Assembly (NCBI RefSeq): GCF_003334405.1
Contig: NZ_QOWM01000011.1
From: Escherichia coli
GTDB taxonomy: Bacteria; Pseudomonadota; Gammaproteobacteria; Enterobacterales; Enterobacteriaceae
Direction: 5' to 3' (one strand)
Length of the DNA stretch: 64,000 nucleotides
In this document: one piece after another, positions 1-64,000 of the stretch
Layout: each line of letters opens with the position of its first letter
Position numbering within the stretch: position 1 is the first letter of the stretch
Notes under the pieces: model-generated
The model's database searches: none
The model's input: the letters and a program-made list of their open reading frames with translations, nothing else
Told to the model about the DNA's origin: nothing
Program-made: the position numbers and the translations under genes

Positions 1-732
1 CGTTGGTGCGCCGAGGAAACCGCTACTGGTTACCGGCGCGCCGGTCGGATCTTCGCTTTTTAGCGTCGAATTACTGACCGGAAGAATGTCACCCTGCGGG
101 CCAGACACTGAACTTGTTCCCGCGCCACCGCTTAAATCGGGAGGTGCAGGCAGGGCGTAAGTCTGTTTGGCGACTGTGGTACAAGCCATACCAGGACCAG
201 AAAGCGAACCATCCTGGGCAACAATAATCGGATCGATACGAACTTTGGTGTTGTTTGACGTGTTAAGACGGTCAGCTGCCGCGCGAGAAAGTGAAATAAC
301 GCGGTCGTTGCCGTAAGGGCCGCGATCATTAATGCGCACCACGATCATTCGCCCGTTAGCCAGGTTAGTGATTCTGGCGTAGCTGGGGATCGGAAGCGTT
401 GGATGGGCTGCCGTCAGCTGTGTCGGATCGAATGCTTCGCCAGAGGCCGTCAGGTTACTGCCGGGTTCGGCATCATAGATTGCCGCCAGTCCCGCCTGGC
501 TAAATCGAGACGGATCCTGCACGATTTTGTAGCTTTTACCGTCGCGCTGGTAATCCTGATTTGCCGTCGCGTTCAGTGGTTCGAAACGCGGGTCCGCCCC
601 GCTAATTTCAACTATAGGGCCGTTACATACCGCAGGCTGCGGTACACTTACCGTCTGTTGCTGACCATCATCGCTTGTACATGCCGCGAGCATTCCTGCC
701 GCGATGCAGATCCCGAGCCACTGCTTACGCAT
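1..732 (-). CDS. rlpA: Septal ring lytic transglycosylase RlpA, N-terminal part only (gene runs off the window start)
   Basis: Reverse-complement translation from ATG at 732 gives MRKQWLGICIAAGMLAACTSDDGQQQ..., recognised as RlpA; not in ORF track because no stop codon lies inside the window; sits downstream of mrdB as expected. Confidence 0.85.
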   Translation of the reverse strand, partial: MRKQWLGICIAAGMLAACTSDDGQQQTVSVPQPAVCNGPIVEISGADPRFEPLNATANQDYQRDGKSYKIVQDPSRFSQAGLAAIYDAEPGSNLTASGEAFDPTQLTAAHPTLPIPSYARITNLANGRMIVVRINDRGPYGNDRVISLSRAAADRLNTSNNTKVRIDPIIVAQDGSLSGPGMACTTVAKQTYALPAPPDLSGGAGTSSVSGPQGDILPVSNSTLKSEDPTGAPVTSSGFLGAPT

Positions 733-742
733 TGCGCACCTC

Positions 743-1855
743 TTACACGCTTTTCGACAACATTTTCCTGTGGGTGTGGATTGACATTACAATCCCGAAC
801 CCAGCCATCAGCACAATTAGCGCCGATCCTCCATAACTGACCAGTGGGAGCGGAACCCCTACAACCGGCAGAATACCGCTTACCATACCAATATTTACGA
901 AGACATAAACGAATAATATCAGCATTAAGCCGCCAGCCATGACGCGACCAAAGGTGGTTTGCGCTCTGGCGGCTATCCACAGCCCGCGCATGATCAGCAG
1001 AATGTAGAGAGCGAGCAGAATCAGAATGCCCACTAATCCCAGCTCTTCCGCCAGTACCGCGAAGATAAAGTCAGTATGGCGTTCGGGGAGAAATTCAAGC
1101 TGTGACTGAGTGCCGTGCAGCCAGCCTTTGCCGCGTAATCCGCCGGAGCCAATAGCAATTTTAGACTGAATAATGTGATAGCCCGCGCCGAGTGGGTCTG
1201 ATTCCGGGTCCAGGAGCATCATTACGCGCTGGCGCTGGTAATCATGCATCAGGAAGAACCACAGAATCGGAATGAACGCCGCTACCAGCACTACTGCGAC
1301 GCCAATCAGACGCCAGCTAAGGCCAGAGAGGAACAGTACAAACAGACCGGAAAGCGCAACGAGGATTGATGTTCCCAGGTCAGGCTGTGCAGCCACCAGC
1401 AGCGTGGGCATAAATATCAGCACCAGCGCGATGCCAGTGTTCTTCAACGATGGCGGGCAAACGTCGCGGTTGATAAAGCGCGCAACCATCAGTGGTACGG
1501 CTATTTTGGCAATTTCCGACGGCTGAAAACGAACAATACCGAGGTCCAGCCAGCGTTGAGCACCTTTAGAGATGGCACCGAAAGCATCTACCGCCACCAG
1601 CAAAATAATACAGATGATATAGAGATAGGGGGCCCAGCCTTCATAAACGCGTGGAGGAATTTGCGCCATCACCACCATGATGACCAGACCCATCGCGATT
1701 TGGCCGATTTTACGCTCCATCATGCCAATATCCTGACCGCTGGCGCTCCAGATAACCAGGGCGCTGTAAACCAGCAATGCCAGTAAGATCAGCAGCATTG
1801 TGGGATCGAGATGGACTTTATCCCAGAATGTTTTTTTATTCGGATTATCCGTCAT
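743..1855 (-). CDS. mrdB: Peptidoglycan glycosyltransferase RodA (SEDS family)
   Basis: ORF track 370 aa, multi-pass membrane protein, recognised RodA sequence and length; immediately downstream of mrdA. Confidence 0.95.
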
Positions 1856-1857
1856 GA

Positions 1858-3759
1858 TTAATGGTCCTCCGCTGCGGCAACCGCTGGATTTTCCGCAGGC
1901 AGATCGGTGTTGTTATCACCCAGCATAATGTGGTCGAGGATCTGGCGCATCAGTGTACCAACCGCCGGACCCGCACCACCGTTCTCCAGAATCATGGCGA
2001 CAGCCACTTGCGGATTGTTGTATGGCGCAAAGGCGGTCATCAGTTTGTGGTCACGTAAACGCTCGGCAATTTTGTGCGCATTATAGGTTTCGTTCGCTTT
2101 CAGACCGAAGACCTGAGCGGTACCGGATTTCGCCGCAATTTTGTACGGTGCGCTAGCAAAGTATTTATGCGCCGTACCGTTAGGGCGGTTAGCAACACCG
2201 TACATACCGTCTTTCGCCAGCTCCCAGTAACCGGAATGAATATCGCCGACGGGCGGTTCATGCGGCTGTACCCATGGCACCTGTTTGCCGTCTTCGGCGG
2301 TGCTCATCAGCAAATGAGGAACCTTCACGATACCGTCATTAATCAGGATCATCAGTGCCTTACTCATCTGGATTGGGGTCGCTGTCCAGTAACCCTGACC
2401 GATACCAACCGGAATGGTGTCACCCTGATACCACGGTTTTTTAAAGCGTTTCTGTTTCCATTCGCGGGTAGGCATGTTGCCGGAACGTTCTTCCGCCAGG
2501 TCGATACCGGTGTAATGACCATAACCGAATTTACCCATCCATTCGGAGAGGCGATCGATCCCCATATCGTAGGCCACCTGATAGAAGAAGGTATCCGCAG
2601 ATTCTTCCAGCGATCTTGTGACATTCAGACGCCCGTGGCCCCATTTTTTCCAGTCACGATAACGTTTTTCCGAACCTGGCAGTTGCCACCAGCCTGGGTC
2701 AAACAGCGTCGTATTGCGCGTGATCACCCCGGCGCTCAATGCCGAAACCGCCACATAGGGTTTAACTGTAGACGCGGGAGGATAAACCCCCTGTGTGGCG
2801 CGGTTCACCAGCGGTGTATTCGGATCGTTCAACAAGGCGGAATAATCTTTGCTGGAGATACCGTCAACAAACAAGTTTGGGTCATAACTAGGCGTGGAAA
2901 CCAGCGCCAGCACCCCACCTGTACGCGGATCGGTGACTACCACAGCTGCGCGGCTACCCGCCAGCAGCGTTTCAATATATTGCTGGAGTTTGAGATCCAG
3001 CGTCAGGTAAATATCGTGTCCGGCTTGCGGTGGTACTTCTTTTAACTGGCGAATAACACGCCCACGGTTGTTAACTTCAACCTCTTCATAACCGGTCTGA
3101 CCGTGCAGCACATCTTCATAGTAACGCTCAATGCCCAGCTTACCGATATCATGCGTTGCCGCATAGTTGGCCAGTTTGCCGTCATTATTCAGGCGTTCGA
3201 CGTCTTTATCGTTGATTTTCGACACATAGCCGATGACGTGGGTCAACGCCGAACCGTAAGGATAGTAACGACGTTTATAGCCTTTAACTTCGACACCCGG
3301 AAAACGGTACTGATTGACGGCAAAGCGAGCTACTTGTACTTCGGTCAGGTTAGTTTTCACCGGAATAGAGGTGAAACGGTGTGAACGTGCGCGCTCTTTT
3401 CGGAATGCAGCAATATCGTCATCGGTCAGATCTACCACGCTGCGCAAAGCGTCCAGCGTTTGCTGCACGTTATCGACTTTCTCCGGCATCATTTCTATCT
3501 GGTAGATAGTGCGGTTGAGGGCCAGAGGGATACCGTTACGATCGTAGATAATGCCGCGGCTGGGCGCGATAGGCACCAGCTTAATGCGGTTTTCATTAGA
3601 GCGGGTCTGGTAGTCGGTAAAGCGAACAATTTGCAGATTATACAGGTTGGCGATAAGCACGCCGGTCAGCAGCAAAATCCCCAAAAAGGCGACCAGCGCC
3701 CGGCGCACAAACAGCGCGGACTCTGCCGTATAGTCGCGAAAAGAGTTCTGTAGTTTCAT
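1858..3759 (-). CDS. mrdA: Penicillin-binding protein 2 (transpeptidase)
   Basis: ORF track 633 aa; N-terminal TM anchor and transpeptidase motifs; length matches PBP2. Confidence 0.95.
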
Positions 3760-3789
3760 CCGCTGCGTTTTCTACTCAAAGCTCCCTTA

Positions 3790-4257
3790 TCACTCACGGT
3801 GATAAGGATGGTTGGTGGTGATGCTCCACGCCCGGTACAGACTCTCTGCGACCAGCACGCGAACCAGCGGATGGGGGAGGGTAAGCGCCGACAGCGACCA
3901 GCTCTGCTCAGCCGCCGCTTTACAGGCAGGCGACAACCCTTCAGGCCCGCCAATCAGTAGACTGACGTCGCGACCATCCAGCTTCCAGCGTTCCAGCTCA
4001 GCGGCTAACTGCGGCGTATCCCAGGGCTTGCCTGGAATATCGAGGGTGACAATGCGGTTTTTGCCTGCGGCCGCCAACATCTGCTCACCCTCTTTGTCGA
4101 GTATGCGCTTGATGTCCGCATTCTTGCCGCGTTTTCCGGCCGGAATTTCAATCAGCTCGAAGGGCATATCTTTCGGAAAACGACGCAGGTACTCGGTAAA
4201 ACCGGTTTGTACCCAGTCCGGCATTTTCGTTCCCACGGCGACAAGTTGCAGCTTCAC
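3790..4257 (-). CDS. rlmH: 23S rRNA (pseudouridine1915-N3)-methyltransferase RlmH
   Basis: ORF track 155 aa, recognised RlmH (SPOUT) sequence. Confidence 0.93.
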
Positions 4258-4260
4258 GCA

Positions 4261-4596
<336 letters not shown>

Positions 4597-4837
4597 TCAA
4601 ATAGATAAAAATGGTCTGTCAGTATACCTGAACCAGAGGCGATTTCGGGACAATTGTCGCCGAATCGGCTTTCGAAAGTGGGCTATCATCCCACCCCGCG
4701 CCGCAGATTGCATCGCCATTTTTGTAAAACAATTTCTACAAAGTCGTGTCTGGCGGAAAAAGTCTGGCTGCGGAGAATATCAGCCTGCCCGGGTCTGTCA
4801 ATGGTCGTTGCGGCTTACCCGTAAAAAAACAGAAAAG

Positions 4838-5449
4838 TCATGCATTCTCGACCCCGATGGCACGGCTATTGAGGACGCGTAGCGTCGCGAATTTTTGGTT
4901 GATATCAATGGCGCTCCAACACCCCTGGTCAACGCGAAAATGCCACATAGCCTCGGCAGGCATGCCAATTAAACGGGCGATTAACAGACTCAGTACACCC
5001 TGATGGCTGACGACTAAAATATTCTGATAGTGCTGAAATTCACTAAGCCTTGCGATAAAGCGTTCCACACGTTGCGAAAATGCCTGAAATCCTTCACCGT
5101 TCGTGGGGATTGCATGCTGCCAGTCATTGCACCACGCGCTATAGTTTTCGGCATCTTCTTGCATGAGGTCGCGATGATGTCGCATCTCCCAGTCGCCAAA
5201 AAACATTTCGTTGAGTTCAGGTATGATTTGCACGGGGAGCTGGCGGTCACTGAGAACCAGTCGCGCGGTATGCTGTGCCCGTTCCAGTTCACTGCATAAA
5301 ACCAGATCAAAGGAAACACCATGTAGCAGCGTATGCAGATTTTGCGCTTGCTCAATACCGCGCGCGGTCAGGGGGGTGGGCGCATGACCGCTGTAAAGAC
5401 CATCGATATTCGCTTGCGTTTCACCATGACGAATTAACCACAGTCGCAT
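4838..5449 (-). CDS. cobC: Adenosylcobalamin/alpha-ribazole phosphatase (histidine phosphatase family)
   Basis: ORF track 4838..5452 (204 aa); RHGET phosphohistidine motif; start placed at the second Met (MRLWLIRHG) from memory of the 203-aa protein. Confidence 0.88.
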   Translation of the reverse strand: MRLWLIRHGETQANIDGLYSGHAPTPLTARGIEQAQNLHTLLHGVSFDLVLCSELERAQHTARLVLSDRQLPVQIIPELNEMFFGDWEMRHHRDLMQEDAENYSAWCNDWQHAIPTNGEGFQAFSQRVERFIARLSEFQHYQNILVVSHQGVLSLLIARLIGMPAEAMWHFRVDQGCWSAIDINQKFATLRVLNSRAIGVENA

Positions 5450-5472
5450 CATGCCCTCCGTAACGACAGGTA

Positions 5473-6114
5473 TCAGCGATACAAGCCTTGTTGGTTAATG
5501 TAAGTCAGTACCGGTTCCGGCAATAAATCCTCACATGATTCACCGTTTTGCAAACGTTCGCGGATGATGGTCGCCGAGATGTTAAACCACGGCGTTTCAG
5601 CCAGATAAATTTTACCGGCAGGCTGAAGGTGAAGATCTTCCGGGTTATGTGTCAAATGATCTTCCAGCCATTGCTGGTATTGCGGTTGCGCCATTTCAAG
5701 TGGGTAACCTGGACGCCGACAGACGATCAAATGTGCATTGTCGAGTATCGTTTCGTATTCGTACCAGGTCGGAAAGGTCAGCAGTGAATCCTGACCAATA
5801 ATAAACGCCAGCGGCACGTCCGGTCCTTGTTCCTGCCGCCACTCTTTCAGTGTTTGCGCAGTGTAAGAGGGGGCATTGCGCTTTAGCTCGCGTTCATCAA
5901 GAGTAAATAATGGCTTGTCGGCAATCGCCAGTTCAAGCATGTGTTTACGCTGCACGCTGTTCGCTTCCGGCTGGGGACGATGCGGAGGAACATTATTAGG
6001 GATGATTGTGACCCGCGTCAGACCAATCAAATTCGCCAGCGTTTCCACGGGTTTTAGATGACCATAGTGCACCGGATCAAAGGTGCCGCCAAACAGAGCC
6101 TGTAAAGATTTCAT
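5473..6114 (-). CDS. nadD: Nicotinate-nucleotide adenylyltransferase
   Basis: ORF track 213 aa; [11 protein letters not shown] nucleotidyltransferase motif. Confidence 0.93.
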
Positions 6115-6115
6115 A

Positions 6116-7147
6116 TCAACCGTCGATAAATACGTCCGCCAGGGGTTTATGGCACAACAGAAGAGATAACCCTTCCAGCTCTGCCCACACTGACTGACCG
6201 TAATCTTGTTTGAGGGTGAGTTCCGTTCGTGTCAGGAGTTGCACGGCCTGACGTAACTGCGTCTGACTTAAGCGATTTAACGCCTCGCCCATCATGCCCC
6301 GGCGGTTCTGCCATACCCGATGCTTATCAAACAACGCACGCAGTGGCGTATGGGCAGACTGGCGTTTCAGGTTAACCAGTAACAACAGTTCACGTTGTAA
6401 TGTGCGCAACAAAATAACCGGTTCGCTGCCTTCCAGACGCAGTTGCTGAAGAATATGCAATGCGCGCTTACTTTTTCCCATCAACAAAGCATCAACCCAA
6501 TGAAAAGGGGTGAAATGCGCGGCATCATTCACCGCCTGTTCAACGCGCGGTAATGTCAATTTGCCGTCTGGCCAGAGCAGCGATAAACGCTCCAGTGCCT
6601 GAGCCAGCGCCAGCAGGTTACCTTCATAACAGTAGCAGAGCACCTGATTTGCCGCGTCATCCAGTTCTAAGTTGAGCTGTTTTGCGCGCGCAGCAACCCA
6701 GCGGGGAAGCTGAGCCTGCTCCGGTGTCTGACAGGTCACCTGCACGCTGCGATTCGCAAGCGCAGTAAACCAGGCGGCATTTTCTTGCGCTTTGCTTAAT
6801 TTATTACCGCGGACGATCAACAGCAGGTCGTCATGCAGAAGTCCGGTGAGTGTGAGAAGTTGCTCATTGATCGCCGCATTCGGTCCGTTTTCTGGTAACA
6901 ACAGCAATAGCGTTTGTCGACTGGCAAACAGACTCATAGCCTGGCATAACGAAAAGATCGCATTCCAGTCAGTGTTGGGATCAATGGAAAAAGTGTGGTG
7001 TTCTTCGAATCCTTGTGCCGCAGCTACCTGACGAACAGCGTCCTGGCTTTCCTGCAATAACAGAGGATCGTTACCAAGTAAAAGATACGCCGCGCGCAGC
7101 CCTTCATTGAGCTGCGCGCGGAGTTGTTCCGGGTACAACCGAATCAT
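6116..7147 (-). CDS. holA: DNA polymerase III delta subunit
   Basis: ORF track 343 aa, recognised HolA sequence; follows lptE with 1-nt overlap. Confidence 0.92.
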
Positions 7148-7728
7148 CAGTTACCCAGCGTGGTGGAGACGCGTGCAGGCGTTGCCGGAGTATCCGTTGT
7201 GGTCGACGTCTGTTCTTCGTCGGAACGAATATCCGCAGCACGGATGCTTGGCAGCTTACGAATCAGCTGTTCGGCAGCACGGTCGTACATCTCTTTTACG
7301 ATCATGTCTTGTTCGTTATCTTTCGCTAACGCCATTTGCGGGTTATCGAAGAACGAACGGAAGACTTTGGCGCTAATCGGGTAGATATCACGGCCGGGGA
7401 TCAACACGGTCGCATTAACCGTCATGATCATCTGATACTCTGCTGTTTGACCGTTACGGAATACCGATGCGGTATCTTTCGCGATGCTCACTTTACCCAA
7501 ACGCAAGGATGGAACGTCCTTACGCGTGGTTTCTTTATCAAGCAACTCGACACCATTCAGACGTAACTGGTTACGCACCGCACGGCTTAATGGCCCGTTC
7601 GGATCGCCTGAGTCCAGGATCATGACCTTCATAGTGGAAGGAACCTGCGTGGTATCACGCAGATGCCAGCCACACCCGGCGGTGATTAACACCGCCAGAG
7701 ATAACAACAATGTTGCCAGATATCGCAC
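7147..7728 (-). CDS. lptE: LPS-assembly lipoprotein LptE
   Basis: ORF track 193 aa; lipobox LITAGC near N-terminus; directly downstream of leuS. Confidence 0.93.
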
Positions 7729-7742
7729 GCTTCCTCCCGCGC

Positions 7743-10325
7743 TTAGCCAACGACCAGATTGAGGAGTTTACCTGGTACGTAAATCACTTTACGTACAGTA
7801 ACGCCATCAAGATATTTTGCTACCAGATGTTCCTGGCCAGCACGTTCGCGAACCTGTTCTTCCGTTGCGTCCACCGGAACGGTGATTTTGGCACGGACTT
7901 TACCGTTAACCTGCACCACGACCAGCGTGGAGTCTTCCACCATCGCTTTTTCGTCAGCAACCGGCCACGGCGCGTTGTCGATATCGCCTTCGCCTTTCAG
8001 TTCCTGCCACAGCGTGAAGCAGATGTGCGGGGTGAACGGGTTAAGCATACGGACAACGGCCAGCAGTGCTTCCTGCATCAGAGCGCGATCCTGCTCGCCA
8101 TCGGTTGGTGCTTTCGCCAGTTTGTTCATCAGCTCCATAATCGCCGCAATTGCGGTGTTGAAGGTCTGACGACGGCCGATATCATCGGTCACTTTAGCGA
8201 TCGTTTTATGCACATCGCGACGCAGCGCTTTCTGATTTTCAGTCAGCGCATCAACGTTCAGTGCCGCAACATCACCTTTTGCTGTGTGCTCGTAAACCAG
8301 TTTCCAGACACGTTTCAGGAAGCGGTTAGCCCCTTCCACACCGGATTCCTGCCATTCGAGAGTCATATCAGCCGGAGAAGCAAACATCATAAACAGACGA
8401 ACGGTGTCCGCGCCGTAACGTTCAACCATCACCTGCGGGTCGATACCGTTGTTCTTCGACTTGGACATTTTGCTCATGCCGGTATAAACCAGTTCATGGC
8501 CTGCCGCATCTTTCGCTTTCACGATACGGCCTTTCTCGTCACGTTCAACGATAGCATCAACCGGGGAAACCCAGTTACGTTCGCCGTTTTCGCCAACATA
8601 GTAGAAGGCATCTGCCAGCACCATACCCTGACACAGCAACTGTTTCGCTGGTTCGTCAGAGTTCACCATGCCTGCATCACGCATCAGTTTGTGGAAGAAG
8701 CGGAAGTAGAGCAGGTGCATAATGGCGTGTTCAATACCACCAATGTAGATATCCACCGGCAGCCAGTAGTTAGCCGCTTCGGAATCCAGCATACCTTCTT
8801 TGTACTGCGGGCAAGTGTAGCGCGCATAGTACCAGGAGGACTCCATAAAGGTGTCGAAAGTGTCGGTTTCACGCAGTGCTGGCATACCGTTAACGGTAGT
8901 TTTCGCCCACTCCGGATCTGCTTTAATCGGGCTGGTAATGCCGTCCATTACCACATCTTCCGGCAGGATCACCGGCAGCTGGTCGTCCGGGGTCGGCATT
9001 ACGGTACCGTCTTCCAGCGTCACCATCGGAATCGGCGCGCCCCAGTAACGCTGACGGGAAACACCCCAGTCGCGCAGGCGGTAGTTCACTTTACGCTCGC
9101 CAACGCCCATCGCAGTCAGTTTATCGGCGATGGCGTTGAAGGCCGCTTCATGGTCAAGACCGTTGAACTCGCCAGAGTTGAACAGCACGCCTTTTTCAGT
9201 CAGGGCTTGCTGAGAAAGATCTGGCTCAGAGCCGTCAGCTGCCAGGATAACCGGTTTGATGTTCAGGCCGTATTTAGAGGCAAACTCGTAGTCGCGCTGG
9301 TCGTGCCCCGGTACCGCCATAACTGCGCCCGTGCCGTACTCCATCAATACGAAGTTTGCTGCCCAAACGGGAATTTCTTCGCCCGTTAATGGGTGAACCG
9401 CTTTAAAGCCAGTATCGACGCCTTTTTTCTCCATCGTCGCCATTTCAGCTTCGGCAACTTTGGTGTTACGGCATTCGTCAATAAAGGCCGCCAGTTCAGG
9501 ATTATTTTCCGCCGCTTTCTGCGCCAGCGGATGACCCGCAGCTACCGCCAGGTAGGTACAACCCATAAAGGTGTCCGGGCGGGTAGTGTAAACGGTCAGC
9601 GTGTTGTCATAGTCGTTAACGTTGAAGGTGATCTCCACGCCTTCGGAACGACCGATCCAGTTACGCTGCATGGTTTTAACGGTGTCTGGCCAGTGATCCA
9701 GTTTATCCAGATCGTTGAGCAGCTCGTCAGCGTAAGCAGTGATTTTGATAAACCACTGCGGGATCTCTTTACGTTCAACTTTAGTATCGCAGCGCCAGCA
9801 GCAGCCGTCGATAACTTGTTCGTTCGCCAGTACGGTCTGGTCGTTCGGGCACCAGTTGACCGCAGAAGTCTTCTTATATACCAGGCCTTTTTTATACAGC
9901 TCGGTGAAGAATTTCTGTTCCCAACGGTAGTATTCCGGCGTACAGGTTGCCAGCTCGCGGCTCCAGTCATAACCAAAGCCCAGCATTTTGAGCTGGTTTT
10001 TCATATACGCGATGTTGTCGTACGTCCACGGTGCCGGAGCGGTGTTGTTTTTCACCGCCGCGCCTTCCGCAGGCAGACCAAACGCGTCCCAGCCGATCGG
10101 CTGCAGGACGTTTTTGCCCAGCATACGCTGGTAGCGGGCGATCACGTCACCGATGGTGTAGTTACGTACGTGGCCCATGTGTAGTCGACCAGAAGGATAG
10201 GGAAGCATAGACAGGCAGTAATACTTCTCTTTGCTCTCGTCTTCGGTTACTTCAAATGTGCGCTTCTCATCCCAATGAAGCTGTACTTTGGATTCTATCT
10301 CTTCCGGGCGGTATTGCTCTTGCAT
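7743..10325 (-). CDS. leuS: Leucyl-tRNA synthetase
   Basis: ORF track 7743..10466 (907 aa); HMGH and KMSKS class I motifs; start placed at internal Met ([15 protein letters not shown]) giving 860 aa, matching recalled LeuS length. Confidence 0.93.
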
Positions 10326-10559
10326 GGCAGCCAGTGGTCCTGTTTTCAATACGGCTACAAATGTAGCGTTGAGGTGGTTTTTCAGATCCGCATAGCATAG
10401 CCCAAACGTCCGCGTCAAAACAGCCTTTCGCGCACTCGACGTTGAAATGATGCCCGGATTATTCATACATTAATTTACAGAGTTTGTGGGCGTATTAGCA
10501 AAGCAAGGAACAAAGAACGTCTATTATTATAGTCAGTTAACGACCCGGGAGATGAAACG

Positions 10560-11042
10560 ATGAACAAGGTTGCTCAATATTACCGTGAACTGGTTGCGTC
10601 ACTGAGCGAACGCCTGCGCAATGGCGAACGTGATATCGACGCACTGGTGGAACAGGCGCGCGAGCGCGTAATAAAAACAGGGGAGTTAACGCGAACCGAG
10701 GTCGATGAGCTGACGCGAGCTGTCAGACGTGACCTGGAAGAGTTCGCCATGAGCTATGAAGAGAGCCTGAAAGAAGAATCTGACAGCGTCTTTATGCGGG
10801 TGATTAAAGAAAGCTTGTGGCAGGAGCTGGCAGACATCACCGATAAAACGCAGCTTGAATGGCGCGAAGTTTTCCAGGACCTCAATCATCATGGGGTTTA
10901 TCACAGCGGAGAAGTGGTCGGGCTGGGAAATCTGGTCTGCGAGAAATGTCACTTCCATCTCCCGATCTACACACCGGAAGTGCTGACGCTATGCCCGAAA
11001 TGTGGTCATGACCAGTTCCAGAGACGCCCGTTTGAGCCGTAA
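10560..11042 (+). CDS. ybeL: YbeL, DUF1451-family protein with C-terminal CxxC...CxxC zinc-ribbon
   Basis: ORF track 160 aa; paired cysteine motifs CEKC...CPKC. Confidence 0.88.
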   Translation: MNKVAQYYRELVASLSERLRNGERDIDALVEQARERVIKTGELTRTEVDELTRAVRRDLEEFAMSYEESLKEESDSVFMRVIKESLWQELADITDKTQLEWREVFQDLNHHGVYHSGEVVGLGNLVCEKCHFHLPIYTPEVLTLCPKCGHDQFQRRPFEP

Positions 11043-11075
11043 TAGTCTGATTTCGCACAGCAATAAAGAGAATAT

Positions 11076-11108
11076 GGGCCGAATGAAATTCCCCGGCCCT
11101 TGTTTTTA
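11076..11108 (+). terminator. Putative intrinsic terminator downstream of ybeL
   Basis: Hairpin gggccg(11076-81)/cggccc(11094-99) followed by T-rich run ttgttttta. Confidence 0.55.
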
Positions 11109-11111
11109 TCT

Positions 11112-12095
11112 CTACAGTAAATCTTCAGTCTCACGAATTTCCTGACTGACATCTCTGGTTCCGGATGACTGAACTTTACGATACAGGTCGAGAGCCTGTC
11201 GGAGATCGACAGGTCTTCCTTCTCCGTAGTGATACATAATGGCCAGGTTATACCAGGCAGTGGCGTCATTGCATTCAGCGGCTTTCGTAAACCATTCAAA
11301 GGCAGCCTGATAATCTTTCTCAACGCCTTGTCCGTGTTTATACATATAACCGATGTTGACGTAAGCGCCGACGCTCCCCTGAGCGGCAGCCTTCAGATAC
11401 CAGTACATCGCTTGCTTATAGTCCTGGTCCACCCCTTCGCCAGCGTTATAATCCCATGCAATTTGAAACTGGGCGTGCCGATTACCCTGCTGTGCGCTTT
11501 TCAAATACCAGAATGCGGCGAGTGTCTTGTTTTGAGCAACGCCTTTTCCGTCTTCATAAAGATCGGCCAGATTGTTTTGCGCGTCACTATGGCCTTGTAA
11601 TGCAGCTTGTTTGTACCAGAAAAATGCCAGCGCATAGTCTTTTGCGACTCCGTTGCCATTTCTGTACATCCACCCAAGATTATTTTGCGCATAAGACATT
11701 CCGCTCTCCGCGGCTATCTGATACCAGACAACCGCTTCTTTATAATTGGGGGCTTCTCCACGATCCAGTGTCCAGCCAAGGGCGTTGGAAGCGAAAGTAT
11801 GGCCTTGTAGGGCAGCTTTTTTCAGCCAGAAGATGGCTTGCTCATTATCTTTATGACGGCTTTTATCCTCGGTATACTTTTGCCCTAAGGAATACTGTGC
11901 TTCACAATGACCTTGCTCAGCGGCCAGCTTCAGCCAGTAAAAGGCTTTTTCGTCGTCCGGAGAATCAATTGCGCTATCGCGATTATAATAAAACCCAACA
12001 ATATATTGAGCCTCGCAATCGCCTTTTTCAGCACGTTCGATAATCTCATCTATTGATAAATTATCGCAGCAACTTGACGTGAAAATCATTATCAT
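11112..12095 (-). CDS. ybeQ: Sel1-like repeat (SLR/TPR-like) protein YbeQ, no signal peptide
   Basis: ORF track 327 aa; repeated A..W...AA.QG...AQ..LG..Y..G.GV motifs; true start may be 2 codons downstream. Confidence 0.88.
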   Translation of the reverse strand: MIMIFTSSCCDNLSIDEIIERAEKGDCEAQYIVGFYYNRDSAIDSPDDEKAFYWLKLAAEQGHCEAQYSLGQKYTEDKSRHKDNEQAIFWLKKAALQGHTFASNALGWTLDRGEAPNYKEAVVWYQIAAESGMSYAQNNLGWMYRNGNGVAKDYALAFFWYKQAALQGHSDAQNNLADLYEDGKGVAQNKTLAAFWYLKSAQQGNRHAQFQIAWDYNAGEGVDQDYKQAMYWYLKAAAQGSVGAYVNIGYMYKHGQGVEKDYQAAFEWFTKAAECNDATAWYNLAIMYHYGEGRPVDLRQALDLYRKVQSSGTRDVSQEIRETEDLL

Positions 12096-12252
12096 TTCCT
12101 TATGGTTGCAGATAAAACATATTATATTTTTATGTGTTCCATTTTTGCGTAAGCCTTATTTTATGCGTATTATGTCGCGTCAGAAAAGTATAAATAAACG
12201 AGCCTCGCAATGCGGCTAATATTCATTTAATGAATATTTAAGGATAAATTAT

Positions 12253-12960
12253 ATGGACATGGAGTCGCAAAAAATATTGTTTGCACTTTCCACTCCGATG
12301 GAAATACGCAATGAATGCTGTTTACCTTCGCATTCATCACCCAAAATGTATTTAGGTACATGCTTTTTTGACCTTTCTTCCTCATGGGGAATTGATGACC
12401 GTGATGACCTGCTGCGCACAATTCACCGAATGATCGATAACGGTCATGCCGCTCGGTTGGCAGGGTTTTATCACCGCTGGTTTCGTTATTCGCCATGTGA
12501 ATGGCGTGACTATCTTGCTGAACTAAATGAGCAAGGTCAGGCTTATGCGCAATTTGTCGCCAGCACCGCCGAATGCTGTGGCGAAGGGGGAATCAAAGCC
12601 TGGGATTATGTCCGGATGGGTTTTTTAAGCCGAATGGGCGTACTTAATAACTGGTTGAGCGAAGAAGAAAGTCTATGGATCCAGTCGCGCATTCATCTAC
12701 GGGCTCTACGTTATTATAGTAACTGGCGGCAATACTTTGCCGGTTATACCTTTGGTCGGCAATATTGGCAGTCTCCCGAAGATGATCATCTGCCTTTATT
12801 ACGCGAATTCTTAGCGCGTAAAGAATACGACGATTCCGGCAATGATATGTTTTATCAATTATTTGCCAGTGATGATGCGTATTACCCTACCTTGTCCTGG
12901 CAACCATTGGCTTACTATTCTGCATGCCCGGAAACGCTTAAGGATATGAGCGACCTATGA
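12253..12960 (+). CDS. ybeR: DUF1266-family protein YbeR
   Basis: ORF track 235 aa; clear paralog of the ORF at 15050..15757; stop overlaps djlB start (ATGA). Confidence 0.9.
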
Positions 12961-14384
12961 AAAATTGCTGGAAGATCCTCGATATAGAGGAAACGACTGA
13001 CGTCGATATTATCCGCCGCGCTTATCTGGCGCTGTTACCGTCCTTTCATCCAGAAACCGATCCGCAGGGTTTTAAACAACTTCGTCAGGCGTATGAGGAG
13101 GCGCTACGGATTGCGCAGTCGCCTGCTAAATCTGTTTGGCAACCAGAAGAATATGAGGTAGCAGAACATGAAATTCTGCTCGCCTTTCGTGCGTTACTTG
13201 CCTCTGATAGTGAACGTTTTCTGCCCTCCGCCTGGCAGCGATTCATTCAGCAATTAAATTATTGCTCGATGGAGGAGATTGATGAATTACGCTGGTCGCT
13301 GTGCACAATCGCCATGAACACTGCCCATTTATCCTTCGAGTGCGTGGTGTTATTAGCAGAAAGATTGCGGTGGTTACAGGAGGAAAATACCGGGGAAATA
13401 GACGAAGAAGAACTGGAATCCTTTTTATATGCCATTGCGAAGGGGAATGTTTTTAACTTCCAGACCATTCTGCATCTGCCCGTTGCCGTGCAAAATGACA
13501 CCATCGATTTTTACCAAATGTTCGCTCGGATTTGGTCATCGCATCCACAATGGCTGACATTGTATTTAGCGCAACATCGCGCAGTGATTATCCCCGATGA
13601 TGCAAAACTGCACAGAAATTTACTCCGCTGGTATAGCGCAGGTCGCCTGGATATCCCCGAACTTCTGGATTACGCCCAGTCATGGCGGGAAACTGAACCT
13701 GATAATGAAGATGCGCCTTATTATGAATACGCGCAACGCGTCTATTGTGGAGAAGGCGAAAGCCTGTTGGCAGAACTTTGTGACTACTGGCGCGAGTATC
13801 CCTCCACCCAGGCGGATGCTTTAATGTTGCAATGGTGCCGTCAGCATCGGGTCGATTATTACCCATTACTGGTGATGATGATTGAAGCGCGTGATCTGGT
13901 TAACGATCAGGGAAAACCGCTACTTTATGTCCCCGGCGACAGCGCCCGTACGCGTTTTCATTTATACGAAATACTCAGCGATGAAAAACTCTCTGCGCTG
14001 GGGCGTTCACTGGTCGAGATGGTTTTGCACAAAGGACGTAAGCCGCGGATCTCACTCACGCGTGATACAGAACATACCTTATGGCCATTATATCTAGTTG
14101 CCAAACAATTAGTGCAGGCCTGCCAACCTACAGAAGAATCATTAATGCCGATTGTGAGCCGCCTTGATGCAGAAAATCGTTGTCCACTGGAAGCATTAAT
14201 TATTCGTCGATTATTAATTCAGGCGGCGAATTTTACCGAGAAGCAAACTGTTGAACCGGAGCCGCAACCGCAGCCAATGCCCGTTGACGATGGTGGGCCA
14301 GGCTGTCTGGGCATCATTAAAATTATTTTCTATATTTTTATCTTTGCTGGTTTGATAGGGAAAATACTCCATCTGTTCGGGTGA
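12957..14384 (+). CDS. djlB: J-domain-like co-chaperone DjlB (YbeS) with C-terminal hydrophobic anchor
   Basis: ORF track 475 aa; N-terminal J-like region ...[21 protein letters not shown]...; C-terminal hydrophobic tail [23 protein letters not shown]. Confidence 0.88.
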
Positions 14385-14393
14385 CAGTCGACG

Positions 14394-14948
14394 TTAATGT
14401 GCGGGAAGCCCGGCAAGTAATCTTTCCGCATTTTTGTAATGTTGTTTGGCGGCCAGTTTTAACCATTTTTGAGATTCATAATGGTTAACATTAATACCTG
14501 AGCCATTTCTGTAGATCAAACCTAAAGTATATTGAGCATGAGCATACCCTTGTTCAGCTGCTTCCTTATACCAGAGAATTGCTTTACGGGTGTCGGGTTT
14601 GACCCCCAGACCTTTGAGGTAGATCCACCCCAGTTTACTTTGCGCGCGTGGATTTTCCTGTTCCGCTGATTGCTCATACCAGTATCTCGCCTGTGTATAA
14701 TCCAGTGGTTTACCGTCGCTACCATGAAGATAAAATTCTCCAAGGCGATATTGCGACGTTGAGTGACCATGAATCGCGGAAAGCTCCGTGGCTGCCGTGG
14801 TGAATGGAAGACTGCCCGGTGAGCTTAAATAATCAAAGGCATAATTCACCATGGCTTTATCACGCAACGTCGTTTTCTTGGGTTGGCTAATACAGGTAAT
14901 TGCTGCAACTATAAAAATTGCGAATATATACATTAATTTTTTATTCAT
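14394..14948 (-). CDS. ybeT: Sel1-like repeat protein YbeT with N-terminal signal/possible lipoprotein signal
   Basis: ORF track 184 aa; N-terminus [19 protein letters not shown]...; Sel1-like repeats. Confidence 0.88.
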
Positions 14949-15049
14949 GTGTGAATGCTTCGATTTTCTTTTTATTTTGAAAGCGTCAAGTTTATACTCA
15001 TCAATAATAAAAAAGTAGTCAGTTAATGCACTTAAGGGATTATTAACAA

Positions 15050-15757
15050 ATGAATAAGGAAGAACAATATCTTCTTTTTGCGCTTTCTGCGCCCATGGAA
15101 ATACTTAATCAGGGTTGCAAACCCGCGCATGACTCGCCAAAAATGTATACTGGGATAAAAGAATTCGAGCTCTCATCATCCTGGGGAATAAATAATCGTG
15201 ATGATTTAATTCAGACTATTTATCAGATGACTGATGATGGTCATGCCAATGATTTAGCTGGCTTATATCTGACATGGCATCGCTCTTCCCCTGAAGAGTG
15301 GAAAGCATTAATTGCTGGTGGCTCGGAGAGAGGGTTGATTTATACCCAATTCGTTGCCCAAACCGCTATGTGCTGTGGGGAAGGGGGAATCAAAGCCTGG
15401 GATTATGTTCGAATGGGGTTTCTGTCACGGGTCGGTGTGCTCAACAAGTGGCTGACGGAAGAAGAGAGTTTATGGCTGCAATCGCGCGTCTATGTACGAG
15501 CTCACCATTACTATCACAGCTGGATGCACTATTTTTCCGCCTATTCGTTAGGACGTCTCTACTGGCAATCTTCTCAGTGCGAAGACAACACTTCGCTACG
15601 CGAGGCGCTAACCCTGTACAAATACGATAGCGCCGGGAGTCGTATGTTCGAAGAGCTGGCAGCGGGAAGCGATCGTTTCTATGCCACGCTTCCCTGGCAG
15701 CCATTAACTGTCCAGTCTGAATGCCCGGTAACGCTTAAGGATGTGAGCGACCTATGA
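15050..15757 (+). CDS. ybeU: DUF1266-family protein YbeU (paralog of YbeR)
   Basis: ORF track 235 aa; aligns along its length with YbeR; stop overlaps djlC start. Confidence 0.9.
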
Positions 15758-17205
15758 AAACATGTTGGCAAATCCTCGAAATTGAAAGCACGACGCAAAT
15801 AGACATTATCCGCCAGGCTTATCTTGCTCGCTTACCGTTGTGTCATCCCGAAACCGATCCGCAAGGGTTTAAAGCATTACGCCAGGCCTATGAAGAGGCC
15901 CTGCGACTGGCGGTAAATCCTGTCGAGGAAGCAGATGATGAAGAAAAAGATGCTGCCGCTGAACATGAAATACTACGTGCATTCAGGACATTACTGGATT
16001 CAGAAAGTGATCGTTTTCAGCCTTCCGCCTGGCAGAAATTTATTCAGCAATTAAATACCTGGAACATGGAGGATGTCGATCAATTACGCTGGCCGCTGTG
16101 TGCAATCGCCATAGAAGCGCGATATCTTTCATTAAATTGTGCTTCTTTGCTGGCAGAGCGTTTGAACTGGCATTCATTTAATGACAGCGAAGGAATGGAT
16201 GAGGAAGAAAGGGAGGCTTTTCTTGAGGCCATTCAGGCTGGTGATTGTTTCGATTTCCTTAGCCTTCTGGAATATCCCATTGCGTTGCAGAACCAGACTG
16301 TTGAGTATTACTTCGCGCTGGAACGTTGCTGCCGTTACCATCCTGACTATGTCACTGCGTTTTTGGCGATGGAAGGTCCGTGGTTAATTCCTGATGATGC
16401 AAAGTTACATCGCAAACTGTTGCGCTGGTACAGCTCGGTGCAAACAGGTATGGCGGAACTCATTCCTGTCGCTCAACAGTGGCAAACGGAAGAACCAGAA
16501 AGCGAAGATGCCCGGTATTACTTGTGTGCACAACGTTTGTACTGCGGCGAGGGGGAAAGCCTGCTTGCCGATCTCTGCGCGTACTGGGAAAGTTACCCAT
16601 CTACACAAGCTGATAATTTGTTGTTGCAGTGGAGCAAGCGTCATTGCCCGGATTATTTCGCGTTATTAGTGATGGTTATCGAAGCGCGGAGCATGGTAGA
16701 TGCGCAAGGTCAACCGCTGAAATATGTTCCTGGTGAGAGCGCCCGGACGCGGCTGTTATGGGCGGAGATTTTACATAGCGGAAAATTATCGCCGTTAGGT
16801 CAATCGTTTATTGAGTCGTTATTCTTCAAGCGCAAAGCATGGGCGTGGTGGAAATCGAGAGTCGGTAGCGAGACAGAGCAAGATTCACCGTTCCTGGATT
16901 TGTATCGGGTAGCGGAACAGGTAGTACTTGAAGCGTTTCCGAAACAAGAGATGCTGGCCCGTCTTAATACAAGGCTGGAAGGCGGAGATGCTCATCCATT
17001 AGAGGCCATTGTCACCCGGATGCTTTTGACGAAAGTGAAACTCGAGCCGGAGGATGAAGATGTCGATGAGCCAACACCTGAAAATCATGAAGAAAAAAAT
17101 GATGAGGGTGAAAAACCACAGAGCATTACCAGCATTATCAAAATCAGTTTAACGGTGCTGGTGATAGGTTATGCTCTCGGCAAAATCGCGATGTTGTTTA
17201 GCTGA
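15754..17205 (+). CDS. djlC: J-domain-like co-chaperone DjlC (YbeV) with C-terminal hydrophobic anchor
   Basis: ORF track 483 aa; N-terminus nearly identical in pattern to DjlB ([10 protein letters not shown]); C-terminal hydrophobic segment. Confidence 0.88.
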
Positions 17206-17226
17206 CGATGTGTTTTTTGCGCCGAT

Positions 17227-17257
17227 GCCGGATGCAGCGTTTACGCCGCATCCGGCA
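17227..17257. repeat. REP (repetitive extragenic palindrome) element
   Basis: gccggatgcagcgtttacgccgcatccggca imperfect palindrome between convergent djlC and hscC. Confidence 0.7.
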
Positions 17258-17264
17258 GCCGTGT

Positions 17265-18935
17265 TTATGGGATCTCAATGGCTAAATAATCGCTCGCCCG
17301 CCGCCGAACTTCATCCACGCGGGCCATATCGTTTGACTGCAACGCCGCATCAAAATCGGTGATCACCCGGCCGATCTCTTCTCGCTCGTCACCCAGCGCC
17401 CGCGCCCACAACTCTTCCAGTTTGGCTTTAAAGGTGCGATTGATGAGCATATCGCGCGGATAAATTTTCAATGCGGATAACCGCGTCCGACTCTCTTCAA
17501 TCTGCTGCGCGCTCAATGTTACCGGGCTGTGGTTAATCACTCTGGACTTAACGCTGCCGTCTTCCAGAAGCACGTCAACTTCAAGCAACCCGTTGATATC
17601 ATAACTAAAGCGAATATCAATCGACTGATAAGCCCCGGTTTTCTTCAACGGCACATCGAAGGATTCCACCAGAATGTTGTTTTTAACTTTGTGGTTTTCT
17701 CCCTGATAGACGTTAACCGTAATTGAATCCTGTTCCGGGTGCATGGTTGAATAAGTTTCTACACGCGACACGGGCACAGTGGTGTTTCGTTCAATAATCG
17801 GCGAGAAAATGCCGGAAACGCCCTGGCGGTTAACTTCAACGCCCAACGAGTAAGGGCAAATATCAGTGAGGATTACCTCTTCAATATCTTCACTGCGTAA
17901 GCGGCAGGCGGCCTGGATTGCTGCGCCCAGCGCGACAATGGTGCTCGGATCGTAACTTTGATACGGTAATTTGCCAAACAGACGCACGGCGATTCGCTGC
18001 ACCAGCGGCATTTGTGACGCGCCGCCAACCAGCACCAGACTGTCGATTTGACTCGGCTTCAGACGCGCATCGCGCAACGCCTGTTCAATCGGCACTCGCA
18101 AGCGATTGAGCAGCGGCAACCACAAATCTTCCAGTTCGTTCTCGTAAAATTCGCATTCCCGCGTTTCTTCCTGATACTGCCAGCGAATGTGCAATGGCGA
18201 TTGATTGCTACATTTTGCCGCTTCCACACAGGCGTACAAGGCTGCCAGTTCACTCTCGTTAAGCGTGGTCCTGGCGACATCCGCGCGTTTTAAAACCTCA
18301 TCGACCAGCATATGGGTAAAATCTTCGCCACCAAGAAAGTTGTCGCCAGCGGAGGCGTGAACTTCAATCACCGGCGTGGCGTACTCAAGCACCGTAACGT
18401 CAAACGTGCCGCCACCGAGATCAAACACCAGCGAACGGGTATTTTGTTGGGTATGCAGGCCATACGCCATCGCAGCTGCTGTGGGTTCATTAATTAAGCG
18501 TACCGCATTTAACCCGGCTAACTCCGCTGCTAAACGGGTATGCTTGCGTTGTTCATCGCTGAAATAAGCCGGAACGGAGATCACCACATCTTTAATCGGA
18601 CGTTGCAGAAATTCTTCGGCATCTTCTTTTAATGAGCGTAATACCAAAGAGGACAGTTCTGGCGCGTTAAATGTGTCGCTGCCTAACCGCCAGTTGGTAT
18701 TACTGCCCATTGCACGTTTAAATAACGCTGCCGTTTTATCCGGATGCGAAGTACGCCGTGATACAGCCGGTTTTCCGACTAAAATATGATTATTTTCATC
18801 CATGCTAATTATGGATGGTGTTAAATATTCACCGAACTTATTTGGAATTAATTGCGCGGCACCGTCTTTCCAGACGGCAATTAAACTATTGGTAGTACCG
18901 AGATCGATACCAATGGCGAGTTCTGCATTATCCAT
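17265..18935 (-). CDS. hscC: Hsp70-family chaperone HscC
   Basis: ORF track 556 aa; Hsp70 ATPase signatures (IGIDLGTTNS, DLGGGTFD); length matches HscC. Confidence 0.93.
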   Translation of the reverse strand: MDNAELAIGIDLGTTNSLIAVWKDGAAQLIPNKFGEYLTPSIISMDENNHILVGKPAVSRRTSHPDKTAALFKRAMGSNTNWRLGSDTFNAPELSSLVLRSLKEDAEEFLQRPIKDVVISVPAYFSDEQRKHTRLAAELAGLNAVRLINEPTAAAMAYGLHTQQNTRSLVFDLGGGTFDVTVLEYATPVIEVHASAGDNFLGGEDFTHMLVDEVLKRADVARTTLNESELAALYACVEAAKCSNQSPLHIRWQYQEETRECEFYENELEDLWLPLLNRLRVPIEQALRDARLKPSQIDSLVLVGGASQMPLVQRIAVRLFGKLPYQSYDPSTIVALGAAIQAACRLRSEDIEEVILTDICPYSLGVEVNRQGVSGIFSPIIERNTTVPVSRVETYSTMHPEQDSITVNVYQGENHKVKNNILVESFDVPLKKTGAYQSIDIRFSYDINGLLEVDVLLEDGSVKSRVINHSPVTLSAQQIEESRTRLSALKIYPRDMLINRTFKAKLEELWARALGDEREEIGRVITDFDAALQSNDMARVDEVRRRASDYLAIEIP

Positions 18936-19018
18936 TGCATTTATATCTTGAAAGAAAAAGAGATAAACAGATTAAGACCACCCAGGTAACGCGTGGTGAT
19001 CTTAATCAATGACGTGTG

Positions 19019-19954
19019 TTAAGCGTAAAATTTCAGACGATCAGCCAGTAAATCAACAAAGCCCTGACGATCAACATCGACCATTACGGTGGCATTCGGT
19101 TTATTGCCTGTCAGATAATAATAATCAACAACCGTCATACCCTGGGTATATTTCCCCTGTGTTTCCACGCCAACCCAGCGCTCAACAGAGGTAAATAACT
19201 CCGGTTTCAACAGCCAGGCGATGGTGCATGGGTCATGCAGTGGTGCGCCGACAAAGCCCCATTTTTCGTCTTTATGATATTCGAGGAAGAAATCCAGCAG
19301 TTCGGCAACAATGGTTGAAACAGGGTTACCAATCGCGCGGAAACGCTCGGTGTCTTCAACGTGGATTTGTGCTTTATGAGTAACATCCAGACCGGCCATC
19401 ACCACCGGGATCCCTGACTGGAAGACAATTTCTGCCGCTTCCGGGTCAACGTAAATATTAAATTCAGCCGCAGGCGTCCAGTTACCCAGCCCCATAGCGC
19501 CACCCATAATCACGATACGGGCAATTTTGCTATGCAGTTCCGGATGGCTATTGAGCAGCAAGGCAACGTTAGTTTGCGGTCCGGTAGACACAATGGTGAC
19601 AGGTTCCGCACTTTCACGCAGCGTTTTCGCCATCAGCTCTACCGCCGTACAGTTTTGCGGTGCGAATGTCGGTTCCGGTAATGCCGGGCCGTCGAGACCG
19701 CTTTCGCCGTGCACATTGTCCGCGATAATCAACTCACGCATTAACGGTTTTACCGCGCCGCCTGCTACCGGAATATCGGTGCGATTAAGCAAGGTCAGCA
19801 TACGCAGAACATTGCGTAAGGTTTTTTCTGGTGTCTGGTTTCCGGCGGAAGACGTAATTGCTTTGACATCAAGCTCTGGTGAGGCGAGGGCGAGAACTAT
19901 TGCGATAGCGTCGTCATGACCTGGGTCGCAATCTAACAGAATTGGCAGTGCCAT
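19019..19954 (-). CDS. rihA: Pyrimidine-specific ribonucleoside hydrolase RihA
   Basis: ORF track 19019..19987 (322 aa); DCDPGHDD nucleoside hydrolase motif; start placed at internal Met ([15 protein letters not shown]) giving 311 aa. Confidence 0.9.
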
Positions 19955-20071
19955 TGTTGCTCCTTGTTGTGTGCTTCTTTGCGACAAGGGTAACGCCAGG
20001 ATGTAACAGATACGAGGGGCGAAACGATAAAGCGTGAGATGGCGCGCAATTGGGTATGCGCGCCAGAGTGA

Positions 20072-20797
20072 TTAATGCAGGATTTTCGCGAGGAAGTCTT
20101 TTGCGCGGTCCGATTTCGGATCATCGAAGAAAGCGTCTTTCGGCGAGTCTTCGACAATTTTACCCTCGTCCATAAAGATCACCCGATTCGCCACTTTACG
20201 GGCAAAGCCCATTTCGTGGGTCACCACCATCATGGTCATTCCTTCGTTCGCCAGTTCCACCATCACGTCCAGTACTTCGTTGATCATCTCCGGATCCAGC
20301 GCCGATGTCGGTTCGTCAAACAGCATCGCAATAGGATCCATACACAACGCGCGAGCGATTGCCACACGCTGCTGCTGACCGCCGGAAAGCTGCGCCGGAA
20401 ACTTATTGGCGTGAGCAGAAAGCCCGACACGCTCCAGCAGTTTCAGGGCTTTTTCACGAGCCGGCGCTTTATCGCGTTTAAGCACTTTCACCTGCGCCAG
20501 GGTCAGGTTTTCGATAATCGACAGATGAGGGAACAGCTCGAAATGCTGGAATACCATCCCGACGCGGGAACGCAGCTTTGCCAGATCGGTTTTCTTGTCG
20601 TTAACCACGATACCATCGACGGTGATTTCACCTTGCTGCACCGGTTCGAGGCCGTTGACGGTTTTAATCAGCGTTGATTTGCCGGAACCAGACGGGCCGC
20701 AAACCACCACCACTTCGCCTTTTTTCACTTCGGTTGAGCAGTCGGTCAGCACCTGAAAGTGACCATACCATTTTGAAACATTTTTCAGGGTAATCAT
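20072..20797 (-). CDS. gltL: Glutamate/aspartate ABC transporter ATP-binding protein
   Basis: ORF track 241 aa; Walker [13 protein letters not shown] signature LSGGQQQR. Confidence 0.93.
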
Positions 20798-21471
20798 TAT
20801 GCTGTCCTTCTTTTCAAGTAGCTGACCAACAACGACGCGCTAAGACTAATAACGAAATAAACAAATCCGGCAAACAGGATCATCTCAACCTGCGTACCAT
20901 CACGCTCACCAATGGTTGAGGCGGTACGGAAGAAATCGGCCAGGGATAACACATACACCAGTGAGGTATCCTGGAACAGTACGATGCCCTGAGTGAGCAG
21001 CAGCGGCACCATCGCGCGGAACGCCTGCGGCAGAATAATCAGTTTCATCGACTGCCAGTGAGTCATTCCCAACGCCAGCGCGGCGCTCGATTGACCACGA
21101 GAAATACTTTGAATACCAGCACGGATAATCTCTGAATAGTAGGCCGCTTCAAACATCGAAAACGCCACCATCGCCGAAATTAAACGGATATCATTTTTTG
21201 GCGATAATCCCAGCACGTTTTGCAGAAAACCCGGCACGATCAGGTAAAACCACAGCAAAACCATAACTAAAGGAATCGAGCGGAATACGTTAACGTAGGC
21301 TTTGGCAAACCACGCCACGGGCGCAAAGCTGGATAAACGCATCACCGCCAGCATCGTGCCCCACAAAATACCAATCACTACCGCCGTGACGGTGATTTTC
21401 AGGGTGATCACCAGCCCGTCGAGCAGATATGGCAGGGAAGGGACAATGGAACTCCAGTCAAACTCGTACAT
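20797..21471 (-). CDS. gltK: Glutamate/aspartate ABC transporter permease
   Basis: ORF track 224 aa, polar amino-acid permease; 1-nt overlap with gltL. Confidence 0.92.
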
Positions 21472-22211
21472 TATTTGCCCCCCATGTTGCCAGGCAGGCG
21501 AACTTTACGTTCAACCAGCGTCATCACCAGCATGATAAAAGCGTTAATCAACACATACGCCAGCGTAATGGCGGTAAACGACTCCCAGGCATGGGCTGAG
21601 TAATCGAGCAATTTACCCGCCTGCGCCGCCATATCCACCAGACCGATAGTCGAGGCGATGGCGGAGTTTTTCACCAGGTTCATCATCTCTGAGGTCATCG
21701 GCGGGACGATAACGCGATAAGCATTAGGCAGCAGTACGTATCGATAAGCCTGCGGTAGCGTCAGGCCCATCGCCAGCGCGGCATTTTTTTGCCCTCGCGG
21801 CAGCGACTGAATCGCGGCGCGTACCTGTTCGCAAACACGGGCGGCGGTAAACAGCCCCAGGCAGAGCATGGATGAAAGGAAAAACTGAATATTGGGATCC
21901 AGCTCGGCCTTAAACCACATGCCGATTTTCTCCGGCAGCAGCTCCGGGATCACCAGATACCAGGTAAAGAATTGCACAATCAACGGCACGTTGCGGAACA
22001 GTTCGACATACAACGTACCCAGACCAGAGAGAAAACGGTTTGGAACGGTACGTAAAATGCCGAAAAATGAACCGACGAGGAAAGCGATAATCCAGGCGCA
22101 GATCGACAAAGCGATCGTCACCTGAAAACCACTCCAGATCCAACCAAGATAGGTGGTGTTGCCGAACGGGGCTTGTTGTAAAAAAATACCCCAGTTCCAG
22201 TCTATAGACAT
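21471..22211 (-). CDS. gltJ: Glutamate/aspartate ABC transporter permease
   Basis: ORF track 246 aa; 1-nt overlap with gltK. Confidence 0.92.
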
Positions 22212-22221
22212 AAATCTACTC

Positions 22222-22384
22222 CAGAAAAAAGAGGGTAGCAGCGTTAACTGCTACCCTCGAAGATTGTTACCCAGCGTATTGCGGTTTTCAGGCCCGATGG
22301 GGAACGACCATCAGGCGTATAGTCTGTCCGTGCTACGTAACAATCGAGAGGGCTGGAATTTCCGCCCCTGGTTCTTGTAATTAG
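22222..22384 (-). ncRNA. sroC: SroC-like sRNA from the gltI-gltJ spacer (3' end at intrinsic terminator hairpin)
   Basis: Hairpin gagggtagcag/ctgctaccctc (22231-22258) followed on the minus strand by a T6 run, just upstream of the gltJ start; location matches recalled SroC. Boundaries approximate. Confidence 0.5.
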
Positions 22385-23289
22385 TTCAGTGCCTTGTCAT
22401 TCGGTTCTTTGAACAGTGCTTTCATTTCGTCTGACAGTTCGAAATTCATGTTCAGGTTTTTCGGCGGAATTGGATTTTTGAACCACTTATCAAACCATTT
22501 TTCCGCTTCACCGGAGGTCTGCACCTGAGCGATGGTGTCATCCATCAGCTTTTTGAACTGCGGATCATCTTTACGCAACATACAACCGTAGGCCTCCTGA
22601 GACTGCGGCTTGCCGACGATTTCCCAGTTGTCTGGTTTCTTCGCTTTCGCACGTTCACCGGCCAGCAGAGCGTCATCCATCATAAAGGCAACGGCACGAC
22701 CGCTTTCCAGGGTGCGGAAAGAGTCACCGTGATCTTTGGCGCTGATGATGCGCATATTCATTTTTTGCTCTTCATTCAGTTTGTTGAGCAAAACTTCAGA
22801 GGTAGTGCCGGAAGTGACGACTACGGCTTTGTCTTTCAGGTTGGCAAAATCTTTGATATCGCCACCCTTTTTGGTCAACAGGCGCGTACCGACCACGAAA
22901 ATAGTGTCAGAGAAAGCCGCCTGTTTTTGGCGTTCGACGTTGTTGGTGGTAGAACCACATTCAAAATCGAAAGTGCCGTTTTGCAGCAGTGGAATACGGT
23001 TTTGTGAGGTAATCGGAATCAGTTTTACCTGCAAGTCCGGTTTGTTGAGTTTCTTTTTCACTGCTTCAACAATGGCGTTGGAGTAATCCTGCGAGTAACC
23101 CACCACTTTTTGCTGATTGTCGTAATAAGAGAAAGGCACTGAAGATTCACGGTGACCGACGACAATCACACCGTTTTTGGCGATTTTGTCCAGAGTACTG
23201 CCCGCTGCCGGGGCGGCGTCATCTGCCTGTGCCAGTCCTGCGGAAAGCGCCAGGGCGAGGATTGCTGTGGCAGGTTTACGTAATTGCAT
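22381..23289 (-). CDS. gltI: Glutamate/aspartate periplasmic binding protein
   Basis: ORF track 22381..23364; start placed at internal Met (MQLRKPATAILALALSAGLAQA, signal peptide) giving 302 aa. Confidence 0.9.
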   Translation of the reverse strand: MQLRKPATAILALALSAGLAQADDAAPAAGSTLDKIAKNGVIVVGHRESSVPFSYYDNQQKVVGYSQDYSNAIVEAVKKKLNKPDLQVKLIPITSQNRIPLLQNGTFDFECGSTTNNVERQKQAAFSDTIFVVGTRLLTKKGGDIKDFANLKDKAVVVTSGTTSEVLLNKLNEEQKMNMRIISAKDHGDSFRTLESGRAVAFMMDDALLAGERAKAKKPDNWEIVGKPQSQEAYGCMLRKDDPQFKKLMDDTIAQVQTSGEAEKWFDKWFKNPIPPKNLNMNFELSDEMKALFKEPNDKALN

Positions 23290-23685
23290 ATCCAACTCCT
23301 TTATCTTCTGCGTTAAGAACGCATGGATACCCGTTGTGAGTGTTTGTGTTGTTATCGTCTGCAACTTTATTGTGCAGTGTTGTGCCTGTTAGGTAACATT
23401 TAGTTTGGCTAAATGTAAAGATATTGCTGTTTTATTGTTTGTTTTTGCGAGATGCGCCGCACCATTCCGAAGCAAAATTCTTAAAATGCACTCTTTTAGT
23501 GCTACCGCTGGATTACTGTGGTGCAACTAGGTTGTACTGATGCTGATTCAGGGTTTGCCTTGTATAACAAAGCAATAGATGTGCCAAAGTTGGATAGGAG
23601 AATATTGTTATCCGGATAATGCACTGATGCCGCATCCGGTGAGCGTGCCGAAATATGGGATGTATTCCGGCACGATAAGAAGGGA

Positions 23686-25224
23686 TTATTTACGTCGCTG
23701 ACGCAGACTCATCAACACAGCAGCAAAACCAAACAATGCCGTCAGCACCCACAGCGGCCAGTTGCCGGTACGTGCGTATGGTGTGAGTCCGGTGGTCGGC
23801 GTCACGTTAGTGGTTAACACCTCGCGGGTGAACTGCGGGATCATCGCCTGAATCTCACCCTGCGGGCCAATCACCGCCGTAATGCCGTTGTTGGTGCTGC
23901 GCAACAGTGGGCGCGCCAGCTCCAGCGCACGCATTCGCGCCATCTGGAAGTGTTGCCATGGACCAATAGATTTACCAAACCACGCATCGTTGGAGATAGT
24001 CAGCAGATAGTCGGTATCCGGGCGGAAGTTATCGCGCACTTGCTCGCCGAGAATGATCTCGTAGCAAATAGCCGCAGTAAGCTCAATACCATTTGCCGAC
24101 AGCGGCGGCTGGATATATGGCCCACGGCTGAACGACGACATCGGCAGATCAAAGAACGGTGCTAACGGACGCAGAATCGACTCCAGCGGGACAAACTCGC
24201 CAAACGGCACCAGATGGTTTTTGTTATAGCGATCGGCTGATTCGTAGCTGTACGGCGCACCTTTACCCAGCGTGATGATGGTGTTGTAGGTATCGTAGCG
24301 GTTCTGCTTATTGAGACGCGCGTCGACAATCCCGGTTACCAGCGAGCTACCTTTATCACGCAACTCACCGTCCAGTGCTTTGAGGAACGGTTGCTGATTA
24401 ATTTCCAGATCGGTTATCGCCGACTCCGGCCAGATAATCAACGATGATTTGCCCATCAGCGGTGCCGTTGCGTTGTAGTAAATCTTCAGCGTATTAAGAA
24501 GCTGGCCTTCGTCCCATTTCAGCGATTGCGGAATATCGCCCTGAACCATCGAAACCTGAATGGTTTTCTCCGGTTGTGGGGTAAACCACTGGATGTAACG
24601 CAGCGGGAAGGGAAGGGCAAACAGCACGACGGCCACCACCAGCGGACGCCAGTTGCGTTTGACCAACGCCAGTGCCAGCAGGCCACTAACCATCATCAGC
24701 AGGAAGTTAATGGCTTCCACGCCCATTATCGGTGCCAGCCCTTTTAACGGGCCATCAATCTGGCTATAGCCGAACTGTAACCACGGGAAGCCGGTCAGTA
24801 CCCAACCGCGCAGAAACTCGGTCACTTGCCAGAGGGCAGGGGCGGCAATCGCTACGCGCAGCCAGGTGGTTTTCGGCCACAGACGCGACAGCACGCCAGC
24901 AAACAGTCCGGTATACAGCGACAAATACGCCGCCAGCAGCACCACCAGGAAGATGTTAACCGGGCCAGGCATTCCGCCAAAGGTCGCGATGCTGACATAG
25001 ACCCAGTTAATACCGCTGCCAAAGAGGCCAAATCCCCAGCAAAAGCCAATAGCGGCAGACTGGAGTGGACGGCGGTTAAAGGTCAACGCCTGAAGCCCCA
25101 TCAGCGAAATAATCGCCGCAGGCCAGACGTCGTAAGGAGAGAAGGCCAGCGTTCCGCAGGCACCGAATAATAACGCCAGCAGCAGGCGAATGCGCTGGCG
25201 TTCAATTAATGAGGCAAAAGCCAT
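23686..25224 (-). CDS. lnt: Apolipoprotein N-acyltransferase
   Basis: ORF track 512 aa; membrane N-terminal half plus C-N hydrolase domain; length matches Lnt. Confidence 0.93.
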
Positions 25225-25248
25225 GTAGTTATCTATCCAGTTTCGGTT

Positions 25249-26127
25249 TTATTCATCCAGCTTCGGCTGGGGTGAGTCATCCGGGATTTTGACATGAACC
25301 TGAATAATACGCCGACTGTCGGCCATCGCCACTTTGAACTGGTAACCGTCGATGTCGATAGTTTCGCCACGCGCCGGAAGATGCCCAAATGCCTGCATCA
25401 CCAGACCACCGATAGTGTCGACTTCTTCATCGCTAAAGTGGGTGCCGAACGCTTCGTTGAAGTCTTCAATGGAAGCCAGTGCGCGTACGGTCCAGGTATG
25501 ACGACTCAGCTGACGGAAGTCGATATCATCTTCTTCGTCATACTCGTCTTCAATCTCACCAACAATCAGTTCCAGGATGTCTTCAATGGTCACCAGACCG
25601 GAAACCCCACCGAATTCGTCAATAACGATCGCCATGTGGTAACGCTGAGAGCGAAACTCTTTCAGCATCCGGTCTACGCGCTTACTTTCAGGAACGACAA
25701 CCGCCTGACGTAACACTTTGTCCATGCTGAAGGCTTCAGCATCGCTGCGCATAAACGGCAGCAAGTCTTTCGCCATCAGAATCCCTTCAATGTGATCTTT
25801 GTCTTCGCTAATCACCGGGAAACGTGAGTGGGCGGACTCGATGATGACATCAAGACATTCGTCCAGCGTCTGGTTGCGTTTCAGGGTAATCATCTGGGAG
25901 CGGGGGATCATGATGTCGCGAACGCGTTGGTCTGCGATGTCCATCACCCCTTCGAGCATATCGCGCGTATCTTCGTCGATAAGGTCGTTCTGCCCGGAAT
26001 CACGGATCAGCGCCAGCAGTTCGTCACGGTTTTTCGGTTCACCGTGGAAAAGTTGGCTGAGTAACAGGGAGAAAAATCCCTTCTTGTTGCTTATCGTGTC
26101 ACTACTGTGTGAATTGTCGTCGCTCAT
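25249..26127 (-). CDS. corC: Mg2+/Co2+ efflux-associated CBS-domain protein CorC (YbeX)
   Basis: ORF track 292 aa, recognised sequence. Confidence 0.92.
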
Positions 26128-26216
26128 GGCGTCGTATGGGTTCTCATGTTAGTTAATCAAAACGCCGTCGTTAATCACCAACGGCGGGGACGTCTGCCAG
26201 TCAAATGCCTGGCAAA

Positions 26217-26684
26217 TTATTCTTTCTCGGCAATGTACGGATCCTCATAGCCCAGAGCAAGCATAATCTCTGTTTCGAGGGCTTCCATTTCTTCTGCTTC
26301 GTCATCTTCGATGTGATCGTAACCTAACAAATGCAGACTGCCGTGCACCACCATATGCGCCCAGTGCGCCTCCAGTGGTTTGCCTTGCTCCTGAGCTTCC
26401 TTCTCAACCACCTGACGGCAGATAACCAGATCGCCCAGTAGCGACATTTCCATGCCAGGCGGCACTTCAAACGGGAAGGAGAGCACGTTGGTCGGCTTAT
26501 CCTTACCGCGATAGGTCAGATTCAGACTGTGGCTTTCGGCGGTATCGACCACGCGAATCGTCACTTCCGATTCTTCCTGAAACTGCGGGATCACCGCATT
26601 CAGCCATGTCTGAAACTGGCTCTCTTCCGGTAACCCGGAATTATCTTCACATGCCAGTTGTAAATCGAGGATCACCTGACTCAT
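26217..26684 (-). CDS. ybeY: Endoribonuclease YbeY (rRNA maturation)
   Basis: ORF track 155 aa; [11 protein letters not shown] metal-binding motif. Confidence 0.94.
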
Positions 26685-27721
26685 TTTTGTTCCTGTTCTT
26701 CGCGCTTGCGTTCTGCTGCCAGCGCCGCTTTTCGTTTTTGTTCGGCTTCTTCCCAGGCTTCATAGGCGTTAACGATACGCGCCACCACAGGGTGACGAAC
26801 CACGTCTTCGCTGTGGAAGAAGTTAAAGCTGATCTCTTCGACATCGGCCAGCACTTCGATGGCGTGACGTAAGCCTGATTTAGTATTACGCGGCAGGTCG
26901 ATCTGTGTGACGTCGCCGGTGATAACCGCTTTTGAGTTAAAACCGATACGGGTCAGGAACATCTTCATCTGTTCGATGGTGGTGTTCTGGCTCTCATCGA
27001 GAATGATAAACGCGTCGTTCAGCGTACGACCACGCATATAGGCCAGCGGTGCGACTTCAATAACGTTGCGCTCAATCAGTTTCTCGACTTTCTCAAAGCC
27101 CAGCATTTCAAACAGCGCGTCGTACAGCGGGCGCAGATACGGGTCTACTTTCTGGCTTAAATCGCCAGGCAGGAAGCCCAGTTTCTCACCGGCTTCTACT
27201 GCCGGACGAGTCAGCAGAATACGGCGAATTTCCTGACGCTCCAGGGCATCAACTGCCGCAGCCACTGCCAGGTAGGTTTTACCCGTACCCGCCGGGCCAA
27301 CGCCGAAGGTAATGTCATGGTCGAGAATATTGGCGATGTACTGCGCTTGGTTTGGCGTGCGCGGCTTAATTACGCCGCGTTTGGTTTTGATATTGACCGC
27401 TTTGCCGTACTCCGGCACGCTCTCCGCGCTTTGCTCCAGTACCCGCGCTTCTTTAATCGCAAGGTGGATCTGTTCCGGTTCGATATCCTGAATCTGACCG
27501 CGCATCGGGGCAGTATCGACATACAGGCTACGCAGAATGTCTGCCGCAGCGGTGACGCAAATCGGACGGCCGGTCAGTTTAAAGTGGTTATCGCGGCGAT
27601 TGATCTCGATGCCGAGACGGCGTTCGAGCTGCTTGATGTTGTCATCAAACGGGCCGCACAGGCTCAACAGACGCGCATTGTCTGCTGGCTCCAGGGTGAT
27701 TTCGCGAGTGTCTATGTTCAA
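26681..27721 (-). CDS. ybeZ: PhoH-like ATPase YbeZ
   Basis: ORF track 26681..27760 (359 aa); Walker A GPAGTGKT; start placed at TTG (caa at 27719-27721) giving 346 aa from memory of the annotated protein; the upstream ATG at 27760 is the alternative. Confidence 0.85.
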
Positions 27722-27873
27722 ACCGTTCCTCTTATCTGTATGCCGCCGGAAGCTGAACATTCACCGGCCTATAAGGAAATTATTCACGCCACAGGAAAAA
27801 GGCGCAAGCATTGCAATAAAGATGGGGATAAAGAGAGAAAAAACAAGGCCCACCGGAACGGCAGGCCTGAGAA

Positions 27874-29298
27874 TTACGGCTGATAATAACCCACGCCAAG
27901 GTCGTTTTCTTTGCGGGTACGGGCAATCACTGATTCCGGTGTTTCTGCCACGCGCAGACCCATTTCATCTTCAGTACGCACCACTTTACCGCGCAGAGAG
28001 TTCGGGTAGACGTCGGTAATTTCTACATCGACGAATTTACCGATCATATCCGGCGTGCCTTCGAAGTTGACCACGCGGTTATTTTCCGTACGCCCGGAAA
28101 GCTCCATGATGCTCTTACGCGATGTACCTTCTACCAGAATACGCTGGGTGGTGCCGAGCATCCGGCGGCTCCACGCCATCGCTTGCTGATTAATGCGCTC
28201 TTGCAGAATATACAGACGCTGCTTCTTCTCTTCTTCCGGAACATCATCAACCATATCGGCGGCTGGTGTACCCGGACGTGCAGAGAAGATAAAGCTGTAG
28301 CTCATGTCGAAATTGACGTCGGCAATCAGCTTCATCGTTTTCTCGAAGTCTTCGGTGGTTTCGCCAGGGAAGCCAACGATGAAATCAGAACTGATCTGAA
28401 TATCTGGACGCGCCGCACGCAGTTTACGGATGATCGCTTTGTACTCCAGCGCCGTATGGGTACGGCCCATCAGGTTCAGAATGCGATCGGAACCGCTCTG
28501 TACCGGCAGATGCAGGAAGCTCACCAGCTCCGGCGTGTCGCGATACACTTCGATGATATCGTCGGTGAATTCGATCGGATGGCTGGTGGTAAAGCGAATA
28601 CGATCGATCCCGTCGATCGCAGCAACCAGACGCAGCAGATCGGCAAACGATCCGGTGGTGCCGTCGTAGTTTTCACCACGCCAGGCGTTCACGTTCTGAC
28701 CGAGCAGGTTGACTTCACGCACGCCCTGAGCCGCAAGCTGGGCAATCTCAAACAGAATATCGTCGGACGGACGGCTTACCTCTTCACCACGGGTGTAAGG
28801 CACCACGCAGTAGGTGCAATATTTATTGCAGCCTTCCATGATGGAGACAAACGCGGTCGGCCCTTCGGCGCGCGGTTCCGGTAGACGGTCAAACTTCTCG
28901 ATTTCCGGGAAGCTGATATCTACAACCGGGCTGCGGTCGCCACGCACGGAGTTGATCATCTCCGGCAGACGGTGCAGCGTTTGCGGCCCAAAAATAATAT
29001 CGACATAGTGGGCGCGCTGGCGAATGTGCTCGCCTTCTTGCGATGCCACGCAGCCACCGACGCCGATAATCAGGTCTGGATTCTTCTCTTTTAACAGTTT
29101 CCAGCGACCCAACTGATGGAAGACTTTTTCCTGAGCCTTCTCGCGGATTGAGCAGGTGTTCAGCAGCAGCACATCCGCTTCTTCCGCCACGTCGGTCAGT
29201 TGATAGCCGTGGGTGGCATCCAGCAGATCGGCCATCTTCGATGAATCGTACTCGTTCATCTGACAGCCCCAGGTTTTAATATGGAGTTTTTTGGTCAT
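27874..29298 (-). CDS. miaB: tRNA-2-methylthio-N6-dimethylallyladenosine synthase (radical SAM)
   Basis: ORF track 474 aa; radical SAM CxxxCxxC (CNKYCTYC). Confidence 0.94.
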
Positions 29299-29443
29299 CG
29301 ACTTGCTCTTGCGAAATAGTAGCCAGGAATGCAGGGCGCATAGTGTAATGCTTTGCTGCCGTTGTGACCAGTATGAGCGTTATCAGCCCTTAGGGGTAAA
29401 AATCCTGTAAACTTAAAGCATATTGCTAACAGGATGATTGACC

Positions 29444-30619
29444 ATGACAAATCAACCAACGGAAATTGCCATTGTCGGCGGAGGAATGGTCGGCGGCGCA
29501 CTGGCGCTGGGGCTGGCACAGCACGGATTTGCGGTAACGGTGATCGAGCACGCAGAACCAGCGCCGTTTGTCGCTGATAGCCAACCGGACGTGCGGATCT
29601 CGGCGATCAGCGCGGCTTCGGTATCATTGCTTAAAGGGTTAGGGGTCTGGGATGCAGTACAGGCTATGCGTTGCCATCCTTACCGCAGACTGGAAACGTG
29701 GGAGTGGGAAACGGCGCATGTGGTGTTTGACGCCGCTGAACTTAAGCTACCGCTGCTTGGCTATATGGTGGAAAACACTGTCCTGCAACAGGCGTTGTGG
29801 CAGGCGCTGGAAGCGCATCCGAAAGTAACGTTACGTGTGCCAGGCTCGCTGATTGCGCTGCATCGCCATGATGATCTTCAGGAGCTGGAGCTGAAAGGCG
29901 GTGAAGTGATTCGCGCGAAGCTGGTGATTGGTGCCGACGGCGCAAATTCGCAGGTGCGGCAGATGGCGGGAATTGGCGTTCATGCATGGCAGTATGCGCA
30001 GTCGTGCATGTTGATTAGCGTCCAGTGCGAGAACGATCCCGGCGACAGCACCTGGCAGCAATTTACTCCGGACGGACCGCGTGCGTTTCTGCCGTTGTTT
30101 GATAACTGGGCATCGCTGGTGTGGTATGACTCTCCGGCGCGTATTCGCCAGTTGCAGAATATGAATATGGCACAGCTCCAGGCGGAAATCGCGAAGCATT
30201 TCCCGTCGCGTCTGGGTTACGTTACACCGCTTGCCGCTGGTGCGTTTCCGCTGACGCGTCGCCATGCGTTGCAGTACGTGCAGCCAGGGCTTGCGCTGGT
30301 GGGCGATGCCGCGCATACCATCCATCCGCTGGCGGGGCAGGGAGTGAATCTTGGTTATCGTGATGTCGATGCCCTGATTGATGTTCTGGTCAACGCCCGC
30401 AGCTACGGCGAAGCGTGGGCCAGTTATCCTGTCCTCAAGCGTTACCAGATGCGGCGCATGGCGGATAACTTCATTATGCAAAGCGGTATGGATCTGTTTT
30501 ATGCCGGATTCAGCAATAATCTGCCACCACTGCGTTTTATGCGTAATCTCGGGTTAATGGCGGCGGAGCGTGCTGGCGTGTTGAAACGTCAGGCGCTGAA
30601 ATATGCGTTAGGGTTGTAG
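29444..30619 (+). CDS. ubiF: Ubiquinone biosynthesis flavin monooxygenase UbiF
   Basis: ORF track 29438..30619; FAD-binding GGGMVG motif; start placed at MTNQPTEIAIVGGG (391 aa). Confidence 0.92.
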   Translation: MTNQPTEIAIVGGGMVGGALALGLAQHGFAVTVIEHAEPAPFVADSQPDVRISAISAASVSLLKGLGVWDAVQAMRCHPYRRLETWEWETAHVVFDAAELKLPLLGYMVENTVLQQALWQALEAHPKVTLRVPGSLIALHRHDDLQELELKGGEVIRAKLVIGADGANSQVRQMAGIGVHAWQYAQSCMLISVQCENDPGDSTWQQFTPDGPRAFLPLFDNWASLVWYDSPARIRQLQNMNMAQLQAEIAKHFPSRLGYVTPLAAGAFPLTRRHALQYVQPGLALVGDAAHTIHPLAGQGVNLGYRDVDALIDVLVNARSYGEAWASYPVLKRYQMRRMADNFIMQSGMDLFYAGFSNNLPPLRFMRNLGLMAAERAGVLKRQALKYALGL

Positions 30620-30629
30620 CCTTACAACA

Positions 30630-30720
30630 TTGCCGGATGCGTGCCAACCGTAGGTCGGATAAGACGCGGCAGCGTCGCATCCGACATTGAAGGATAAGAC
30701 GTGTCAACATCGCATTCGAC
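30630..30720. repeat. Cluster of REP elements (BIME) downstream of ubiF
   Basis: gccggatgcg..., taggtcggataagacgcg...cgtcgcatccgacat, ...cgcattcgacat palindromic units. Confidence 0.65.
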
Positions 30721-30741
30721 ATTGAATGAACGCAGAAAAGC

Positions 30742-30768
30742 AAAAAGCTCGCCGAAGCGAGCTTTTTT
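30742..30768 (-). terminator. Intrinsic terminator of the tRNA operon
   Basis: Hairpin agctcgc-cgaa-gcgagct (30746-30763) flanked by A and T runs, just downstream of the last tRNA on the minus strand. Confidence 0.6.
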
Positions 30769-30772
30769 AATG

Positions 30773-30847
30773 TGGCTGGGGTACGAGGATTCGAACCTCG
30801 GAATGCCGGAATCAGAATCCGGTGCCTTACCGCTTGGCGATACCCCA
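30773..30847 (-). tRNA. glnV: tRNA-Gln (anticodon CUG); glnV/glnX type
   Basis: 75 nt; revcomp TGGGGTATCGCCAAGCGGTAAGGCACCGGATTCTGATTCCGG...CCCCAGCCA; anticodon loop TTCTGAT. Only one CUG copy present, so glnV versus glnX is ambiguous. Confidence 0.93.
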
Positions 30848-30894
30848 ACAAATTGGTTTTGAATTTGCCGAACATATTCGACACATTCAGAATT

Positions 30895-30971
30895 TGGTGG
30901 CTACGACGGGATTCGAACCTGTGACCCCATCATTATGAGTGATGTGCTCTAACCAACTGAGCTACGTAGCC
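30895..30971 (-). tRNA. metU: tRNA-Met elongator (anticodon CAU)
   Basis: 77 nt; revcomp GGCTACGTAGCTCAGTTGGTTAGAGCACATCACTCATAATGATGGGGTCACAGGTTCGAATCCCGTCGTAGCCACCA. Confidence 0.93.
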
Positions 30972-30986
30972 AGATTGTTTCTTCGA

Positions 30987-31061
30987 TGGCTGGGGTACCT
31001 GGATTCGAACCAGGGAATGCCGGTATCAAAAACCGGTGCCTTACCGCTTGGCGATACCCCA
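30987..31061 (-). tRNA. glnU: tRNA-Gln (anticodon UUG); glnU/glnW type
   Basis: 75 nt; anticodon loop TTTTGAT in revcomp; only one UUG copy present, so glnU versus glnW is ambiguous. Confidence 0.93.
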
Positions 31062-31084
31062 TCCGTACAACGCTTTCTGGTGAA

Positions 31085-31169
31085 TGGTGCGGGAGGCGAG
31101 ACTTGAACTCGCACACCTTGCGGCGCCAGAACCTAAATCTGGTGCGTCTACCAATTTCGCCACTCCCGC
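31085..31169 (-). tRNA. leuW: tRNA-Leu (anticodon UAG)
   Basis: 85 nt with long variable arm; revcomp GCGGGAGTGGCGAAATTGGTAGACGCACCAGATTTAGGTTCTGG... Confidence 0.93.
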
Positions 31170-31178
31170 AAAAAAAGA

Positions 31179-31255
31179 TGGTGGCTACGACGGGATTCGA
31201 ACCTGTGACCCCATCATTATGAGTGATGTGCTCTAACCAACTGAGCTACGTAGCC
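31179..31255 (-). tRNA. metT: tRNA-Met elongator (anticodon CAU)
   Basis: 77 nt; identical in sequence to the tRNA at 30895..30971. Confidence 0.93.
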
Positions 31256-31634
31256 ATCTTTTTTTTCGCGATACCTTATCGGCGTTGCGGGGCGCATTAT
31301 GCGTATAGAGCCTTGCAGCGTCAACCTCTTTTTCAAGGAAAATTGCTCGAAAGTGACTGTTTGGTTAGGTTGCGAACAGCGTGGCGCTATATTCGTCAAT
31401 TATTGTTTACTTTGTGTTTTTTCCCACCCTACAGCCATTCTTTTGTCATACAGGATGAAATTCGGAATTTAACAATAGTGGTGGGAAATTAATCTATGAA
31501 ATACTGGCCTACAGTGATGAGTTGTCAAACAGTGATGTGGCAAACCCGGAACATTTCCTTACTGCATATCAGAATCAACAAGCACCTCAATAACTGAAAC
31601 AGCCCCGGATTTCACCGGGGCTGTTTCGCATTTC

Positions 31635-33299
31635 TTACTTATACGCCGACTGGTGAACACCAACCGCGCGACCAGACGGATCGTCCATTTTCTTGAACGC
31701 TTCATCCCATTCGATCGCTTTAGCGGAAGAACAAGCGACGGAAGGACCGCCCGGCACGCACTCAGCGGCGCTCGGAAGCGGGAATAGTTCTTCAAAGATC
31801 TCCCGATACAAGTACGCTTCTTTAGAGGTTGGCGTGTTGTACGGGAAGCGGAAGCGGGCAGTTTCCAGTTGCTGATCAGAAACCTGCTGCGCAGCCACTT
31901 CTTTCAGGGTGTCGATCCAACTGTAACCGACGCCATCGGAGAACTGCTCTTTCTGCCGCCAGGCCACGCTTGCAGGCAGATACGCTTCAAAACATTCACG
32001 CAGGATGTGTTTTTCCATTTTGCCGTTACCGCACATTTTATCCTGTGGGTTAATACGCATCGCCACATCAAGGAATTTTTTGTCGAGGAACGGAACGCGT
32101 GCTTCCACGCCCCAGGCTGACATCGCTTTGTTGGCACGCGCGCAGTCATACATATGCAGGGCCAGCAGTTTACGCACCGTCTCTTCATGCAGTTCTTTGG
32201 CATTCGGTGCTTTGTGGAAGTAAAGATAACCGCCGAACACTTCATCAGAACCTTCACCGGACAGCACCATTTTAATGCCCATCGCCTTGATCTTACGCGA
32301 CATTAAATACATCGGTGTTGAAGCGCGAATAGTGGTCACATCATAAGTTTCGATGTGGTAAATCACGTCGCGGATGGCATCCAGACCTTCCTGTACAGTG
32401 AAGTGAATTTCGTGATGCACCGTGCCCAGATGGTTTGCCACTTCCTGGGCTGCTTTCAGATCCGGTGAACCCGGCAGACCTACAGCAAAGGAGTGTAACT
32501 GCGGCCACCAGGCTTCAGAGCGTTCCTGATCTTCCACGCGACGGGCTGCGTATTTCTTGGTGATAGCGGAAATAATTGAGGAATCCAGACCACCAGAAAG
32601 CAGCACACCGTAAGGCACATCAGACATCAGATGGCTTTTAACTGAATCTTCCAGTGCCTGACGCAGCTCGTTTTTGTCGGTCACGTTATCTTTCACCGCA
32701 TCGTAGTCGAACCAGTCGCGATGATAGTAAGAACGGATTTCGCCGTCCTGGCTCCACAAATAGCTCCCCGCCGGGAACTCTTTAATCGTGCGGCAAACTG
32801 GCACCAGCGCTTTCATTTCTGAGGCCACATACAGCTGACCGTGTTCGTCATACCCCATATACAGTGGGATGATCCCCAGATGGTCGCGACCAATCAGGTA
32901 GGCATCTTTTTCGCTGTCGTACAGTGCAAAGGCAAACATGCCCTGCAAGTCGTCGAGAAATTCCGGCCCTTTTTCCTGATACAGCGCGAGGATCACTTCA
33001 CAGTCAGACCCGGTCTGGAACTGGTAACGATCGCCATATTCGGCGCGCAATGCCTGGTGGTTGTAGATTTCACCGTTTACCGCCAGTACGTGGGTTTTTT
33101 GTTGGTTGTAGAGAGGTTGCGCCCCCGCGTTAACGTCAACAATTGACAGACGTTCGTGGGCGAGAATGGCGTTATCGCTGGCATAAATACCGGACCAGTC
33201 CGGGCCACGATGACGCATCAGGCGTGACAGCTCGAGGGCTTTCTTACGCAGCTCAACTGCGTCTGTTTTGATATCGAATACGCCAAAAATTGAACACAT
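31635..33299 (-). CDS. asnB: Asparagine synthetase B (glutamine-hydrolysing)
   Basis: ORF track 31635..33380; start placed at internal Met (MCSIFGVFDIK, catalytic Cys2) giving 554 aa. Confidence 0.93.
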   Translation of the reverse strand: MCSIFGVFDIKTDAVELRKKALELSRLMRHRGPDWSGIYASDNAILAHERLSIVDVNAGAQPLYNQQKTHVLAVNGEIYNHQALRAEYGDRYQFQTGSDCEVILALYQEKGPEFLDDLQGMFAFALYDSEKDAYLIGRDHLGIIPLYMGYDEHGQLYVASEMKALVPVCRTIKEFPAGSYLWSQDGEIRSYYHRDWFDYDAVKDNVTDKNELRQALEDSVKSHLMSDVPYGVLLSGGLDSSIISAITKKYAARRVEDQERSEAWWPQLHSFAVGLPGSPDLKAAQEVANHLGTVHHEIHFTVQEGLDAIRDVIYHIETYDVTTIRASTPMYLMSRKIKAMGIKMVLSGEGSDEVFGGYLYFHKAPNAKELHEETVRKLLALHMYDCARANKAMSAWGVEARVPFLDKKFLDVAMRINPQDKMCGNGKMEKHILRECFEAYLPASVAWRQKEQFSDGVGYSWIDTLKEVAAQQVSDQQLETARFRFPYNTPTSKEAYLYREIFEELFPLPSAAECVPGGPSVACSSAKAIEWDEAFKKMDDPSGRAVGVHQSAYK

Positions 33300-33546
33300 A
33301 ACCTTCTCCGTTAACCTGGTATTTGTTGCTTGTTGTGTTTGCTTGTTTAAAAAAATGCCGCAAAGCAGCACTGTGCGCAAGCGATTTGGCGGTGAAAAAA
33401 TAAAAAACGTAATGGTGATTGTCGATTGGTGAAAAAAGGTCTGGTGTGAGGATATATTTATTGATGAATCGATAATTTTTAGCGGGTTTTATTGAATGTT
33501 TATATTTTACGGGGGCCAAATTGCTGACAAAGTGCGATTTGTTCAT

Positions 33547-33646
33547 GCCGGATGCGGCGTGAACGCCTTATCCGGCCTACAAAAGCATGAAAATTCAATA
33601 TATTGCAGGAGCTGCGTAGGCCTGATAAGCGTAGCGCATCAGGCAG
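33547..33646. repeat. Composite REP-spacer-REP element (BIME/RIP-like), copy 1
   Basis: gccggatgcggcgtgaacgccttatccggcctac ... aatatattgcagg ... gtaggcctgataagcgtagcgcatcaggca; inverted orientation relative to copies at 41896 and 49386. Confidence 0.7.
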
Positions 33647-33695
33647 TTTGGCGTTTGTCATCAGAGCCAACCACGTCCGCAGACGTGGTTGCTAT

Positions 33696-34448
33696 TCAGA
33701 TAACGTCGATTTCAGCGACTGACGGGTAAATCCAGCTGGGGCGGAAAGGCATACTGTCGATATCGTCGAGCGACGAAACACCAGAAAGCACCAGAATCGT
33801 CTCCAGACCTGCCTGGAAGCCGGCCAGAATATCGGTACGCAGGTTATCGCCGACAATCACCGTTTCTTCCGAATGCGCCTGCATTTTGTTTAATGCTGCG
33901 CGGATGATCCACGGGCTGGGCTTACCAACATAGAACGGTTTGCGCCCGGAGATTTTCTCAATCCCTGCACACAACGCGCCACAAGCGGGATAAAAACCGC
34001 GCCCGTGGGTGTCCGGATTGGTGGCGATAAAACGTGCACCGTTAGCGACGAAATAGGCTGCTTTATGCATCATGTCCCAGTTGTAGGAACGCGTTTCGCC
34101 AACAATCACGAAATCAGGGTTCACATCGGTAATAGTGAAACCGGCTTTGTACAGTTCATGAATCAGTGCGCCTTCGCCCACCACATACGCTTTCTTGCCT
34201 TCCTGGCGACGCAGGAAATCGGCAGTCGCCATCGCAGAGGTATAAAACACGCTGTCAGGTACATCGACACCTGCGGTGGCAAAGCGGTTCGCCAGATCTT
34301 GCCCAGTCTGCGAAGGATAGTTGGTCAGCAACACCAGCGGCAGGCCTTTATCCATAATCCCGTGCAAAAATTCCGCTGCACCCGGTACGGCGACGTTATC
34401 GTGCATCAGCACGCCGTCGATATCGCAAATTACATTTTTAATGGTCAT
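33696..34448 (-). CDS. umpH: UMP phosphatase (HAD superfamily)
   Basis: ORF track 250 aa; HAD motif DIDGVL; last gene of the nag operon. Confidence 0.92.
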   Translation of the reverse strand: MTIKNVICDIDGVLMHDNVAVPGAAEFLHGIMDKGLPLVLLTNYPSQTGQDLANRFATAGVDVPDSVFYTSAMATADFLRRQEGKKAYVVGEGALIHELYKAGFTITDVNPDFVIVGETRSYNWDMMHKAAYFVANGARFIATNPDTHGRGFYPACGALCAGIEKISGRKPFYVGKPSPWIIRAALNKMQAHSEETVIVGDNLRTDILAGFQAGLETILVLSGVSSLDDIDSMPFRPSWIYPSVAEIDVI

Positions 34449-34495
34449 GGACTACCCAGAATATTGACAACAATAAGCGCCACTATAAAAGCACA

Positions 34496-35716
34496 TTAAT
34501 TTTCCAGCAAATGCTGGAGCAAAATACCGTTGAGCATGGCGCGTTTTACCAGCGCAAAAGCGCCGATTGCCGAGCGGTGATCCAGCTCAGAACGTACCAC
34601 CGGCAGATTAGTGCGAAACGCCTTCAGCGCCTGGGTATTAATGCAGCTTTCAATAGCAGGGAGCAGCACTTTATCGGCTTCGGTGATTTCACCGGCAATA
34701 ACAATTTTTTGCGGATTAAATAAGTTGATAGCAATGGCGATGGTTTTACCCAGATGACGACCGACATACTCAATTACTTCCGACGCCAGACTATCGCCTT
34801 TGTTCGCGGCTTTGCAGATAGTTTTGATGGTGCAGTCGTCCAGCGGCACGCGGCTCTGGTAGCCCTGCTTTAACAGATTCAACACCCGTTGTTCAATGGC
34901 AGCGTTGGCAGCGATAGTTTCCAGGCAGCCAAAGTTGCCGCAGTGGCAGCGTTCACCCAGCGGTTCGACCTGAATATGGCCAATTTCACCGACGTTGCCG
35001 TTGCGGCCAATAAAAATGCGCCCGTTAGAGATAATCCCGGCCCCGGTTCCGCGATGGACACGCACCAGAATGGAGTCTTCGCAATCCTGACTTGCACCGA
35101 AGTAGTGCTCCGCCAGCGCCAGACTACGGATATCGTGACCAACGAAACAGGTCACTTTAAAACGTTCTTCCAGAGCTTCTACCAGCCCCCAGTTTTCTAC
35201 CTGAATATGCGGCATGTAATGAATTTTGCCGCTGTCCGGGTCAACAAGCCCTGGCAGGATCACCGAAATCGCGATCAGCTCGCGCAGTTTGCGCTGGTAG
35301 CTATCAATAAACTGAGCAATGGCATTCAACAGGGCATGTTCCAGCGTTTGCTGGGTACGTTCCGGCAGCGGGTAATGTTCTTCTGCCAGCACTTTGCTGC
35401 TGAGATCAAACAGAGTGATGGTGGCGTCATGACGACCAAGCCGTACGCCGATTGCGTGGAAATTGCGGGTTTCGGTGACGATGGAGATAGCGCGGCGGCC
35501 CCCGGTGGAGGCCTGCTGATCAACTTCTTTGATCAGCCCGCGTTCGATAAGCTGACGCGTAATTTTGGTTACGCTGGCGGGGGCAAGCTGGCTTTGCTCG
35601 GCAATCTGAATCCGCGAGATTGGCCCGTACTGGTCAATCAGGCGATAAACCGCCGCGCTGTTAAGCTGTTTTACGAGATCAACATTACCTATCTGAGCTT
35701 GTCCGCCTGGTGTCAT
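34496..35716 (-). CDS. nagC: N-acetylglucosamine repressor (ROK family)
   Basis: ORF track 406 aa; N-terminal HTH, ROK domain. Confidence 0.93.
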   Translation of the reverse strand: MTPGGQAQIGNVDLVKQLNSAAVYRLIDQYGPISRIQIAEQSQLAPASVTKITRQLIERGLIKEVDQQASTGGRRAISIVTETRNFHAIGVRLGRHDATITLFDLSSKVLAEEHYPLPERTQQTLEHALLNAIAQFIDSYQRKLRELIAISVILPGLVDPDSGKIHYMPHIQVENWGLVEALEERFKVTCFVGHDIRSLALAEHYFGASQDCEDSILVRVHRGTGAGIISNGRIFIGRNGNVGEIGHIQVEPLGERCHCGNFGCLETIAANAAIEQRVLNLLKQGYQSRVPLDDCTIKTICKAANKGDSLASEVIEYVGRHLGKTIAIAINLFNPQKIVIAGEITEADKVLLPAIESCINTQALKAFRTNLPVVRSELDHRSAIGAFALVKRAMLNGILLQHLLEN

Positions 35717-35724
35717 ACTTTCTC

Positions 35725-37733
<2,009 letters not shown>

Positions 37734-38065
37734 TATTCACCTCAATAAGTAAAATGTAAGCCGTTGGCGGATTAGGCATCTTTAAGCGTAACCTGGATTT
37801 GCGCAGACAGGCGTCAATCCGACCTGATTTTTTGAATGATAAAATAAGTTTTCTGGTTTAGCCAGTAAAAGGGAGTGATGATAACGATATTTGGTGACAA
37901 AACTCACAAAAGACACGCGTTTAATTTGCGATACGAATTAAATTTTCACACACTCTGTAGCAGATGATCTAACAATCTGATTACAGAACATCGGCAGTAC
38001 AATTTGCAGCAAAATAAAAATACGGCTTGAAACGAGCCAAATAGGGTTCTCGTAGGGGGAATAAG
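37734..38065. promoter_or_regulatory. Divergent nagB / nagE promoter-operator region
   Basis: 332-bp AT-rich spacer between divergently transcribed nagB and nagE; NagC operators and a CRP site are expected here from established knowledge but were not mapped base-by-base. Confidence 0.4.
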
Positions 38066-40012
38066 ATGAATATTTTAGGTTTTTTCCAGCGACTCGGTAG
38101 GGCGTTACAGCTCCCTATCGCGGTGCTGCCGGTGGCGGCACTGTTGCTGCGATTCGGTCAGCCAGATTTACTTAACGTTGCGTTTATTGCCCAGGCGGGC
38201 GGTGCGATTTTTGATAACCTCGCATTAATCTTCGCCATCGGTGTGGCATCCAGCTGGTCGAAAGACAGCGCTGGTGCGGCGGCGCTGGCGGGTGCGGTAG
38301 GTTACTTTGTGTTAACCAAAGCGATGGTGACCATCAACCCAGAAATTAACATGGGTGTACTGGCGGGTATCATTACCGGTCTGGTTGGTGGCGCAGCCTA
38401 TAACCGTTGGTCCGATATTAAACTGCCGGACTTCCTGAGCTTCTTCGGCGGCAAACGCTTTGTGCCGATTGCCACCGGATTCTTCTGCCTGGTGCTGGCG
38501 GCCATTTTTGGTTACGTCTGGCCGCCGGTACAGCACGCTATCCATGCAGGCGGCGAGTGGATCGTTTCTGCGGGCGCGCTGGGTTCCGGTATCTTTGGTT
38601 TCATCAACCGTCTGCTGATCCCAACCGGTCTGCATCAGGTACTGAACACCATCGCCTGGTTCCAGATTGGTGAATTCACCAACGCGGCGGGTACGGTTTT
38701 CCACGGTGACATTAACCGCTTCTATGCCGGTGACGGCACCGCGGGGATGTTCATGTCCGGCTTCTTCCCGATCATGATGTTCGGTCTGCCGGGTGCGGCG
38801 CTGGCGATGTACTTCGCAGCACCGAAAGAGCGTCGTCCGATGGTTGGCGGTATGCTGCTTTCTGTTGCTGTTACTGCGTTCCTGACCGGTGTGACTGAGC
38901 CGCTGGAATTCCTGTTCATGTTCCTTGCTCCGCTGCTGTACCTCCTGCACGCACTGCTGACCGGTATCAGCCTGTTTGTGGCAACGCTGCTGGGTATCCA
39001 CGCGGGCTTCTCTTTCTCTGCGGGGGCTATCGACTACGCGTTGATGTATAACCTGCCGGCCGCCAGCCAGAACGTCTGGATGCTGCTGGTGATGGGCGTT
39101 ATCTTCTTCGCTATCTACTTCGTGGTGTTCAGTTTGGTTATCCGCATGTTCAACCTGAAAACGCCGGGTCGTGAAGATAAAGAAGACGAGATCGTTACTG
39201 AAGAAGCCAACAGCAACACTGAAGAAGGTCTGACTCAACTGGCAACCAACTATATTGCTGCGGTTGGCGGCACTGACAACCTGAAAGCGATTGACGCCTG
39301 TATCACCCGTCTGCGCCTTACAGTGGCTGACTCTGCCCGCGTTAACGATACGATGTGTAAACGTCTGGGTGCTTCTGGGGTAGTGAAACTGAACAAACAG
39401 ACTATTCAGGTGATTGTTGGCGCGAAAGCAGAATCCATCGGCGATGCGATGAAGAAAGTCGTTGCCCGTGGTCCGGTAGCCGCTGCGTCAGCTGAAGCAA
39501 CTCCGGCAACTGCCGCGCCTGTAGCAAAACCGCAGGCTGTACCAAACGCGGTATCTATCGCGGAGCTGGTATCGCCGATTACCGGTGATGTCGTGGCACT
39601 GGATCAGGTTCCTGACGAAGCATTCGCCAGCAAAGCGGTGGGTGACGGTGTGGCGGTGAAACCGACAGATAAAATCGTCGTATCACCAGCCGCAGGGACA
39701 ATCGTGAAAATCTTCAACACCAACCACGCGTTCTGCCTGGAAACCGAAAAAGGCGCGGAGATCGTCGTCCATATGGGTATCGACACCGTAGCGCTGGAAG
39801 GTAAAGGCTTTAAACGTCTGGTGGAAGAGGGTGCGCAGGTAAGCGCAGGGCAACCGATTCTGGAAATGGATCTGGATTACCTGAACGCTAACGCCCGCTC
39901 GATGATTAGCCCGGTGGTTTGCAGCAATATCGACGATTTCAGTGGCTTGATCATTAAAGCTCAGGGCCATGTTGTGGCGGGTCAAACACCGCTGTATGAA
40001 ATCAAAAAGTAA
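38066..40012 (+). CDS. nagE: PTS N-acetylglucosamine-specific EIICBA component
   Basis: ORF track 648 aa; membrane EIIC followed by EIIB and EIIA domains. Confidence 0.93.
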   Translation: MNILGFFQRLGRALQLPIAVLPVAALLLRFGQPDLLNVAFIAQAGGAIFDNLALIFAIGVASSWSKDSAGAAALAGAVGYFVLTKAMVTINPEINMGVLAGIITGLVGGAAYNRWSDIKLPDFLSFFGGKRFVPIATGFFCLVLAAIFGYVWPPVQHAIHAGGEWIVSAGALGSGIFGFINRLLIPTGLHQVLNTIAWFQIGEFTNAAGTVFHGDINRFYAGDGTAGMFMSGFFPIMMFGLPGAALAMYFAAPKERRPMVGGMLLSVAVTAFLTGVTEPLEFLFMFLAPLLYLLHALLTGISLFVATLLGIHAGFSFSAGAIDYALMYNLPAASQNVWMLLVMGVIFFAIYFVVFSLVIRMFNLKTPGREDKEDEIVTEEANSNTEEGLTQLATNYIAAVGGTDNLKAIDACITRLRLTVADSARVNDTMCKRLGASGVVKLNKQTIQVIVGAKAESIGDAMKKVVARGPVAAASAEATPATAAPVAKPQAVPNAVSIAELVSPITGDVVALDQVPDEAFASKAVGDGVAVKPTDKIVVSPAAGTIVKIFNTNHAFCLETEKGAEIVVHMGIDTVALEGKGFKRLVEEGAQVSAGQPILEMDLDYLNANARSMISPVVCSNIDDFSGLIIKAQGHVVAGQTPLYEIKK

Positions 40013-40060
40013 TCTGCTTTATGCCTGATGCGACGCTTGAGCGTCGCATCCAACAATGAC

Positions 40061-40094
40061 AAGCGGTGGAGATCTTCTCTGCCGCTTTTTTTTT
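40061..40094 (+). terminator. Intrinsic terminator of nagE
   Basis: Hairpin agcgg...ccgct (40062-40086) followed by a T9 run; preceded by a REP-like palindrome at 40025-40050. Confidence 0.7.
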
Positions 40095-40214
40095 CATCAA
40101 TCATCCCCATAATCCTTGTTAGATTATCAATTTTAAAAAACTAACAGTTGTCAGCCTGTCCCGCTTATAAGATCATACGCCGTTATACGTTGTTTACGCT
40201 TTGAGGAATCCACG

Positions 40215-41879
40215 ATGAGTGAGGCAGAAGCCCGCCCGACTAACTTTATCCGTCAGATCATCGATGAAGATCTGGCCAGTGGTAAGCACACCACAGTACA
40301 CACCCGTTTCCCGCCGGAGCCGAATGGCTATCTGCATATTGGCCATGCGAAATCTATCTGCCTGAACTTCGGGATCGCCCAGGACTATAAAGGCCAGTGC
40401 AACCTGCGTTTCGACGACACTAACCCGGTAAAAGAAGATATCGAGTATGTTGAGTCGATCAAAAACGACGTAGAGTGGTTAGGTTTTCACTGGTCTGGTA
40501 ACGTCCGTTACTCCTCCGATTATTTTGATCAGCTCCACGCCTATGCGATCGAACTGATCAATAAAGGCCTGGCGTACGTTGATGAACTGACGCCGGAACA
40601 GATCCGCGAATACCGCGGCACCCTGACGCAACCGGGTAAAAACAGCCCGTACCGCGACCGCAGCGTTGAAGAGAACCTGGCGCTGTTCGAAAAAATGCGT
40701 GCCGGTGGTTTTGAAGAAGGTAAAGCCTGCCTGCGTGCGAAAATCGACATGGCTTCACCGTTTATCGTGATGCGCGATCCGGTGCTGTACCGTATTAAAT
40801 TTGCTGAACACCACCAGACTGGCAACAAGTGGTGCATCTACCCGATGTACGACTTCACCCACTGCATCAGCGATGCCCTGGAAGGTATTACGCACTCTCT
40901 GTGTACGCTTGAGTTCCAGGACAACCGTCGTCTGTACGACTGGGTACTGGACAACATCACGATTCCTGTTCACCCGCGCCAGTATGAGTTCTCGCGCCTG
41001 AATCTGGAATACACCGTGATGTCCAAGCGTAAGTTGAACCTGCTGGTGACCGACAAGCACGTTGAAGGCTGGGATGACCCGCGTATGCCGACCATTTCCG
41101 GTCTGCGTCGTCGTGGTTACACTGCGGCTTCTATTCGTGAGTTCTGCAAACGCATCGGCGTGACCAAGCAGGACAACACCATTGAGATGGCGTCGCTGGA
41201 ATCCTGCATCCGTGAAGATCTCAACGAAAATGCGCCGCGCGCAATGGCGGTTATCGATCCGGTGAAACTGGTTATCGAAAACTATCAGGGCGAAGGCGAA
41301 ATGGTTACCATGCCGAACCATCCGAACAAACCGGAAATGGGCAGCCGTCAGGTGCCGTTTAGCGGTGAGATTTGGATTGATCGCGCCGATTTCCGCGAAG
41401 AAGCTAACAAGCAGTACAAACGTCTGGTGCTGGGTAAAGAAGTGCGTCTGCGTAATGCTTATGTGATTAAGGCAGAACGCGTCGAGAAAGATGCCGAAGG
41501 TAATATCACCACCATCTTCTGTACTTATGACGCCGATACCTTAAGCAAAGATCCGGCAGATGGTCGTAAAGTCAAAGGTGTTATTCACTGGGTGAGCGCG
41601 GCACATGCGCTGCCGGTTGAAATCCGTTTGTATGACCGTCTGTTCAGCGTGCCTAACCCAGGTGCTGCGGATGATTTCCTGTCGGTGATTAACCCGGAAT
41701 CGCTGGTGATCAAACAGGGCTTTGCTGAACCGTCGCTGAAAGATGCGGTTGCGGGTAAAGCATTCCAGTTTGAGCGTGAAGGTTACTTCTGCCTCGATAG
41801 CCGCCATTCTACGGCGGAAAAACCGGTATTTAACCGCACCGTTGGGCTGCGTGATACCTGGGCGAAAGTAGGCGAGTAA
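40215..41879 (+). CDS. glnS: Glutaminyl-tRNA synthetase
   Basis: ORF track 554 aa; HIGH motif ([14 protein letters not shown]) and VMSKR. Confidence 0.95.
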
Positions 41880-41895
41880 TTTTAAGTTTCGCTAT

Positions 41896-42057
41896 GCCGG
41901 ATGGGGCGTTTACGTCGCATCCGGCAAGGAACAGACAAACAGTTTCAAACGCTAAATTGCCTGATGCGCTACGCTTATCAGGCCTACATGATCTCTGCAA
42001 TATATTGAGTTTGCGTGCTTTTGTAGGCCGGATAAGGCGTTCACGCCGCATCCGGCA
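41896..42057. repeat. Composite REP-spacer-REP element (BIME/RIP-like), copy 2, with an extra leading REP
   Basis: REP units at 41896-41926, 41958-41988 and 42023-42057; central part near-identical to the element at 49386-49484. Confidence 0.7.
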
Positions 42058-42437
42058 AGAAACAGCAAACAATCCAAAACGCCGCGTTCAGCGGCGTTTT
42101 TTCTGCTTTTCTTCGCGAATTAATTCCGCTTCGCAATTTATCCATAAAATAAATTTAAAATAACAAAACATAATTAAATAAAATGTAACCGCTTTCATCT
42201 TGCTGGAATTTCACGCTTTTATTCTTCTGCAAGCCTTTCAACCGCAAACTTAAGCCTTGTAACAAAAATCATCAAAATATGTGCGGTTGCTCATGTTCTT
42301 ACATTCTGGTTACAGAAAGAGATTGATAATTCGCGTCGCGAAAAATAGTCTGTTCCTGTAGTCAGCGAGACTTTTCTCAACGCTACTTTTTTAATTTTTA
42401 TTTTTTCGCTGTTCACCTTTGGTGCAGCAATTTATAC

Positions 42438-42449
42438 GTCAAAGAGGAT
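42438..42449 (+). promoter_or_regulatory. chiP ribosome-binding region overlapping the presumed ChiX sRNA pairing site
   Basis: cgtcaaagagga immediately 5' of the chiP ATG (42456); recalled to be complementary to the ChiX seed. Not verified by computation. Confidence 0.4.
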
Positions 42450-42455
42450 TAACCC

Positions 42456-43862
42456 ATGCGTACGTTTAGTGGCAAACGTAGTACGCTGGCGCTGGCTATC
42501 GCCGGTGTTACAGCAATGTCGGGCTTTATGGCAATGCCGGAGGCTCGCGCCGAAGGATTCATCGACGATTCAACCTTAACCGGCGGTATCTATTACTGGC
42601 AGCGTGAACGCGACCGTAAAGATGTTACCGACGGCGACAAATACAAAACCAACCTTTCTCACTCCACCTGGAATGCCAACCTCGATTTTCAGTCCGGTTA
42701 TGCTGCTGATATGTTCGGCCTTGATATTGCTGCGTTTACGGCGATTGAAATGGCGGAAAACGGCGACAGCTCCCACCCGAACGAAATCGCGTTTTCAAAA
42801 AGTAATAAAGCCTATGACGAAGACTGGTCCGGCGACAAAAGCGGTATAAGCCTGTATAAAGCTGCGGCCAAATTTAAAAACGGTCCGGTTTGGGCGAGGG
42901 CAGGTTACATTCAGCCAACTGGTCAAACGCTGTTAGCGCCGCACTGGAGCTTTATGCCAGGTACTTATCAGGGGGCGGAAGCCGGGGCGAATTTTGATTA
43001 CGGCGATGCTGGTGCGTTGAGTTTCTCCTACATGTGGACCAACGAATACAAAGCGCCGTGGCATCTGGAAATGGATGAGTTTTATCAGAACGATAAAACC
43101 ACCAAAGTTGATTATCTGCACTCCTTTGGGGCGAAATACGACTTCAAAAATAACTTCGTACTGGAAGCGGCATTTGGTCAGGCGGAAGGGTATATCGATC
43201 AATATTTTGCCAAAGCCAGCTACAAATTTGATATCGCCGGTAGCCCGTTAACCACCAGCTACCAGTTCTACGGTACCCGAGATAAAGTTGACGATCGCAG
43301 CGTCAACGACCTTTATGACGGCACCGCCTGGCTGCAAGCGTTGACCTTTGGTTACCGGGCGGCTGACGTAGTGGATTTGCGCCTCGAAGGCACCTGGGTT
43401 AAGGCTGACGGTCAGCAGGGATACTTCCTGCAACGTATGACTCCAACCTACGCTTCCTCAAACGGTCGCCTGGATATCTGGTGGGATAACCGTTCTGACT
43501 TCAACGCCAACGGCGAAAAAGCGGTCTTCTTCGGTGCGATGTATGACCTGAAAAACTGGAATCTTCCAGGCTTCGCCATCGGCGCTTCCTACGTTTACGC
43601 ATGGGATGCTAAACCTGCGACCTGGCAGAGCAATCCGGATGCGTACTACGACAAAAACCGGACTATTGAAGAGTCTGCCTACAGCCTGGATGCGGTCTAT
43701 ACCATTCAGGACGGTCGCGCCAAAGGCACGATGTTCAAACTGCATTTCACCGAATACGACAACCACTCCGACATCCCAAGCTGGGGCGGTGGTTACGGCA
43801 ACATCTTCCAGGATGAGCGTGACGTGAAATTTATGGTAATCGCACCATTCACCATCTTCTGA
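42456..43862 (+). CDS. chiP: Chitoporin (outer-membrane chitooligosaccharide porin)
   Basis: ORF track 468 aa; signal peptide and C-terminal aromatic residue (beta-barrel). Confidence 0.92.
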
Positions 43863-43911
43863 TGCCCGACGCGGCAGGTTTTGTGCCTGCCGCACGTTTG
43901 AGGAATTTGCT

Positions 43912-44238
43912 ATGAAAAAACTGATTCTCATCGCCATAATGGCATCGGGGCTGGTAGCTTGTGCGCAATCAACCGCGCCACAGGAAGACAGTCGTCTGAA
44001 AGAGGCATACAGCGCCTGTATCAACACCGCACAAGGTTCGCCAGAAAAAATTGAAGCCTGCCAGAGCGTGTTAAACGTGCTGAAGAAAGAGAAACAACAT
44101 CAGCAGTTTGCCGACCAGGAAAGTTTACGCGTACTGGATTATCAGCAGTGTCTGCGTGCAACGCAAACCGGAAATGATCAGGCGGTGAAAGCCGATTGTG
44201 ATAAAGTCTGGCAGGAAATACGCAGTAATAACAAATAA
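43912..44238 (+). CDS. chiQ: Lipoprotein ChiQ
   Basis: ORF track 108 aa; lipobox LVAC. Confidence 0.9.
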   Translation: MKKLILIAIMASGLVACAQSTAPQEDSRLKEAYSACINTAQGSPEKIEACQSVLNVLKKEKQHQQFADQESLRVLDYQQCLRATQTGNDQAVKADCDKVWQEIRSNNK

Positions 44239-44276
44239 GTGAGAGCTGTAACTCTCGCTTTTCTTATTTCCCTTGC

Positions 44277-44308
44277 ATAAAAAAGCCAACCCGCAGGTTG
44301 GCTTTTCT
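44277..44308. terminator. Bidirectional intrinsic terminator between convergent chiQ and fur
   Basis: Stem gccaacc(44285-91)/ggttggc(44296-302) flanked by an A run and a T run; an additional hairpin gagag/ctctc lies at 44241-44256. Confidence 0.6.
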
Positions 44309-44321
44309 CGTTCAGGCTGGC

Positions 44322-44768
44322 TTATTTGCCTTCGTGCGCATGTTCATCTTCGCGGCAATCGCCTTCGGCACAGTGACCGTAAAGATAGAGACTGTGGTTA
44401 GTCAGGCGAATGCCATGTTTTGCGGCAATTTCACGCTGACGCGCTTCGATGGAATCATCACTAAATTCGATAACCTTGCCGCAGTCGAGGCAGATCAGGT
44501 GATCGTGGTGATGTTGCTGTGTCAGTTCAAATACGGATTTACCGCCTTCAAAATTGTGGCGGGTGACGATACCAGCGTCGTCAAACTGGTTCAGTACGCG
44601 ATATACCGTAGCCAGACCAATTTCTTCACCCATATCGATCAGACGTTTGTATAAATCTTCCGCACTGACGTGATGGTTGTCCGGCTCCTGAAGAACTTCC
44701 AGGATTTTTAAACGAGGAAGCGTTACTTTCAGGCCAGCTTTCTTTAGGGCGGTATTGTTATCAGTCAT
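44322..44768 (-). CDS. fur: Ferric uptake regulator
   Basis: ORF track 148 aa, recognised Fur sequence (HHHDHLICLDCGKVIEF). Confidence 0.96.
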   Translation of the reverse strand: MTDNNTALKKAGLKVTLPRLKILEVLQEPDNHHVSAEDLYKRLIDMGEEIGLATVYRVLNQFDDAGIVTRHNFEGGKSVFELTQQHHHDHLICLDCGKVIEFSDDSIEARQREIAAKHGIRLTNHSLYLYGHCAEGDCREDEHAHEGK

Positions 44769-44847
44769 GCGGAATCTGTCCTGTTACTAAGCGGTTCACT
44801 TCATTAGAAGAAGTGACAGAATTTGCTCTTGAGATAATGCGTATCAT
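44761..44847 (-). CDS. uof: Upstream-of-fur leader peptide (28 aa)
   Basis: Last 28 codons of ORF 44761..44997 read MIRIISRANSVTSSNEVNRLVTGQIPHD; overlaps the fur start by 8 nt. Confidence 0.7.
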   Translation of the reverse strand: MIRIISRANSVTSSNEVNRLVTGQIPHD

Positions 44848-44851
44848 TATA
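44833..44851 (-). promoter_or_regulatory. Fur box-like palindrome in the fur/uof promoter (autoregulation)
   Basis: gataatgcgtatcattata resembles the Fur box consensus GATAATGATAATCATTATC. Confidence 0.5.
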
Positions 44852-45056
44852 GAATTGCCACGCCTAAATGAAAACCACAAGTCCCTGGCAAATATTGTTA
44901 ATAAAAACGTGGCACAGCTTACATTTACAACGGCAAGGCCACTTGAACACCGGGACATTGTACAGGTACAACAGCAAAAGTTACAAATTTGTAGCAATTA
45001 TTTTGATTGGCATTATCTATTAATACGGCGTAGACATGAGTCTACGCCGCATCACA

Positions 45057-45587
45057 TCAGGCATTGAGAATTTCGTCGAGATGCAACTCTTCAGAAATCT
45101 GTTTAACCCATTTTTCTACACGTTCAGCGGTCAGTTCCGGCTGACGGTCTTCGTCGATAGCCAGACCGACAAAGTGGTCGTCATCTGCCAGACCTTTTGA
45201 TGCTTCGAAATGATAGCCCGCAGTTGGCCAGTGACCAACGATGGTTGCACCGCGCGGTTCAATGATGTCGCGGATGGTGCCCAATGCGTCGCAGAAATAT
45301 TCGGCGTAATCTTCCTGGTCACCACAACCAAACAGCGCAACCAGTTTGCCGTTGAAATCAATCTCTTCGAGAGTCGGGAAGAAGTCATCCCAGTCACACT
45401 GCGCTTCGCCGTAATACCAGGTTGGGATGCCCAGCAGCAGAATGTCATAAGCTTCCAGATCTTCTTTGCTGCTTTTTGCAATGTCATGGACATCGGCAAC
45501 GTCTTTACCAAGCTGTTTTTGAATCATTTTTGCGATATTTTCGGTATTACCGGTGTCGCTGCCGAAAAAGATGCCAGTGATAGCCAT
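45057..45587 (-). CDS. fldA: Flavodoxin 1
   Basis: ORF track 45057..45704; start placed at internal Met ([16 protein letters not shown]) giving 176 aa. Confidence 0.93.
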
Positions 45588-45726
45588 GAGTGAAATAACC
45601 TCTTGAAACTTATTGAAATGGGGGTGGAAAATTGCCCACGGATAAAGGCAATCATAGCAGAACAGGCAGTCTTGCGGAATCAGCAAACGAGCAGGACTGC
45701 ACACTGTGCTACATGAAAGTGGAAAT

Positions 45727-46020
45727 TTAAACGATGCCCTGACTACGCAGCGCCGCCAGTTGCTGCATTAACATCTCTTCGATCAGTTCGCTACGGCTCA
45801 TATTGCGCGACTCCGCCAGCTCGTTCAGCGCCTCGACAGCTTCCGCGTTCAGCTTCAGTTCGACACGCTTAAGGCCACGTACTTTGTCGCGTTTTAGCTG
45901 GTTGCGTTTATTAATACGCAGCTGTTCATCGCGCGAAAGCGGATTAGTTTTCGGTCGTCCCGGTCGACGCTCGTGCGCGAACAGATCTAATGTCGTACGG
46001 TCCGTTTGTTCTTTGGCCAT
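45727..46020 (-). CDS. ybfE: YbfE, small ribbon-helix-helix-like protein (recalled as LexA-regulated)
   Basis: ORF track 45727..46089; start placed at [14 protein letters not shown] (97 aa); C-terminal region resembles a CopG/RHH fold. Confidence 0.8.
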
Positions 46021-46159
46021 GATCTTGGTGACTTCGGGGGAAACAATCAGCCAGGCCTCTGCCCGGATGGATAGCGCGCCATAATACATCAGCGCGATGA
46101 GTCACGCCAACGCCCACGCGCGGAAAGCGACGCGGACGCTGGGTTTTTAATCAGTTGCG

Positions 46160-46924
46160 TTAATCATTGAGATAGCGACGGATAGCGCGTAATACCGCAT
46201 CCGGTTTTTCAGCATGGACCCAGTGACCCGCGCCTGCAATCACATGCGCCCGTGCCTGTGGAAATTGAGCCAGTAAATCATCACGGTACTGCTCGCTAAC
46301 ATACGGAGAATTGCCGCCAGGGATAAACAGGGCAGGGTGATCCCATGCCGGGATTTTCTCCCAACCTACAATATGCGGATACTGATCCCACAATACCGGC
46401 ACGTTAAAGCGCCACTCCCCGTCAACAAAAGATTTCAGCAGAAACTGAATCACCCCTTCTTCATTAAGATGCTGGCGCATTATTGCTGCTGCTTGCTGGC
46501 GAGTTTGTGCGTCCGATTCACTGACCGCGTTGATAGCCGCAAAAATCTCATCATGACGGCGTACGTGATAGTCGACCGGCGCGATATCGATCGCCACCAG
46601 TTTATCGATGCGATCGGAGGCTAGTGCAGTAAGTGCCATTACCGCTTTACCGCCCATGGAGTGACCGATAAATGTTGCTTTGTCGATCTGCTGTGCATCC
46701 AGAGTATCAACAAGATCCTGCGCCATCGCCGGGTAATTCATTACCGGATCTCTCGGTGAAAGACCGTGGTTACGCATATCAACCTGGATGATATTGTGAT
46801 CGTTTACCAGATCGCGAGCCAGTACGCCAAGGTTGTCGAGGCTGCCAAACAGACCGTGGACAAGAACGATGGGAGAATTATTGTGCTGGTTTTGTGCAGT
46901 TTGCGCGCGGATATTCAATTTCAT
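46160..46924 (-). CDS. ybfF: Alpha/beta-hydrolase esterase YbfF
   Basis: ORF track 254 aa; GHSMGG nucleophile elbow. Confidence 0.92.
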   Translation of the reverse strand: MKLNIRAQTAQNQHNNSPIVLVHGLFGSLDNLGVLARDLVNDHNIIQVDMRNHGLSPRDPVMNYPAMAQDLVDTLDAQQIDKATFIGHSMGGKAVMALTALASDRIDKLVAIDIAPVDYHVRRHDEIFAAINAVSESDAQTRQQAAAIMRQHLNEEGVIQFLLKSFVDGEWRFNVPVLWDQYPHIVGWEKIPAWDHPALFIPGGNSPYVSEQYRDDLLAQFPQARAHVIAGAGHWVHAEKPDAVLRAIRRYLND

Positions 46925-47108
46925 GGCAAAGTTCTTTTTTTCGCGTTGTCGGGTTAGGGTATTATGTTGACCATTGTGCCACAGGGCTGCAACAAATAAG
47001 GTTTATTCCGAGTTTTTCTGCAAGCCAGGCTTGACGCTATCCGCTGCCGGGATTTATTCATATACTCCTGGCGACTTGTATTCAGCTAAGACACTGCACT
47101 GGATTAAG

Positions 47109-47654
47109 ATGAAAACGATTGAAGTTGATGATGAACTCTACAGCTATATTGCCAGCCACACTAAGCATATCGGCGAGAGCGCATCCGACATTTTACGGCG
47201 TATGTTGAAATTTTCCGCCGCATCACAGCCTGCTGCTCCGGTGACGAAAGAGGTTCGCGTTGCGTCACCTGCTATCGTCGAAGCGAAGCCGGTCAAAACG
47301 ATTAAAGACAAGGTTCGCGCAATGCGTGAACTTCTGCTTTCGGATGAATACGCAGAGCAAAAGCGAGCGGTCAATCGCTTTATGCTGCTGTTGTCTACAC
47401 TATATTCTCTTGACGCCCAGGCGTTTGCCGAAGCAACGGAATCGTTGCACGGTCGTACACGCGTTTACTTTGCGGCAGATGAACAAACGCTGCTGAAAAA
47501 TGGTAATCAGACCAAGCCGAAACATGTGCCAGGCACGCCGTATTGGGTGATCACCAACACCAACACCGGCCGTAAATGCAGCATGATCGAACACATCATG
47601 CAGTCGATGCAATTCCCGGCGGAATTGATTGAGAAGGTTTGCGGAACTATCTAA
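47109..47654 (+). CDS. seqA: Negative modulator of replication initiation SeqA
   Basis: ORF track 46974..47654; start placed at internal Met ([17 protein letters not shown]) giving 181 aa. Confidence 0.93.
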
Positions 47655-47679
47655 AACGTTGCAGACAAAGGACAAAGCA

Positions 47680-49320
47680 ATGGCAATCCACAATCGTGCA
47701 GGCCAACCTGCACAACAGAGTGATTTGATTAACGTCGCCCAACTGACGGCGCAATATTATGTACTGAAACCAGAAGCAGGGAATGCGGAGCACGCGGTGA
47801 AATTCGGTACTTCCGGTCACCGTGGCAGTGCAGCGCGCCACAGCTTTAACGAGCCGCACATTCTGGCGATCGCTCAGGCAATTGCTGAAGAACGTGCGAA
47901 AAACGGCATCACTGGCCCTTGCTATGTGGGTAAAGATACTCACGCCCTGTCCGAACCTGCATTCATTTCCGTTCTGGAAGTGCTGGCAGCGAACGGCGTT
48001 GATGTCATTGTGCAGGAAAACAATGGCTTCACCCCGACGCCTGCCGTTTCCAATGCCATCCTGGTTCACAATAAAAAAGGTGGCCCGCTGGCAGACGGTA
48101 TCGTGATTACACCGTCCCATAACCCGCCGGAAGATGGTGGAATCAAATACAATCCGCCAAATGGTGGCCCGGCTGATACCAACGTCACTAAAGTGGTGGA
48201 AGACAGGGCCAACGCACTGCTGGCCGATGGCCTGAAAGGCGTGAAGCGTATCTCCCTCGACGAAGCGATGGCATCCGGTCATGTGAAAGAGCAGGATCTG
48301 GTGCAGCCGTTCGTGGAAGGTCTGGCCGATATCGTTGATATGGCCGCGATTCAGAAAGCGGGCCTGACGCTGGGCGTTGATCCGCTGGGCGGTTCCGGTA
48401 TCGAATACTGGAAGCGTATTGGCGAGTATTACAACCTCAACCTGACTATCGTTAACGATCAGGTCGATCAAACCTTCCGCTTTATGCACCTTGATAAAGA
48501 CGGCGCGATCCGTATGGACTGCTCCTCCGAGTGTGCGATGGCGGGCCTGCTGGCACTGCGTGATAAGTTCGATCTGGCGTTTGCTAACGACCCGGATTAT
48601 GACCGTCACGGTATCGTCACTCCGGCAGGTTTGATGAATCCGAACCACTACCTGGCGGTGGCAATCAATTACCTGTTCCAGCATCGTCCGCAGTGGGGCA
48701 AAGATGTTGCCGTCGGTAAAACGCTGGTTTCATCTGCGATGATCGACCGTGTGGTCAACGACTTGGGCCGTAAACTGGTAGAAGTCCCGGTAGGTTTCAA
48801 ATGGTTTGTCGATGGTCTGTTCGACGGCAGCTTCGGCTTTGGCGGCGAAGAGAGTGCAGGGGCTTCCTTCCTGCGTTTCGACGGCACGCCGTGGTCCACC
48901 GACAAAGACGGCATCATCATGTGTCTGCTGGCGGCGGAAATCACCGCTGTCACCGGTAAGAACCCGCAGGAACACTACAACGAACTGGCAAAACGCTTTG
49001 GTGCGCCGAGCTACAACCGTTTGCAGGCAGCTGCGACTTCCGCACAAAAAGCGGCGCTGTCTAAGCTGTCTCCGGAAATGGTGAGCGCCAGCACCCTGGC
49101 AGGTGACCCGATCACCGCGCGCCTGACTGCTGCTCCGGGCAACGGTGCTTCTATTGGCGGTCTGAAAGTGATGACTGACAACGGCTGGTTCGCCGCGCGT
49201 CCGTCAGGCACGGAAGACGCATATAAGATCTACTGCGAAAGCTTCCTCGGTGAAGAACATCGCAAGCAGATTGAGAAAGAAGCGGTTGAGATTGTTAGCG
49301 AAGTTCTGAAAAACGCGTAA
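47680..49320 (+). CDS. pgm: Phosphoglucomutase
   Basis: ORF track 47629..49320; start placed at [13 protein letters not shown] (546 aa); phosphoserine motif region TPSHNP. Confidence 0.94.
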
Positions 49321-49332
49321 ACACATTTAATA

Positions 49333-49366
49333 AAAAAAGGGCGGTCGCAAGATCGCCCTTTTTTAC
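49333..49366 (+). terminator. Intrinsic terminator of pgm
   Basis: Hairpin gggcggtc-gcaa-gatcgccc followed by a T6 run. Confidence 0.65.
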
Positions 49367-49385
49367 GTATGACAAACACAGAATT

Positions 49386-49484
49386 GCCTGATGCGCTACG
49401 CTTATCAGGCCTACGAGGATGGTGCAATATATTGAATTTAAGCGATTTTGTAGGCCGGATAAGGCGTTCACGCCGCATCCGGCA
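49386..49484. repeat. Composite REP-spacer-REP element (BIME/RIP-like), copy 3
   Basis: gcctgatgcgctacgcttatcaggcctac ... gcaatatattga ... gtaggccggataaggcgttcacgccgcatccggca; near-identical to 41958-42057. Confidence 0.7.
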
Positions 49485-49533
49485 AAAACAACGAACACTT
49501 TGTCAACAAACTGAGTAGCTCAAGGAAATCCCA

Positions 49534-50028
49534 ATGAAGACCAACAGGAGTCTGGTCGTCATAGTGTCACTAATTACCGCCACATTACTGCTGACTGCAT
49601 GCGCCCAACCTGAACAATCATCATTAGCTGGCGACTGGTTACTGACCCCTAAAGATAAAACCAGAGGATTAACGGGTAGCATTGCGGTAAATATTGCACC
49701 TTTCCGGTGTAAGACAAATTGCCGTGGTGATAACTTACCTGATAATACCCGCCGCTGGCAGTTGTCAGGCGGGAACGAAAAAGAACTTACTTATCTTCAT
49801 AATATGTCAGCACAAGAAAAGGTCGGTTTAAATCCCGGTTGGCAATGCTACACCTCATTTTTTATGCGGGTTTGCCAGGGCAAGCCCGGCACTCGACCGA
49901 TAGTCAATGAGGATTATGTCAGCGAAAGCGGATTTTTTGGCTCGATGATGCATGTCGGGATTATTGAGTTACGACGCTGCCAGTCAGAAAATTGCCAGCA
50001 AGAATTGAAAGCGATAAATACACATTAA
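49534..50028 (+). CDS. ybfP: Lipoprotein YbfP
   Basis: ORF track 164 aa; lipobox LLLTAC. Confidence 0.88.
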   Translation: MKTNRSLVVIVSLITATLLLTACAQPEQSSLAGDWLLTPKDKTRGLTGSIAVNIAPFRCKTNCRGDNLPDNTRRWQLSGGNEKELTYLHNMSAQEKVGLNPGWQCYTSFFMRVCQGKPGTRPIVNEDYVSESGFFGSMMHVGIIELRRCQSENCQQELKAINTH

Positions 50029-50068
50029 AATAGTGAGTCCGGGAATGAAACCCGGACCTGAACATGTC

Positions 50069-50827
50069 TTATTGCGTGAATGTTTCTTTCATTTGATACT
50101 GCATTTCCCAGAGTTCAGTAAGCGAAATAACTTTTCTTGTTCTTGCTTCTTCACTTTGTACCCATAAGAAAGGGTAGAACGTGAAGGCTTCCGTTGCCGA
50201 TAATTTTATTACGTCTTCTCGCCATTGCTGCCATCGTACATTTTCATAGAAGGTATCTAAATCACCGGATAATGCCCACTGAAGAAACTCAGAATATCCA
50301 ACTTCCAGACTTTCCCAATTCAGCGTATCTGGCGCAAAATAATAAACGCAGCCAGTATCTTCCCCAAGATCGCCACCATTAAGAGCAAAAATTCCCCCTG
50401 CGACATCGTCAGCGATGGGTAAAGCCCGCACGCCTGCGAATTCAGGGCGTTGTGTCCAACTTACTGGATCTCGTGGCAACCGGGGGTGACCAGATCCTGC
50501 TATGCGTAACCAACCATTATCAATCAGCAGACCTCCGGAGCCATAGACAAGCGCACCCATCGGTGATTTTGTTGTCACCTGTAATTGATAAAGTGCGGTT
50601 TCGGCTAAATCTTTATTAACCGGTAAGAGTTCGGTATGGTTTGTGGCGTCTTTTAACCAGTTCTGGATTATTGGCCAGGCTGAATCTTCAGTATTTACTA
50701 ACTGATTCATTTCACGCATCGCTACTTGCTCCTTGTGTGCTACGGTGTCATTTATGATGAGGAATTGTATGGAACATTTTTTAAATATTAAGTTCCTTAT
50801 ATTTGAATAAAAAATGACTTTATCCAT
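50069..50827 (-). CDS. ybfG: YbfG-like DUF2625-family protein, reading frame intact over 252 codons
   Basis: ORF track 252 aa; family assignment from memory. I recall this locus as a pseudogene in K-12, so intactness here should be checked. Confidence 0.65.
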   Translation of the reverse strand: MDKVIFYSNIRNLIFKKCSIQFLIINDTVAHKEQVAMREMNQLVNTEDSAWPIIQNWLKDATNHTELLPVNKDLAETALYQLQVTTKSPMGALVYGSGGLLIDNGWLRIAGSGHPRLPRDPVSWTQRPEFAGVRALPIADDVAGGIFALNGGDLGEDTGCVYYFAPDTLNWESLEVGYSEFLQWALSGDLDTFYENVRWQQWREDVIKLSATEAFTFYPFLWVQSEEARTRKVISLTELWEMQYQMKETFTQ

Positions 50828-50842
50828 ACATTGCCACTTTTT

Positions 50843-50986
50843 TCAAAGCATAAACCGATACCCAATACCGGTTTCAGTAATAAAATGGCGAGGCCGGGCC
50901 GGATCCTGTTCCAGTTTTTGTCGCAGATGCCCCATATAATTACGCAAATAGTTGCTGTGTTCGATCGCGTTTAGACCCTACATCTG
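50843..50986 (-). pseudogene. ybfI: Fragment homologous to the 3' end of kdpE (ybfI-like gene remnant)
   Basis: About 90% nucleotide identity to 55178-55320 (the last ~48 codons of kdpE), e.g. tcaaagcataaaccgata[c/g]ccaataccggtttcagtaat[a/g]aaatggcg; no intact ORF. Confidence 0.65.
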
Positions 50987-51024
50987 CCGGATGCGGCATA
51001 AATAACGAACTATTTGCCAACAAA

Positions 51025-51058
51025 CAGAAAGGGCGATCATTCAATCGCCCTTTTTTAC
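51025..51058. terminator. Terminator hairpin downstream of potE
   Basis: Stem gggcga(51031-36)/tcgccc(51045-50) with flanking A run and T6 run; adjacent REP-like gccggatgcggcat at 50986-51000. Confidence 0.5.
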
Positions 51059-51067
51059 TTTGTTTTA

Positions 51068-52387
51068 TTAACCGTGTTTATTTTTCAGTTCAAAGCGTGG
51101 TGATACCAGACCATACAGTGTCCAACCAAGGAAGGTCACGATGGAACCGTACAGCATGGCTTCTTCCCCGGATGAGTACAGCGCATAAAAGCTATACATC
51201 GCGCCAACAAAAGCAACAAAGTTTGCAACTTTCGCTTTTGAGGGGGGCACATTAGCGACCTTCTGAATAATGACTAATGCCGCCATTGACAGAATATACG
51301 GAATGATATTGGTCACCACGGCCAGGTTAACCAGCACGTTGAACTGACTGTTTAGCGACGGGCTAATGGTCATCAGTGCCAATCCACTCTGAATAATCAC
51401 AATGGTCAACATTCCCTGCACCGGTGCATCCACTTTGGTTACACGGGAGAAAATTTTAGGGAAGTAGCCTTCATCAGATGAAGATTTAAACACCTGGGCA
51501 ATGGTGAACTGCCAGCCAAGTAGCGAACCGCAGCAGGACATCACCATCAGCGCCATAATGACTTTACCCACTTCCGGCGTGAACATCTGCGCGAAGGCCA
51601 GACCAAATGGTGCCGTTGAATTTGCCAGCTCCATATTTGGCACAATCCCGGCAATCACGTTGGTGGAGACGATATAAATCACCGCCGCACCTAACGTACC
51701 GCCGAGTACCGCGATTGGCACATTACGTTCCGGGTTTTCCACTACATCAGTATTCGCACACGCAGACTCCAGACCAAGAAAAGCCCACAGCGTCATAGCG
51801 ATGGAAGAACCTACCGCACTGAAGAACGGTGCATGATGCGGATTCCAGGAATCAACGTACAGCGTCGGGCTAAACCAGAACCAGCCAATAATGCACAGAC
51901 CGACGACCGGAATAATGACCCCCCACACGGTAATGCTACTGATTTGCCCGGTAATGCGCGCACCACCAAAGTTAGCCACGGTACAAATCCACAGCACCCC
52001 GATGGTCGCAAGACCAATCTGCACTGGCGACAAACTCGCGCCGAGCAGTTCGGTGCCGTAACCAACCGCCGAAATAGCAATCGCGACGTTAGCAATCAGC
52101 AGTGAGACGCCGTAGGTATAGTTCGCCATAAAGTTACCGGATTTACCGAAAGCATACTCGGCATAACCGCCCATACCGCCTGATTTACGGCTGAACATAC
52201 CGCATTTTGCGAATGCCCATGCCAGTGCCATTGAGCCTACGGCTGTCACCAGCCAGGAGATAATTGAGATTGTCCCGACTTCGGCAAGCTTTGTCGGCAG
52301 CATGATGATACCGGAGCCCATCATGTTGACCATCGTCAGTATGGTTAACTGAACGACGCCCATTTTGTTCGATTTAGCCTGACTCAT
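51068..52387 (-). CDS. potE: Putrescine:ornithine antiporter
   Basis: ORF track 439 aa, APC-family transporter; 4-nt overlap with speF. Confidence 0.94.
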   Translation of the reverse strand: MSQAKSNKMGVVQLTILTMVNMMGSGIIMLPTKLAEVGTISIISWLVTAVGSMALAWAFAKCGMFSRKSGGMGGYAEYAFGKSGNFMANYTYGVSLLIANVAIAISAVGYGTELLGASLSPVQIGLATIGVLWICTVANFGGARITGQISSITVWGVIIPVVGLCIIGWFWFSPTLYVDSWNPHHAPFFSAVGSSIAMTLWAFLGLESACANTDVVENPERNVPIAVLGGTLGAAVIYIVSTNVIAGIVPNMELANSTAPFGLAFAQMFTPEVGKVIMALMVMSCCGSLLGWQFTIAQVFKSSSDEGYFPKIFSRVTKVDAPVQGMLTIVIIQSGLALMTISPSLNSQFNVLVNLAVVTNIIPYILSMAALVIIQKVANVPPSKAKVANFVAFVGAMYSFYALYSSGEEAMLYGSIVTFLGWTLYGLVSPRFELKNKHG

Positions 52388-54582
52388 AATTTTTCCCCTT
52401 TCAACAGGGTGCTTTGCGCATCACGAGGCTTGATGACATAGCACCAAACTTGCTTACGACCATCATGTTCTTCGATATAGACACCCTGCAGCTCCGGTGC
52501 AAAACCTGGCAGCAGGTTGATCCCTTCTTCCAGAGCGCTGAAGTAACGCAGAACAGCACCACCCCAGATTTCACCCGGAACAACACACAGCACACCCGGA
52601 GGATAAGGAAGCGCACCTTCGGCAGCGATACGGCCTTCTGCATCCGGCAGACGAACCAGTTCCACTTCACCGCGTAAATAGGCGTAGTTGGCTTCTTGCG
52701 GATTCATGCTGACGCGTGGGAAGTGCTCCTTACGGAACATCTCTTTTTGCAGTTGTTTCACGTTGTGGCGGGCATACAAATCATGCATTTCCTGACACAA
52801 CTGACGCAGGGTATAACCGGCGTAGCGCTCTTCATGCTGTTTGTAGATGGAAGGTAGCACTTCTGCTAATGGCGCGTCGGACTCAAGCAGTTTTTCGAAG
52901 CGTACCAGCAGGGCAACAAGTTGCTGAAGTTTGGCCATATCTTCTGCCGGAGTCAGCAGGAAGAGGATGGAGTTAAGATCGCATTTTTCCGGCACTACGC
53001 CATTTTCGCGCAGGAAGTTAGCAAGAATCGTCGCGGGTACACCGAACGCTTCATATTCGCCGTTACGTGCATCAATACCTGGGGTTGTCAGCAACAGTTT
53101 GCATGGATCGACAAAGTATTGATTCTCTGCATAGCCTTCAAAAGAATGCCAGTGTTCCCCTGGTACAAACTGGAAGAAGCGCAGATCAACCGCAATTTGC
53201 GCTGTTTCATACGACTGCCAGGGTTTACCATCCACCAGTTCAGGTACGAACGGACGAATATGCTGACAGTTATCGAGGATCAGTTTGCGGGCATTAATGC
53301 CATTTACCACACAATCCATCCACATATTACGACCGCTGACACCTTCATGCATTTTGGCGTTGATATCCAGTGCGGCAAACAGCGGATAGAACGGGCTGGT
53401 GGAGGCGTGCATCATAAAGGCGTTGTTCATGCGTTTGTGCGGTACATAACGCTGTTGCCCTTTGATGTGGCTGTCTTTTTTATGAATTTGTGAAGTCTGA
53501 GAAAAACCAGCCTGTTGTTTATGCACAGATTGCGTAACCAGAATACCCGGATCGTTCTCATTAAGATCCAGCAACAGCGGCGAACAGTCCGCCATCATCG
53601 GAATAAACTGTTCATAGCCGACCCATGCTGAGTCAAACAGGATGTAGTCACACAGATGACCAATTTTATCCACCACTTGGCGGGCGTTATAAATCGTACC
53701 GTCGTAGGTGCCTAACTGAATCACAGCGAGGCGGAAAGGACGAGCCTCTTTTGCCCGCTGCGGTGCGACTTCCGCGATCAGCTCACGCAGGTAACTTTCT
53801 TCAAAACAGTGCGCATCAATGCCACCGATAAAGCCATACGGGTTACGTGCCGTTTCCAGATAAACCGGTGTTGCACCAGCCTGTAGCAACGCTCCGTGGT
53901 GGTTAGATTTGTGGTTATTGCGATCAAACAGCACCAGATCACCCGGTGTTAGCAGGGCGTTTAAAACCACTTTGTTAGAAGATGAAGTGCCATTTAAAAC
54001 GAAGTAGGTTTTATCGGCATTAAACACTTTTGCCGCATGTTGCTGTGCAATGCATGGCGCGCCTTCGTGAATCAGCAGATCGCCCATCGCTACGTCGGCG
54101 TTGCACAAGTCGGCACGGAACAGCGCCTCACCAAAGTATTCCACAAACTGATTCCCCGCCGGATGGCGACGGAAAAATTCGCCGCCCTGATGACCAGGGC
54201 AATCAAACGCGCTGTTACCTTGATTGACATAATCGACCAGTGCGCGGAAGAAAGGTGGGCGCAGTTGAGTTTCATAATGGCTGGCAGCGGTTTCTAACTG
54301 GCGACCATAAAATTCTCGTCGCGATTCGCAATTCTCAAAGACACCCGAAATACGGGGCAAATACTCTGCGGGTACACGTTCTTGATTTTCAGTAGCAATA
54401 AATACCGGGATGCCATAACCCGTGGCATCGATTTCATCGAGTTTTCCGCATGTAACATCGTTGAGCGATAAAACTATTGCCGCCACATCGATATTACGAC
54501 TTTCATTAATGTAGATACATTCTCGCTGCGTGGTAAAACAGTCCGGGCAAGAATCACTAACCGCAATTTTTAATTTTGACAT
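52384..54582 (-). CDS. speF: Inducible ornithine decarboxylase
   Basis: ORF track 732 aa, recognised fold-I PLP decarboxylase sequence and length. Confidence 0.94.
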   Translation of the reverse strand: MSKLKIAVSDSCPDCFTTQRECIYINESRNIDVAAIVLSLNDVTCGKLDEIDATGYGIPVFIATENQERVPAEYLPRISGVFENCESRREFYGRQLETAASHYETQLRPPFFRALVDYVNQGNSAFDCPGHQGGEFFRRHPAGNQFVEYFGEALFRADLCNADVAMGDLLIHEGAPCIAQQHAAKVFNADKTYFVLNGTSSSNKVVLNALLTPGDLVLFDRNNHKSNHHGALLQAGATPVYLETARNPYGFIGGIDAHCFEESYLRELIAEVAPQRAKEARPFRLAVIQLGTYDGTIYNARQVVDKIGHLCDYILFDSAWVGYEQFIPMMADCSPLLLDLNENDPGILVTQSVHKQQAGFSQTSQIHKKDSHIKGQQRYVPHKRMNNAFMMHASTSPFYPLFAALDINAKMHEGVSGRNMWMDCVVNGINARKLILDNCQHIRPFVPELVDGKPWQSYETAQIAVDLRFFQFVPGEHWHSFEGYAENQYFVDPCKLLLTTPGIDARNGEYEAFGVPATILANFLRENGVVPEKCDLNSILFLLTPAEDMAKLQQLVALLVRFEKLLESDAPLAEVLPSIYKQHEERYAGYTLRQLCQEMHDLYARHNVKQLQKEMFRKEHFPRVSMNPQEANYAYLRGEVELVRLPDAEGRIAAEGALPYPPGVLCVVPGEIWGGAVLRYFSALEEGINLLPGFAPELQGVYIEEHDGRKQVWCYVIKPRDAQSTLLKGEKL

Positions 54583-54839
54583 TTTTCATCTCTTTATTTT
54601 AGGTAATAGCAGGTCCTCAATTTCTCGAATGAGAAATCGATCGTGCCGGAAAAAAGCAAAGTTACCCCGCTGATAAATAAATCAGGTAGATTGCTTTTTT
54701 CAGAATGCAGAAACCCTTACCAGTCAGGTGGCTGATAATACAAGGGTTAACAGAGAATGAGCACTGCGGAATACAGGCATATGCCTGTAATACAGAGAGT
54801 CAGGAAGACCTGTACGCTGAAGTGCCCTTAGTCGGTAGA

Positions 54840-54944
54840 CTAACGGGCATTGAAGAAGTGAAAGTCGAAGCTATTGCGATGAGCAAACTTCATAATATGA
54901 GTTGTCCGCCTTATATGGGGCATAGTGCGGCTGTTATTTTCCAT
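54840..54944 (-). CDS. speFL: speF leader peptide SpeFL (34 aa, ornithine-sensing arrest peptide)
   Basis: Revcomp of 54840-54944 reads ATG GAA AAT AAC AGC CGC ACT ATG CCC CAT ATA AGG CGG ACA ACT CAT ATT ATG AAG TTT GCT CAT CGC AAT AGC TTC GAC TTT CAC TTC TTC AAT GCC CGT TAG = MENNSRTMPHIRRTTHIMKFAHRNSFDFHFFNAR; not in ORF track (too short). Confidence 0.75.
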   Translation of the reverse strand: MENNSRTMPHIRRTTHIMKFAHRNSFDFHFFNAR

Positions 54945-55115
54945 TTAATTTACCTTTCCTGATGTGAATGAAGGTGAAGATATTCTATCCAGGAAATACG
55001 GTTGAACTGTGAAGGTGATCAATAAAAAATGATCAATCTTAATTTATTTAATGATGAGCTTTTTACTCAGTAATATAAAATATTGAATTGTTATTTTTGT
55101 GTGTTGTTTAAGATA

Positions 55116-55143
55116 AAAAGCCGTATTTATTATTACGGCTTTA
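55116..55143. terminator. Terminator hairpin downstream of kdpE (end of kdp operon)
   Basis: aaagccgta-tttatta-tacggcttt with flanking A and T runs, 35 bp past the kdpE stop. Confidence 0.6.
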
Positions 55144-55177
55144 ATTAATAAAAGGCAGGCTGTATTAAAATTAATAT

Positions 55178-55855
55178 TCAAAGCATAAACCGATAGCCAA
55201 TACCGGTTTCAGTAATGAAATGGCGTGGGCGGGCGGGATCCTGTTCCAGTTTTTGTCGCAGATGTCCCATATAAATACGCAAATAGTGACTGTGTTCGAC
55301 CGCGTTTGGCCCCCACACCTGGTTAAGGAGCTGGCGCTGGGTGAGTACTTTTCCGGCATTGTTGAGCAGCACCGCCAGCAGGCGGAACTCAATTGGTGTG
55401 AGATGCACCTCTTCCTCACCCCGGTGAATCACGCGGGCGGCTAAATCGACGGTAACATCGGAAAATTTTACCAGCGGATCGGGCGCGGTGGTGGCAGAGT
55501 GGCGGCGTAATGCGACGCGCAGACGGGCCTGCAATTCGCCAATGCCAAACGGCTTACTCAGATAATCATCCGCTCCGGCATCCAGCGCGGCGATTTTGTC
55601 GCTCTCTTCGCTGCGTGCGGAAAGCACAATCACCGGCACCGCGCTCCACTGGCGCAGGTCGCGGATAAACTCAATCCCATCACCATCGGGCAGGCCGAGA
55701 TCGAGAATAATCAAATCTGGCTTACGGGTTGCCGCTTCCAGCAAGCCGCGTTGCAGCGTTTCGGCCTCAAAGACGCGCATCCCGTCGCCCTCCAGCGCCG
55801 TGCGCAGAAAGCGACGAATAGCCTGTTCATCTTCAACAATCAGAACGTTTGTCAC
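55178..55855 (-). CDS. kdpE: Response regulator KdpE (OmpR family)
   Basis: ORF track 225 aa; receiver domain ([17 protein letters not shown]) plus winged-helix domain. Confidence 0.95.
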   Translation of the reverse strand: MTNVLIVEDEQAIRRFLRTALEGDGMRVFEAETLQRGLLEAATRKPDLIILDLGLPDGDGIEFIRDLRQWSAVPVIVLSARSEESDKIAALDAGADDYLSKPFGIGELQARLRVALRRHSATTAPDPLVKFSDVTVDLAARVIHRGEEEVHLTPIEFRLLAVLLNNAGKVLTQRQLLNQVWGPNAVEHSHYLRIYMGHLRQKLEQDPARPRHFITETGIGYRFML

Positions 55856-58536
55856 ATATCCTCATGAAATTCTTCAAGTTCAGGGGCAGTTTGCTGGGGA
55901 AGTGTAACACGAAAACAGGCACCACCTTCCGGTCGGTTGAACGCGGTAATAGTGCCCCCGTGTACATCCACTATCGCCCGACAAATTGCCAGTCCAAGCC
56001 CTACCCCCGGTACTGCCGACTCTTTATTCCCGCGAGCAAACTTATCAAATATCGTCTGCTCCTGGCCTGGCGGAAGACCGGGGCCGTTATCCCAGACATC
56101 CAGTTGTAGATTTTCGCCCTCAACGTGGGCATCGATACCAATTTCGGCCTGCGCACCCGCATATTTCACCGCGTTCTCCAGCAGATTAATCAGCACCCGT
56201 TCAAAGAGTGGCCCGTCAACGTGGATTAAGGTCAGCGGTTCTGGCAGAGAAAGATTGATGGGCGACGATAAACCCGGTTCCAGCATTTGCAGCGCGCTGC
56301 CGACTACTTCTTCCAGCGTTAACCACTCTTTCTTCAAATTAAAGCCGCCGGACTGAATTCGCGCCATATCCAGTAGATTATTCACCAGTCGGGTAGTGTT
56401 CAGCACATGCTGACGGATCTCGCTGGCCTGGCGGGCGTGGGGTGATCCTTCGCTTGCCAGATCGAGCGTTAAGATTTCTGCCTGACCAAACAGCACCGTA
56501 AGCGGCGTGCGTAAATCATGCGAAAGCGCCGCCAGCAGGGCGTTGCGGATCTGTTCACGTTCGCTTGCCATCCGCGCCTGTTCTTCGCTGGCGGTTAACG
56601 TCAGCCGCTCAAGGGCATTGGCGACTAACAGCGTAAACGTCTCCAGCAGGCGCTGCTGTTCCGGGATCATCAACTGGCGCAGATTCCCCGGCTCCACCAC
56701 CACCAGCCCGTAGGTTTTCTCGCCGCTTTTTAGCGGCAAAATCTGGTACGGTACACCGGGTAACGTGTCGGTGCCCGCGCCCGCAGGCAGGCCTTTATCA
56801 AAACTCCACTGCGCGATGGCATCGTCCCACGGCGTCATTCCTTGCGGATGTGTTAACGGCTGCAATTTACCGTTGTCATCGGGCAACAACACCTGACTGC
56901 GGGCATGAAACGTGGAGGCAATAAATTGTTCGCTGGTGGCAGCGATATCCTGCGGACTGCGGCCCACCGCCAGAGCTTTCGACATTTCATATAAGTGCCG
57001 TGTGCGTTGCTCGCGGTAACGGGCTACCCGCGCCTGATAACGCACGCCAGCAGTAAGGTTCCCGATCACCAGCCCGACGGTTAACATCACCGCGAAGGTC
57101 AGCAGATATTGCACATCAGAGACGGCGAGCGTGCCGCGTGGGGCGATAAAAAAGAGATCGAAACTCACTACATTAATGACGGTGGCAACCACTGAAGGCC
57201 AGCGTCCATAAAATAGCGCCACCACCACCACGCCAAGCAGATACAGCATCACCAGGTTGGCGGCATCAAACGCCATCAGCCACTGCATGGCAATTAAGGT
57301 GATAACGGCGCATAACGCGGCGGCAACCACGCATCCCTGAATTTGTACACGCCACTTGTCTTTAAAAGAGCGGTTATCCGGCGCGTTGTTAATCGTGCGG
57401 GCGGGTGGTTCATCAAGCGCGACCAGCACCTGATCGAGATCGGGGGCGATGCGCGCCAGTCGGTCAGCAAACGTTTCCCGACGCCACCAGCGGCGCGAGG
57501 CCGGGCGACCGAGAATAATCTTGCCGAGATTATGTTCACGGGCATAACGCACTACCGCTTTCTCTTCCGCTGGATCAGAAAGTGTTGCCGTCTCCGCGCC
57601 CAGTTCCTGCGCCAGACGTAAGGCGCTGAGAATTGCCCGACGTTTTTTTTCCGGTAAGCGGTGCAGGGCAGGGGTTTCAACATACACCGCGTGCCAGACG
57701 CTACCCAGCCGTGACGCCAGCCGCGCCGCTGCGCGGACCAGTTTTTCGCTGCCGGTGTTATGGCCGATGCATAAAAGGATCGCGTCGCGCGTGTGCCACA
57801 CTTTCTCTTCGCCAGGATGCCCCCGCCAGGCGCGCATTTGCTCATCAACGCGATCGGCAGTACGGCGCAGTGCCAGTTCGCGCAGGGCGATCAGATTACC
57901 TTTGCGGAAAAAATGTTCAATGGCGCGCTCCGCCTGCCCGGCAATATAGACTTTGCCTTCTTTCAGCCGCTGGCGCAGATCGTCCGGGGGCAAGTCCACC
58001 AGCACCACGTCGTCGGCGGCATCGAAAAAAGGATCGGGCACGGTTTCCCGTACCTGAATTCCGGTGACGCCGCTGACCACATCATTCAGACTTTCCAGAT
58101 GCTGAACGTTGACGGTAGTGAAAACATCAATGCCAGCTTCCAGCAGTTCTTCGATATCCTGCCAGCGTTTGGGATGACGGGAACCTGGCGCATTACTGTG
58201 CGCCAGTTCGTCCATTAAGATCAGCGCCGGGCGGCGGGCGAGGGCGGCATCGAGATCAAACTCGCTGATATGCCGCCCACGGTACGCCTGGCGTTTTAAC
58301 GGCAGAACAGCCAGCCCTTCCAGCATGGCGGCGGTATCTTTTCGCCCGTGGGTTTCTACCACGCCAACCACAATATCCAGCCCTTGCGCCCGCAGTCGCT
58401 GGGCTTCTGCCAGCATCGCCCAGGTCTTCCCGACGCCTGCACAGGCACCGAAGAAAACTTTCAGCTTCCCCCGATGCGGCGCGGCAGTTTGTTCCAGCAG
58501 ACGATCGGGGTCGGGACGTAAGGGTTCGTTATTCAT
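55852..58536 (-). CDS. kdpD: Sensor histidine kinase KdpD
   Basis: ORF track 55852..58578; start placed at [16 protein letters not shown] (894 aa); histidine kinase and Usp-like domains. Confidence 0.93.
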
Positions 58537-59101
58537 CAAGTTTATCCAGCGCCAGATTGAGTTCAACAATGTTGACAACCGGCTGGCCGATATATTTCAC
58601 CAGCGGTTGTTGGCTGTATTTTGCGATCAGTTGCGTGAGCTGTTCAACGCTGAGATTACGCGCTTTCGCCACGCGTGGGATTTGCCAGGCCGCCGCTTGC
58701 GGGGTGATATTATTGTCCAGCCCGCTTGCCGATGCCGTCACCAGTTCAACCGGAACGCTCGCGCTGGCATCCGGGTTAGCGGCCCGTAATGCAGCAACGC
58801 GTGCGGCTATTAGTTTATCCAGCTCAGGGTTACTGACCGCCAGATTGCTCCCGCCAGAAGCCTGTGGATTATAGGGCATTTCTGCCGTTGCCGACGGGCG
58901 ACCATGAAAATAGCCGTTGCCGGTAAAATTCTGCCCGATTAATGCCGAACCGCGCACCGTATCACCTTCACGAATCAACGAACCATTGGCCTGCCAGGGA
59001 AACCACCATTGCCCCAGTACGGTGGTCAGCAGCGGGTAAACGCCGCCAGTAATCAATAACAGAAAGATAAATGTTGATAATGCCGGACGTAATCCACTCA
59101 T
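58529..59101 (-). CDS. kdpC: K+-transporting ATPase subunit KdpC
   Basis: ORF track 58529..59125; start placed at [15 protein letters not shown] (190 aa). Confidence 0.92.
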
Positions 59102-59109
59102 GGTAAACC

Positions 59110-61158
59110 TCACACCAGACCGCAAACGGTCAGCAGTAAATCAATGACTTTGATACCGATAAACGGCACCAGCAGCCCACCCAGACCGTAAATCCATAAG
59201 TTACGGCGCAACATGGCAGAAGCGGTAAGCGGTTTATAACTCACGCCTTTTAACGCCAGGGGAATCAAAAAGACGATAATCAAGGCGTTGAAAATCACCG
59301 CACTGAGGATTGCGGAGTCGGGCGAATGCAGGCACATGATGTTCAGCGCATTTAACTGCGGATACGTTGCCGCGAATGCCGCCGGAATAATGGCGAAGTA
59401 TTTCGCCACATCGTTGGCAATGCTGAAGGTGGTCAGCGAGCCACGGGTCATCAGCATCTGTTTGCCAATGTGCACCACCTCGATCAACTTGGTCGGGTTA
59501 GAGTCGAGATCGACCATATTGCCCGCCTCTTTCGCCGCCTGGGTGCCGGAGTTCATCGCCACCGCGACATCTGCCTGCGCCAGCGCCGGAGCATCGTTGG
59601 TGCCGTCGCCGGTCATCGCTACCAAACGACCTTCCGCCTGATACTGACGGATCAATGCCAGCTTGGCCTCCGGTGTCGCTTCGGCGAGAAAATCATCGAC
59701 ACCCGCTTCCGCAGCAATCGCGGCGGCAGTCAGACGGTTATCGCCGGTAATCATCACCGTTTTAATGCCCATTTTGCGCAGCTGGGCGAAGCGCTCTTTA
59801 ATACCGCCTTTGACGATATCTTTCAGCGCAATAACGCCCAGCACACGAGAACCTTCCACCACCACCAGCGGCGTGGCTCCCTGACGCGCAACCTGATCGA
59901 CTTTTTGATCAACATCGGTAGGGAAGTGACCACCGTTAGCCTCAACATGGCGACGAATGGCATCGACAGAACCTTTACGGATCATGCGGTTGTCGATGTT
60001 GATCCCGCTCATCCGGCTTTGCGCAGTAAACGGTACAAAGGTGGCATGGAGCGACTGCACATCGCGCTCGCGCAGGTTAAAACGCTGCTTGGCGAGGATC
60101 ACAATACTGCGGCCTTCCGGCGTTTCATCAGCCAGCGAAGCCAGTTGTGCGGCGTCAGCCAGCGTTTTTTCATCCACGCCCTGCGCGGGGATAAACTCCG
60201 ACGCCTGACGGTTACCGAGTGTGATGGTGCCGGTTTTATCCAGTAGCAGAACGTCAACGTCACCTGCCGCTTCAACTGCACGTCCGCTGGTGGCAATCAC
60301 ATTCGCGCCTAGCATCCGGCTCATCCCGGCGACGCCGATCGCTGACAACAGGCCGCCAATAGTGGTTGGGATCAGACAGACCAGCAGCGCCACCAGTACC
60401 GTTACGCTGACTGCATTACCGCCCCACGCGGAAAACGGCCACAGCGTGGCGGTTGCCAGTAAAAAGACGATAGTCAGGGCAATCAGCAGAATGGTCAGGG
60501 CAATTTCGTTCGGCGTTTTGCGTCGCTGTGCGCCTTCCACCATCGCGATCATCCGATCCAGAAATGTCTCGCCGGGGTTAACGCTACACTCAATCACCAG
60601 CCAGTCAGAAAGAATACGCGTGCCGCCGGTGACGGAGGCAAAATCGCCGCCGGATTCACGGATCACCGGTGCCGATTCCCCGGTGATGGCGCTTTCATCG
60701 ACCGATGCACCCCCTTCAATAACTTCACCATCGCAGGGGATAATATCGCCAGCTTCTACCAGTACGATATCGCCTTTACGAAGTTGGTCGGCAGGAACTT
60801 TGTCCGCCGCAGCGCCATATTTCGGCTCACGCAGCTTGCGGGCAAAGGCAGTTTTTTTCACCCCTTTCAGACTGTTGGCCTGCGCTTTACTGCGGCCTTC
60901 TGCCAGCGCCTCGGCGAAATTAGCGAACAGTACGGTGATCCACAGCCAACCGCTAATGGCCGCGCTAAACAGCGCATTGCCGGGCATCGCACCGCTTGCC
61001 ATCGCGATGCTAATACAGGTGGTCAGCAGACTGCCGATCCAGACGATAAACATCACCGGATTGCGCCATTGCGCCTGCGGGTTTAATTTTTTCACCGCTT
61101 CTTTCAGCGCCTGAACGACAAGTGTTGGTTCGAATAGCGCCAGTTGTTTACGACTCAT
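59110..61158 (-). CDS. kdpB: K+-transporting P-type ATPase catalytic subunit KdpB
   Basis: ORF track 682 aa; P-type ATPase motifs DKTGTIT and TGDN. Confidence 0.95.
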
Positions 61159-61180
61159 ATTCAGTGCTCACTCAATATCA

Positions 61181-62854
61181 TCAGGAGAGATATTCCGCCA
61201 CCGGACCAAGCGCCAGGGCAGGGATAAAGGTCAGTGCGCCAACCAGCAACACGGTGCCGATTAACAGGCCAACAAACAGCGGGCCGTGCGTTGGCAGCGT
61301 GCCGGAGCTGGCGGCTTGGCTCTTTTTACTCACCAGCGAACCGGCAATTGCCATCACCGGGATAATCACCCCGAAGCGACCGACAAACATGCAGAACGCC
61401 AGTAAACAGTTCCAGAACGGAGAGTTGGCGCTTAATCCGGCAAAGGCGCTGCCGTTGTTGTTAGCGGCGGATGACACGGCGTACAGCACTTCGCTAAAAC
61501 CATGCGGGCCAGGGTTGAGCATGGCGCTACGTCCGGCGTCGGTCATCATCGCCAACGCCGCGCCCATCAGCACCAGCGTCGGGGTAACCAGAATTGCCAG
61601 TGCAGTCAGTTTCATCTCGCGTACGTCGATTTTTTTACCCAGATATTCCGGTGTACGACCAATCATCAGCCCGGCAATAAACACCGCCAGCAGGACAAAC
61701 AGCATCATGCCGTAAAGACCAGAACCGACACCGCCGAACACCACTTCACCAATTTGCATCAGCCACATCGGCACCATGCCACCGAGAGCGGTAAACGAAT
61801 CATGCATCGCAATCACCGCGCCACAGGAAGCCGCCGTCGTCACGACCGCAAACAGGCTACTGACCAGCACGCCGAAACGGCTCTCTTTACCTTCCATATT
61901 GATGCTGCTGTCCGTGCCCAGTGCCAGCAGATGAGGATTACCCTGAACTTCTGCCCACATCACCACGCCTACGCAGATGACAAAAATCACTGACATCGCC
62001 CACAGCAACATGCGCCCCTGGCGGCGATCGCCCGTCACTTCACCAAAGGCAAAGCACAGCGCCGTTGGGATCAAGAAGATCGCCAGCATCTGCACGAAGT
62101 TGGTCAGTGCGGTTGGGTTTTCAAACGGATGCGACGAGTTGGCATTAAAGAAGCCACCGCCGTTAGTACCGAGCATCTTGATCGCTTCCTGAGAAGCTAC
62201 AGGCCCCATGGGTAACAGCTGTTGCGCTCCTTCAACGGTATTCACAGCCTGATAAGGCAGAAAGTTTTGCAGCGCACCTTGTTGAATAAAAAACAGTGCA
62301 ATCAACAACGCCACAGGGACTAGCACCCATAACGTGATGCGTAGCAGATCGACCCAGGCATTCCCGAGCGTGCTCATGCTCTGGCGGGTAAACGCACGGA
62401 TGAGGGCAAAAATCACCGCAATCCCGCTGGCGGCAGAAAGAAAGTTTTGCACCGTTAAGCCCGCCATCTGGCTGAAATAGCTCAACGTGGTTTCACCGCT
62501 ATAAGATTGCCAGTTGGTATTGGTGACAAAGCTGACGGCGGTATTCAGCGCCAGATCCCACGACAGCCCTGGCAACTGCTGTGGATTAAGCGGCAGATAG
62601 TGCTGACCGAGCAACATAAAAAACAGCACCGCCAGCCCCAGCATGTTCAGGCCGAGAATGGCACAAAGATATTGCTTCCAGTTCATCTCACGGTCAGAGA
62701 CGCCAAGTGCGCGAAAAAGTACGCGCTCAACGCCCGTTGTACCGGGAAGAGGAATGTCATTAATCAGCCGCGCCAGCCCGCTGCCTAAAGGACGCGCCAG
62801 CACCATTAACACCAGTAAAAACGTGGCGATCAGTAAGAACCCTTGCGCAGCCAT
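61181..62854 (-). CDS. kdpA: K+-transporting ATPase channel subunit KdpA
   Basis: ORF track 61181..62998; start placed at [16 protein letters not shown] (557 aa); start codon overlaps the kdpF stop by 1 nt. Confidence 0.93.
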
Positions 62855-62943
62855 CAGAACGCCTCCGCATTGATCAGGGCATAAACCAGATAACCCAGTA
62901 ATAAAAACACCAGCAATACGCCGGTTATCACGCCTGCACTCAC
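62854..62943 (-). CDS. kdpF: KdpF small membrane peptide (29 aa, GTG start)
   Basis: Last 29 codons of ORF 62854..63057: [29 protein letters not shown] with GTG (cac at 62941-62943) as initiator. Confidence 0.75.
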
Positions 62944-63016
62944 AGTGCACCTCCAGTGGCCTAAAAGTGATACCGGAAGGGTAGAATTCTGGCTGCAAAG
63001 ATTTCGCAAAAATCTG

Positions 63017-63047
63017 CGGGCGGGGTGTAAAAAAAGTATAAAAATGG
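63017..63047 (-). promoter_or_regulatory. KdpE-binding site of the kdpFABC promoter
   Basis: Revcomp reads CCATTTTTATACTTTTTTTACACCCCGCCCG, matching the KdpE operator as I recall it; about 75 bp upstream of the kdpF start. Confidence 0.5.
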
Positions 63048-63255
63048 CAAAAGCCATGATTTAACTAATGTTTAGTATTAATTTAACTTTTGTGTAACTT
63101 AATTACAGGATGAATGTAAATAAACCATCAATAAGCAAAAATAAGTGGTCGGATGAGTAGTAAAATTACACAAAAGGCGGTACTATTTTCATCAGATAAA
63201 CAAATTCATTTTTCCGGTGCCATTCACCGGGTAGATACAAAAGGGGGAGAAAAGT

Positions 63256-63462
63256 ATGGAACTCTACAGAGAATATCCTGCATGGCTTATCTTTTTACGC
63301 CGTACTTATGCGGTTGCAGCGGGCGTTCTGGCGCTGCCTTTCATGCTTTTCTGGAAAGACCGCGCCCGCTTTTACAGCTACCTGCATCGCGTCTGGTCGA
63401 AAACCAGCGATAAACCGGTGTGGATGGATCAGGCCGAAAAGGCAACTGGTGATTTTTATTGA
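63256..63462 (+). CDS. ybfA: Small protein YbfA (DUF2517), hydrophobic central segment
   Basis: ORF track 68 aa [40 protein letters not shown]... Confidence 0.85.
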
Positions 63463-63484
63463 TTGCTGAGTTTTGAATACATTG

Positions 63485-63516
63485 AAAACCGCCAGCGGAA
63501 ACGCTGGCGGTTTTTT
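63485..63516 (+). terminator. Intrinsic terminator of ybfA
   Basis: Hairpin ccgccagcg-gaaa-cgctggcgg (63489-63510) followed by a T6 run. Confidence 0.75.
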
Positions 63517-63704
63517 GTATCAGGAAGATGTTCAGAGGAATATTTAGACATCGTTATACCAATCGAAACATATATTCATGAAATATATATAAATATTTTC
63601 CTAATTGTTCTTATCTGACAGATATCTCACTTAAGGCTTTCTTATAAATCTGTAGGGTTTCGCCTGTCAGCAGACAAATAACCCGATAAAACAAGGATGA
63701 GCAG

Positions 63705-64000
63705 ATGAGCGGAAAACCGGCGGCGCGTCAGGGCGACATGACGCAGTATGGCGGTAGCATTGTCCAGGGTTCAGCCGGGGTACGCATCGGTGCCCCCACC
63801 GGCGTGGCCTGTTCGGTGTGCCCCGGCGGGGTGACGTCCGGCCATCCGGTCAATCCGCTGCTCGGTGCAAAGGTCCTTCCCGGTGAAACCGACATCGCCC
63901 TGCCCGGCCCGCTGCCGTTCATTCTCTCCCGCACCTACAGCAGTTACCGGACAAAAACGCCCGCGCCGGTGGGGAGCCTCGGCCCCGGCTGGAAAATGCC
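63705..64000 (+). CDS. rhsC: Rhs-family protein, N-terminal 98 codons only (rhsC-like; continues past the window end)
   Basis: ATG at 63705 gives MSGKPAARQGDMTQYGGSIVQGSAGVRIGAPTGVACSVCPGGVTSGHPVNPLLGAKVLPGETDIALPGPLPF..., recognised conserved Rhs N-terminus; GC-rich relative to the AT-rich upstream spacer; absent from the ORF track because no stop lies in the window. Confidence 0.8.
   Translation, partial: MSGKPAARQGDMTQYGGSIVQGSAGVRIGAPTGVACSVCPGGVTSGHPVNPLLGAKVLPGETDIALPGPLPFILSRTYSSYRTKTPAPVGSLGPGWKM

What the first reader, a model, noticed from the sequence alone, without database searches (positions are those of the whole stretch)
50843..50986. A ~145-bp copy of the kdpE 3' end lies 4.3 kb from kdpE, next to the YbfG-like ORF
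Positions 50843-50986 match the last ~48 codons of kdpE (55178-55320) at roughly 90% identity in the same orientation, with no intact reading frame. This looks like the remnant of an ancient duplication or rearrangement that placed a second kdpE-like gene beside potE/speF. The region between them (potE-speF-speFL) could therefore have been inserted into, or duplicated with, the kdp locus.
Basis: seen in the sequence. Interest (0 to 1): 0.4.

Follow-up and report, generated by a model that had tools for sequence, protein, structure and literature searches.

The report
Dead kdpE tail fragment (pseudogene ybfI)
This is the already-annotated E. coli K-12 pseudogene ybfI, a decaying 144-base copy of the end of the kdpE regulator gene, most likely left as a scar when two alternative gene arrangements beside kdpE were joined, so it is ordinary rather than a new element.

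Summary
Window 50843-50986 matches the last 47 codons plus stop of kdpE (55178-55321): 130/144 identical, ungapped, same orientation, E = 6e-51. It is not new. The window is essentially E. coli K-12, where this stretch is pseudogene ybfI (b4636).

The fragment covers only half of the winged-helix domain and has an in-frame TAG. Ten of the 14 differences lie on the ybfI branch, spread 3:3:4 over codon positions, which is neutral decay.

E. coli genomes carry several arrangements between pgm and kdpE:
- pgm-potE-speF-speFL-kdpE (about two thirds of genomes);
- the K-12 form with ybfP-ybfG-ybfI added (about one third);
- rare forms lacking speF-potE;
- a rare form, pgm-T1-BIME-X-T2-potE, which equals K-12 minus the block.

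The K-12 form is thus a composite, joined illegitimately between kdpE (145 nt before its stop) and a REP element. No genome holds a second full kdpE. The repeat appears to have mediated natural loss of speF-potE at least twice.

One side observation is more interesting than the finding: two speFL/speF-5' haplotypes in E. coli are diverged at genus level.

The parts
50843..50986 (-). ybfI: 3' fragment of kdpE (last 47 codons plus TGA stop), with an in-frame TAG at 50978-50980. Pseudogene b4636 in K-12.
   Evidence: 130/144 identical to 55178-55321, E = 6e-51. Annotated as pseudogene ybfI in NC_000913 and as 'winged helix-turn-helix, incomplete, missing N-terminus' by PGAP. The peptide matches Pfam Trans_reg_C positions 42-77 of 77 only.
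55178..55855 (-). Intact kdpE (response regulator, 225 aa). Its last 144 nt (55178-55321) are the other copy of the repeat.
   Evidence: ORF list, annotation, orthologue alignment.
50986..51028 (+). D1b: a 12-nt REP half-site plus box X'. It abuts the truncated end of ybfI and marks the illegitimate junction.
   Evidence: 43-nt direct repeat, 81% identical to D1a. In the A' allele a single REP+X copy is followed directly by T2.
51028..51058 (.). T2: hairpin terminator downstream of potE, a paralogue of T1.
   Evidence: Direct and inverted repeat with 49336-49366. Terminator-like on both strands.
49336..49366 (.). T1: hairpin terminator downstream of pgm.
   Evidence: Genomes without the block have a single hairpin between pgm and potE.
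49385..49514 (+). BIME (two inverted REPs) followed by box X. D1a is 49472-49514, just upstream of ybfP.
   Evidence: I9, I10, D1. Sub-threshold Rfam naRNA4 (REP-derived) hit at 49453-49517.
49534..50028 (+). ybfP, a lipoprotein gene in the variable block.
   Evidence: Annotation. Absent from form A genomes. No NCBIfam or PHROG match.
50069..50719 (-). ybfG (DUF2625, 216 aa), in the variable block, directly downstream of ybfI on the minus strand.
   Evidence: Full-length match to NCBIfam NF008494.
51068..54944 (-). potE-speF-speFL cassette lying between the two kdpE ends (potE 51068-52387, speF 52384-54582, speFL 54840-54944).
   Evidence: Annotation. Variably present between kdpE and pgm across Enterobacteriaceae. 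Lost in CUWW10 and GF4-3, which have a ybfI-type flank joined to intact kdpE.
53700..55177 (-). 'Type B' haplotype of the speF 5' end, speFL and the intergenic region. It is 71-88% identical to the allele in genomes without ybfI and ends at the kdpE stop codon.
   Evidence: Sliding-window identity, alignment with outgroups, present in 1,713 of 5,426 genomes.

Best explanation
The element is ybfI, a non-functional 3' fragment of kdpE with no role of its own.

Shown: it lacks the receiver domain, half of the winged-helix domain and a start codon. It carries a stop codon (K-12) or a frameshift (another lineage). It has accumulated changes evenly over codon positions at residues that are invariant in every working KdpE.

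Inferred origin: E. coli populations held two alternative arrangements downstream of kdpE. One had ybfG-ybfP-X-BIME-T1-pgm, and the other had speFL-speF-potE-T2-X-BIME-T1-pgm (the A' allele, which still exists). A recombination event, homologous on one side and illegitimate on the other, joined kdpE at 145 nt before its stop to a REP half-site. This stacked both arrangements in tandem, trapping the 145-nt kdpE tail together with a second copy of REP+X between them. This resembles homology-facilitated illegitimate recombination, or a REP-associated duplication join-point. Which allele was resident and which was incoming is not resolved.

The event happened once, before the split of two lineages that are now about 4% diverged. 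The fragment has drifted since then.

Present-day consequence: the fragment forms a 145-nt direct repeat with kdpE. This appears to have mediated deletion of the speFL-speF-potE cassette at least twice in nature while leaving kdpE intact.
For: Identity with the annotated pseudogene: (the window is 99.97% identical to MG1655 over 9 kb).

Half-domain only.

Decay: of the 14 differences, 10 are on the ybfI branch, at codon positions 1:2:3 = 3:3:4. Six are nonsynonymous, at residues invariant from Escherichia to Yokenella. The other 4 are polymorphisms among working E. coli kdpE alleles.

Single old origin: the junction is the same, and 4 derived changes including the TAG are shared between the K-12 and L008/L009 lineages. 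Each lineage also has 6 private changes, including a 1-nt deletion in L008.

Structural alleles:
- Form A, pgm-T-potE.
- Form B, the K-12 form, in about 1,760-1,845 of 5,426 genomes.
- Form C, pgm-ybfP-REP-kdpE without speF-potE.
- A', predicted from the repeats and then found with a chimeric query in R32_14_1F and N96.

Junction anatomy: homology ends 2 nt after the stop on one side and at CAG next to a truncated REP on the other. REP+X is duplicated.

Cassette mobility.

Cassette loss through the repeat: CUWW10 and GF4-3 have the ybfI-type flank fused to an intact, kdpE-type 3' end, and their flanking genes are 99.4-100% identical to K-12.
Against: The parent with ybfG directly next to an intact kdpE is seen only in two genomes, and these look like recent derivatives of form B rather than ancient parents. 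That parent is therefore inferred, not observed. A' could itself be a secondary deletion of form B, by recombination between D1a and D1b. Distant ybfG homologues in other genera are not next to kdpE, so there is no independent support for an old kdpE-ybfG synteny. D1a/D1b and T1/T2 are only 81% identical over 31-43 nt, which is more diverged than ybfI/kdpE. The microhomology at the join is just 3 nt (CAG), which is weak evidence for any specific mechanism. The very divergent type B speFL/speF-5' haplotype linked to form B shows the history involved at least one more exchange that this model does not explain. Both cassette-loss genomes resolved in the last 20-40 nt of the repeat, which is somewhat unexpected for simple homologous recombination.
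Confidence: 0.7

Rival explanations
1. In-situ duplication. A segment containing kdpE, or kdpDE, was duplicated in tandem within one genome. The second copy then lost all but its last 145 nt through deletions, and the contents of the two duplicated units diverged by later gene gain and loss.
For: The geometry resembles a tandem-duplication join-point. REP+X (D1a/D1b) and the kdpE tail are both duplicated in direct orientation. REP elements are known join-points of tandem duplications in enterobacteria (background knowledge, not tested here).
Against: The two 'units' hold entirely different genes (ybfP-ybfG versus potE-speF-speFL), so extra replacement steps are needed. No genome keeps more than the 145-nt tail: the truncation point is the same in all lineages and the kdpE 5' 533 nt is single-copy in 5,416 genomes. 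Alleles carrying each unit alone exist in the population, which makes a cross between alleles simpler.
Confidence: 0.17
2. Hitch-hiking end of a foreign, functional kdpE. The ybfP-ybfG block was imported from another species in which ybfG lay downstream of kdpE, bringing the donor's kdpE tail with it. On this view the roughly 10% divergence is divergence between orthologues.
For: Homology ends exactly at the stop codon, as expected when two orthologues have different downstream neighbours. All six differences in the last 31 codons are synonymous. The closest YbfG relatives outside Escherichia are only 50-57% identical, so ybfG looks horizontally acquired.
Against: After polarisation, the fragment reconstructs to an ordinary E. 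coli-type kdpE tail. Its unique changes are spread evenly over codon positions, and six of them hit residues invariant in all KdpE orthologues examined. Three of the six synonymous differences are polymorphisms of E. coli kdpE itself. No kdpE allele in E. coli or the outgroups is closer to ybfI than 91%. ybfG homologues in Citrobacter sp. and Kosakonia are not near kdpE.
Confidence: 0.08
3. Attachment-site duplication left by site-specific integration of a mobile island, either speF-potE or ybfP-ybfG, into the 3' end of kdpE, in the way islands integrate into tRNA genes.
For: A direct repeat of a gene's 3' end brackets a variably present gene cassette.
Against: There is no integrase, transposase or phage-like gene in either segment. 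YbfP and YbfG have no PHROG hits and no mobile-element family, and the cassette genes are metabolic. The repeat is 145 nt at 90% identity, with one end at a REP element and with REP+X also duplicated, which does not look like att sites.
Confidence: 0.02
4. The fragment is functional. It might encode a small winged-helix-derived peptide (a 65-aa ORF is open in many strains), an RNA, or promoter or insulator sequence for ybfG.
For: In many E. coli strains the TAG is CAG, giving a 65-aa ORF (P0121, seen on 452 contigs). A weak sigma-70-like match overlaps the ybfI stop and points toward ybfG.
Against: Different lineages carry a stop (K-12), a frameshift (L007-L011, L028) or IS-associated truncation or deletion. 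Changes are neutral in pattern. Only half a domain is present. Two thirds of E. coli genomes lack the fragment altogether. No Rfam family reaches its threshold. Promoter-like matches are no more frequent than in shuffled sequence.
Confidence: 0.03

Closest known systems
ybfI (b4636), annotated pseudogene of E. coli K-12 MG1655
   Same: Same locus and sequence. The K-12 annotation at 716721-716870 maps to window 50843-50992. PGAP annotates the same stretch in other strains as a partial winged-helix protein lacking its N-terminus.
   Different: Nothing differs in the object itself. The annotation gives no origin. No paper on E. coli ybfI was found in the searchable library; all six hits for 'ybfI' concern the unrelated B. 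subtilis gene.
KdpE, OmpR/PhoB-family response regulator of the kdpFABC operon
   Same: The fragment is homologous to the C-terminal 47 residues of KdpE (part of the recognition helix and the wing), and the last 31 residues are identical.
   Different: It has no receiver domain, lacks the first 41 positions of the Trans_reg_C domain, has no start codon and has a premature stop. It is therefore not a member as a gene or protein.
Homology-facilitated illegitimate recombination and REP-associated duplication join-points (mechanisms known from transformation studies in Acinetobacter and from Salmonella tandem duplications; recalled from background knowledge, not read here)
   Same: One boundary lies in conserved homologous sequence and the other is a join without homology (3-nt CAG) falling inside a REP element. 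The outcome is a short duplication of resident sequence next to the new DNA.
   Different: This is a natural, ancient event inferred from surviving alleles. The direction, the donor and the number of steps are unknown, and nothing was demonstrated experimentally.
Gene-tail remnants at boundaries of replaced or inserted segments in enterobacterial genomes (generic class of junction pseudogenes)
   Same: A short, truncated, drifting copy of the neighbouring gene's end at the edge of a variable segment.
   Different: Here the putative parental alleles, or close proxies for them, and secondary deletion products are all still present in the species. That makes the case unusually well documented, but not different in kind.

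Membership tests
E. coli K-12 pseudogene ybfI (b4636) | Same genomic position (between ybfG and potE) and same sequence as the annotated feature | tested here: met
   NC_000913 716721-716870 corresponds to window 50843-50992. The window is 99.97% identical to MG1655 over 9,001 nt.
Functional KdpE / OmpR-PhoB response regulator | N-terminal receiver domain (Response_reg, PF00072) | tested here: not met
   Homology covers only the last 144 nt of kdpE. The sequence upstream is REP plus box X plus terminator.
Functional KdpE / OmpR-PhoB response regulator | Complete winged-helix DNA-binding domain (Trans_reg_C, PF00486) | tested here: not met
   Only model positions 42-77 of 77 are matched, E = 6.9e-8.
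Functional KdpE / OmpR-PhoB response regulator | Open reading frame with a start codon, under purifying selection | tested here: not met
   In-frame TAG in K-12 and a 1-nt deletion in another lineage. Six replacements fall at residues invariant in all orthologues. Branch changes are 3:3:4 over codon positions.
   The 144-nt match is kdpE coding sequence. A 12-nt REP half-site lies next to it at 50986-50997, outside the kdpE-homologous part.
Integrative island with att duplication | Integrase or recombinase gene within the bracketed segment | tested here: not met
   Genes between and beside the repeats are potE, speF, speFL, ybfG and ybfP. None is a recombinase, and there are no PHROG hits.
Scar of illegitimate recombination between structural alleles | Alleles corresponding to each parent exist independently | tested here: inconclusive
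   A' (pgm-T1-BIME-X-T2-potE) was found as predicted. Form C (ybfP next to kdpE, no cassette) was also found. The exact ybfG-next-to-kdpE parent is seen only as probable secondary derivatives.
Scar of illegitimate recombination between structural alleles | A junction without extended homology, shared by all carriers (single event) | tested here: met
   The same CAG/REP junction occurs in K-12, L007, L012 and L013 (L014's contig begins inside the fragment, so its junction is not visible). Four derived substitutions are shared across lineages.
Scar of illegitimate recombination between structural alleles | Direction of transfer and identity of the donor | not testable with these tools
   This needs a per-genome cross-tabulation on a species tree and searches of all Escherichia species.

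The most novel reading that the evidence does not exclude
The pgm-kdpE boundary may be a hotspot for cassette exchange in Escherichia. On this reading, ybfI records an event that also brought in a xenologous regulatory end of the speF operon: the type B speFL leader, intergenic region and speF 5' end, 74-80% identical to the other E. coli allele. About a third of E. coli, including K-12, would then sense ornithine through a foreign leader and promoter. The ybfI/kdpE repeat would keep the whole speF-potE cassette excisable.
Probability: 0.25. Interest if true: 0.35.

Novelty: already known. Interest (0 to 1): 0.15.

Why it matters
It matters little on its own. The fragment is a catalogued pseudogene with no sign of function. 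The useful outcome is negative and clarifying: it is not evidence for a second kdpDE system. The locus is a neat, well-documented natural example of how short gene-tail pseudogenes arise at the edges of swapped gene cassettes, and of how such a relic can later promote loss of the neighbouring genes (here the inducible ornithine decarboxylase/antiporter pair). The linked, deeply diverged speFL/speF-5' haplotype may interest people who study SpeFL-mediated ornithine sensing, because the K-12 model allele is not the allele carried by most E. coli.

Tried and rejected
1. Foreign functional donor allele. I first read the six synonymous differences in the last 31 codons as a sign of an orthologue from another species. 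Polarising with 11 working kdpE alleles showed that three are E. coli kdpE polymorphisms and that the ybfI-branch changes are neutral.
2. Form C kdpE as the source allele. Rejected: it is 126/144 identical to ybfI against 135/144 to K-12 kdpE.
3. CUWW10 and GF4-3 as the ancient 'ybfG next to kdpE' parent. Rejected as primary forms because their flanks are 99.4-100% identical to K-12. KL53 is an IS1-associated deletion.
4. Gene conversion from kdpE to ybfI. It is suggested by a draft assembly (L012, 145/145 kdpE-type) and a mosaic metagenome scaffold (L013). None of 1,832 complete genomes carrying the fragment has a converted allele, so it is rare or an assembly artefact.
5. The species-representative genome scan with YbfG returned only three loci: an E. 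coli-like contig in a Collinsella MAG and two Paenibacillus genomes.
6. Searching with the 47-aa peptide returned short ORFs only, which was useful for finding variants but not donors.
7. The literature search for E. coli ybfI found only B. subtilis ybfI papers.
8. Rfam: only sub-threshold hits, on the REP/BIME and the terminator.
9. Promoter scan: no more matches than in shuffled sequence.
10. Conserved kdpE-ybfG synteny in other genera: not found.

Full report
**Observation.** Window 50843-50986 aligns without gaps to 55178-55321, at an offset of 4335 and in the same orientation. Identity is 130/144 (90.3%). A blastn of the region against the rest of the window gives 145 nt at 90.3% with E = 6e-51, and nothing else scores better than E = 0.004. 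kdpE lies on the minus strand at 55178-55855, and the copy corresponds to its last 47 codons plus the TGA stop. On the minus strand the copy reads QM*GLNAIEHSNYLRNYMGHLRQKLEQDPARPRHFITETGIGYRFML*, against QVWGPNAVEHSHYLRIYMGHLRQKLEQDPARPRHFITETGIGYRFML* in KdpE. Homology stops 2 nt after the stop codon on one side and at a shared CAG codon on the other.

**Identity.** The window is essentially E. coli K-12, with 3 mismatches in 9,001 nt against MG1655. In NC_000913 this stretch is annotated as pseudogene ybfI (b4636, 716721-716870), between ybfG and potE. In other strains PGAP labels it 'winged helix-turn-helix domain-containing protein, incomplete, missing N-terminus'. The gene order on the + strand is:
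- pgm(+)
- ybfP(+)
- ybfG(-)
- ybfI(-)
- potE(-)
- speF(-)
- speFL(-)
- kdpE(-)
- kdpD(-)

The object is therefore already catalogued. I found no paper on E. coli ybfI in the searchable library; all hits are the unrelated B. subtilis gene.

**It is dead.** The peptide matches Pfam Trans_reg_C only at positions 42-77 of 77. There is no receiver domain and no start codon. All working KdpE orthologues examined, from Escherichia, Salmonella, Citrobacter, Pseudocitrobacter, Phytobacter and Yokenella, keep VWGPNAVEHSHYLRIYMGH unchanged. ybfI carries V>M, W>stop, P>L, V>I, H>N and I>N within that stretch.

I polarised the 14 differences against 11 working kdpE alleles. Ten changes fall on the ybfI branch, spread 3:3:4 over codon positions, which is the pattern of neutral drift. 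The other four are ordinary polymorphisms among E. coli kdpE alleles. This removed my first impression of a functional foreign donor, which had rested on six of six synonymous differences in the last 31 codons.

A second lineage, about 4% diverged overall (L007-L011, L028), has the same fragment at the same junction. It shares 4 derived changes with K-12, including the TAG, and each lineage has 6 private ones, among them a 1-nt deletion in the diverged lineage. The fragment therefore arose once, already truncated, before these lineages split. No Rfam family reaches its threshold, and promoter-like matches are no more frequent than in shuffled sequence.

**Population structure of the locus.** Complete E. 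coli genomes show several arrangements between pgm and kdpE:

| Form | Arrangement | Where seen |
|---|---|---|
| A | pgm - single hairpin - potE-speF-speFL-kdpE | about two thirds of genomes |
| B | pgm-T1-BIME-X-ybfP-ybfG-ybfI-REP½-X'-T2-potE-speF-speFL-kdpE | K-12 and the window; 1,764-1,845 of 5,426 genomes, depending on the query |
| C | pgm-T1-BIME-X-ybfP-REP-kdpE, with no speF-potE and no ybfG | B1.H1.18, JNE25-003 |
| A' | pgm-T1-BIME-(REP+X)-T2-potE-... | R32_14_1F, N96 |

I predicted A' from the repeat anatomy and then found it with a chimeric query. Form B equals A' plus the insert [ybfP-ybfG-'kdpE145-REP½-X].

In other genera, speFL-speF-potE is variably present between kdpE and pgm. 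It is present in Salmonella and C. koseri and absent in C. freundii and Yokenella. Distant ybfG homologues in Citrobacter sp. and Kosakonia lie at unrelated loci.

**Mechanism (inferred).** Form B stacks two alternative neighbours of kdpE in tandem. The join falls between kdpE, 145 nt before its stop, and a truncated REP, and the REP+X sequence is duplicated as D1a and D1b. The simplest account is a single recombination between two structural alleles, homologous on one side and illegitimate on the other, with 3 nt of CAG microhomology at the join. The direction is unresolved: either the cassette entered a ybfG-kdpE chromosome, or the ybfP-ybfG block entered an A' chromosome. A whole-gene duplication of kdpE or kdpDE is not supported. 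The truncation point is the same everywhere, and the remaining 533 nt of kdpE are single-copy, with 5,418 places in 5,416 genomes. An att-like integration is unlikely because there is no recombinase and no phage-like protein.

**Consequences.** A chimeric query joining the ybfG side to upstream kdpE found three genomes with ybfG next to an intact kdpE.
- CUWW10 and GF4-3 have the ybfI-type downstream flank fused to a fully kdpE-type 3' end. Their flanking genes are 99.4-100% identical to K-12. They are therefore recent losses of speFL-speF-potE, apparently by recombination across the 145-nt repeat, resolved so that kdpE stays intact.
- KL53 lost the same genes through an IS1-associated deletion.

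Apparent gene conversion of ybfI by kdpE appears in a draft assembly (L012) and a metagenome scaffold (L013). It appears in none of the 1,832 complete genomes that carry the fragment, so it is rare or an artefact.

**Unexpected side observation.** Window 53700-55177 covers the first ~900 nt of speF, speFL and the intergenic region up to the kdpE stop. This segment is only 71-88% identical between form B genomes and form A or A' genomes, while the flanks are 95-99% identical. The two haplotypes are 74% identical in the intergenic region plus speFL and 80% identical in speF codons 1-100. That is as far apart as E. coli is from C. koseri or Salmonella. Type A is the closer of the two to those outgroups in speF. 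Type B occurs in 1,713 genomes, close to the number carrying ybfI, though I could not cross-tabulate them per genome. The SpeFL peptide differs at two residues (NNSRT versus NNNRL). The locus history therefore includes at least one exchange with a distant donor. That exchange ends at the kdpE stop codon, the same boundary as the ybfI homology.

**Verdict.** The element is the known pseudogene ybfI, a junction scar with no function of its own. Novelty: already known. Interest: low.

Noticed in passing
window 53700-55177 (speF 5' end, speFL, speFL-kdpE intergenic region): E. coli has two deeply diverged haplotypes here. The K-12 type and the type in genomes lacking ybfI are 74% identical in the intergenic region plus speFL, 80% in speF nt 1-300 and 88% in nt 301-600, with flanks at 95-99%. 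This is genus-level divergence. The K-12 type is present in 1,713 of 5,426 complete genomes. SpeFL differs at two residues.
   Followed up: partly
L015 (NZ_CP146564.1, strain B1.H1.18) and L016 (NZ_AP045053.1, strain JNE25-003), locus positions 9171-9982: These rare E. coli genomes lack speFL-speF-potE entirely. They have pgm-ybfP-REP-kdpE, and kdpE ends in TAG instead of TGA.
   Followed up: partly
window 49336-49366 and 51028-51058: The pgm and potE terminators are paralogous hairpins (31 nt, 81% identical). Genomes without the block have one hybrid-looking hairpin, which is consistent with deletion between the two copies or with insertion into a single bidirectional terminator.
   Followed up: partly
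window 50069-50719 (ybfG): ybfG is marked as a pseudogene in the K-12 record. Yet it is an uninterrupted 216-aa DUF2625 ORF with an end-to-end match to NCBIfam NF008494, and PGAP annotates it as intact in other strains. In the diverged lineage (L007-L011) it is truncated to 132 aa. The closest relatives outside Escherichia are only 50-57% identical.
   Followed up: partly
L001 (NZ_CP116159.1, strain DETEC-P351), corresponding to window 53877-54096: speF is a pseudogene in this strain (frameshift and internal stop), with about 220 nt missing relative to the window.
   Followed up: no
H1 (PK8277), H16 (EC11), H29 (APEC17), L023 (KL53), H133 (ET82): IS elements (IS1, ISVsa5, IS200C) are inserted in or beside the ybfP-ybfG-ybfI block or speFL in several strains, so the interval is a frequent target for insertions.
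   Followed up: no
L004 (JAIJJM010000630.1, 'MAG: Collinsella sp.'): A 1.9-kb contig 100% identical to the E. coli K-12 ybfP-ybfG-ybfI region is binned into a Collinsella metagenome-assembled genome. This is probably binning contamination.
   Followed up: no
P0121 (65-aa ORF, seen on 452 contigs): In many E. coli strains the TAG of ybfI is CAG. This gives an open 65-aa frame that starts inside the potE terminator and box X region and ends at the old kdpE stop. No evidence of expression was examined.
   Followed up: no
window 49453-49517: A sub-threshold Rfam hit to naRNA4 (a REP-derived nucleoid-associated RNA; 41.5 bits against a gathering score of 59.5) falls on the BIME downstream of pgm.
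   Followed up: no
window 46200-46800: There is a local dip in identity (93.7-97.7%, against about 99% on either side) between K-12 and several other E. coli lineages upstream of pgm, which suggests another recombination patch.
   Followed up: no

Follow-up and report, generated by a model that had tools for sequence, protein, structure and literature searches.

The 34-codon open reading frame between kdpE and speF of an Escherichia coli contig is almost certainly speFL, the metabolite-sensing leader of the speF-potE operon

The interval between kdpE and speF in Escherichia coli raises the question of whether a minus-strand frame of just 34 codons is a genuine gene and, if so, by what means it might act on the genes that follow it. 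An earlier note on a 64,000-nucleotide stretch of E. coli DNA (contig NZ_QOWM01000011.1; this whole stretch is hereafter the window) had pointed to such a frame, absent from the list of ORFs that accompanied it, and had identified it as the leader peptide SpeFL. Both its coordinates and its translation were recovered exactly, with our ORF listing containing a 34-aa ATG-initiated ORF at precisely 54840-54944 on the minus strand, which translates as MENNSRTMPHIRRTTHIMKFAHRNSFDFHFFNAR followed by TAG. The distance of 257 nt from its stop to the speF start codon (54582) was likewise as described, comprising bases 54839-54583, and the same spacer length is quoted in the original account of SpeFL (Herrero del Valle et al., 10.1101/604074). 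The genes of the locus are arranged as follows:

55178..55855, minus strand: kdpE, a 225-aa ORF upstream of speFL
54840..54944, minus strand: speFL coding sequence, 34 codons and a TAG stop at 54842-54840, from the sequence and its translation
52384..54582, minus strand: speF, the inducible ornithine decarboxylase and regulated gene, a 732-aa ORF annotated as speF in identical RefSeq DNA
51068..52387, minus strand: potE, the putrescine-ornithine antiporter and second gene of the operon, a 439-aa ORF annotated as potE that overlaps the end of speF by 4 nt

A frame of this size is unremarkable in itself, as the surrounding 8 kb contain 129 mechanically called ORFs of at least 20 aa, several of which are exactly 34 aa long; hence, length alone constitutes no evidence and the case has to rest on identity and conservation. 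A search across all PDB chains with the translated peptide recovered a single match, the 34-residue chain labeled 'SpeFL' of the entries 6TBV and 6TC3, with all 34 residues identical (E = 7.6e-20), which also settles the alignment to published SpeFL that the earlier note had proposed as a check. A scan of Pfam-A recovered the family PF10940, 'Leader peptide SpeFL' (E = 4.6e-5), and megablast of a 751-bp region against 5426 complete E. coli genomes found matches of 100% identity, where the RefSeq record carries a feature named 'speFL: leader peptide SpeFL' flanked by kdpE and speF, potE coming after speF. A scan of NCBIfam with the peptide at E-values up to 1 returned no family, and an Rfam scan of positions 54400-55300 at a permissive threshold returned no curated RNA family for the leader; these are gaps in the libraries rather than contrary evidence. 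The sole Rfam match in that interval, to a Tetrahymena snoRNA, scored 21.9 bits against a gathering score of 60 and is a sub-threshold chance hit.

Amino-acid conservation in related genomes, whose absence the earlier note had regarded as fatal to its own reading, was assessed with 80 loci encoding relatives of SpeF, drawn from one genome per species, by scanning the 1500 nt upstream of each decarboxylase gene for SpeFL-like ORFs with the opposite strand as a control. About 60 of the 80 loci possess such an ORF, situated 165-500 nt upstream of the decarboxylase gene and scoring 43-182 against 18-33 for the opposite-strand controls. These loci include those from Escherichia albertii, Citrobacter, Enterobacter, Kluyvera, Cedecea, Hafnia, Edwardsiella, Serratia, Yersinia, Morganella, Plesiomonas, Shewanella and Sutterella, while the 1500 nt upstream of more distant speF homologues, such as the Pseudomonas loci and the additional copies found in Yersinia, Serratia and Edaphovirga, contained no SpeFL-like ORF. 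Codon statistics were computed on 48 non-identical 34-codon orthologues lying upstream of speF homologues. Their third codon positions are about three times more variable than the first or second (summed column entropies of 13.3, 9.9 and 32.5 for positions 1, 2 and 3, respectively), and in the speFL frame the mean pairwise pS of 0.77 far exceeds the pN of 0.115 (pN/pS of about 0.15), whereas the order is reversed when the frame is shifted by +1 or +2 (pN/pS above 1), indicating that the DNA is conserved as the speFL protein-coding frame. Nine residues, H10, I11, R12, R13, H16, M18, R23, F26 and F28, are invariant in all 48 orthologues despite synonymous variation, and the stop codon is TAG in 29 of them and TAA in 19. 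This frame-specific purifying selection, together with complete identity to a structurally solved chain, places the ORF well above chance. Accordingly, the ORF is almost certainly speFL, the leader ORF of speF-potE, encoding a cis-acting metabolite-sensing arrest peptide.

The internal organization of the peptide can be described in terms of two overlapping segments:

54897..54917, minus strand: ornithine-recognition loop HIRRTTH (HIRRXXH), codons 10-16, from the sequence and the published motif definition
54843..54905, minus strand: effector domain, codons 14-34 (F20, F26, F28, F30, F31, N32, A33, R34), from the published domain definition and mutagenesis

The first of these shows the complete signature H10-I11-R12-R13-T14-T15-H16, whose H10, I11, R12, R13 and H16 are retained in 48 of 48 orthologues. 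Its two arginines are specified by rare codons, AGG at codon 12 (54911-54909) and CGG at codon 13 (54908-54906); a rare arginine codon (AGG, AGA, CGA or CGG) occupies codon 12 in 47 of the 48 orthologues, and codon 13 is CGG or CGA in 38. All five phenylalanines of the effector core (F20, F26, F28, F30 and F31) are present, with F26 and F28 being universal in the set while alternating between TTT and TTC, and positions 30 and 31 being aromatic or leucine. The suggestion in the earlier note that the C-terminal HFFNAR-stop arrangement is the arrest motif does not hold for that segment by itself, as arrest involves the sensor HIRRXXH (residues 10-16) and the effector phenylalanine cluster at positions 20, 26, 28, 30 and 31. 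The last six residues vary among the orthologues, taking forms such as HLFNAR, HLFNSK, AFFNFR and SYYHYR; R12, R13, H16, R23 and F26 are preserved even out to Shewanella and Sutterella.

These features can be placed on the published structures and biochemistry of the identical sequence (Herrero del Valle et al., bioRxiv 10.1101/604074, later Nat Microbiol 2020; PDB 6TBV and 6TC3), with which the earlier claim that ornithine sensing in the exit tunnel controls speF-potE is in full agreement. In that work the N-terminal HIRRXXH loop (residues 10-16) and 23S rRNA jointly recognize ornithine, and structures at 2.7 Å place a single L-ornithine between 23S rRNA and P9, R12 and R13 of the N-terminal sensor, while the C-terminal effector is compacted around F26 with F20, F28, F30 and F31 near the peptidyl transferase centre, and N32 displaces U2585 such that RF1 accommodation is prevented. 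Arrest requires the F20/F26/F28/F30/F31 core, stalling survives the N32A substitution, and any of the stop codons is accepted and indeed used across species. Toeprints obtained with the same sequence were ornithine-dependent and puromycin-resistant, with codon 33 or 34 in the P-site, ornithine-dependent stalling was lost on a frame-shifted template, and bicyclomycin derepression was shown for the E. coli leader (10.1101/604074). Subsequent publications count SpeFL, with TnaC and MsrDL, among the established sensors. Ornithine dependence, the RF1 block and the involvement of Rho are supplied by published experiments on this very sequence, and the ORF identity, motifs, coding-frame selection, conserved hairpin and complementarity to the ribosome-binding site (RBS) were computed here.

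Several elements of the leader RNA and its promoter could be delineated around the ORF:

55117..55142, minus strand: terminator-like hairpin after kdpE, separating the kdp transcript from the speFL promoter
54982..54987, minus strand: putative -10 hexamer TAGAAT, shared without change by the two E. coli alleles and E. albertii
54953..54960, minus strand: Shine-Dalgarno-like AGGAAAGG, 8 nt upstream of the speFL ATG, read from the sequence
54853..54866, minus strand: predicted 5' arm of a long-range helix, in speFL codons 27-31, pairing with 54578-54594 in the minimum free energy (MFE) fold
54823..54849, minus strand: stop-codon hairpin UGCCC-G-UUAGUC/UACC/GACUAA-GGGCA, enclosing the speFL stop in both MFE and centroid folds
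54583..54839, minus strand: speFL-speF spacer of 257 nt, a structured leader with the Rho-dependent premature termination zone just downstream of the hairpin
54578..54594, minus strand: predicted 3' arm of the long-range helix, covering the speF Shine-Dalgarno and AUG (RBS sequestration)

The stop-codon hairpin, which is also described by Herrero del Valle et al. (10.1101/604074) and Ben-Zvi et al. (PMC6386406), has been proposed to be an RNA polymerase pause hairpin that is unwound by the ribosome reaching the stop. In an alignment of 28 Enterobacteriaceae 87% of its cells are paired, compared with 20-43% after displacement of the 3' partner by 1-3 columns; four pairs have changed on both sides, including a closing pair alternating between U-A and C-G and a GUC/GAC to CCG/CGG replacement in one Enterobacter, and none of 500 shuffles reached the observed covariation. 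The leader as a whole folds well below shuffled sequences (z-scores of -3.6 and -4.0). Over 54900-54720, an interval that begins in the distal portion of speFL and reaches some 120 nt past it, C outnumbers G with a C/G ratio of 1.5-1.9, a modest excess that is compatible with a rut site without proving one. The long-range helix was found in the MFE structure of a 431-nt fold, and its complementarity recurs across most of the Enterobacteriaceae loci. At C116/A117 (54860/54859, with partners at 54587/54588) it coincides with the bases that were mutated and compensated in Salmonella to validate the equivalent helix.

With respect to initiation, the Salmonella transcript begins 31 nt upstream of the AUG of the corresponding leader ORF, orf34, which has the Shine-Dalgarno sequence AGGA and is efficiently translated as a lacZ fusion (Ben-Zvi et al., PMC6386406). 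By analogy, transcription in E. coli probably starts at about 54975, which would put the speFL AUG at +32; a scan of 54400-55300 for consensus sigma-70 promoters found none, so this start site is placed by homology only. About 30-55 nt upstream of it lies a conserved block, ATCATTTTTT(A/G)TTGATC..CTTCACAG (55007-55029, minus strand), which has hardly changed between the two E. coli alleles and E. albertii amid otherwise diverged DNA, and which may be a regulator-binding site for acid or anaerobic induction. A further element of the leader is a long stem of A- and U-tracts, AAAAAAGCAAU...ACUUUGCUUUUUU, at 54650-54700 on the minus strand, approximately 70-120 nt upstream of the speF AUG; it was flagged by the terminator scan, and both the second E. 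coli allele and E. albertii retain it. No intrinsic terminator was found in the Salmonella leader by Ben-Zvi et al. (PMC6386406).

The above-described elements and the published experiments together point to the following course of events. Transcription would commence some 31 nt upstream of the speFL AUG and RNA polymerase would pause at the hairpin containing the speFL stop codon, which the ribosome translating speFL would then melt. When ornithine is low, RF1 would free SpeFL at the UAG and leave the C-rich leader RNA bare, permitting Rho to load on it and end transcription before speF, with the distal part of speFL remaining paired to the speF RBS. When ornithine is ample, one L-ornithine molecule would be trapped between 23S rRNA and the nascent HIRRXXH loop (residues 10-16), upon which the phenylalanine-rich C-terminal domain would compact, push U2585 aside and block RF1. 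The ribosome parked on codon 34 and the UAG, with others queued behind it, would prevent the loading of Rho, such that transcription could proceed into speF-potE with the speF RBS held open. The rare arginine codons 12 and 13 would additionally slow the ribosome and thereby tune both Rho access and the folding of the sensor.

These same codons are at the heart of the alternative that survives best, according to which the ORF is mainly a classical attenuation-type sensor of arginine supply, wherein the speed of the ribosome over codons 12 and 13 picks between leader folds, with RNase G degrading one of them, and the capture of ornithine is secondary. The conservation of the rare arginine codons and the strong structure of the leader would suit such a device, and Ben-Zvi et al. 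(PMC6386406) report an arginine-dependent repression that needs codons 12 and 13 as well as the native stop position and operates via RNase G. However, purifying selection extends over the whole peptide rather than codons 12-13 alone, and arginine regulation persists when the rare codons are replaced by frequent ones (Ben-Zvi et al., PMC6386406). Moreover, a doubly frame-shifted template loses ornithine stalling and R12 and R13 contact ornithine directly in the structure (10.1101/604074). As a replacement for the arrest mechanism this alternative is hence quite improbable, and arginine attenuation is best seen as an extra layer upon that mechanism. At a still greater remove is the notion that the frame arose by chance within a purely RNA-based leader and that the sequence of the peptide is irrelevant. 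The abundance of short ORFs (129 of at least 20 aa in 8 kb) and a leader that folds far below shuffled controls might have lent it some appeal, but its probability is vanishingly small: it is refuted by the exact match to the peptide seen in the ribosome tunnel (6TBV/6TC3), by a pN/pS of about 0.15 in the speFL frame only with threefold higher third-position variation, and by the published frameshift control that abolishes stalling (10.1101/604074). Finally, there is practically no prospect that the real gene is the 85-aa ORF antisense to speFL (54705-54962, plus strand), which, despite being the longest mechanical ORF of the intergenic region, was rejected because stops break its frame in 24 of the 48 orthologous loci, including the majority E. 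coli allele, and which has no annotation in RefSeq.

Reading the ORF as speFL also allows it to be compared with other known leaders. No difference was found from the SpeFL of E. coli characterized by Herrero del Valle et al., the allele in the window being the one studied by them. The orf34 of Salmonella Typhimurium (Ben-Zvi et al. 2019, PMC6386406) is the orthologous 34-codon leader and agrees with it in the position of the AUG at +32 (as deduced here for E. coli), in having AGG-CGG at codons 12-13, in the stop-codon hairpin, in Rho termination just downstream, and in the pairing of the distal ORF with the speF RBS at the same C116/A117. It differs in having a UGA rather than a UAG stop and a longer leader, with the speF AUG at +516 as opposed to about +394 as estimated here, and control by arginine and RNase G has been demonstrated in Salmonella only. 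In that organism, AUG and stop mutants of orf34, which abolish or truncate its translation, yield a Rho-terminated RNA of 157 nt, and translation of orf34 opens the helix sequestering the speF RBS, as validated by compensatory mutations (PMC6386406).

A second point of comparison is TnaC, the tryptophan-sensing leader of tnaCAB, in which there is likewise a ligand-dependent arrest at the stop codon, the stalled ribosome blocks Rho termination in the leader and U2585 participates in the exclusion of the release factor. Unlike SpeFL, TnaC has an unrelated sequence ending in Pro-UGA, senses L-Trp and blocks RF2; its ligand binds late, after the peptide is complete, while that of SpeFL is captured early via the N-terminal sensor hairpin. 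The signature of TnaC comprises conserved Trp12, Asp16 and Pro24 followed by UGA, upstream of tnaA. The peptide in the window lacks tryptophan, has asparagine at position 24, terminates in Arg-UAG and precedes speF; it works like TnaC and is not a member of the TnaC family. MsrDL, PepNL and the candidate MdtU are likewise short upstream ORFs (uORFs) in which the nascent chain blocks termination or pauses ribosomes to control the downstream gene, with MdtU having been proposed to link polyamine sensing with Rho termination. They differ from SpeFL in their sequences, in their ligands (macrolides for MsrDL, none for PepNL and, as proposed, spermidine for MdtU) and in their structural solutions.

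At the periphery of the phyletic distribution, SpeFL-like uORFs such as MHVNAYVQNSVIRRIRHIMCFVCRSCFSFHRFSSASTNAS occur in beta-proteobacterial loci from Sutterella and Burkholderiaceae metagenome-assembled genomes (L055, L060, L067, L068 and L081), about 165-400 nt upstream of the speF homologue. They lack the His10 of HIRRXXH and run 3-15 residues past position 34; given that they extend beyond the E. coli stop position, their arrest, if any, cannot be the same termination arrest. The idea that they extend the SpeFL family was dropped, all of them already matching PF10940. In one of these loci (L060) the decarboxylase gene is followed by a 445-aa ORF on the same strand. A separate situation is encountered in Escherichia sp. 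ESNIH1 (L074, 1258-1500) and Pseudocitrobacter faecalis (L033), which encode a decarboxylase 81% identical to SpeF; the 1500 nt scanned upstream of it contained no SpeFL-like ORF in either locus. In ESNIH1 this gene lies 243 nt after kdpE and is not followed by a potE on its strand, which gives it the appearance of a leaderless speF-like gene devoid of potE.

Within E. coli itself, a tract of about 1.5 kb (approximately 53900-55450), encompassing the 3' end of kdpE, the speFL leader and the first 680 nt or so of speF, exists in two sharply divergent versions. Inside the tract the two are 59-88% identical, compared with 96-100% in the flanking DNA, and PotE does not differ at the protein level. 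By blastn of the ORF against 5426 complete genomes, the K-12-type allele, which is the one in the window, is present in 1699 (identity of 99% or above), and encodes a SpeFL beginning MENNSRTM (S5/T7) with a spacer of 257 nt. The majority allele, exemplified by O4:H5 CU532-9, is present in 3340 of the 5426 at 80-90% identity, and encodes MENNNRLM (N5/L7) with a spacer of 309 nt. No donor of the K-12-type allele was recovered among the sampled species: in the 5' DNA of speF the other E. coli allele is at least as close to it as any of them, and in the leader the margin in favor of Citrobacter is slight. A literature search for a described polymorphism of speF/potE among phylogroups gave nothing relevant, as judged by titles and the openings of abstracts. 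That the two alleles represent a maintained regulatory dimorphism, and not merely a neutral scar of recombination, seems unlikely; were it true, the two leaders would differ in their responsiveness to ornithine, arginine, Rho or RNase G. Where the second allele is present, RefSeq carries a 44-aa 'hypothetical protein', WP_001295874.1 (L082, 2902-3036), which overlaps the promoter and start of speFL and is probably a spurious call. Another variant is found in E. coli WP7-S17-ESBL-04 (L083, 660-1488), where an IS1A has inserted into speFL after approximately codon 10, equivalent to position 54915 or so of the window, and has replaced the N-terminus of SpeFL, with RefSeq labeling the remnant 'hypothetical protein'. 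This is a natural disruption of speFL, in which the sensor hairpin and promoter are split from the remaining leader.

Elsewhere in the window, a cluster of five tRNA genes is present at 30773-31255 on the minus strand, namely Gln(CUG), Met, Gln(UUG), Leu(UAG) and Met. The corresponding cluster of K-12 MG1655, metT-leuW-glnUW-metU-glnVX, comprises seven genes; on this count, one copy of each Gln tRNA pair has seemingly been lost here. Rfam additionally recovered, above the gathering score, the sroC sRNA at 22223-22385 on the minus strand (174.8 bits) and the ES036/CssrF sRNA at 33581-33623 on the plus strand (41.1 bits).

In conclusion, all features of SpeFL and PF10940 that could be tested here are present, and the sequence holds nothing that argues against the SpeFL reading. 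As speFL in this form is already characterized and already annotated in RefSeq, the locus adds no new biology. Recognizing it has a use in the correction of annotations wherever cut-offs on ORF length drop 34-codon genes, and it also serves as a positive control, in that a genuine micro-ORF proved recognizable from raw sequence. SpeFL itself is a textbook-grade case of the ribosome as a sensor of small molecules, and through it enteric bacteria control their acid- and ornithine-inducible synthesis of putrescine.

Follow-up and report, generated by a model that had tools for sequence, protein, structure and literature searches.

Sequence evidence for a GTG-initiated kdpF and an upstream KdpE activator site at the 5' end of an Escherichia coli kdpFABC-kdpDE cluster

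On a stretch of Escherichia coli DNA that carries kdp genes, where does translation of kdpF begin, and is the T-rich sequence upstream of it the site to which KdpE binds? The DNA comes from assembly GCF_003334405.1 (contig NZ_QOWM01000011.1). The whole stretch analyzed, 64,000 nt, is referred to here as the window, and the kdp feature lies on its minus strand. On the evidence presented below, the locus is almost certainly the 5' end of the E. coli kdpFABC-kdpDE cluster, with a GTG-initiated kdpF and a KdpE activator site, and nothing substantive counts against this reading of kdpF and the KdpE site. The kdp locus is well characterized, and the biology is textbook material that was already known.

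Results

An intact six-gene cluster

The window contains the following kdp genes.

62943..62854, minus strand: kdpF, 29 codons, GTG start at 62943..62941, TGA stop at 62856..62854
61181..62854, minus strand: kdpA, 557 amino acids, ATG at 62854..62852; full-length match to TIGR00680 (1006.6 bits)
59110-61158, minus strand: kdpB, full-length equivalog match above cut-off
58529-59101, minus strand: kdpC, full-length equivalog match above cut-off
55852-58536, minus strand: kdpD, overlapping kdpC by 8 nt; full-length match to NF007793 (1837.8 bits)
55178-55855, minus strand: kdpE, GTG start, GTGA overlap with the kdpD stop; full-length match to NF007820 (487.6 bits)

The original prediction described the operon as complete (kdpFABCDE), and we agree. 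All six genes are intact and in order, each with one terminal stop and without frameshifts or internal stops, and all six match curated family models over their full length, KdpA through KdpE at the equivalog level. The RefSeq record gives an identical gene layout. kdpF lies directly upstream of kdpA in the same orientation, and the cognate pair KdpD/KdpE, both full-length equivalogs, is encoded downstream of kdpFABC. Solved structures of KdpE are PDB 4kfc and 4kny.

As subunit F of the P-type K+ pump KdpFABC, the product of kdpF is a membrane peptide with a single helix. Over its whole length (residues 1-29 of 29) it matches the NCBIfam equivalog NF011332, scoring 76.7 bits against a cut-off of 56, and the match to TIGR02115 scores 34 bits (cut-off 26.85). 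With Met at position 1, the peptide is identical to the 29-residue chain in 14 PDB entries (6hra_D, 6hrb, 7bgy, and others), and a 27-amino-acid version of the chain is present in 11 further entries. The five E. coli RefSeq records inspected all annotate kdpF over these 90 nt and show its one-nucleotide overlap with kdpA; of 5426 complete E. coli genomes, 5424 contain the region. Compared with kdpF of E. coli K-12 (NF011332, TIGR02115; PDB 5mrw, 6hra), the window shows the same 29-residue sequence, GTG start, TGATG overlap, and position between ybfA and kdpA; we found no difference, and this is the same gene.

kdpF is predicted to start at GTG 62943

A 29-codon kdpF initiated at GTG had been proposed for this locus, and the translation of 62943..62854, NF011332, the PDB chains, and RefSeq all agree with it. 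It had also been proposed that callers restricted to ATG would go wrong here, and they do: the open reading frame list gives a 67-amino-acid frame from ATG 63057, with the promoter and KdpE site inside it. Could this longer frame be the true gene, with GTG 62943 an internal valine codon? It is what a caller that takes the first start or prefers ATG would list, and there is a precedent for an overlong frame in Mycobacterium smegmatis MSMEG_5391 before its correction (PMC5401905). However, its N-terminal extension would be encoded by the very DNA that holds the KdpE site and promoter, only residues 40-67 of the 67-amino-acid form align with the family model, and the KdpF chains in the PDB are 29 amino acids long.

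Comparison with other genomes bears on the same question. Our conservation sample comprised 14 loci, nine of them from outside E. coli; ten loci, representing three Enterobacterales families, came from a plasmid collection. The original prediction had asked whether kdpF homologues initiate elsewhere. The start position was conserved in all nine non-E. coli loci, as GTG in seven and as ATG in two (Providencia and Proteus). GTG is the homologous codon in Enterobacter, the Raoultella and Pluralibacter plasmids, K. aerogenes, Klebsiella pneumoniae (both the chromosome and pKlebA1), Duffyella, and Arsenophonus. The alternation of GTG and ATG across genera marks this codon as a true start, and because Providencia and Proteus have ATG there, it cannot be an internal valine. 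The upstream ATG at 63057, in contrast, is replaced by ATA in E. coli AREA_R485, and the 67-codon extension is broken by stops or lacks a start in Raoultella, pKlebA1, Duffyella, and Providencia. No start codon of any kind was found in the open frame upstream of the kdpF GTG in Raoultella/Pluralibacter, K. aerogenes, and pKlebA1. Across loci, codon position 3 of kdpF carried the most substitutions and position 2 the fewest. Taken together, the extension, homologue, and PDB evidence effectively refutes the 67-codon gene, to which we assign a negligible probability.

The remaining alternative is a start within kdpF, where several in-frame GTG and TTG triplets, among them codons 5 (62931), 10, and 12, might serve as starts for a shorter peptide. 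The ribosome-binding sequence is informative here.

62950..62954, minus strand: Shine-Dalgarno sequence GGAGG of kdpF, 6 nt before the GTG

The distance from this GGAGG is 6 nt to GTG 62943 and 18 nt to GTG 62931, and the internal candidates have no Shine-Dalgarno sequence at a workable distance. Nor are the internal GTG and TTG codons kept as start codons in other genera, and the matches to the NCBIfam equivalog and to the PDB chains extend over the full 29 residues. We therefore rejected the internal starts, which are highly unlikely on these three counts. The Shine-Dalgarno sequence itself reads GGAGG in most Enterobacteriaceae loci and GGAG or GGA in the remainder. These data support initiation of kdpF at GTG 62943, as predicted for the present strain.

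The kdpF stop overlaps the kdpA start

As originally noted, the stop of kdpF and the start of kdpA share one nucleotide: TGA (62856..62854) and ATG (62854..62852) overlap at A62854 to give TGATG at 62856..62852. A second GGAGG lies just upstream of this overlap.

62862..62866, minus strand: putative Shine-Dalgarno sequence GGAGG of kdpA, 7 nt before the kdpA ATG and within Ala-Glu codons (GCG GAG G) at the KdpF C terminus

The TGATG overlap was kept in all Enterobacteriaceae loci and in Duffyella, and GCGGAG near the end of kdpF was kept in 13 of the 14 loci, although synonymous alternatives exist. Because of the UGAUG overlap and the second GGAGG inside the last kdpF codons, translation of kdpA is most likely coupled to that of kdpF.

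The upstream 31-mer contains the published KdpE-binding DNA

We then asked about the sequence upstream of kdpF, which the original prediction had described as a KdpE operator.

63047..63017, minus strand: 31-mer CCATTTTTATACTTTTTTTACACCCCGCCCG, the published 30-bp KdpE-binding DNA plus one extra 5' C
63046..63017, minus strand: published 30-bp kdpFABC_BS CATTTTTATACTTTTTTTACACCCCGCCCG, 30 of 30 bases identical
63042..63037, minus strand: KdpE half-site S1, TTTATA, conserved at 6/6 in the corresponding place in 13 of the 14 loci
63031..63026, minus strand: KdpE half-site S2, TTTACA, 11 bp downstream of S1 with a 5-bp T-rich spacer

Compared with the published site (PMC3264566), the window sequence shows no difference: it matches kdpFABC_BS in all 30 bp, the half-sites, the 5-bp spacer, and the position upstream of the promoter, and the extra 5' C is the only respect in which the 31-mer departs from it. 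The 31-mer was found exactly once in the window, with none expected from 100 shuffles. The KdpE box proper, TTTATA-CTTTT-TTTACA at 63042..63026 on the minus strand, consists of two TTTAYA direct repeats separated by a 5-bp AT-rich spacer. The 30-mer includes the DNase I footprint from -72 to -50, with half-sites TTTATA and TTTACA (PMC3264566, where Sugiura et al. 1992 is cited for the KdpE footprint), and the half-sites are numbered -67 to -62 and -56 to -51 (bioRxiv 10.1101/256826). By the published numbering, the 23-bp footprint corresponds to approximately 63047..63025. About 21 bp around both half-sites form the minimal KdpE site, and the GC-rich 3' third is dispensable for binding (PMC3264566); in our comparison, the GC-rich 3' part of the 31-mer was variable even between E. 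coli strains. The claim of a KdpE site thus stands, and only the word "operator" is loose, since KdpE is a transcriptional activator.

Might the 31-mer be no specific site at all, only generic AT-rich curved DNA resembling an UP element? The region is T-rich, and two more T tracts in phase with each other, TTTGCG at 63010..63005 and TTTGCA at 62999..62994, follow downstream. With one mismatch allowed, TTTATA-N5-TTTACA has its sole match in the 64 kb, on both strands, at this position, against an expectation of 0.14, and shuffled sequence gave at least one match in 14 of 100 trials. However, the 31-mer includes DNA identical to that used in published footprinting, electrophoretic mobility shift, and ultracentrifugation work, in which dinucleotide changes in the TTTA cores abolished binding (PMC3264566). 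Genomic SELEX, moreover, gave a single KdpE peak, in the spacer between kdpF and ybfA (PMC5934670). The half-site hexamers were also kept at 11 to 12 of 12 positions across families, whereas the flanking bases drift. The box lies 94 to 103 nt upstream of the kdpF start in 13 of 14 loci (8 of the 9 from outside E. coli); the exception is the K. pneumoniae chromosome CP125156, in which the S1 hexamer is intact and the spacer between S1 and S2 is one T shorter. S2 reads TTTACA or TTTATA in all genera examined. We accordingly give almost no credence to generic curved DNA as the explanation. Identification of the 31-mer region as the KdpE site is supported, with binding and activation taken from the literature cited.

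A putative promoter and a short leader

Between the KdpE box and kdpF lies a candidate core promoter.

62978..63009, minus strand: putative core promoter region, with TTGCGA at 63009..63004 (-35-like) and TACCCT at 62983..62978 (TAnnnT, -10-like)

From their sequence and position, we infer that TTGCGA and TACCCT, which are 20 nt apart, may serve as the -35 and -10 hexamers. In E. coli and Providencia, the -10-like hexamer stands a fixed 42 nt beyond S2, and the spacing is similar elsewhere. By the published numbering, +1 falls near 62975, and a start set by the conserved TAnnnT hexamer would lie some 4 nt downstream, at about 62971; our literature search returned no independent source for the kdpFABC transcription start. 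A scan of 62800..63300 found no canonical sigma-70 consensus, as is expected of an activator-dependent promoter, although this is not positive evidence for one. Two terminator-like matches, one inside kdpF and one on the KdpE site, were taken as chance. There was no Rfam match on either strand of 62800..63300 (E<=1), and hence no known riboswitch or small RNA in the leader or spacer. The predicted RNA fold of the leader and kdpF (62975..62840) resembled that of shuffled sequences (z = -0.98), with no sign of a structured leader.

Conserved blocks in the ybfA-kdpF spacer

Three further sequences were seen in the ybfA-kdpF spacer: a 27-nt block at about 63144..63170 that is invariant from E. coli to Klebsiella, a conserved GTAA-N5-TTAC palindrome at about 63086..63100, and a second KdpE-like box at about 63115..63131 that is perfect in Klebsiella and matches at 10 of 12 positions in E. 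coli. The plus-strand open reading frame that starts at ATG 63153 (MSSKIT...) within the invariant block is unlikely to be coding; its length changes from 86 codons in E. coli to 12 in Enterobacter and 18 in K. pneumoniae. That the spacer holds regulatory elements beyond the KdpE box is a tentative idea that we consider unlikely. If true, such elements could amount to an undescribed input, perhaps one acting on the divergent ybfA, through KdpE or otherwise, or to an extra layer of kdp regulation.

Discussion

How would these elements act together? Under K+ limitation, the sensor kinase KdpD would phosphorylate KdpE, a response regulator of the OmpR/PhoB type. A KdpE dimer would then bind head to tail to the direct repeats TTTATA and TTTACA, 11 bp apart and, by the published numbering, centered about 61 bp before the transcription start, and activate an otherwise weak sigma-70 promoter. 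The mRNA would carry a leader of about 30 nt, in which GGAGG 6 nt before the GTG would direct initiation of the 29-residue KdpF subunit of the KdpFABC pump, and the UGAUG overlap together with the embedded second GGAGG would most likely couple translation of kdpA to that of kdpF.

The arrangement can be set beside better-known relatives. Like the pho boxes of PhoB and the F and C boxes of OmpR, the KdpE box consists of direct repeats about one helical turn apart that are bound head to tail by winged-helix domains (PMC3264566). The pho box replaces the -35 element, whereas the KdpE box lies further upstream (about -72 to -50 by the published numbering), and KdpE appears to have one target, the kdpF/ybfA spacer (PMC5934670). 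The kdpF of M. smegmatis is likewise short, with a GTG start and an overlap with the start of kdpA, and was once misannotated as longer (PMC5401905). It differs in having a 120-nt leader, a SigF-type promoter, and another KdpE site, and the relation is distant (PMC5401905).

The finding of kdpF and its KdpE site brings no new biology in itself and matters as a control only. Use as an annotation sanity check, as originally suggested, is the sole usefulness of the locus. Three feature tables, those for K. aerogenes LR134125, Duffyella, and Arsenophonus, lack kdpF, although the two PLSDB tables among these may be incomplete. A gene of 29 codons, a start other than ATG, a stop and a start that share one base, and a misleading longer ATG frame come together at the 5' end of kdpFABC and make it a compact test case for annotation pipelines.

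Identity of the kdp cluster

Read on the minus strand, as the reverse complement of 63270..62780, the region presents from 5' to 3' the 31-mer CCATTTTTATACTTTTTTTACACCCCGCCCG, a GGAGG, a GTG and a 29-codon frame. The kdpF stop and the kdpA start share one nucleotide (A62854), reading TGATG, and kdpA then runs for 557 codons from its ATG at 62854 to 61181. The coordinates, peptide, start codon, overlap and upstream string of the original prediction were each correct; all that its description omitted was the strand, which is minus.

Features of the kdp cluster and its upstream region
63047..63017, minus strand: 31-mer CCATTTTTATACTTTTTTTACACCCCGCCCG with the KdpE site (sequence reading)
63042..63037, minus strand: half-site S1, match to published TTTATA
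63031..63026, minus strand: half-site S2, match to published TTTACA
62983..62978, minus strand: conserved TAnnnT hexamer TACCCT (cross-genus alignments)
62954..62950, minus strand: GGAGG, six bases ahead of the kdpF GTG
62943..62941, minus strand: kdpF GTG start codon (sequence reading)
62854-62943, minus strand: kdpF, GTG start; intact, single terminal stop
62856..62854, minus strand: kdpF TGA stop, closing the 29-codon frame
61181-62854, minus strand: kdpA, sharing one base with the kdpF stop; intact, single terminal stop
59110-61158, minus strand: kdpB; intact, single terminal stop
58529-59101, minus strand: kdpC; intact, single terminal stop
55852-58536, minus strand: kdpD, overlapping kdpC by 8 nt (58529..58536); intact, single terminal stop
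55178-55855, minus strand: kdpE, GTG start, overlapping the kdpD stop as GTGA (55852..55855); intact, single terminal stop

The operon is complete (kdpFABCDE), as had been claimed: all six genes are intact, and KdpA, B, C, D and E match their NCBIfam equivalogs at full length, far over the curated cut-offs. A second non-ATG, overlapping start in the cluster, that of kdpE, had gone unmentioned; RefSeq agrees with it.

When complete E. coli genomes were surveyed with a 601-nt query spanning the region, 5424 of 5426 matched at 95-100% identity, and the annotation at the matches was always ybfA, kdpF, kdpA. A RefSeq record identical over the query annotates kdpF as exactly the 90 nt equivalent to 62943..62854, in agreement with the proposed boundaries, and begins kdpA on the last base of kdpF. 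Its neighbors are kdpB, kdpC, kdpD, kdpE and then speFL/speF downstream, and ybfA and rhsC upstream. Three further E. coli records that diverge more (96-97% identity) keep both boundaries unchanged. Apart from the exact placement of the KdpE box relative to the transcription start, all the defining features open to testing were present. The locus is the already known kdp cluster of E. coli, with nothing new in the finding itself; it is good for the annotation sanity check suggested for it, and nothing more.

The start of kdpF

Five independent lines of evidence identify the GTG at 62943 as the true kdpF start. The 29-position NCBIfam equivalog NF011332 aligns with kdpF from 1-29 on 1-29 (76.7 bits; cut-off, 56), whereas in the 67-aa ATG-extended form residues 40-67 alone align. 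That extended form, running through the promoter, is what a mechanical ORF list gives, which makes the warning about ATG-only callers a fair one. In 14 KdpFABC PDB entries (6hra, 6hrb, 7bgy and others), the KdpF chain has 29 residues and is identical except for the initiator Met.

We also compared ten kdpA-containing loci from a plasmid collection, some of which are in fact chromosomes or chromids. The counterpart of the codon at 62943 is GTG in Enterobacter hormaechei, the plasmids of Raoultella and Pluralibacter, Klebsiella pneumoniae (both chromosome and pKlebA1), K. aerogenes, Duffyella and Arsenophonus, and ATG in Providencia, where it is the sole start of that frame. This exchange of GTG and ATG at one position marks a start codon rather than a valine codon. 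In Proteus, an ATG lies two codons further in. The frame is open without another start codon upstream of the GTG in Raoultella/Pluralibacter, K. aerogenes and pKlebA1, and in E. coli AREA_R485 the upstream in-frame ATG (window 63057) is replaced by ATA. A GGAG-type Shine-Dalgarno sequence stands 5-7 nt ahead of the start in nearly all loci. Differences from E. coli kdpF fall least often on the second codon position and most often on the third (positions 1/2/3: Raoultella, 5/2/10; K. aerogenes, 7/3/9). The cross-genus comparison did not bear out the objection set beforehand, that kdpF homologs initiate elsewhere.

The feature tables of K. aerogenes LR134125 (L009), Duffyella (L010) and Arsenophonus (L013) lack kdpF, although the DNA carries it intact. 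The three records illustrate in practice how kdpF is overlooked, though the evidence is weaker because PLSDB tables can be incomplete. In LR134125, kdpA is split into two coding sequences, suggesting a frameshift or an assembly error. The annotation history has a parallel in Mycobacterium smegmatis, whose GTG-initiated kdpF, also overlapping kdpA, was annotated as a longer ORF until experimental correction (PMC5401905).

From the sequence, we infer that kdpA is translationally coupled to kdpF. A GGAGG at 62866..62862, 7 nt ahead of the kdpA ATG, arises from the codons for Ala-Glu in the conserved C terminus of KdpF. Despite available synonyms, 13 of the 14 loci use GCG GAG for these two residues, which suggests a dual constraint, on peptide and on ribosome-binding site. 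The overlap reads TGATG in every Enterobacteriaceae and Duffyella locus; the Morganellaceae junction is looser (TGAtATG, TAAATG or TAAaaATG).

The KdpE box

The 30-bp KdpE-binding DNA of Narayanan et al. (PLoS One 2012) is CATTTTTATACTTTTTTTACACCCCGCCCG and takes in the 23-bp region (-72 to -50) that Sugiura et al. footprinted with DNase I (PMC3264566). The 31-mer equals this 30-mer plus one additional 5' C, so the string in the original prediction is the published site. The term "operator" is loose, since KdpE is an activator. The direct repeats S1 (TTTATA) and S2 (TTTACA), each 6 bp long, lie 5 bp apart; a 21-bp fragment that extends 3 bp beyond S1 on the 5' side and 1 bp beyond S2 on the 3' side is enough for binding, and altered TTTA cores abolish it (PMC3264566). 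Tandem-repeat sites of the OmpR/PhoB family (PhoB, OmpR) form the mechanistic class of this box, and the regulator encoded downstream is of the same family as KdpE of PDB 4kfc and 4kny.

The 31-mer occurs once in the window (zero expected by chance), and even when one mismatch is tolerated its degenerate core TTTATA-N5-TTTACA has no other match in 64 kb on both strands (0.14 expected). Genomic SELEX gave one KdpE peak in the whole E. coli genome, at the kdpF/ybfA spacer (PMC5934670). Our cross-locus comparison supports the published picture: 13 of 14 loci (Enterobacteriaceae, Erwiniaceae, Morganellaceae) have a box of 11-12/12 placed 94-103 nt ahead of the kdpF start. The GC-rich bases 3' of S2 differ already between E. 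coli strains (CCCCGCCCG, CCACGCCCG, CCCCGTCCG), which fits the published minimal site.

In K. pneumoniae CP125156, a 5.37-Mb record labeled "plasmid" and evidently a chromosome filed as such, the main box is TTTATACTTTTTTACA; its spacer is short by one T, it scores lower here, and the half-site period is 10 bp versus 11 bp. This spacing may be a genuine variant or may come from a homopolymer sequencing error.

The core promoter

According to the literature, KdpD autophosphorylates when K+ is limiting and KdpE becomes phosphorylated; bound in tandem to S1 and S2, phosphorylated KdpE activates the kdpFABC promoter. In the sequence, the leader that comes before the Shine-Dalgarno sequence and the GTG is about 30 nt long. 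The kdpF upstream region held no canonical sigma-70 consensus, consistent with a weak, activator-dependent promoter. The leader RNA fold was unremarkable (z = -0.98), and no Rfam family matched in the leader region.

The half-sites are numbered -67..-62 and -56..-51 (bioRxiv 10.1101/256826), placing +1 at about 62975 and giving a leader of about 32 nt. The TAnnnT hexamer TACCCT lies 20 nt from a conserved TTGCGA (63009..63004). It follows S2 at a constant 42 nt in both E. coli and Providencia, and elsewhere it reads TACCGT, TATCCT, TACACT or TAACCT. If the hexamer serves as the -10 element, transcription would begin near 62971, some 4 nt further downstream than the published numbering implies. 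Our literature search found no independent source for the kdpFABC transcription start. This tension of about 4 nt leaves the kdpF/KdpE finding unaffected.

Inside the core promoter are T-tract direct repeats, TTTGCG (63010..63005) and TTTGCA (62999..62994), on the minus strand. Because they are 11 nt apart and begin 21 nt after S2, this second pair shares the helical phase of the KdpE half-sites. The corresponding sequence in Morganellaceae is TTTATC-N5-TTTACA. The pair could provide intrinsic DNA curvature or extra weak KdpE contacts.

Plasmid-borne kdp loci

Three IncF-type plasmids, Raoultella sp. HC6 p2 (L006), Pluralibacter gergoviae pFB2.1 (L007) and K. pneumoniae pKlebA1 (L012), each carry a kdpF-kdpA start that looks complete and has its own KdpE box. 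In two of these cases a divergent TrkH-family K+ uptake gene adjoins kdp. Two different genera share one kdpF protein accession, so in these hosts the kdp system is carried by plasmids and is mobile.

Elements of the ybfA-kdpF spacer

A 27-nt block at 63144..63170 (plus strand, AGTGGTCGGATGAGTAGTAAAATTACA; minus strand, TGTAATTTTACTACTCATCCGACCACT) is invariant in alignments of E. coli, E. hormaechei, K. pneumoniae and K. aerogenes, where the flanking spacer drifts. It is present as one unannotated copy in 5419 E. coli genomes and had no match in Rfam. Lying just upstream of a -10-like TACTAT/TATTAT hexamer (63181..63186) directed toward ybfA, it is a possible promoter or regulator site for that gene. 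A plus-strand ATG ORF at 63153 is probably not coding, because its length varies (86, 12 and 18 codons). In the presumed ybfA 5' leader is a hairpin, CCGGTG-CCATT-CACCGG (63214..63230, plus strand), whose stem ends CCGG...CCGG are kept in Enterobacter and Klebsiella; inner stem and loop bases differ.

A GTAA-N5-TTAC palindrome at about 63086..63100 (minus strand, TGTAATTAAGTTACA) keeps its arms with a variable center in Enterobacter, K. pneumoniae and K. aerogenes, the pattern that would be expected for a dimeric transcription factor site. To our knowledge, no regulator has been assigned to it. About 90 nt upstream of the known KdpE box lies a second KdpE-like box (about 63115..63131, minus strand; 176-192 in CP125156 [L008], 170-186 in L009). 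It is perfect, at 12/12 (TTTATACTTAATTTACA), in K. pneumoniae and K. aerogenes and degenerate in E. coli, at 10/12 (TTGATGGTTTATTTACA), where the first half-site has lost its critical TTTA core (TTGA in S1); its S2-like ATTTACATTC is invariant in 5 of 6 aligned sequences. These spacer elements, together with the second T-tract pair, are the only place in this well-known locus where undescribed features might remain.

What the first reader, a model, noticed from the sequence alone, without database searches (positions are those of the whole stretch)
63705..64000. Window ends inside the start of an Rhs element (polymorphic toxin locus)
From 63705 a GC-rich ORF begins with the conserved Rhs N-terminus (MSGKPAARQGDMTQYGG...), preceded by a sharply AT-rich spacer (63520-63700). 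Rhs elements carry variable C-terminal toxin domains with downstream immunity genes and are hot spots for rearrangement. The informative variable part lies beyond this window.
Basis: partly seen in the sequence, partly recalled or inferred. Interest (0 to 1): 0.4.

Follow-up and report, generated by a model that had tools for sequence, protein, structure and literature searches.

The report
Start of E. coli rhsC gene
The last 486 bases of the window are the left end of the well-known RhsC element of Escherichia coli (an AT-rich leader plus the first 98 codons of a large toxin-delivery protein); this is an ordinary, already catalogued locus.

Summary
An ATG at 63705 opens an ORF that runs to the window end: 98 codons, no stop, GC 0.68. 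It follows a stretch of GC 0.32. The 98 residues match positions 1-98 of NCBIfam RHS_core (E 4.6e-61). They are 100% identical to K-12 RhsA, RhsB and RhsC. The neighbours kdpFABC and ybfA identify the locus as rhsC.

Two refinements. First, the accessory element starts at 63515, directly after the ybfA terminator, not at 63705. About 1,700 of 5,426 complete E. coli genomes lose homology there and join ybfA directly to ybgA. The AT-rich "spacer" is therefore the element's own leader, and 63575-63704 is 87% identical to the rhsA leader. Second, the fragment encodes a single PAAR-like repeat (aa 2-29), an anchor peptide (aa 30-47), a predicted self-cleavage site H47|P48, and the first half of the DUF6531 plug. 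This matches the layout of Pseudomonas Tse5.

The toxin and immunity end lies outside the window and cannot be assigned. The source strain is not in the collection, and its three nearest relatives carry three different downstream states.

Verdict: already known, low interest.

The parts
62854..62943 (-). kdpF, first gene of the kdpFABC operon. Conserved chromosomal flank, not part of the Rhs element.
   Evidence: Annotation of the 100%-identical K-12 region, mapped with an offset of +50899.
63256..63462 (+). ybfA (68 aa, YbfA family). The conserved gene immediately left of the RhsC insertion site.
   Evidence: ORF list; annotation; present in 5,424 of 5,426 genomes.
63484..63516 (+). Intrinsic terminator hairpin of ybfA (stem of 14 predicted pairs, loop GAAA, then a T run). 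Marks the end of the conserved flank.
   Evidence: RNA fold of 63470-63525: -31.2 kcal/mol, z = -8.4. Conserved in the empty-site strain ESC53083 up to 63514. The simple terminator scan did not list it.
63515..63704 (+). AT-rich leader (GC 0.33), which is the left end of the RhsC accessory element. 63575-63704 is shared with the rhsA leader. Presumed promoter and regulatory region; the promoter is not located.
   Evidence: Homology to rhsC-less genomes stops at 63514-63520. 87% identity to the rhsA leader over 63575-63704, against about 41% to rhsB and rhsD. IS1 is inserted here in strain MB10. A sigma-E holoenzyme SELEX peak is reported in the ybfA-rhsC spacer of K-12 (PMC5493296). No sigma-70 consensus found.
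63693..63697 (+). Shine-Dalgarno sequence AAGGA, 7 nt before the ATG.
   Evidence: Read from the sequence. The GG core is invariant and AAGG(A/G) is kept at all four K-12 rhs genes.
63705..64000 (+). First 98 codons of rhsC (clade I Rhs core protein), cut off by the window end.
   Evidence: 98/98 identical to K-12 RhsA, RhsB and RhsC; 91/98 identical to RhsD.
63708..63791 (+). aa 2-29: a single PAAR-like repeat (SGKPAARQGDMTQYGGSIVQGSAGVRIG).
   Evidence: Aligns with the last repeat of four solved PAAR spike-tip proteins (9rce_c E 9e-4, 4jiv_D, 4jiw_D, 8gra_J). Pfam PAAR_motif and NCBIfam T6SS_PAAR_dom score only below threshold.
63792..63845 (+). aa 30-47: predicted anchor peptide that threads into the shell. 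It ends at the predicted N-terminal autocleavage site H47|P48 (63845|63846).
   Evidence: aa 48 aligns with residue 1 of the Tse5 shell chain 8cp6_B, and H47-P48 aligns with H304-P305 of P. protegens RhsA. Both cleavage sites were shown experimentally (PMC10684867; PMC8765631). P48-V-N-P is invariant in 21 homologues. Cleavage in RhsC itself is inferred.
63840..64000 (+). aa 46-98: first two thirds of the DUF6531 N-terminal plug domain of the Rhs shell.
   Evidence: Pfam PF20148, E 1.2e-12, model positions 1-47 of 74. Complete in the full-length relative (aa 46-123, E 2e-17).

Best explanation
The window ends 486 bp into the RhsC accessory element of an E. coli chromosome, which is inserted between ybfA and ybgA. 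The element begins at 63515 with a 190-bp AT-rich leader. At 63705 it opens the GC-rich rhsC core ORF.

By homology, the full protein is a polymorphic toxin carrier of about 1,400 aa. A 47-aa N-terminal piece carries one PAAR-like repeat, presumed to dock on a VgrG spike of a type VI secretion system. The same piece carries an anchor peptide and is cut off between H47 and P48, but stays bound. A DUF6531 plug and a YD-repeat cocoon enclose a variable C-terminal toxin. That toxin is released by an aspartyl autoprotease at the PxxxxDPxGL motif. A small downstream gene gives immunity.

Shown here: the identity of the locus, its boundaries, its composition and the domain content of the fragment. 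Inferred from solved homologues and from relatives: the cleavage, the encapsulation, the T6SS delivery and everything beyond base 64000.
For: Locus identity:
- 100% DNA identity over 62900-64000 to kdpF-ybfA-rhsC of K-12 and many other strains; 3,687 of 5,426 genomes hold this junction.
- Annotation of the K-12 region.

Family:
- RHS_core positions 1-98, E 4.6e-61 for the fragment; 2,682 bits (cut-off 2,000) for the syntenic full-length protein.
- DUF6531, about 12 RHS repeats and the RHS domain in the full-length relative.
- PISNIDPLGL at 1238-1247.

Element boundary:
- Empty-site comparison places the left junction at 63514/63515.
- Mosaic composition: leader 0.33, core 0.61, CT 0.41, ybfB 0.31 GC.

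N-terminal layout:
- Best solved relative is Tse5 (423 bits). Its shell chain starts exactly at the residue aligned with P48.
- Published cleavage sites are K47|P48 in Tse5 and H304|P305 in RhsA.
- The PAAR-repeat alignment covers aa 2-29.

Link to T6SS:
- Rhs genes whose first 97 aa are 85% identical lie directly downstream of vgrG, and in one case next to tssB, tssC, tssF and hcp.
Against: - The window stops at codon 98, so integrity of the ORF, the toxin type and the immunity gene in this strain are unknown.
- The exact source genome is not in the collection. The best matches differ by about 3 mismatches (estimated from bit scores) in the last 25 kb.
- The three nearest relatives differ downstream: intact K-12 type, IS5-family insertion in the toxin end, and an out-of-register fusion with the orphan fragment.
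- No vgrG or eagR is adjacent; the neighbours are ybfA and kdp.
- K-12 and B strains, which carry this same gene, have no T6SS (PMC6730261). Delivery is therefore unproven for this class of 'neighbourless' Rhs.
- The PAAR match is one repeat only and falls below the family thresholds.
- No promoter was found in the leader by the consensus scan.
Confidence: 0.9

Rival explanations
1. In the source strain the gene is a disrupted or rearranged rhsC. It could be interrupted by an IS element, truncated, or fused to the downstream orphan fragment. The window would then show the start of a pseudogene or a chimaera, not of a working K-12-type toxin.
For: Among the three closest genomes, ML35 has an ISKpn26 insertion that replaces the last residues of the toxin domain. 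BA92 has a 2.7-kb deletion joining rhsC codon ~668 out of register to the orphan core; it loses ybfB and about 280 aa of the shell. IS1 sits in the leader in MB10 and probably in XJ23PTE1. Only 2,536 genomes carry K-12-type RhsC-CT plus ybfB, against 3,687 with the 5' junction.
Against: The leader, ribosome-binding site and first 98 codons are intact and identical to functional-looking copies. The commonest state among genomes with this junction (about two thirds) is the intact K-12 arrangement.
Confidence: 0.3
2. RhsC acts without a type VI secretion system. It could be an intracellular toxin-antitoxin-like module driven by internal promoters, or be exported by another route. The conserved N-terminus would then not be a VgrG adaptor.
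For: K-12 and B strains keep intact rhsA-D although they lack T6SS (PMC6730261). The gene is 'neighbourless', with no vgrG or eagR nearby. A Salmonella study reports Rhs elements acting as type II toxin-antitoxin modules (PMC7043789, title and abstract). SELEX peaks for RpoH and RpoE holoenzyme fall inside rhsC just upstream of ybfB in K-12 (PMC5493296). Only one PAAR repeat is present.
Against: Homologues with an 85%-identical N-terminus sit directly after vgrG and beside T6SS core genes. The closest solved relative, Tse5, has the same 47-aa N-terminal layout and is a T6SS- and VgrG-dependent effector.
Confidence: 0.12
3. The ORF is a chance open frame in GC-rich DNA, or it belongs to another rhs copy (rhsA or rhsB) and not to rhsC.
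For: High-GC DNA has few stop codons. The 98 aa are identical in RhsA, RhsB and RhsC.
Against: E 4.6e-61 to RHS_core. The flanks kdpFABC and ybfA are those of rhsC; rhsA follows yibF, rhsB follows nikR and rhsD follows ybbP. The leader 63515-63574 is specific to this site.
Confidence: 0.01

Closest known systems
RhsC (b0700) of Escherichia coli K-12 MG1655 and the RhsC element (rhsC-ybfB-orphan rhs fragment-ybfC-ISAs1/H-rpt remnants)
   Same: DNA over 62900-64000 is 100% identical. It has the same flanks (kdpF, ybfA), the same leader and the same first 98 codons. This is the same gene at the same chromosomal site.
   Different: The source strain is not K-12. There are 3 mismatches in the last 13.1 kb, and the metT-operon array has 5 tRNA genes, not 7. 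What follows base 64000 in this strain is unknown.
Tse5 (PA2684) of Pseudomonas aeruginosa, a T6SS Rhs effector (PDB 8CP6)
   Same: Best solved relative (E 1.8e-125). It has the same layout: a ~47-aa N-terminal fragment with a PAAR-like element, cleavage before an invariant Pro-Val-Asn-Pro, a DUF6531 plug, a YD shell and a DPxG-x18/19-DPxG aspartyl protease motif.
   Different: The P1 residue is His, not Lys. The toxin domain is unrelated: K-12 RhsC-CT has 9 Cys, no hydrophobic segments and no Pfam or PDB match. Tse5 is encoded next to its vgrG; rhsC is not.
RhsA of Pseudomonas protegens (PDB 7Q97) and Rhs1 of Photorhabdus laumondii (PDB 7PQ5): prePAAR-TMD-PAAR Rhs effectors
   Same: Plug, shell and C-terminal autoprotease. 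The His-Pro N-terminal cleavage site of RhsA aligns with H47-P48.
   Different: Those proteins have N-terminal regions of 25-30 kDa with a prePAAR motif, transmembrane helices and a full PAAR domain, and they need an EagR chaperone. RhsC has only 47 residues before the cleavage site and no transmembrane segment.
vgrG-linked clade I Rhs of E. coli (RhsE/RhsG type, T6SS-2-cluster Rhs)
   Same: The first 97 aa are 85% identical, starting from residue 1.
   Different: Those genes lie immediately downstream of vgrG, and in one genome beside T6SS core genes. rhsC is 'neighbourless'.

Membership tests
Rhs core protein (NCBIfam NF041261 RHS_core; E. coli clade I Rhs) | Conserved N-terminal sequence of the core protein | tested here: met
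   Fragment matches model positions 1-98, E 4.6e-61, 206.9 bits. It is below the 2,000-bit whole-protein cut-off only because 98 of ~1,260 positions are in the window. The syntenic full-length protein scores 2,682 bits.
Rhs core protein (NCBIfam NF041261 RHS_core; E. coli clade I Rhs) | DUF6531 N-terminal plug domain | tested here: met
   PF20148, E 1.2e-12, aa 46-97, model positions 1-47 of 74, cut by the window end.
Rhs core protein (NCBIfam NF041261 RHS_core; E. coli clade I Rhs) | YD/RHS repeat shell | not testable with these tools
   Lies beyond base 64000. Present in syntenic relatives (12 significant RHS_repeat hits).
Rhs core protein (NCBIfam NF041261 RHS_core; E. coli clade I Rhs) | PxxxxDPxGL boundary and aspartyl autoprotease motif, followed by a variable toxin and an immunity gene | not testable with these tools
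   Beyond the window. In K-12, Z1323HEC0011 and ML35 the motif is PISNIDPLGL at 1238-1247, followed by a 150-aa CT and ybfB. The orphan-derived chimaera of BA92 has IDSMGL instead.
Rhs core protein (NCBIfam NF041261 RHS_core; E. coli clade I Rhs) | GC-rich core with AT-rich flanking parts, and multiple near-identical copies per genome | tested here: met
   ORF GC 0.676 against leader 0.326 and window mean 0.512. Median of 4 places per genome for the 5' end. 97.6% DNA identity to rhsA and rhsB.
PAAR domain (Pfam PF05488; NCBIfam NF033420) | Complete domain of about 90 aa with three PAAR repeats, scoring above the family threshold | tested here: not met
   Only aa 2-29 align, always to the last repeat. 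Pfam 15.1 bits (E 0.027); NCBIfam 16.4 bits against a cut-off of 124; PDB PAAR proteins E 9e-4 to 0.84. Best described as a single PAAR-like repeat.
PAAR domain (Pfam PF05488; NCBIfam NF033420) | Genetic linkage to vgrG or a T6SS | tested here: not met
   The neighbours are kdpFABC and ybfA. Linkage is seen only for homologues with an 85%-identical N-terminus.
prePAAR class of T6SS effectors (AARxxDxxxH motif, transmembrane domain, then PAAR) | AARxxDxxxH motif followed by transmembrane helices and a PAAR domain | tested here: not met
   The sequence is AARQGDMTQY, with Tyr in place of the Zn-binding His. The plug starts at aa 46-48, with no hydrophobic segment and no PAAR domain in between (motif definition from PMC8636562).
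Tse5-like short-N-terminus Rhs effectors | N-terminal fragment of ~47 aa, cleaved before a conserved Pro that starts the DUF6531 plug | tested here: inconclusive
   The alignment puts P48 on residue 1 of the cleaved Tse5 shell and on P305 of RhsA. P48 is invariant in 21 homologues. The cleavage itself needs protein chemistry.

The most novel reading that the evidence does not exclude
The 'neighbourless' clade I Rhs proteins (RhsA-D type) may have a function that does not need a type VI secretion system. They carry only one PAAR-like repeat and are kept intact even in E. coli lineages without a T6SS. Possible roles are an internally transcribed toxin/immunity addiction or stress module, or export by another route. 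Separately, the K-12-type RhsC-CT (150 aa, 9 Cys, no Pfam or PDB relative) together with the multi-pass membrane protein YbfB could be an undescribed envelope-acting toxin/immunity family. Both points concern the gene as a whole. The window holds only its first 98 codons.
Probability: 0.1. Interest if true: 0.5.

Novelty: already known. Interest (0 to 1): 0.07.

Why it matters
It does not change anything known. rhsC and the Rhs elements of E. coli have been described since the 1980s-90s and are annotated in thousands of genomes.

Practical value:
- **Repeat flag.** The window end lies in a multi-copy repeat (about 4 near-identical copies per genome). Mapping or assembly beyond this point is unreliable. 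Many database relatives of this N-terminus are likewise short or partial proteins.
- **Element boundary.** The true left edge of the accessory element is 63515. This gives a clean presence/absence marker: the ybfA-ybgA empty site against the RhsC insertion.
- **N-terminal module.** The fragment contains the whole presumed spike-adaptor and cleavage module, which is the least understood part of this class of Rhs proteins.

Tried and rejected
- **Promoter scan.** The sigma-70 promoter scan of 62900-64000 found nothing. The terminator scan missed the obvious ybfA hairpin, which folding confirmed. No promoter is claimed.
- **RNA families.** Rfam found nothing in the region at gathering threshold. 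At E<=1 it found only sub-threshold noise centred on the terminator.
- **Source genome.** I tried to identify the exact source genome in order to read what follows base 64000. The first 25 kb matches 12 strains perfectly, but the last 25 kb matches none; the best are about 3 mismatches away, and they are different strains. The downstream state therefore cannot be assigned.
- **Toxin and immunity proteins.** Pfam, NCBIfam and PDB searches of K-12-type RhsC-CT and Pfam and NCBIfam searches of YbfB gave no match, and NCBIfam gave none for YbfC. No toxin activity is proposed.
- **Homologue search.** The search with aa 1-130 listed only close enterobacterial relatives, most of them short or partial proteins. 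That gave no diversity for a useful structure prediction, so none was run. A 29-residue repeat would not give a meaningful fold search either.
- **Rejected readings.** Chance ORF, rhsA or rhsB identity, a full PAAR domain and a prePAAR effector were all considered and rejected (see rivals and membership tests).

Full report
**1. The observation**

The sequence at 63705 reads ATGAGCGGAAAACCGGCGGCGCGTCAGGGCGAC.... It stays open to the last base of the window (98 codons) and translates to MSGKPAARQGDMTQYGGSIVQGSAGVRIGAPTGVACSVCPGGVTSGHPVNPLLGAKVLPGETDIALPGPLPFILSRTYSSYRTKTPAPVGSLGPGWKM. An AAGGA Shine-Dalgarno sequence lies at 63693-63697, 7 nt upstream of the ATG.

Composition changes sharply at the ATG:
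- 63520-63700 has GC 0.32, within the lowest 1% of windows of that length in the 64 kb.
- 63705-64000 has GC 0.676, reached by 0.02% of windows, and GC3 of 0.77.
- The window mean is 0.51.

**2. What it is**

Identity of the locus:
- A megablast of 62900-64000 against 5,426 complete E. coli genomes gives 100% identity to the kdpF-ybfA-rhsC junction of K-12 MG1655 and many other strains.
- 3,687 genomes hold at least 80% of this query in one place. The median of 4 places per genome shows that the 5' end is a multi-copy repeat.
- In K-12 the annotated order is kdpE-D-C-B-A-F (minus strand), ybfA, rhsC, ybfB, an N-terminally truncated rhs fragment, ybfC, three ISAs1-family remnants, ybgA.

Family membership:
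- The 98 residues match positions 1-98 of the NCBIfam equivalog RHS_core (E 4.6e-61).
- Residues 46-97 match Pfam DUF6531 (E 1.2e-12).
- The syntenic full-length protein of the near-identical strain Z1323HEC0011 scores 2,682 bits against a 2,000-bit cut-off.
- That protein has DUF6531, about a dozen RHS repeats, the RHS domain and PISNIDPLGL at 1238-1247.

At protein level the fragment is identical to K-12 RhsA, RhsB and RhsC, and 91/98 identical to RhsD. Only the flanks make it rhsC: rhsA follows yibF, rhsB follows nikR and rhsD follows ybbP.

**3. Where the element really starts**

A search with 63200-63704 shows that 3,728 genomes cover the whole stretch. In about 1,700 genomes homology ends at query position 315-321, which is window 63514-63520.

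In one such strain (ESC53083), ybfA is followed after 100 bp by ybgA. Aligning this empty site places the left junction at 63514/63515, inside the T run of the ybfA terminator. It places the right junction at K-12 locus position 22174/22175. The ybfA terminator hairpin folds at -31.2 kcal/mol, z = -8.4. The RhsC element is therefore an insertion of about 9.56 kb.

The 190-bp AT-rich "spacer" is its own leader:
- 63575-63704 is 87% identical to the leader of rhsA, but only about 41% identical to those of rhsB and rhsD.
- This leader is a target for IS1 in strain MB10 and, from the same two-piece match pattern, probably in XJ23PTE1.

The element shows the classical mosaic composition: leader 0.33, core 0.61, toxin end 0.41, ybfB 0.31 GC.

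A third state of the same site exists. Strain AST85 carries small hypothetical genes and an annotated CDI immunity gene between ybfA and ybgA.

**4. What the 98 residues encode**

- **aa 2-29: one PAAR-like repeat.** The best PDB matches of residues 1-47 are four PAAR spike-tip proteins (9rce_c, 4jiv_D, 4jiw_D, 8gra_J). In every case aa 2-29 align with the last of their three repeats (best E 9e-4). Pfam and NCBIfam PAAR models give the same alignment but far below threshold. This is one PAAR-like repeat, not a PAAR domain.
- **aa 48 onward: the shell, starting at a cleavage site.** The best solved relative of the full-length protein is Pseudomonas aeruginosa Tse5 (E 1.8e-125). The deposited Tse5 shell chain begins exactly at the residue aligned with P48.
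- **Published cleavage sites.** The Tse5 paper shows self-cleavage between K47 and P48. It describes a 5-kDa N-terminal fragment with a PAAR-like element needed for secretion, whose last 18 residues are anchored inside the shell by the DUF6531 plug (PMC10684867). In P. protegens RhsA, cleavage is between H304 and P305 (PMC8765631), and these align with H47-P48 here.
- **Conservation.** In 21 enterobacterial homologues P48-V-N-P is invariant, while the preceding residue is H, N or S.

I therefore predict the following layout, by inference and not by demonstration for RhsC:
- spike adaptor at 63708-63791
- anchor peptide at 63792-63845
- cleavage at 63845|63846
- plug from 63840 onward

The prePAAR architecture (AARxxDxxxH, transmembrane helices, full PAAR; PMC8636562) is not present.

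**5. How it most likely works**

By homology with solved and tested Rhs effectors, the protein folds into a YD-repeat cocoon closed by the N-terminal plug and the C-terminal aspartyl protease. The cocoon encloses the C-terminal toxin. The protein is cut at both ends while remaining assembled, is mounted on a VgrG spike, and is fired by a T6SS into a neighbouring cell. The producer is protected by the downstream immunity protein.

Support for the VgrG link comes from two genomes. In both, Rhs genes whose first 97 aa are 85% identical lie directly after vgrG. In one of them they also lie beside tssB/C, tssF and hcp.

Against this:
- rhsC itself has no T6SS neighbours.
- K-12 and B strains carry it without any T6SS (PMC6730261).
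- An in-silico study of EHEC notes that it is unclear which VgrG, if any, carries RhsA-C (PMC7216683).

Transcription is unresolved. The consensus scan found no sigma-70 promoter. A genomic SELEX study lists a sigma-E holoenzyme site in the ybfA-rhsC spacer, and RpoH/RpoE sites inside rhsC just before ybfB (PMC5493296).

**6. What lies beyond the window**

The source strain is not in the collection. Twelve strains match the first 25 kb perfectly. The best matches to the last 25 kb have about 3 mismatches, estimated from the bit scores. K-12 has 3 mismatches in the last 13.1 kb.

The three best matches to the last 25 kb carry three different states:
- the K-12 arrangement (Z1323HEC0011)
- an ISKpn26 insertion that replaces the end of the toxin domain (ML35)
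- a 2.7-kb deletion that fuses rhsC codon ~668 out of register to the orphan fragment, removing ybfB and about 280 aa of shell (BA92)

.

Across the collection, the K-12-type toxin end plus ybfB is present in 2,536 genomes. That is about two thirds of the genomes that have the 5' junction.

That toxin end (150 aa, 9 Cys) has no Pfam, NCBIfam or PDB relative, and YbfB (108 aa, 3-4 hydrophobic segments) has no Pfam or NCBIfam match. Its activity is unknown, and I found no paper on it in the library.

**7. Comparison and verdict**

This is the known rhsC gene of E. coli. It is a clade I rhs gene in the scheme of Jackson et al. 2009 (PMC2935791) and a 'neighbourless' Rhs in the scheme of Ma et al. 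2017 as summarised in PMC6730261.

Nothing in the window departs from the catalogued locus. The useful additions are the exact left boundary of the element, the status of the AT-rich leader, and the reading of the first 47 residues as a Tse5-like adaptor/anchor module.

Novelty: already known. Interest: low.

Noticed in passing
window 30773-31255 (minus strand): The metT-operon tRNA array has 5 genes (Met-Leu-Gln(UUG)-Met-Gln(CUG)). K-12 MG1655 has 7, with two copies each of Gln-UUG and Gln-CUG. The source strain is therefore not K-12 and has the shorter array.
   Followed up: partly
L004 (E. coli BA92), locus 14762-18118; K-12 equivalents L001 14810 joined to 17507: rhsC is fused to the downstream orphan rhs fragment by a 2.7-kb deletion. 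The junction is out of register with the core homology. It gives a 1,118-aa protein that lacks about 280 aa of the YD shell, ends in the orphan toxin with a degenerate IDSMGL motif, and has lost ybfB.
   Followed up: partly
L002 (E. coli ML35), locus 6068-7048: An IS5-family element (ISKpn26) is inserted in the last part of the RhsC toxin-coding region. It replaces the final residues (…NDSLGKVRTSS*) and separates the toxin from ybfB.
   Followed up: no
L013 (E. coli MB10), locus ~985-1760, equivalent to the window leader 63515-63704: IS1 is inserted in the AT-rich leader between the ybfA terminator and the rhsC start codon. XJ23PTE1 shows the same two-piece match pattern. The effect on rhsC expression is unknown.
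   Followed up: partly
L009 (E. coli AST85), locus 6548-8485: This is a third state of the ybfA-ybgA site. It has no rhs gene, but four small hypothetical ORFs, an IS630 remnant and an annotated contact-dependent-inhibition immunity protein. It may be an immunity-gene islet left after loss of a toxin gene.
   Followed up: no
L001 16547-17325 (K-12 RhsC-CT and ybfB; outside the window): The K-12-type RhsC toxin end (150 aa, 9 cysteines, no hydrophobic segment) and its presumed immunity protein YbfB (108 aa, 3-4 membrane-spanning-like segments) have no Pfam or NCBIfam match, and the toxin end has no PDB sequence relative. No literature on them was found in the library.
   Followed up: partly
window 22223-22385 (minus) and 33581-33623 (plus): Rfam matches above gathering score to the sRNAs sroC (174.8 bits) and ES036/CssrF (41.1 bits). 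These are ordinary features of this chromosomal region.
   Followed up: no
L012 (GCA_046507415.1), whole locus: The T6SS-vgrG-rhs cluster in this assembly is broken into many short ORFs (tssF in 3 pieces, tssC in 4, vgrG in 2, rhs in several). This looks like frameshift errors of the assembly, not biology.
   Followed up: no
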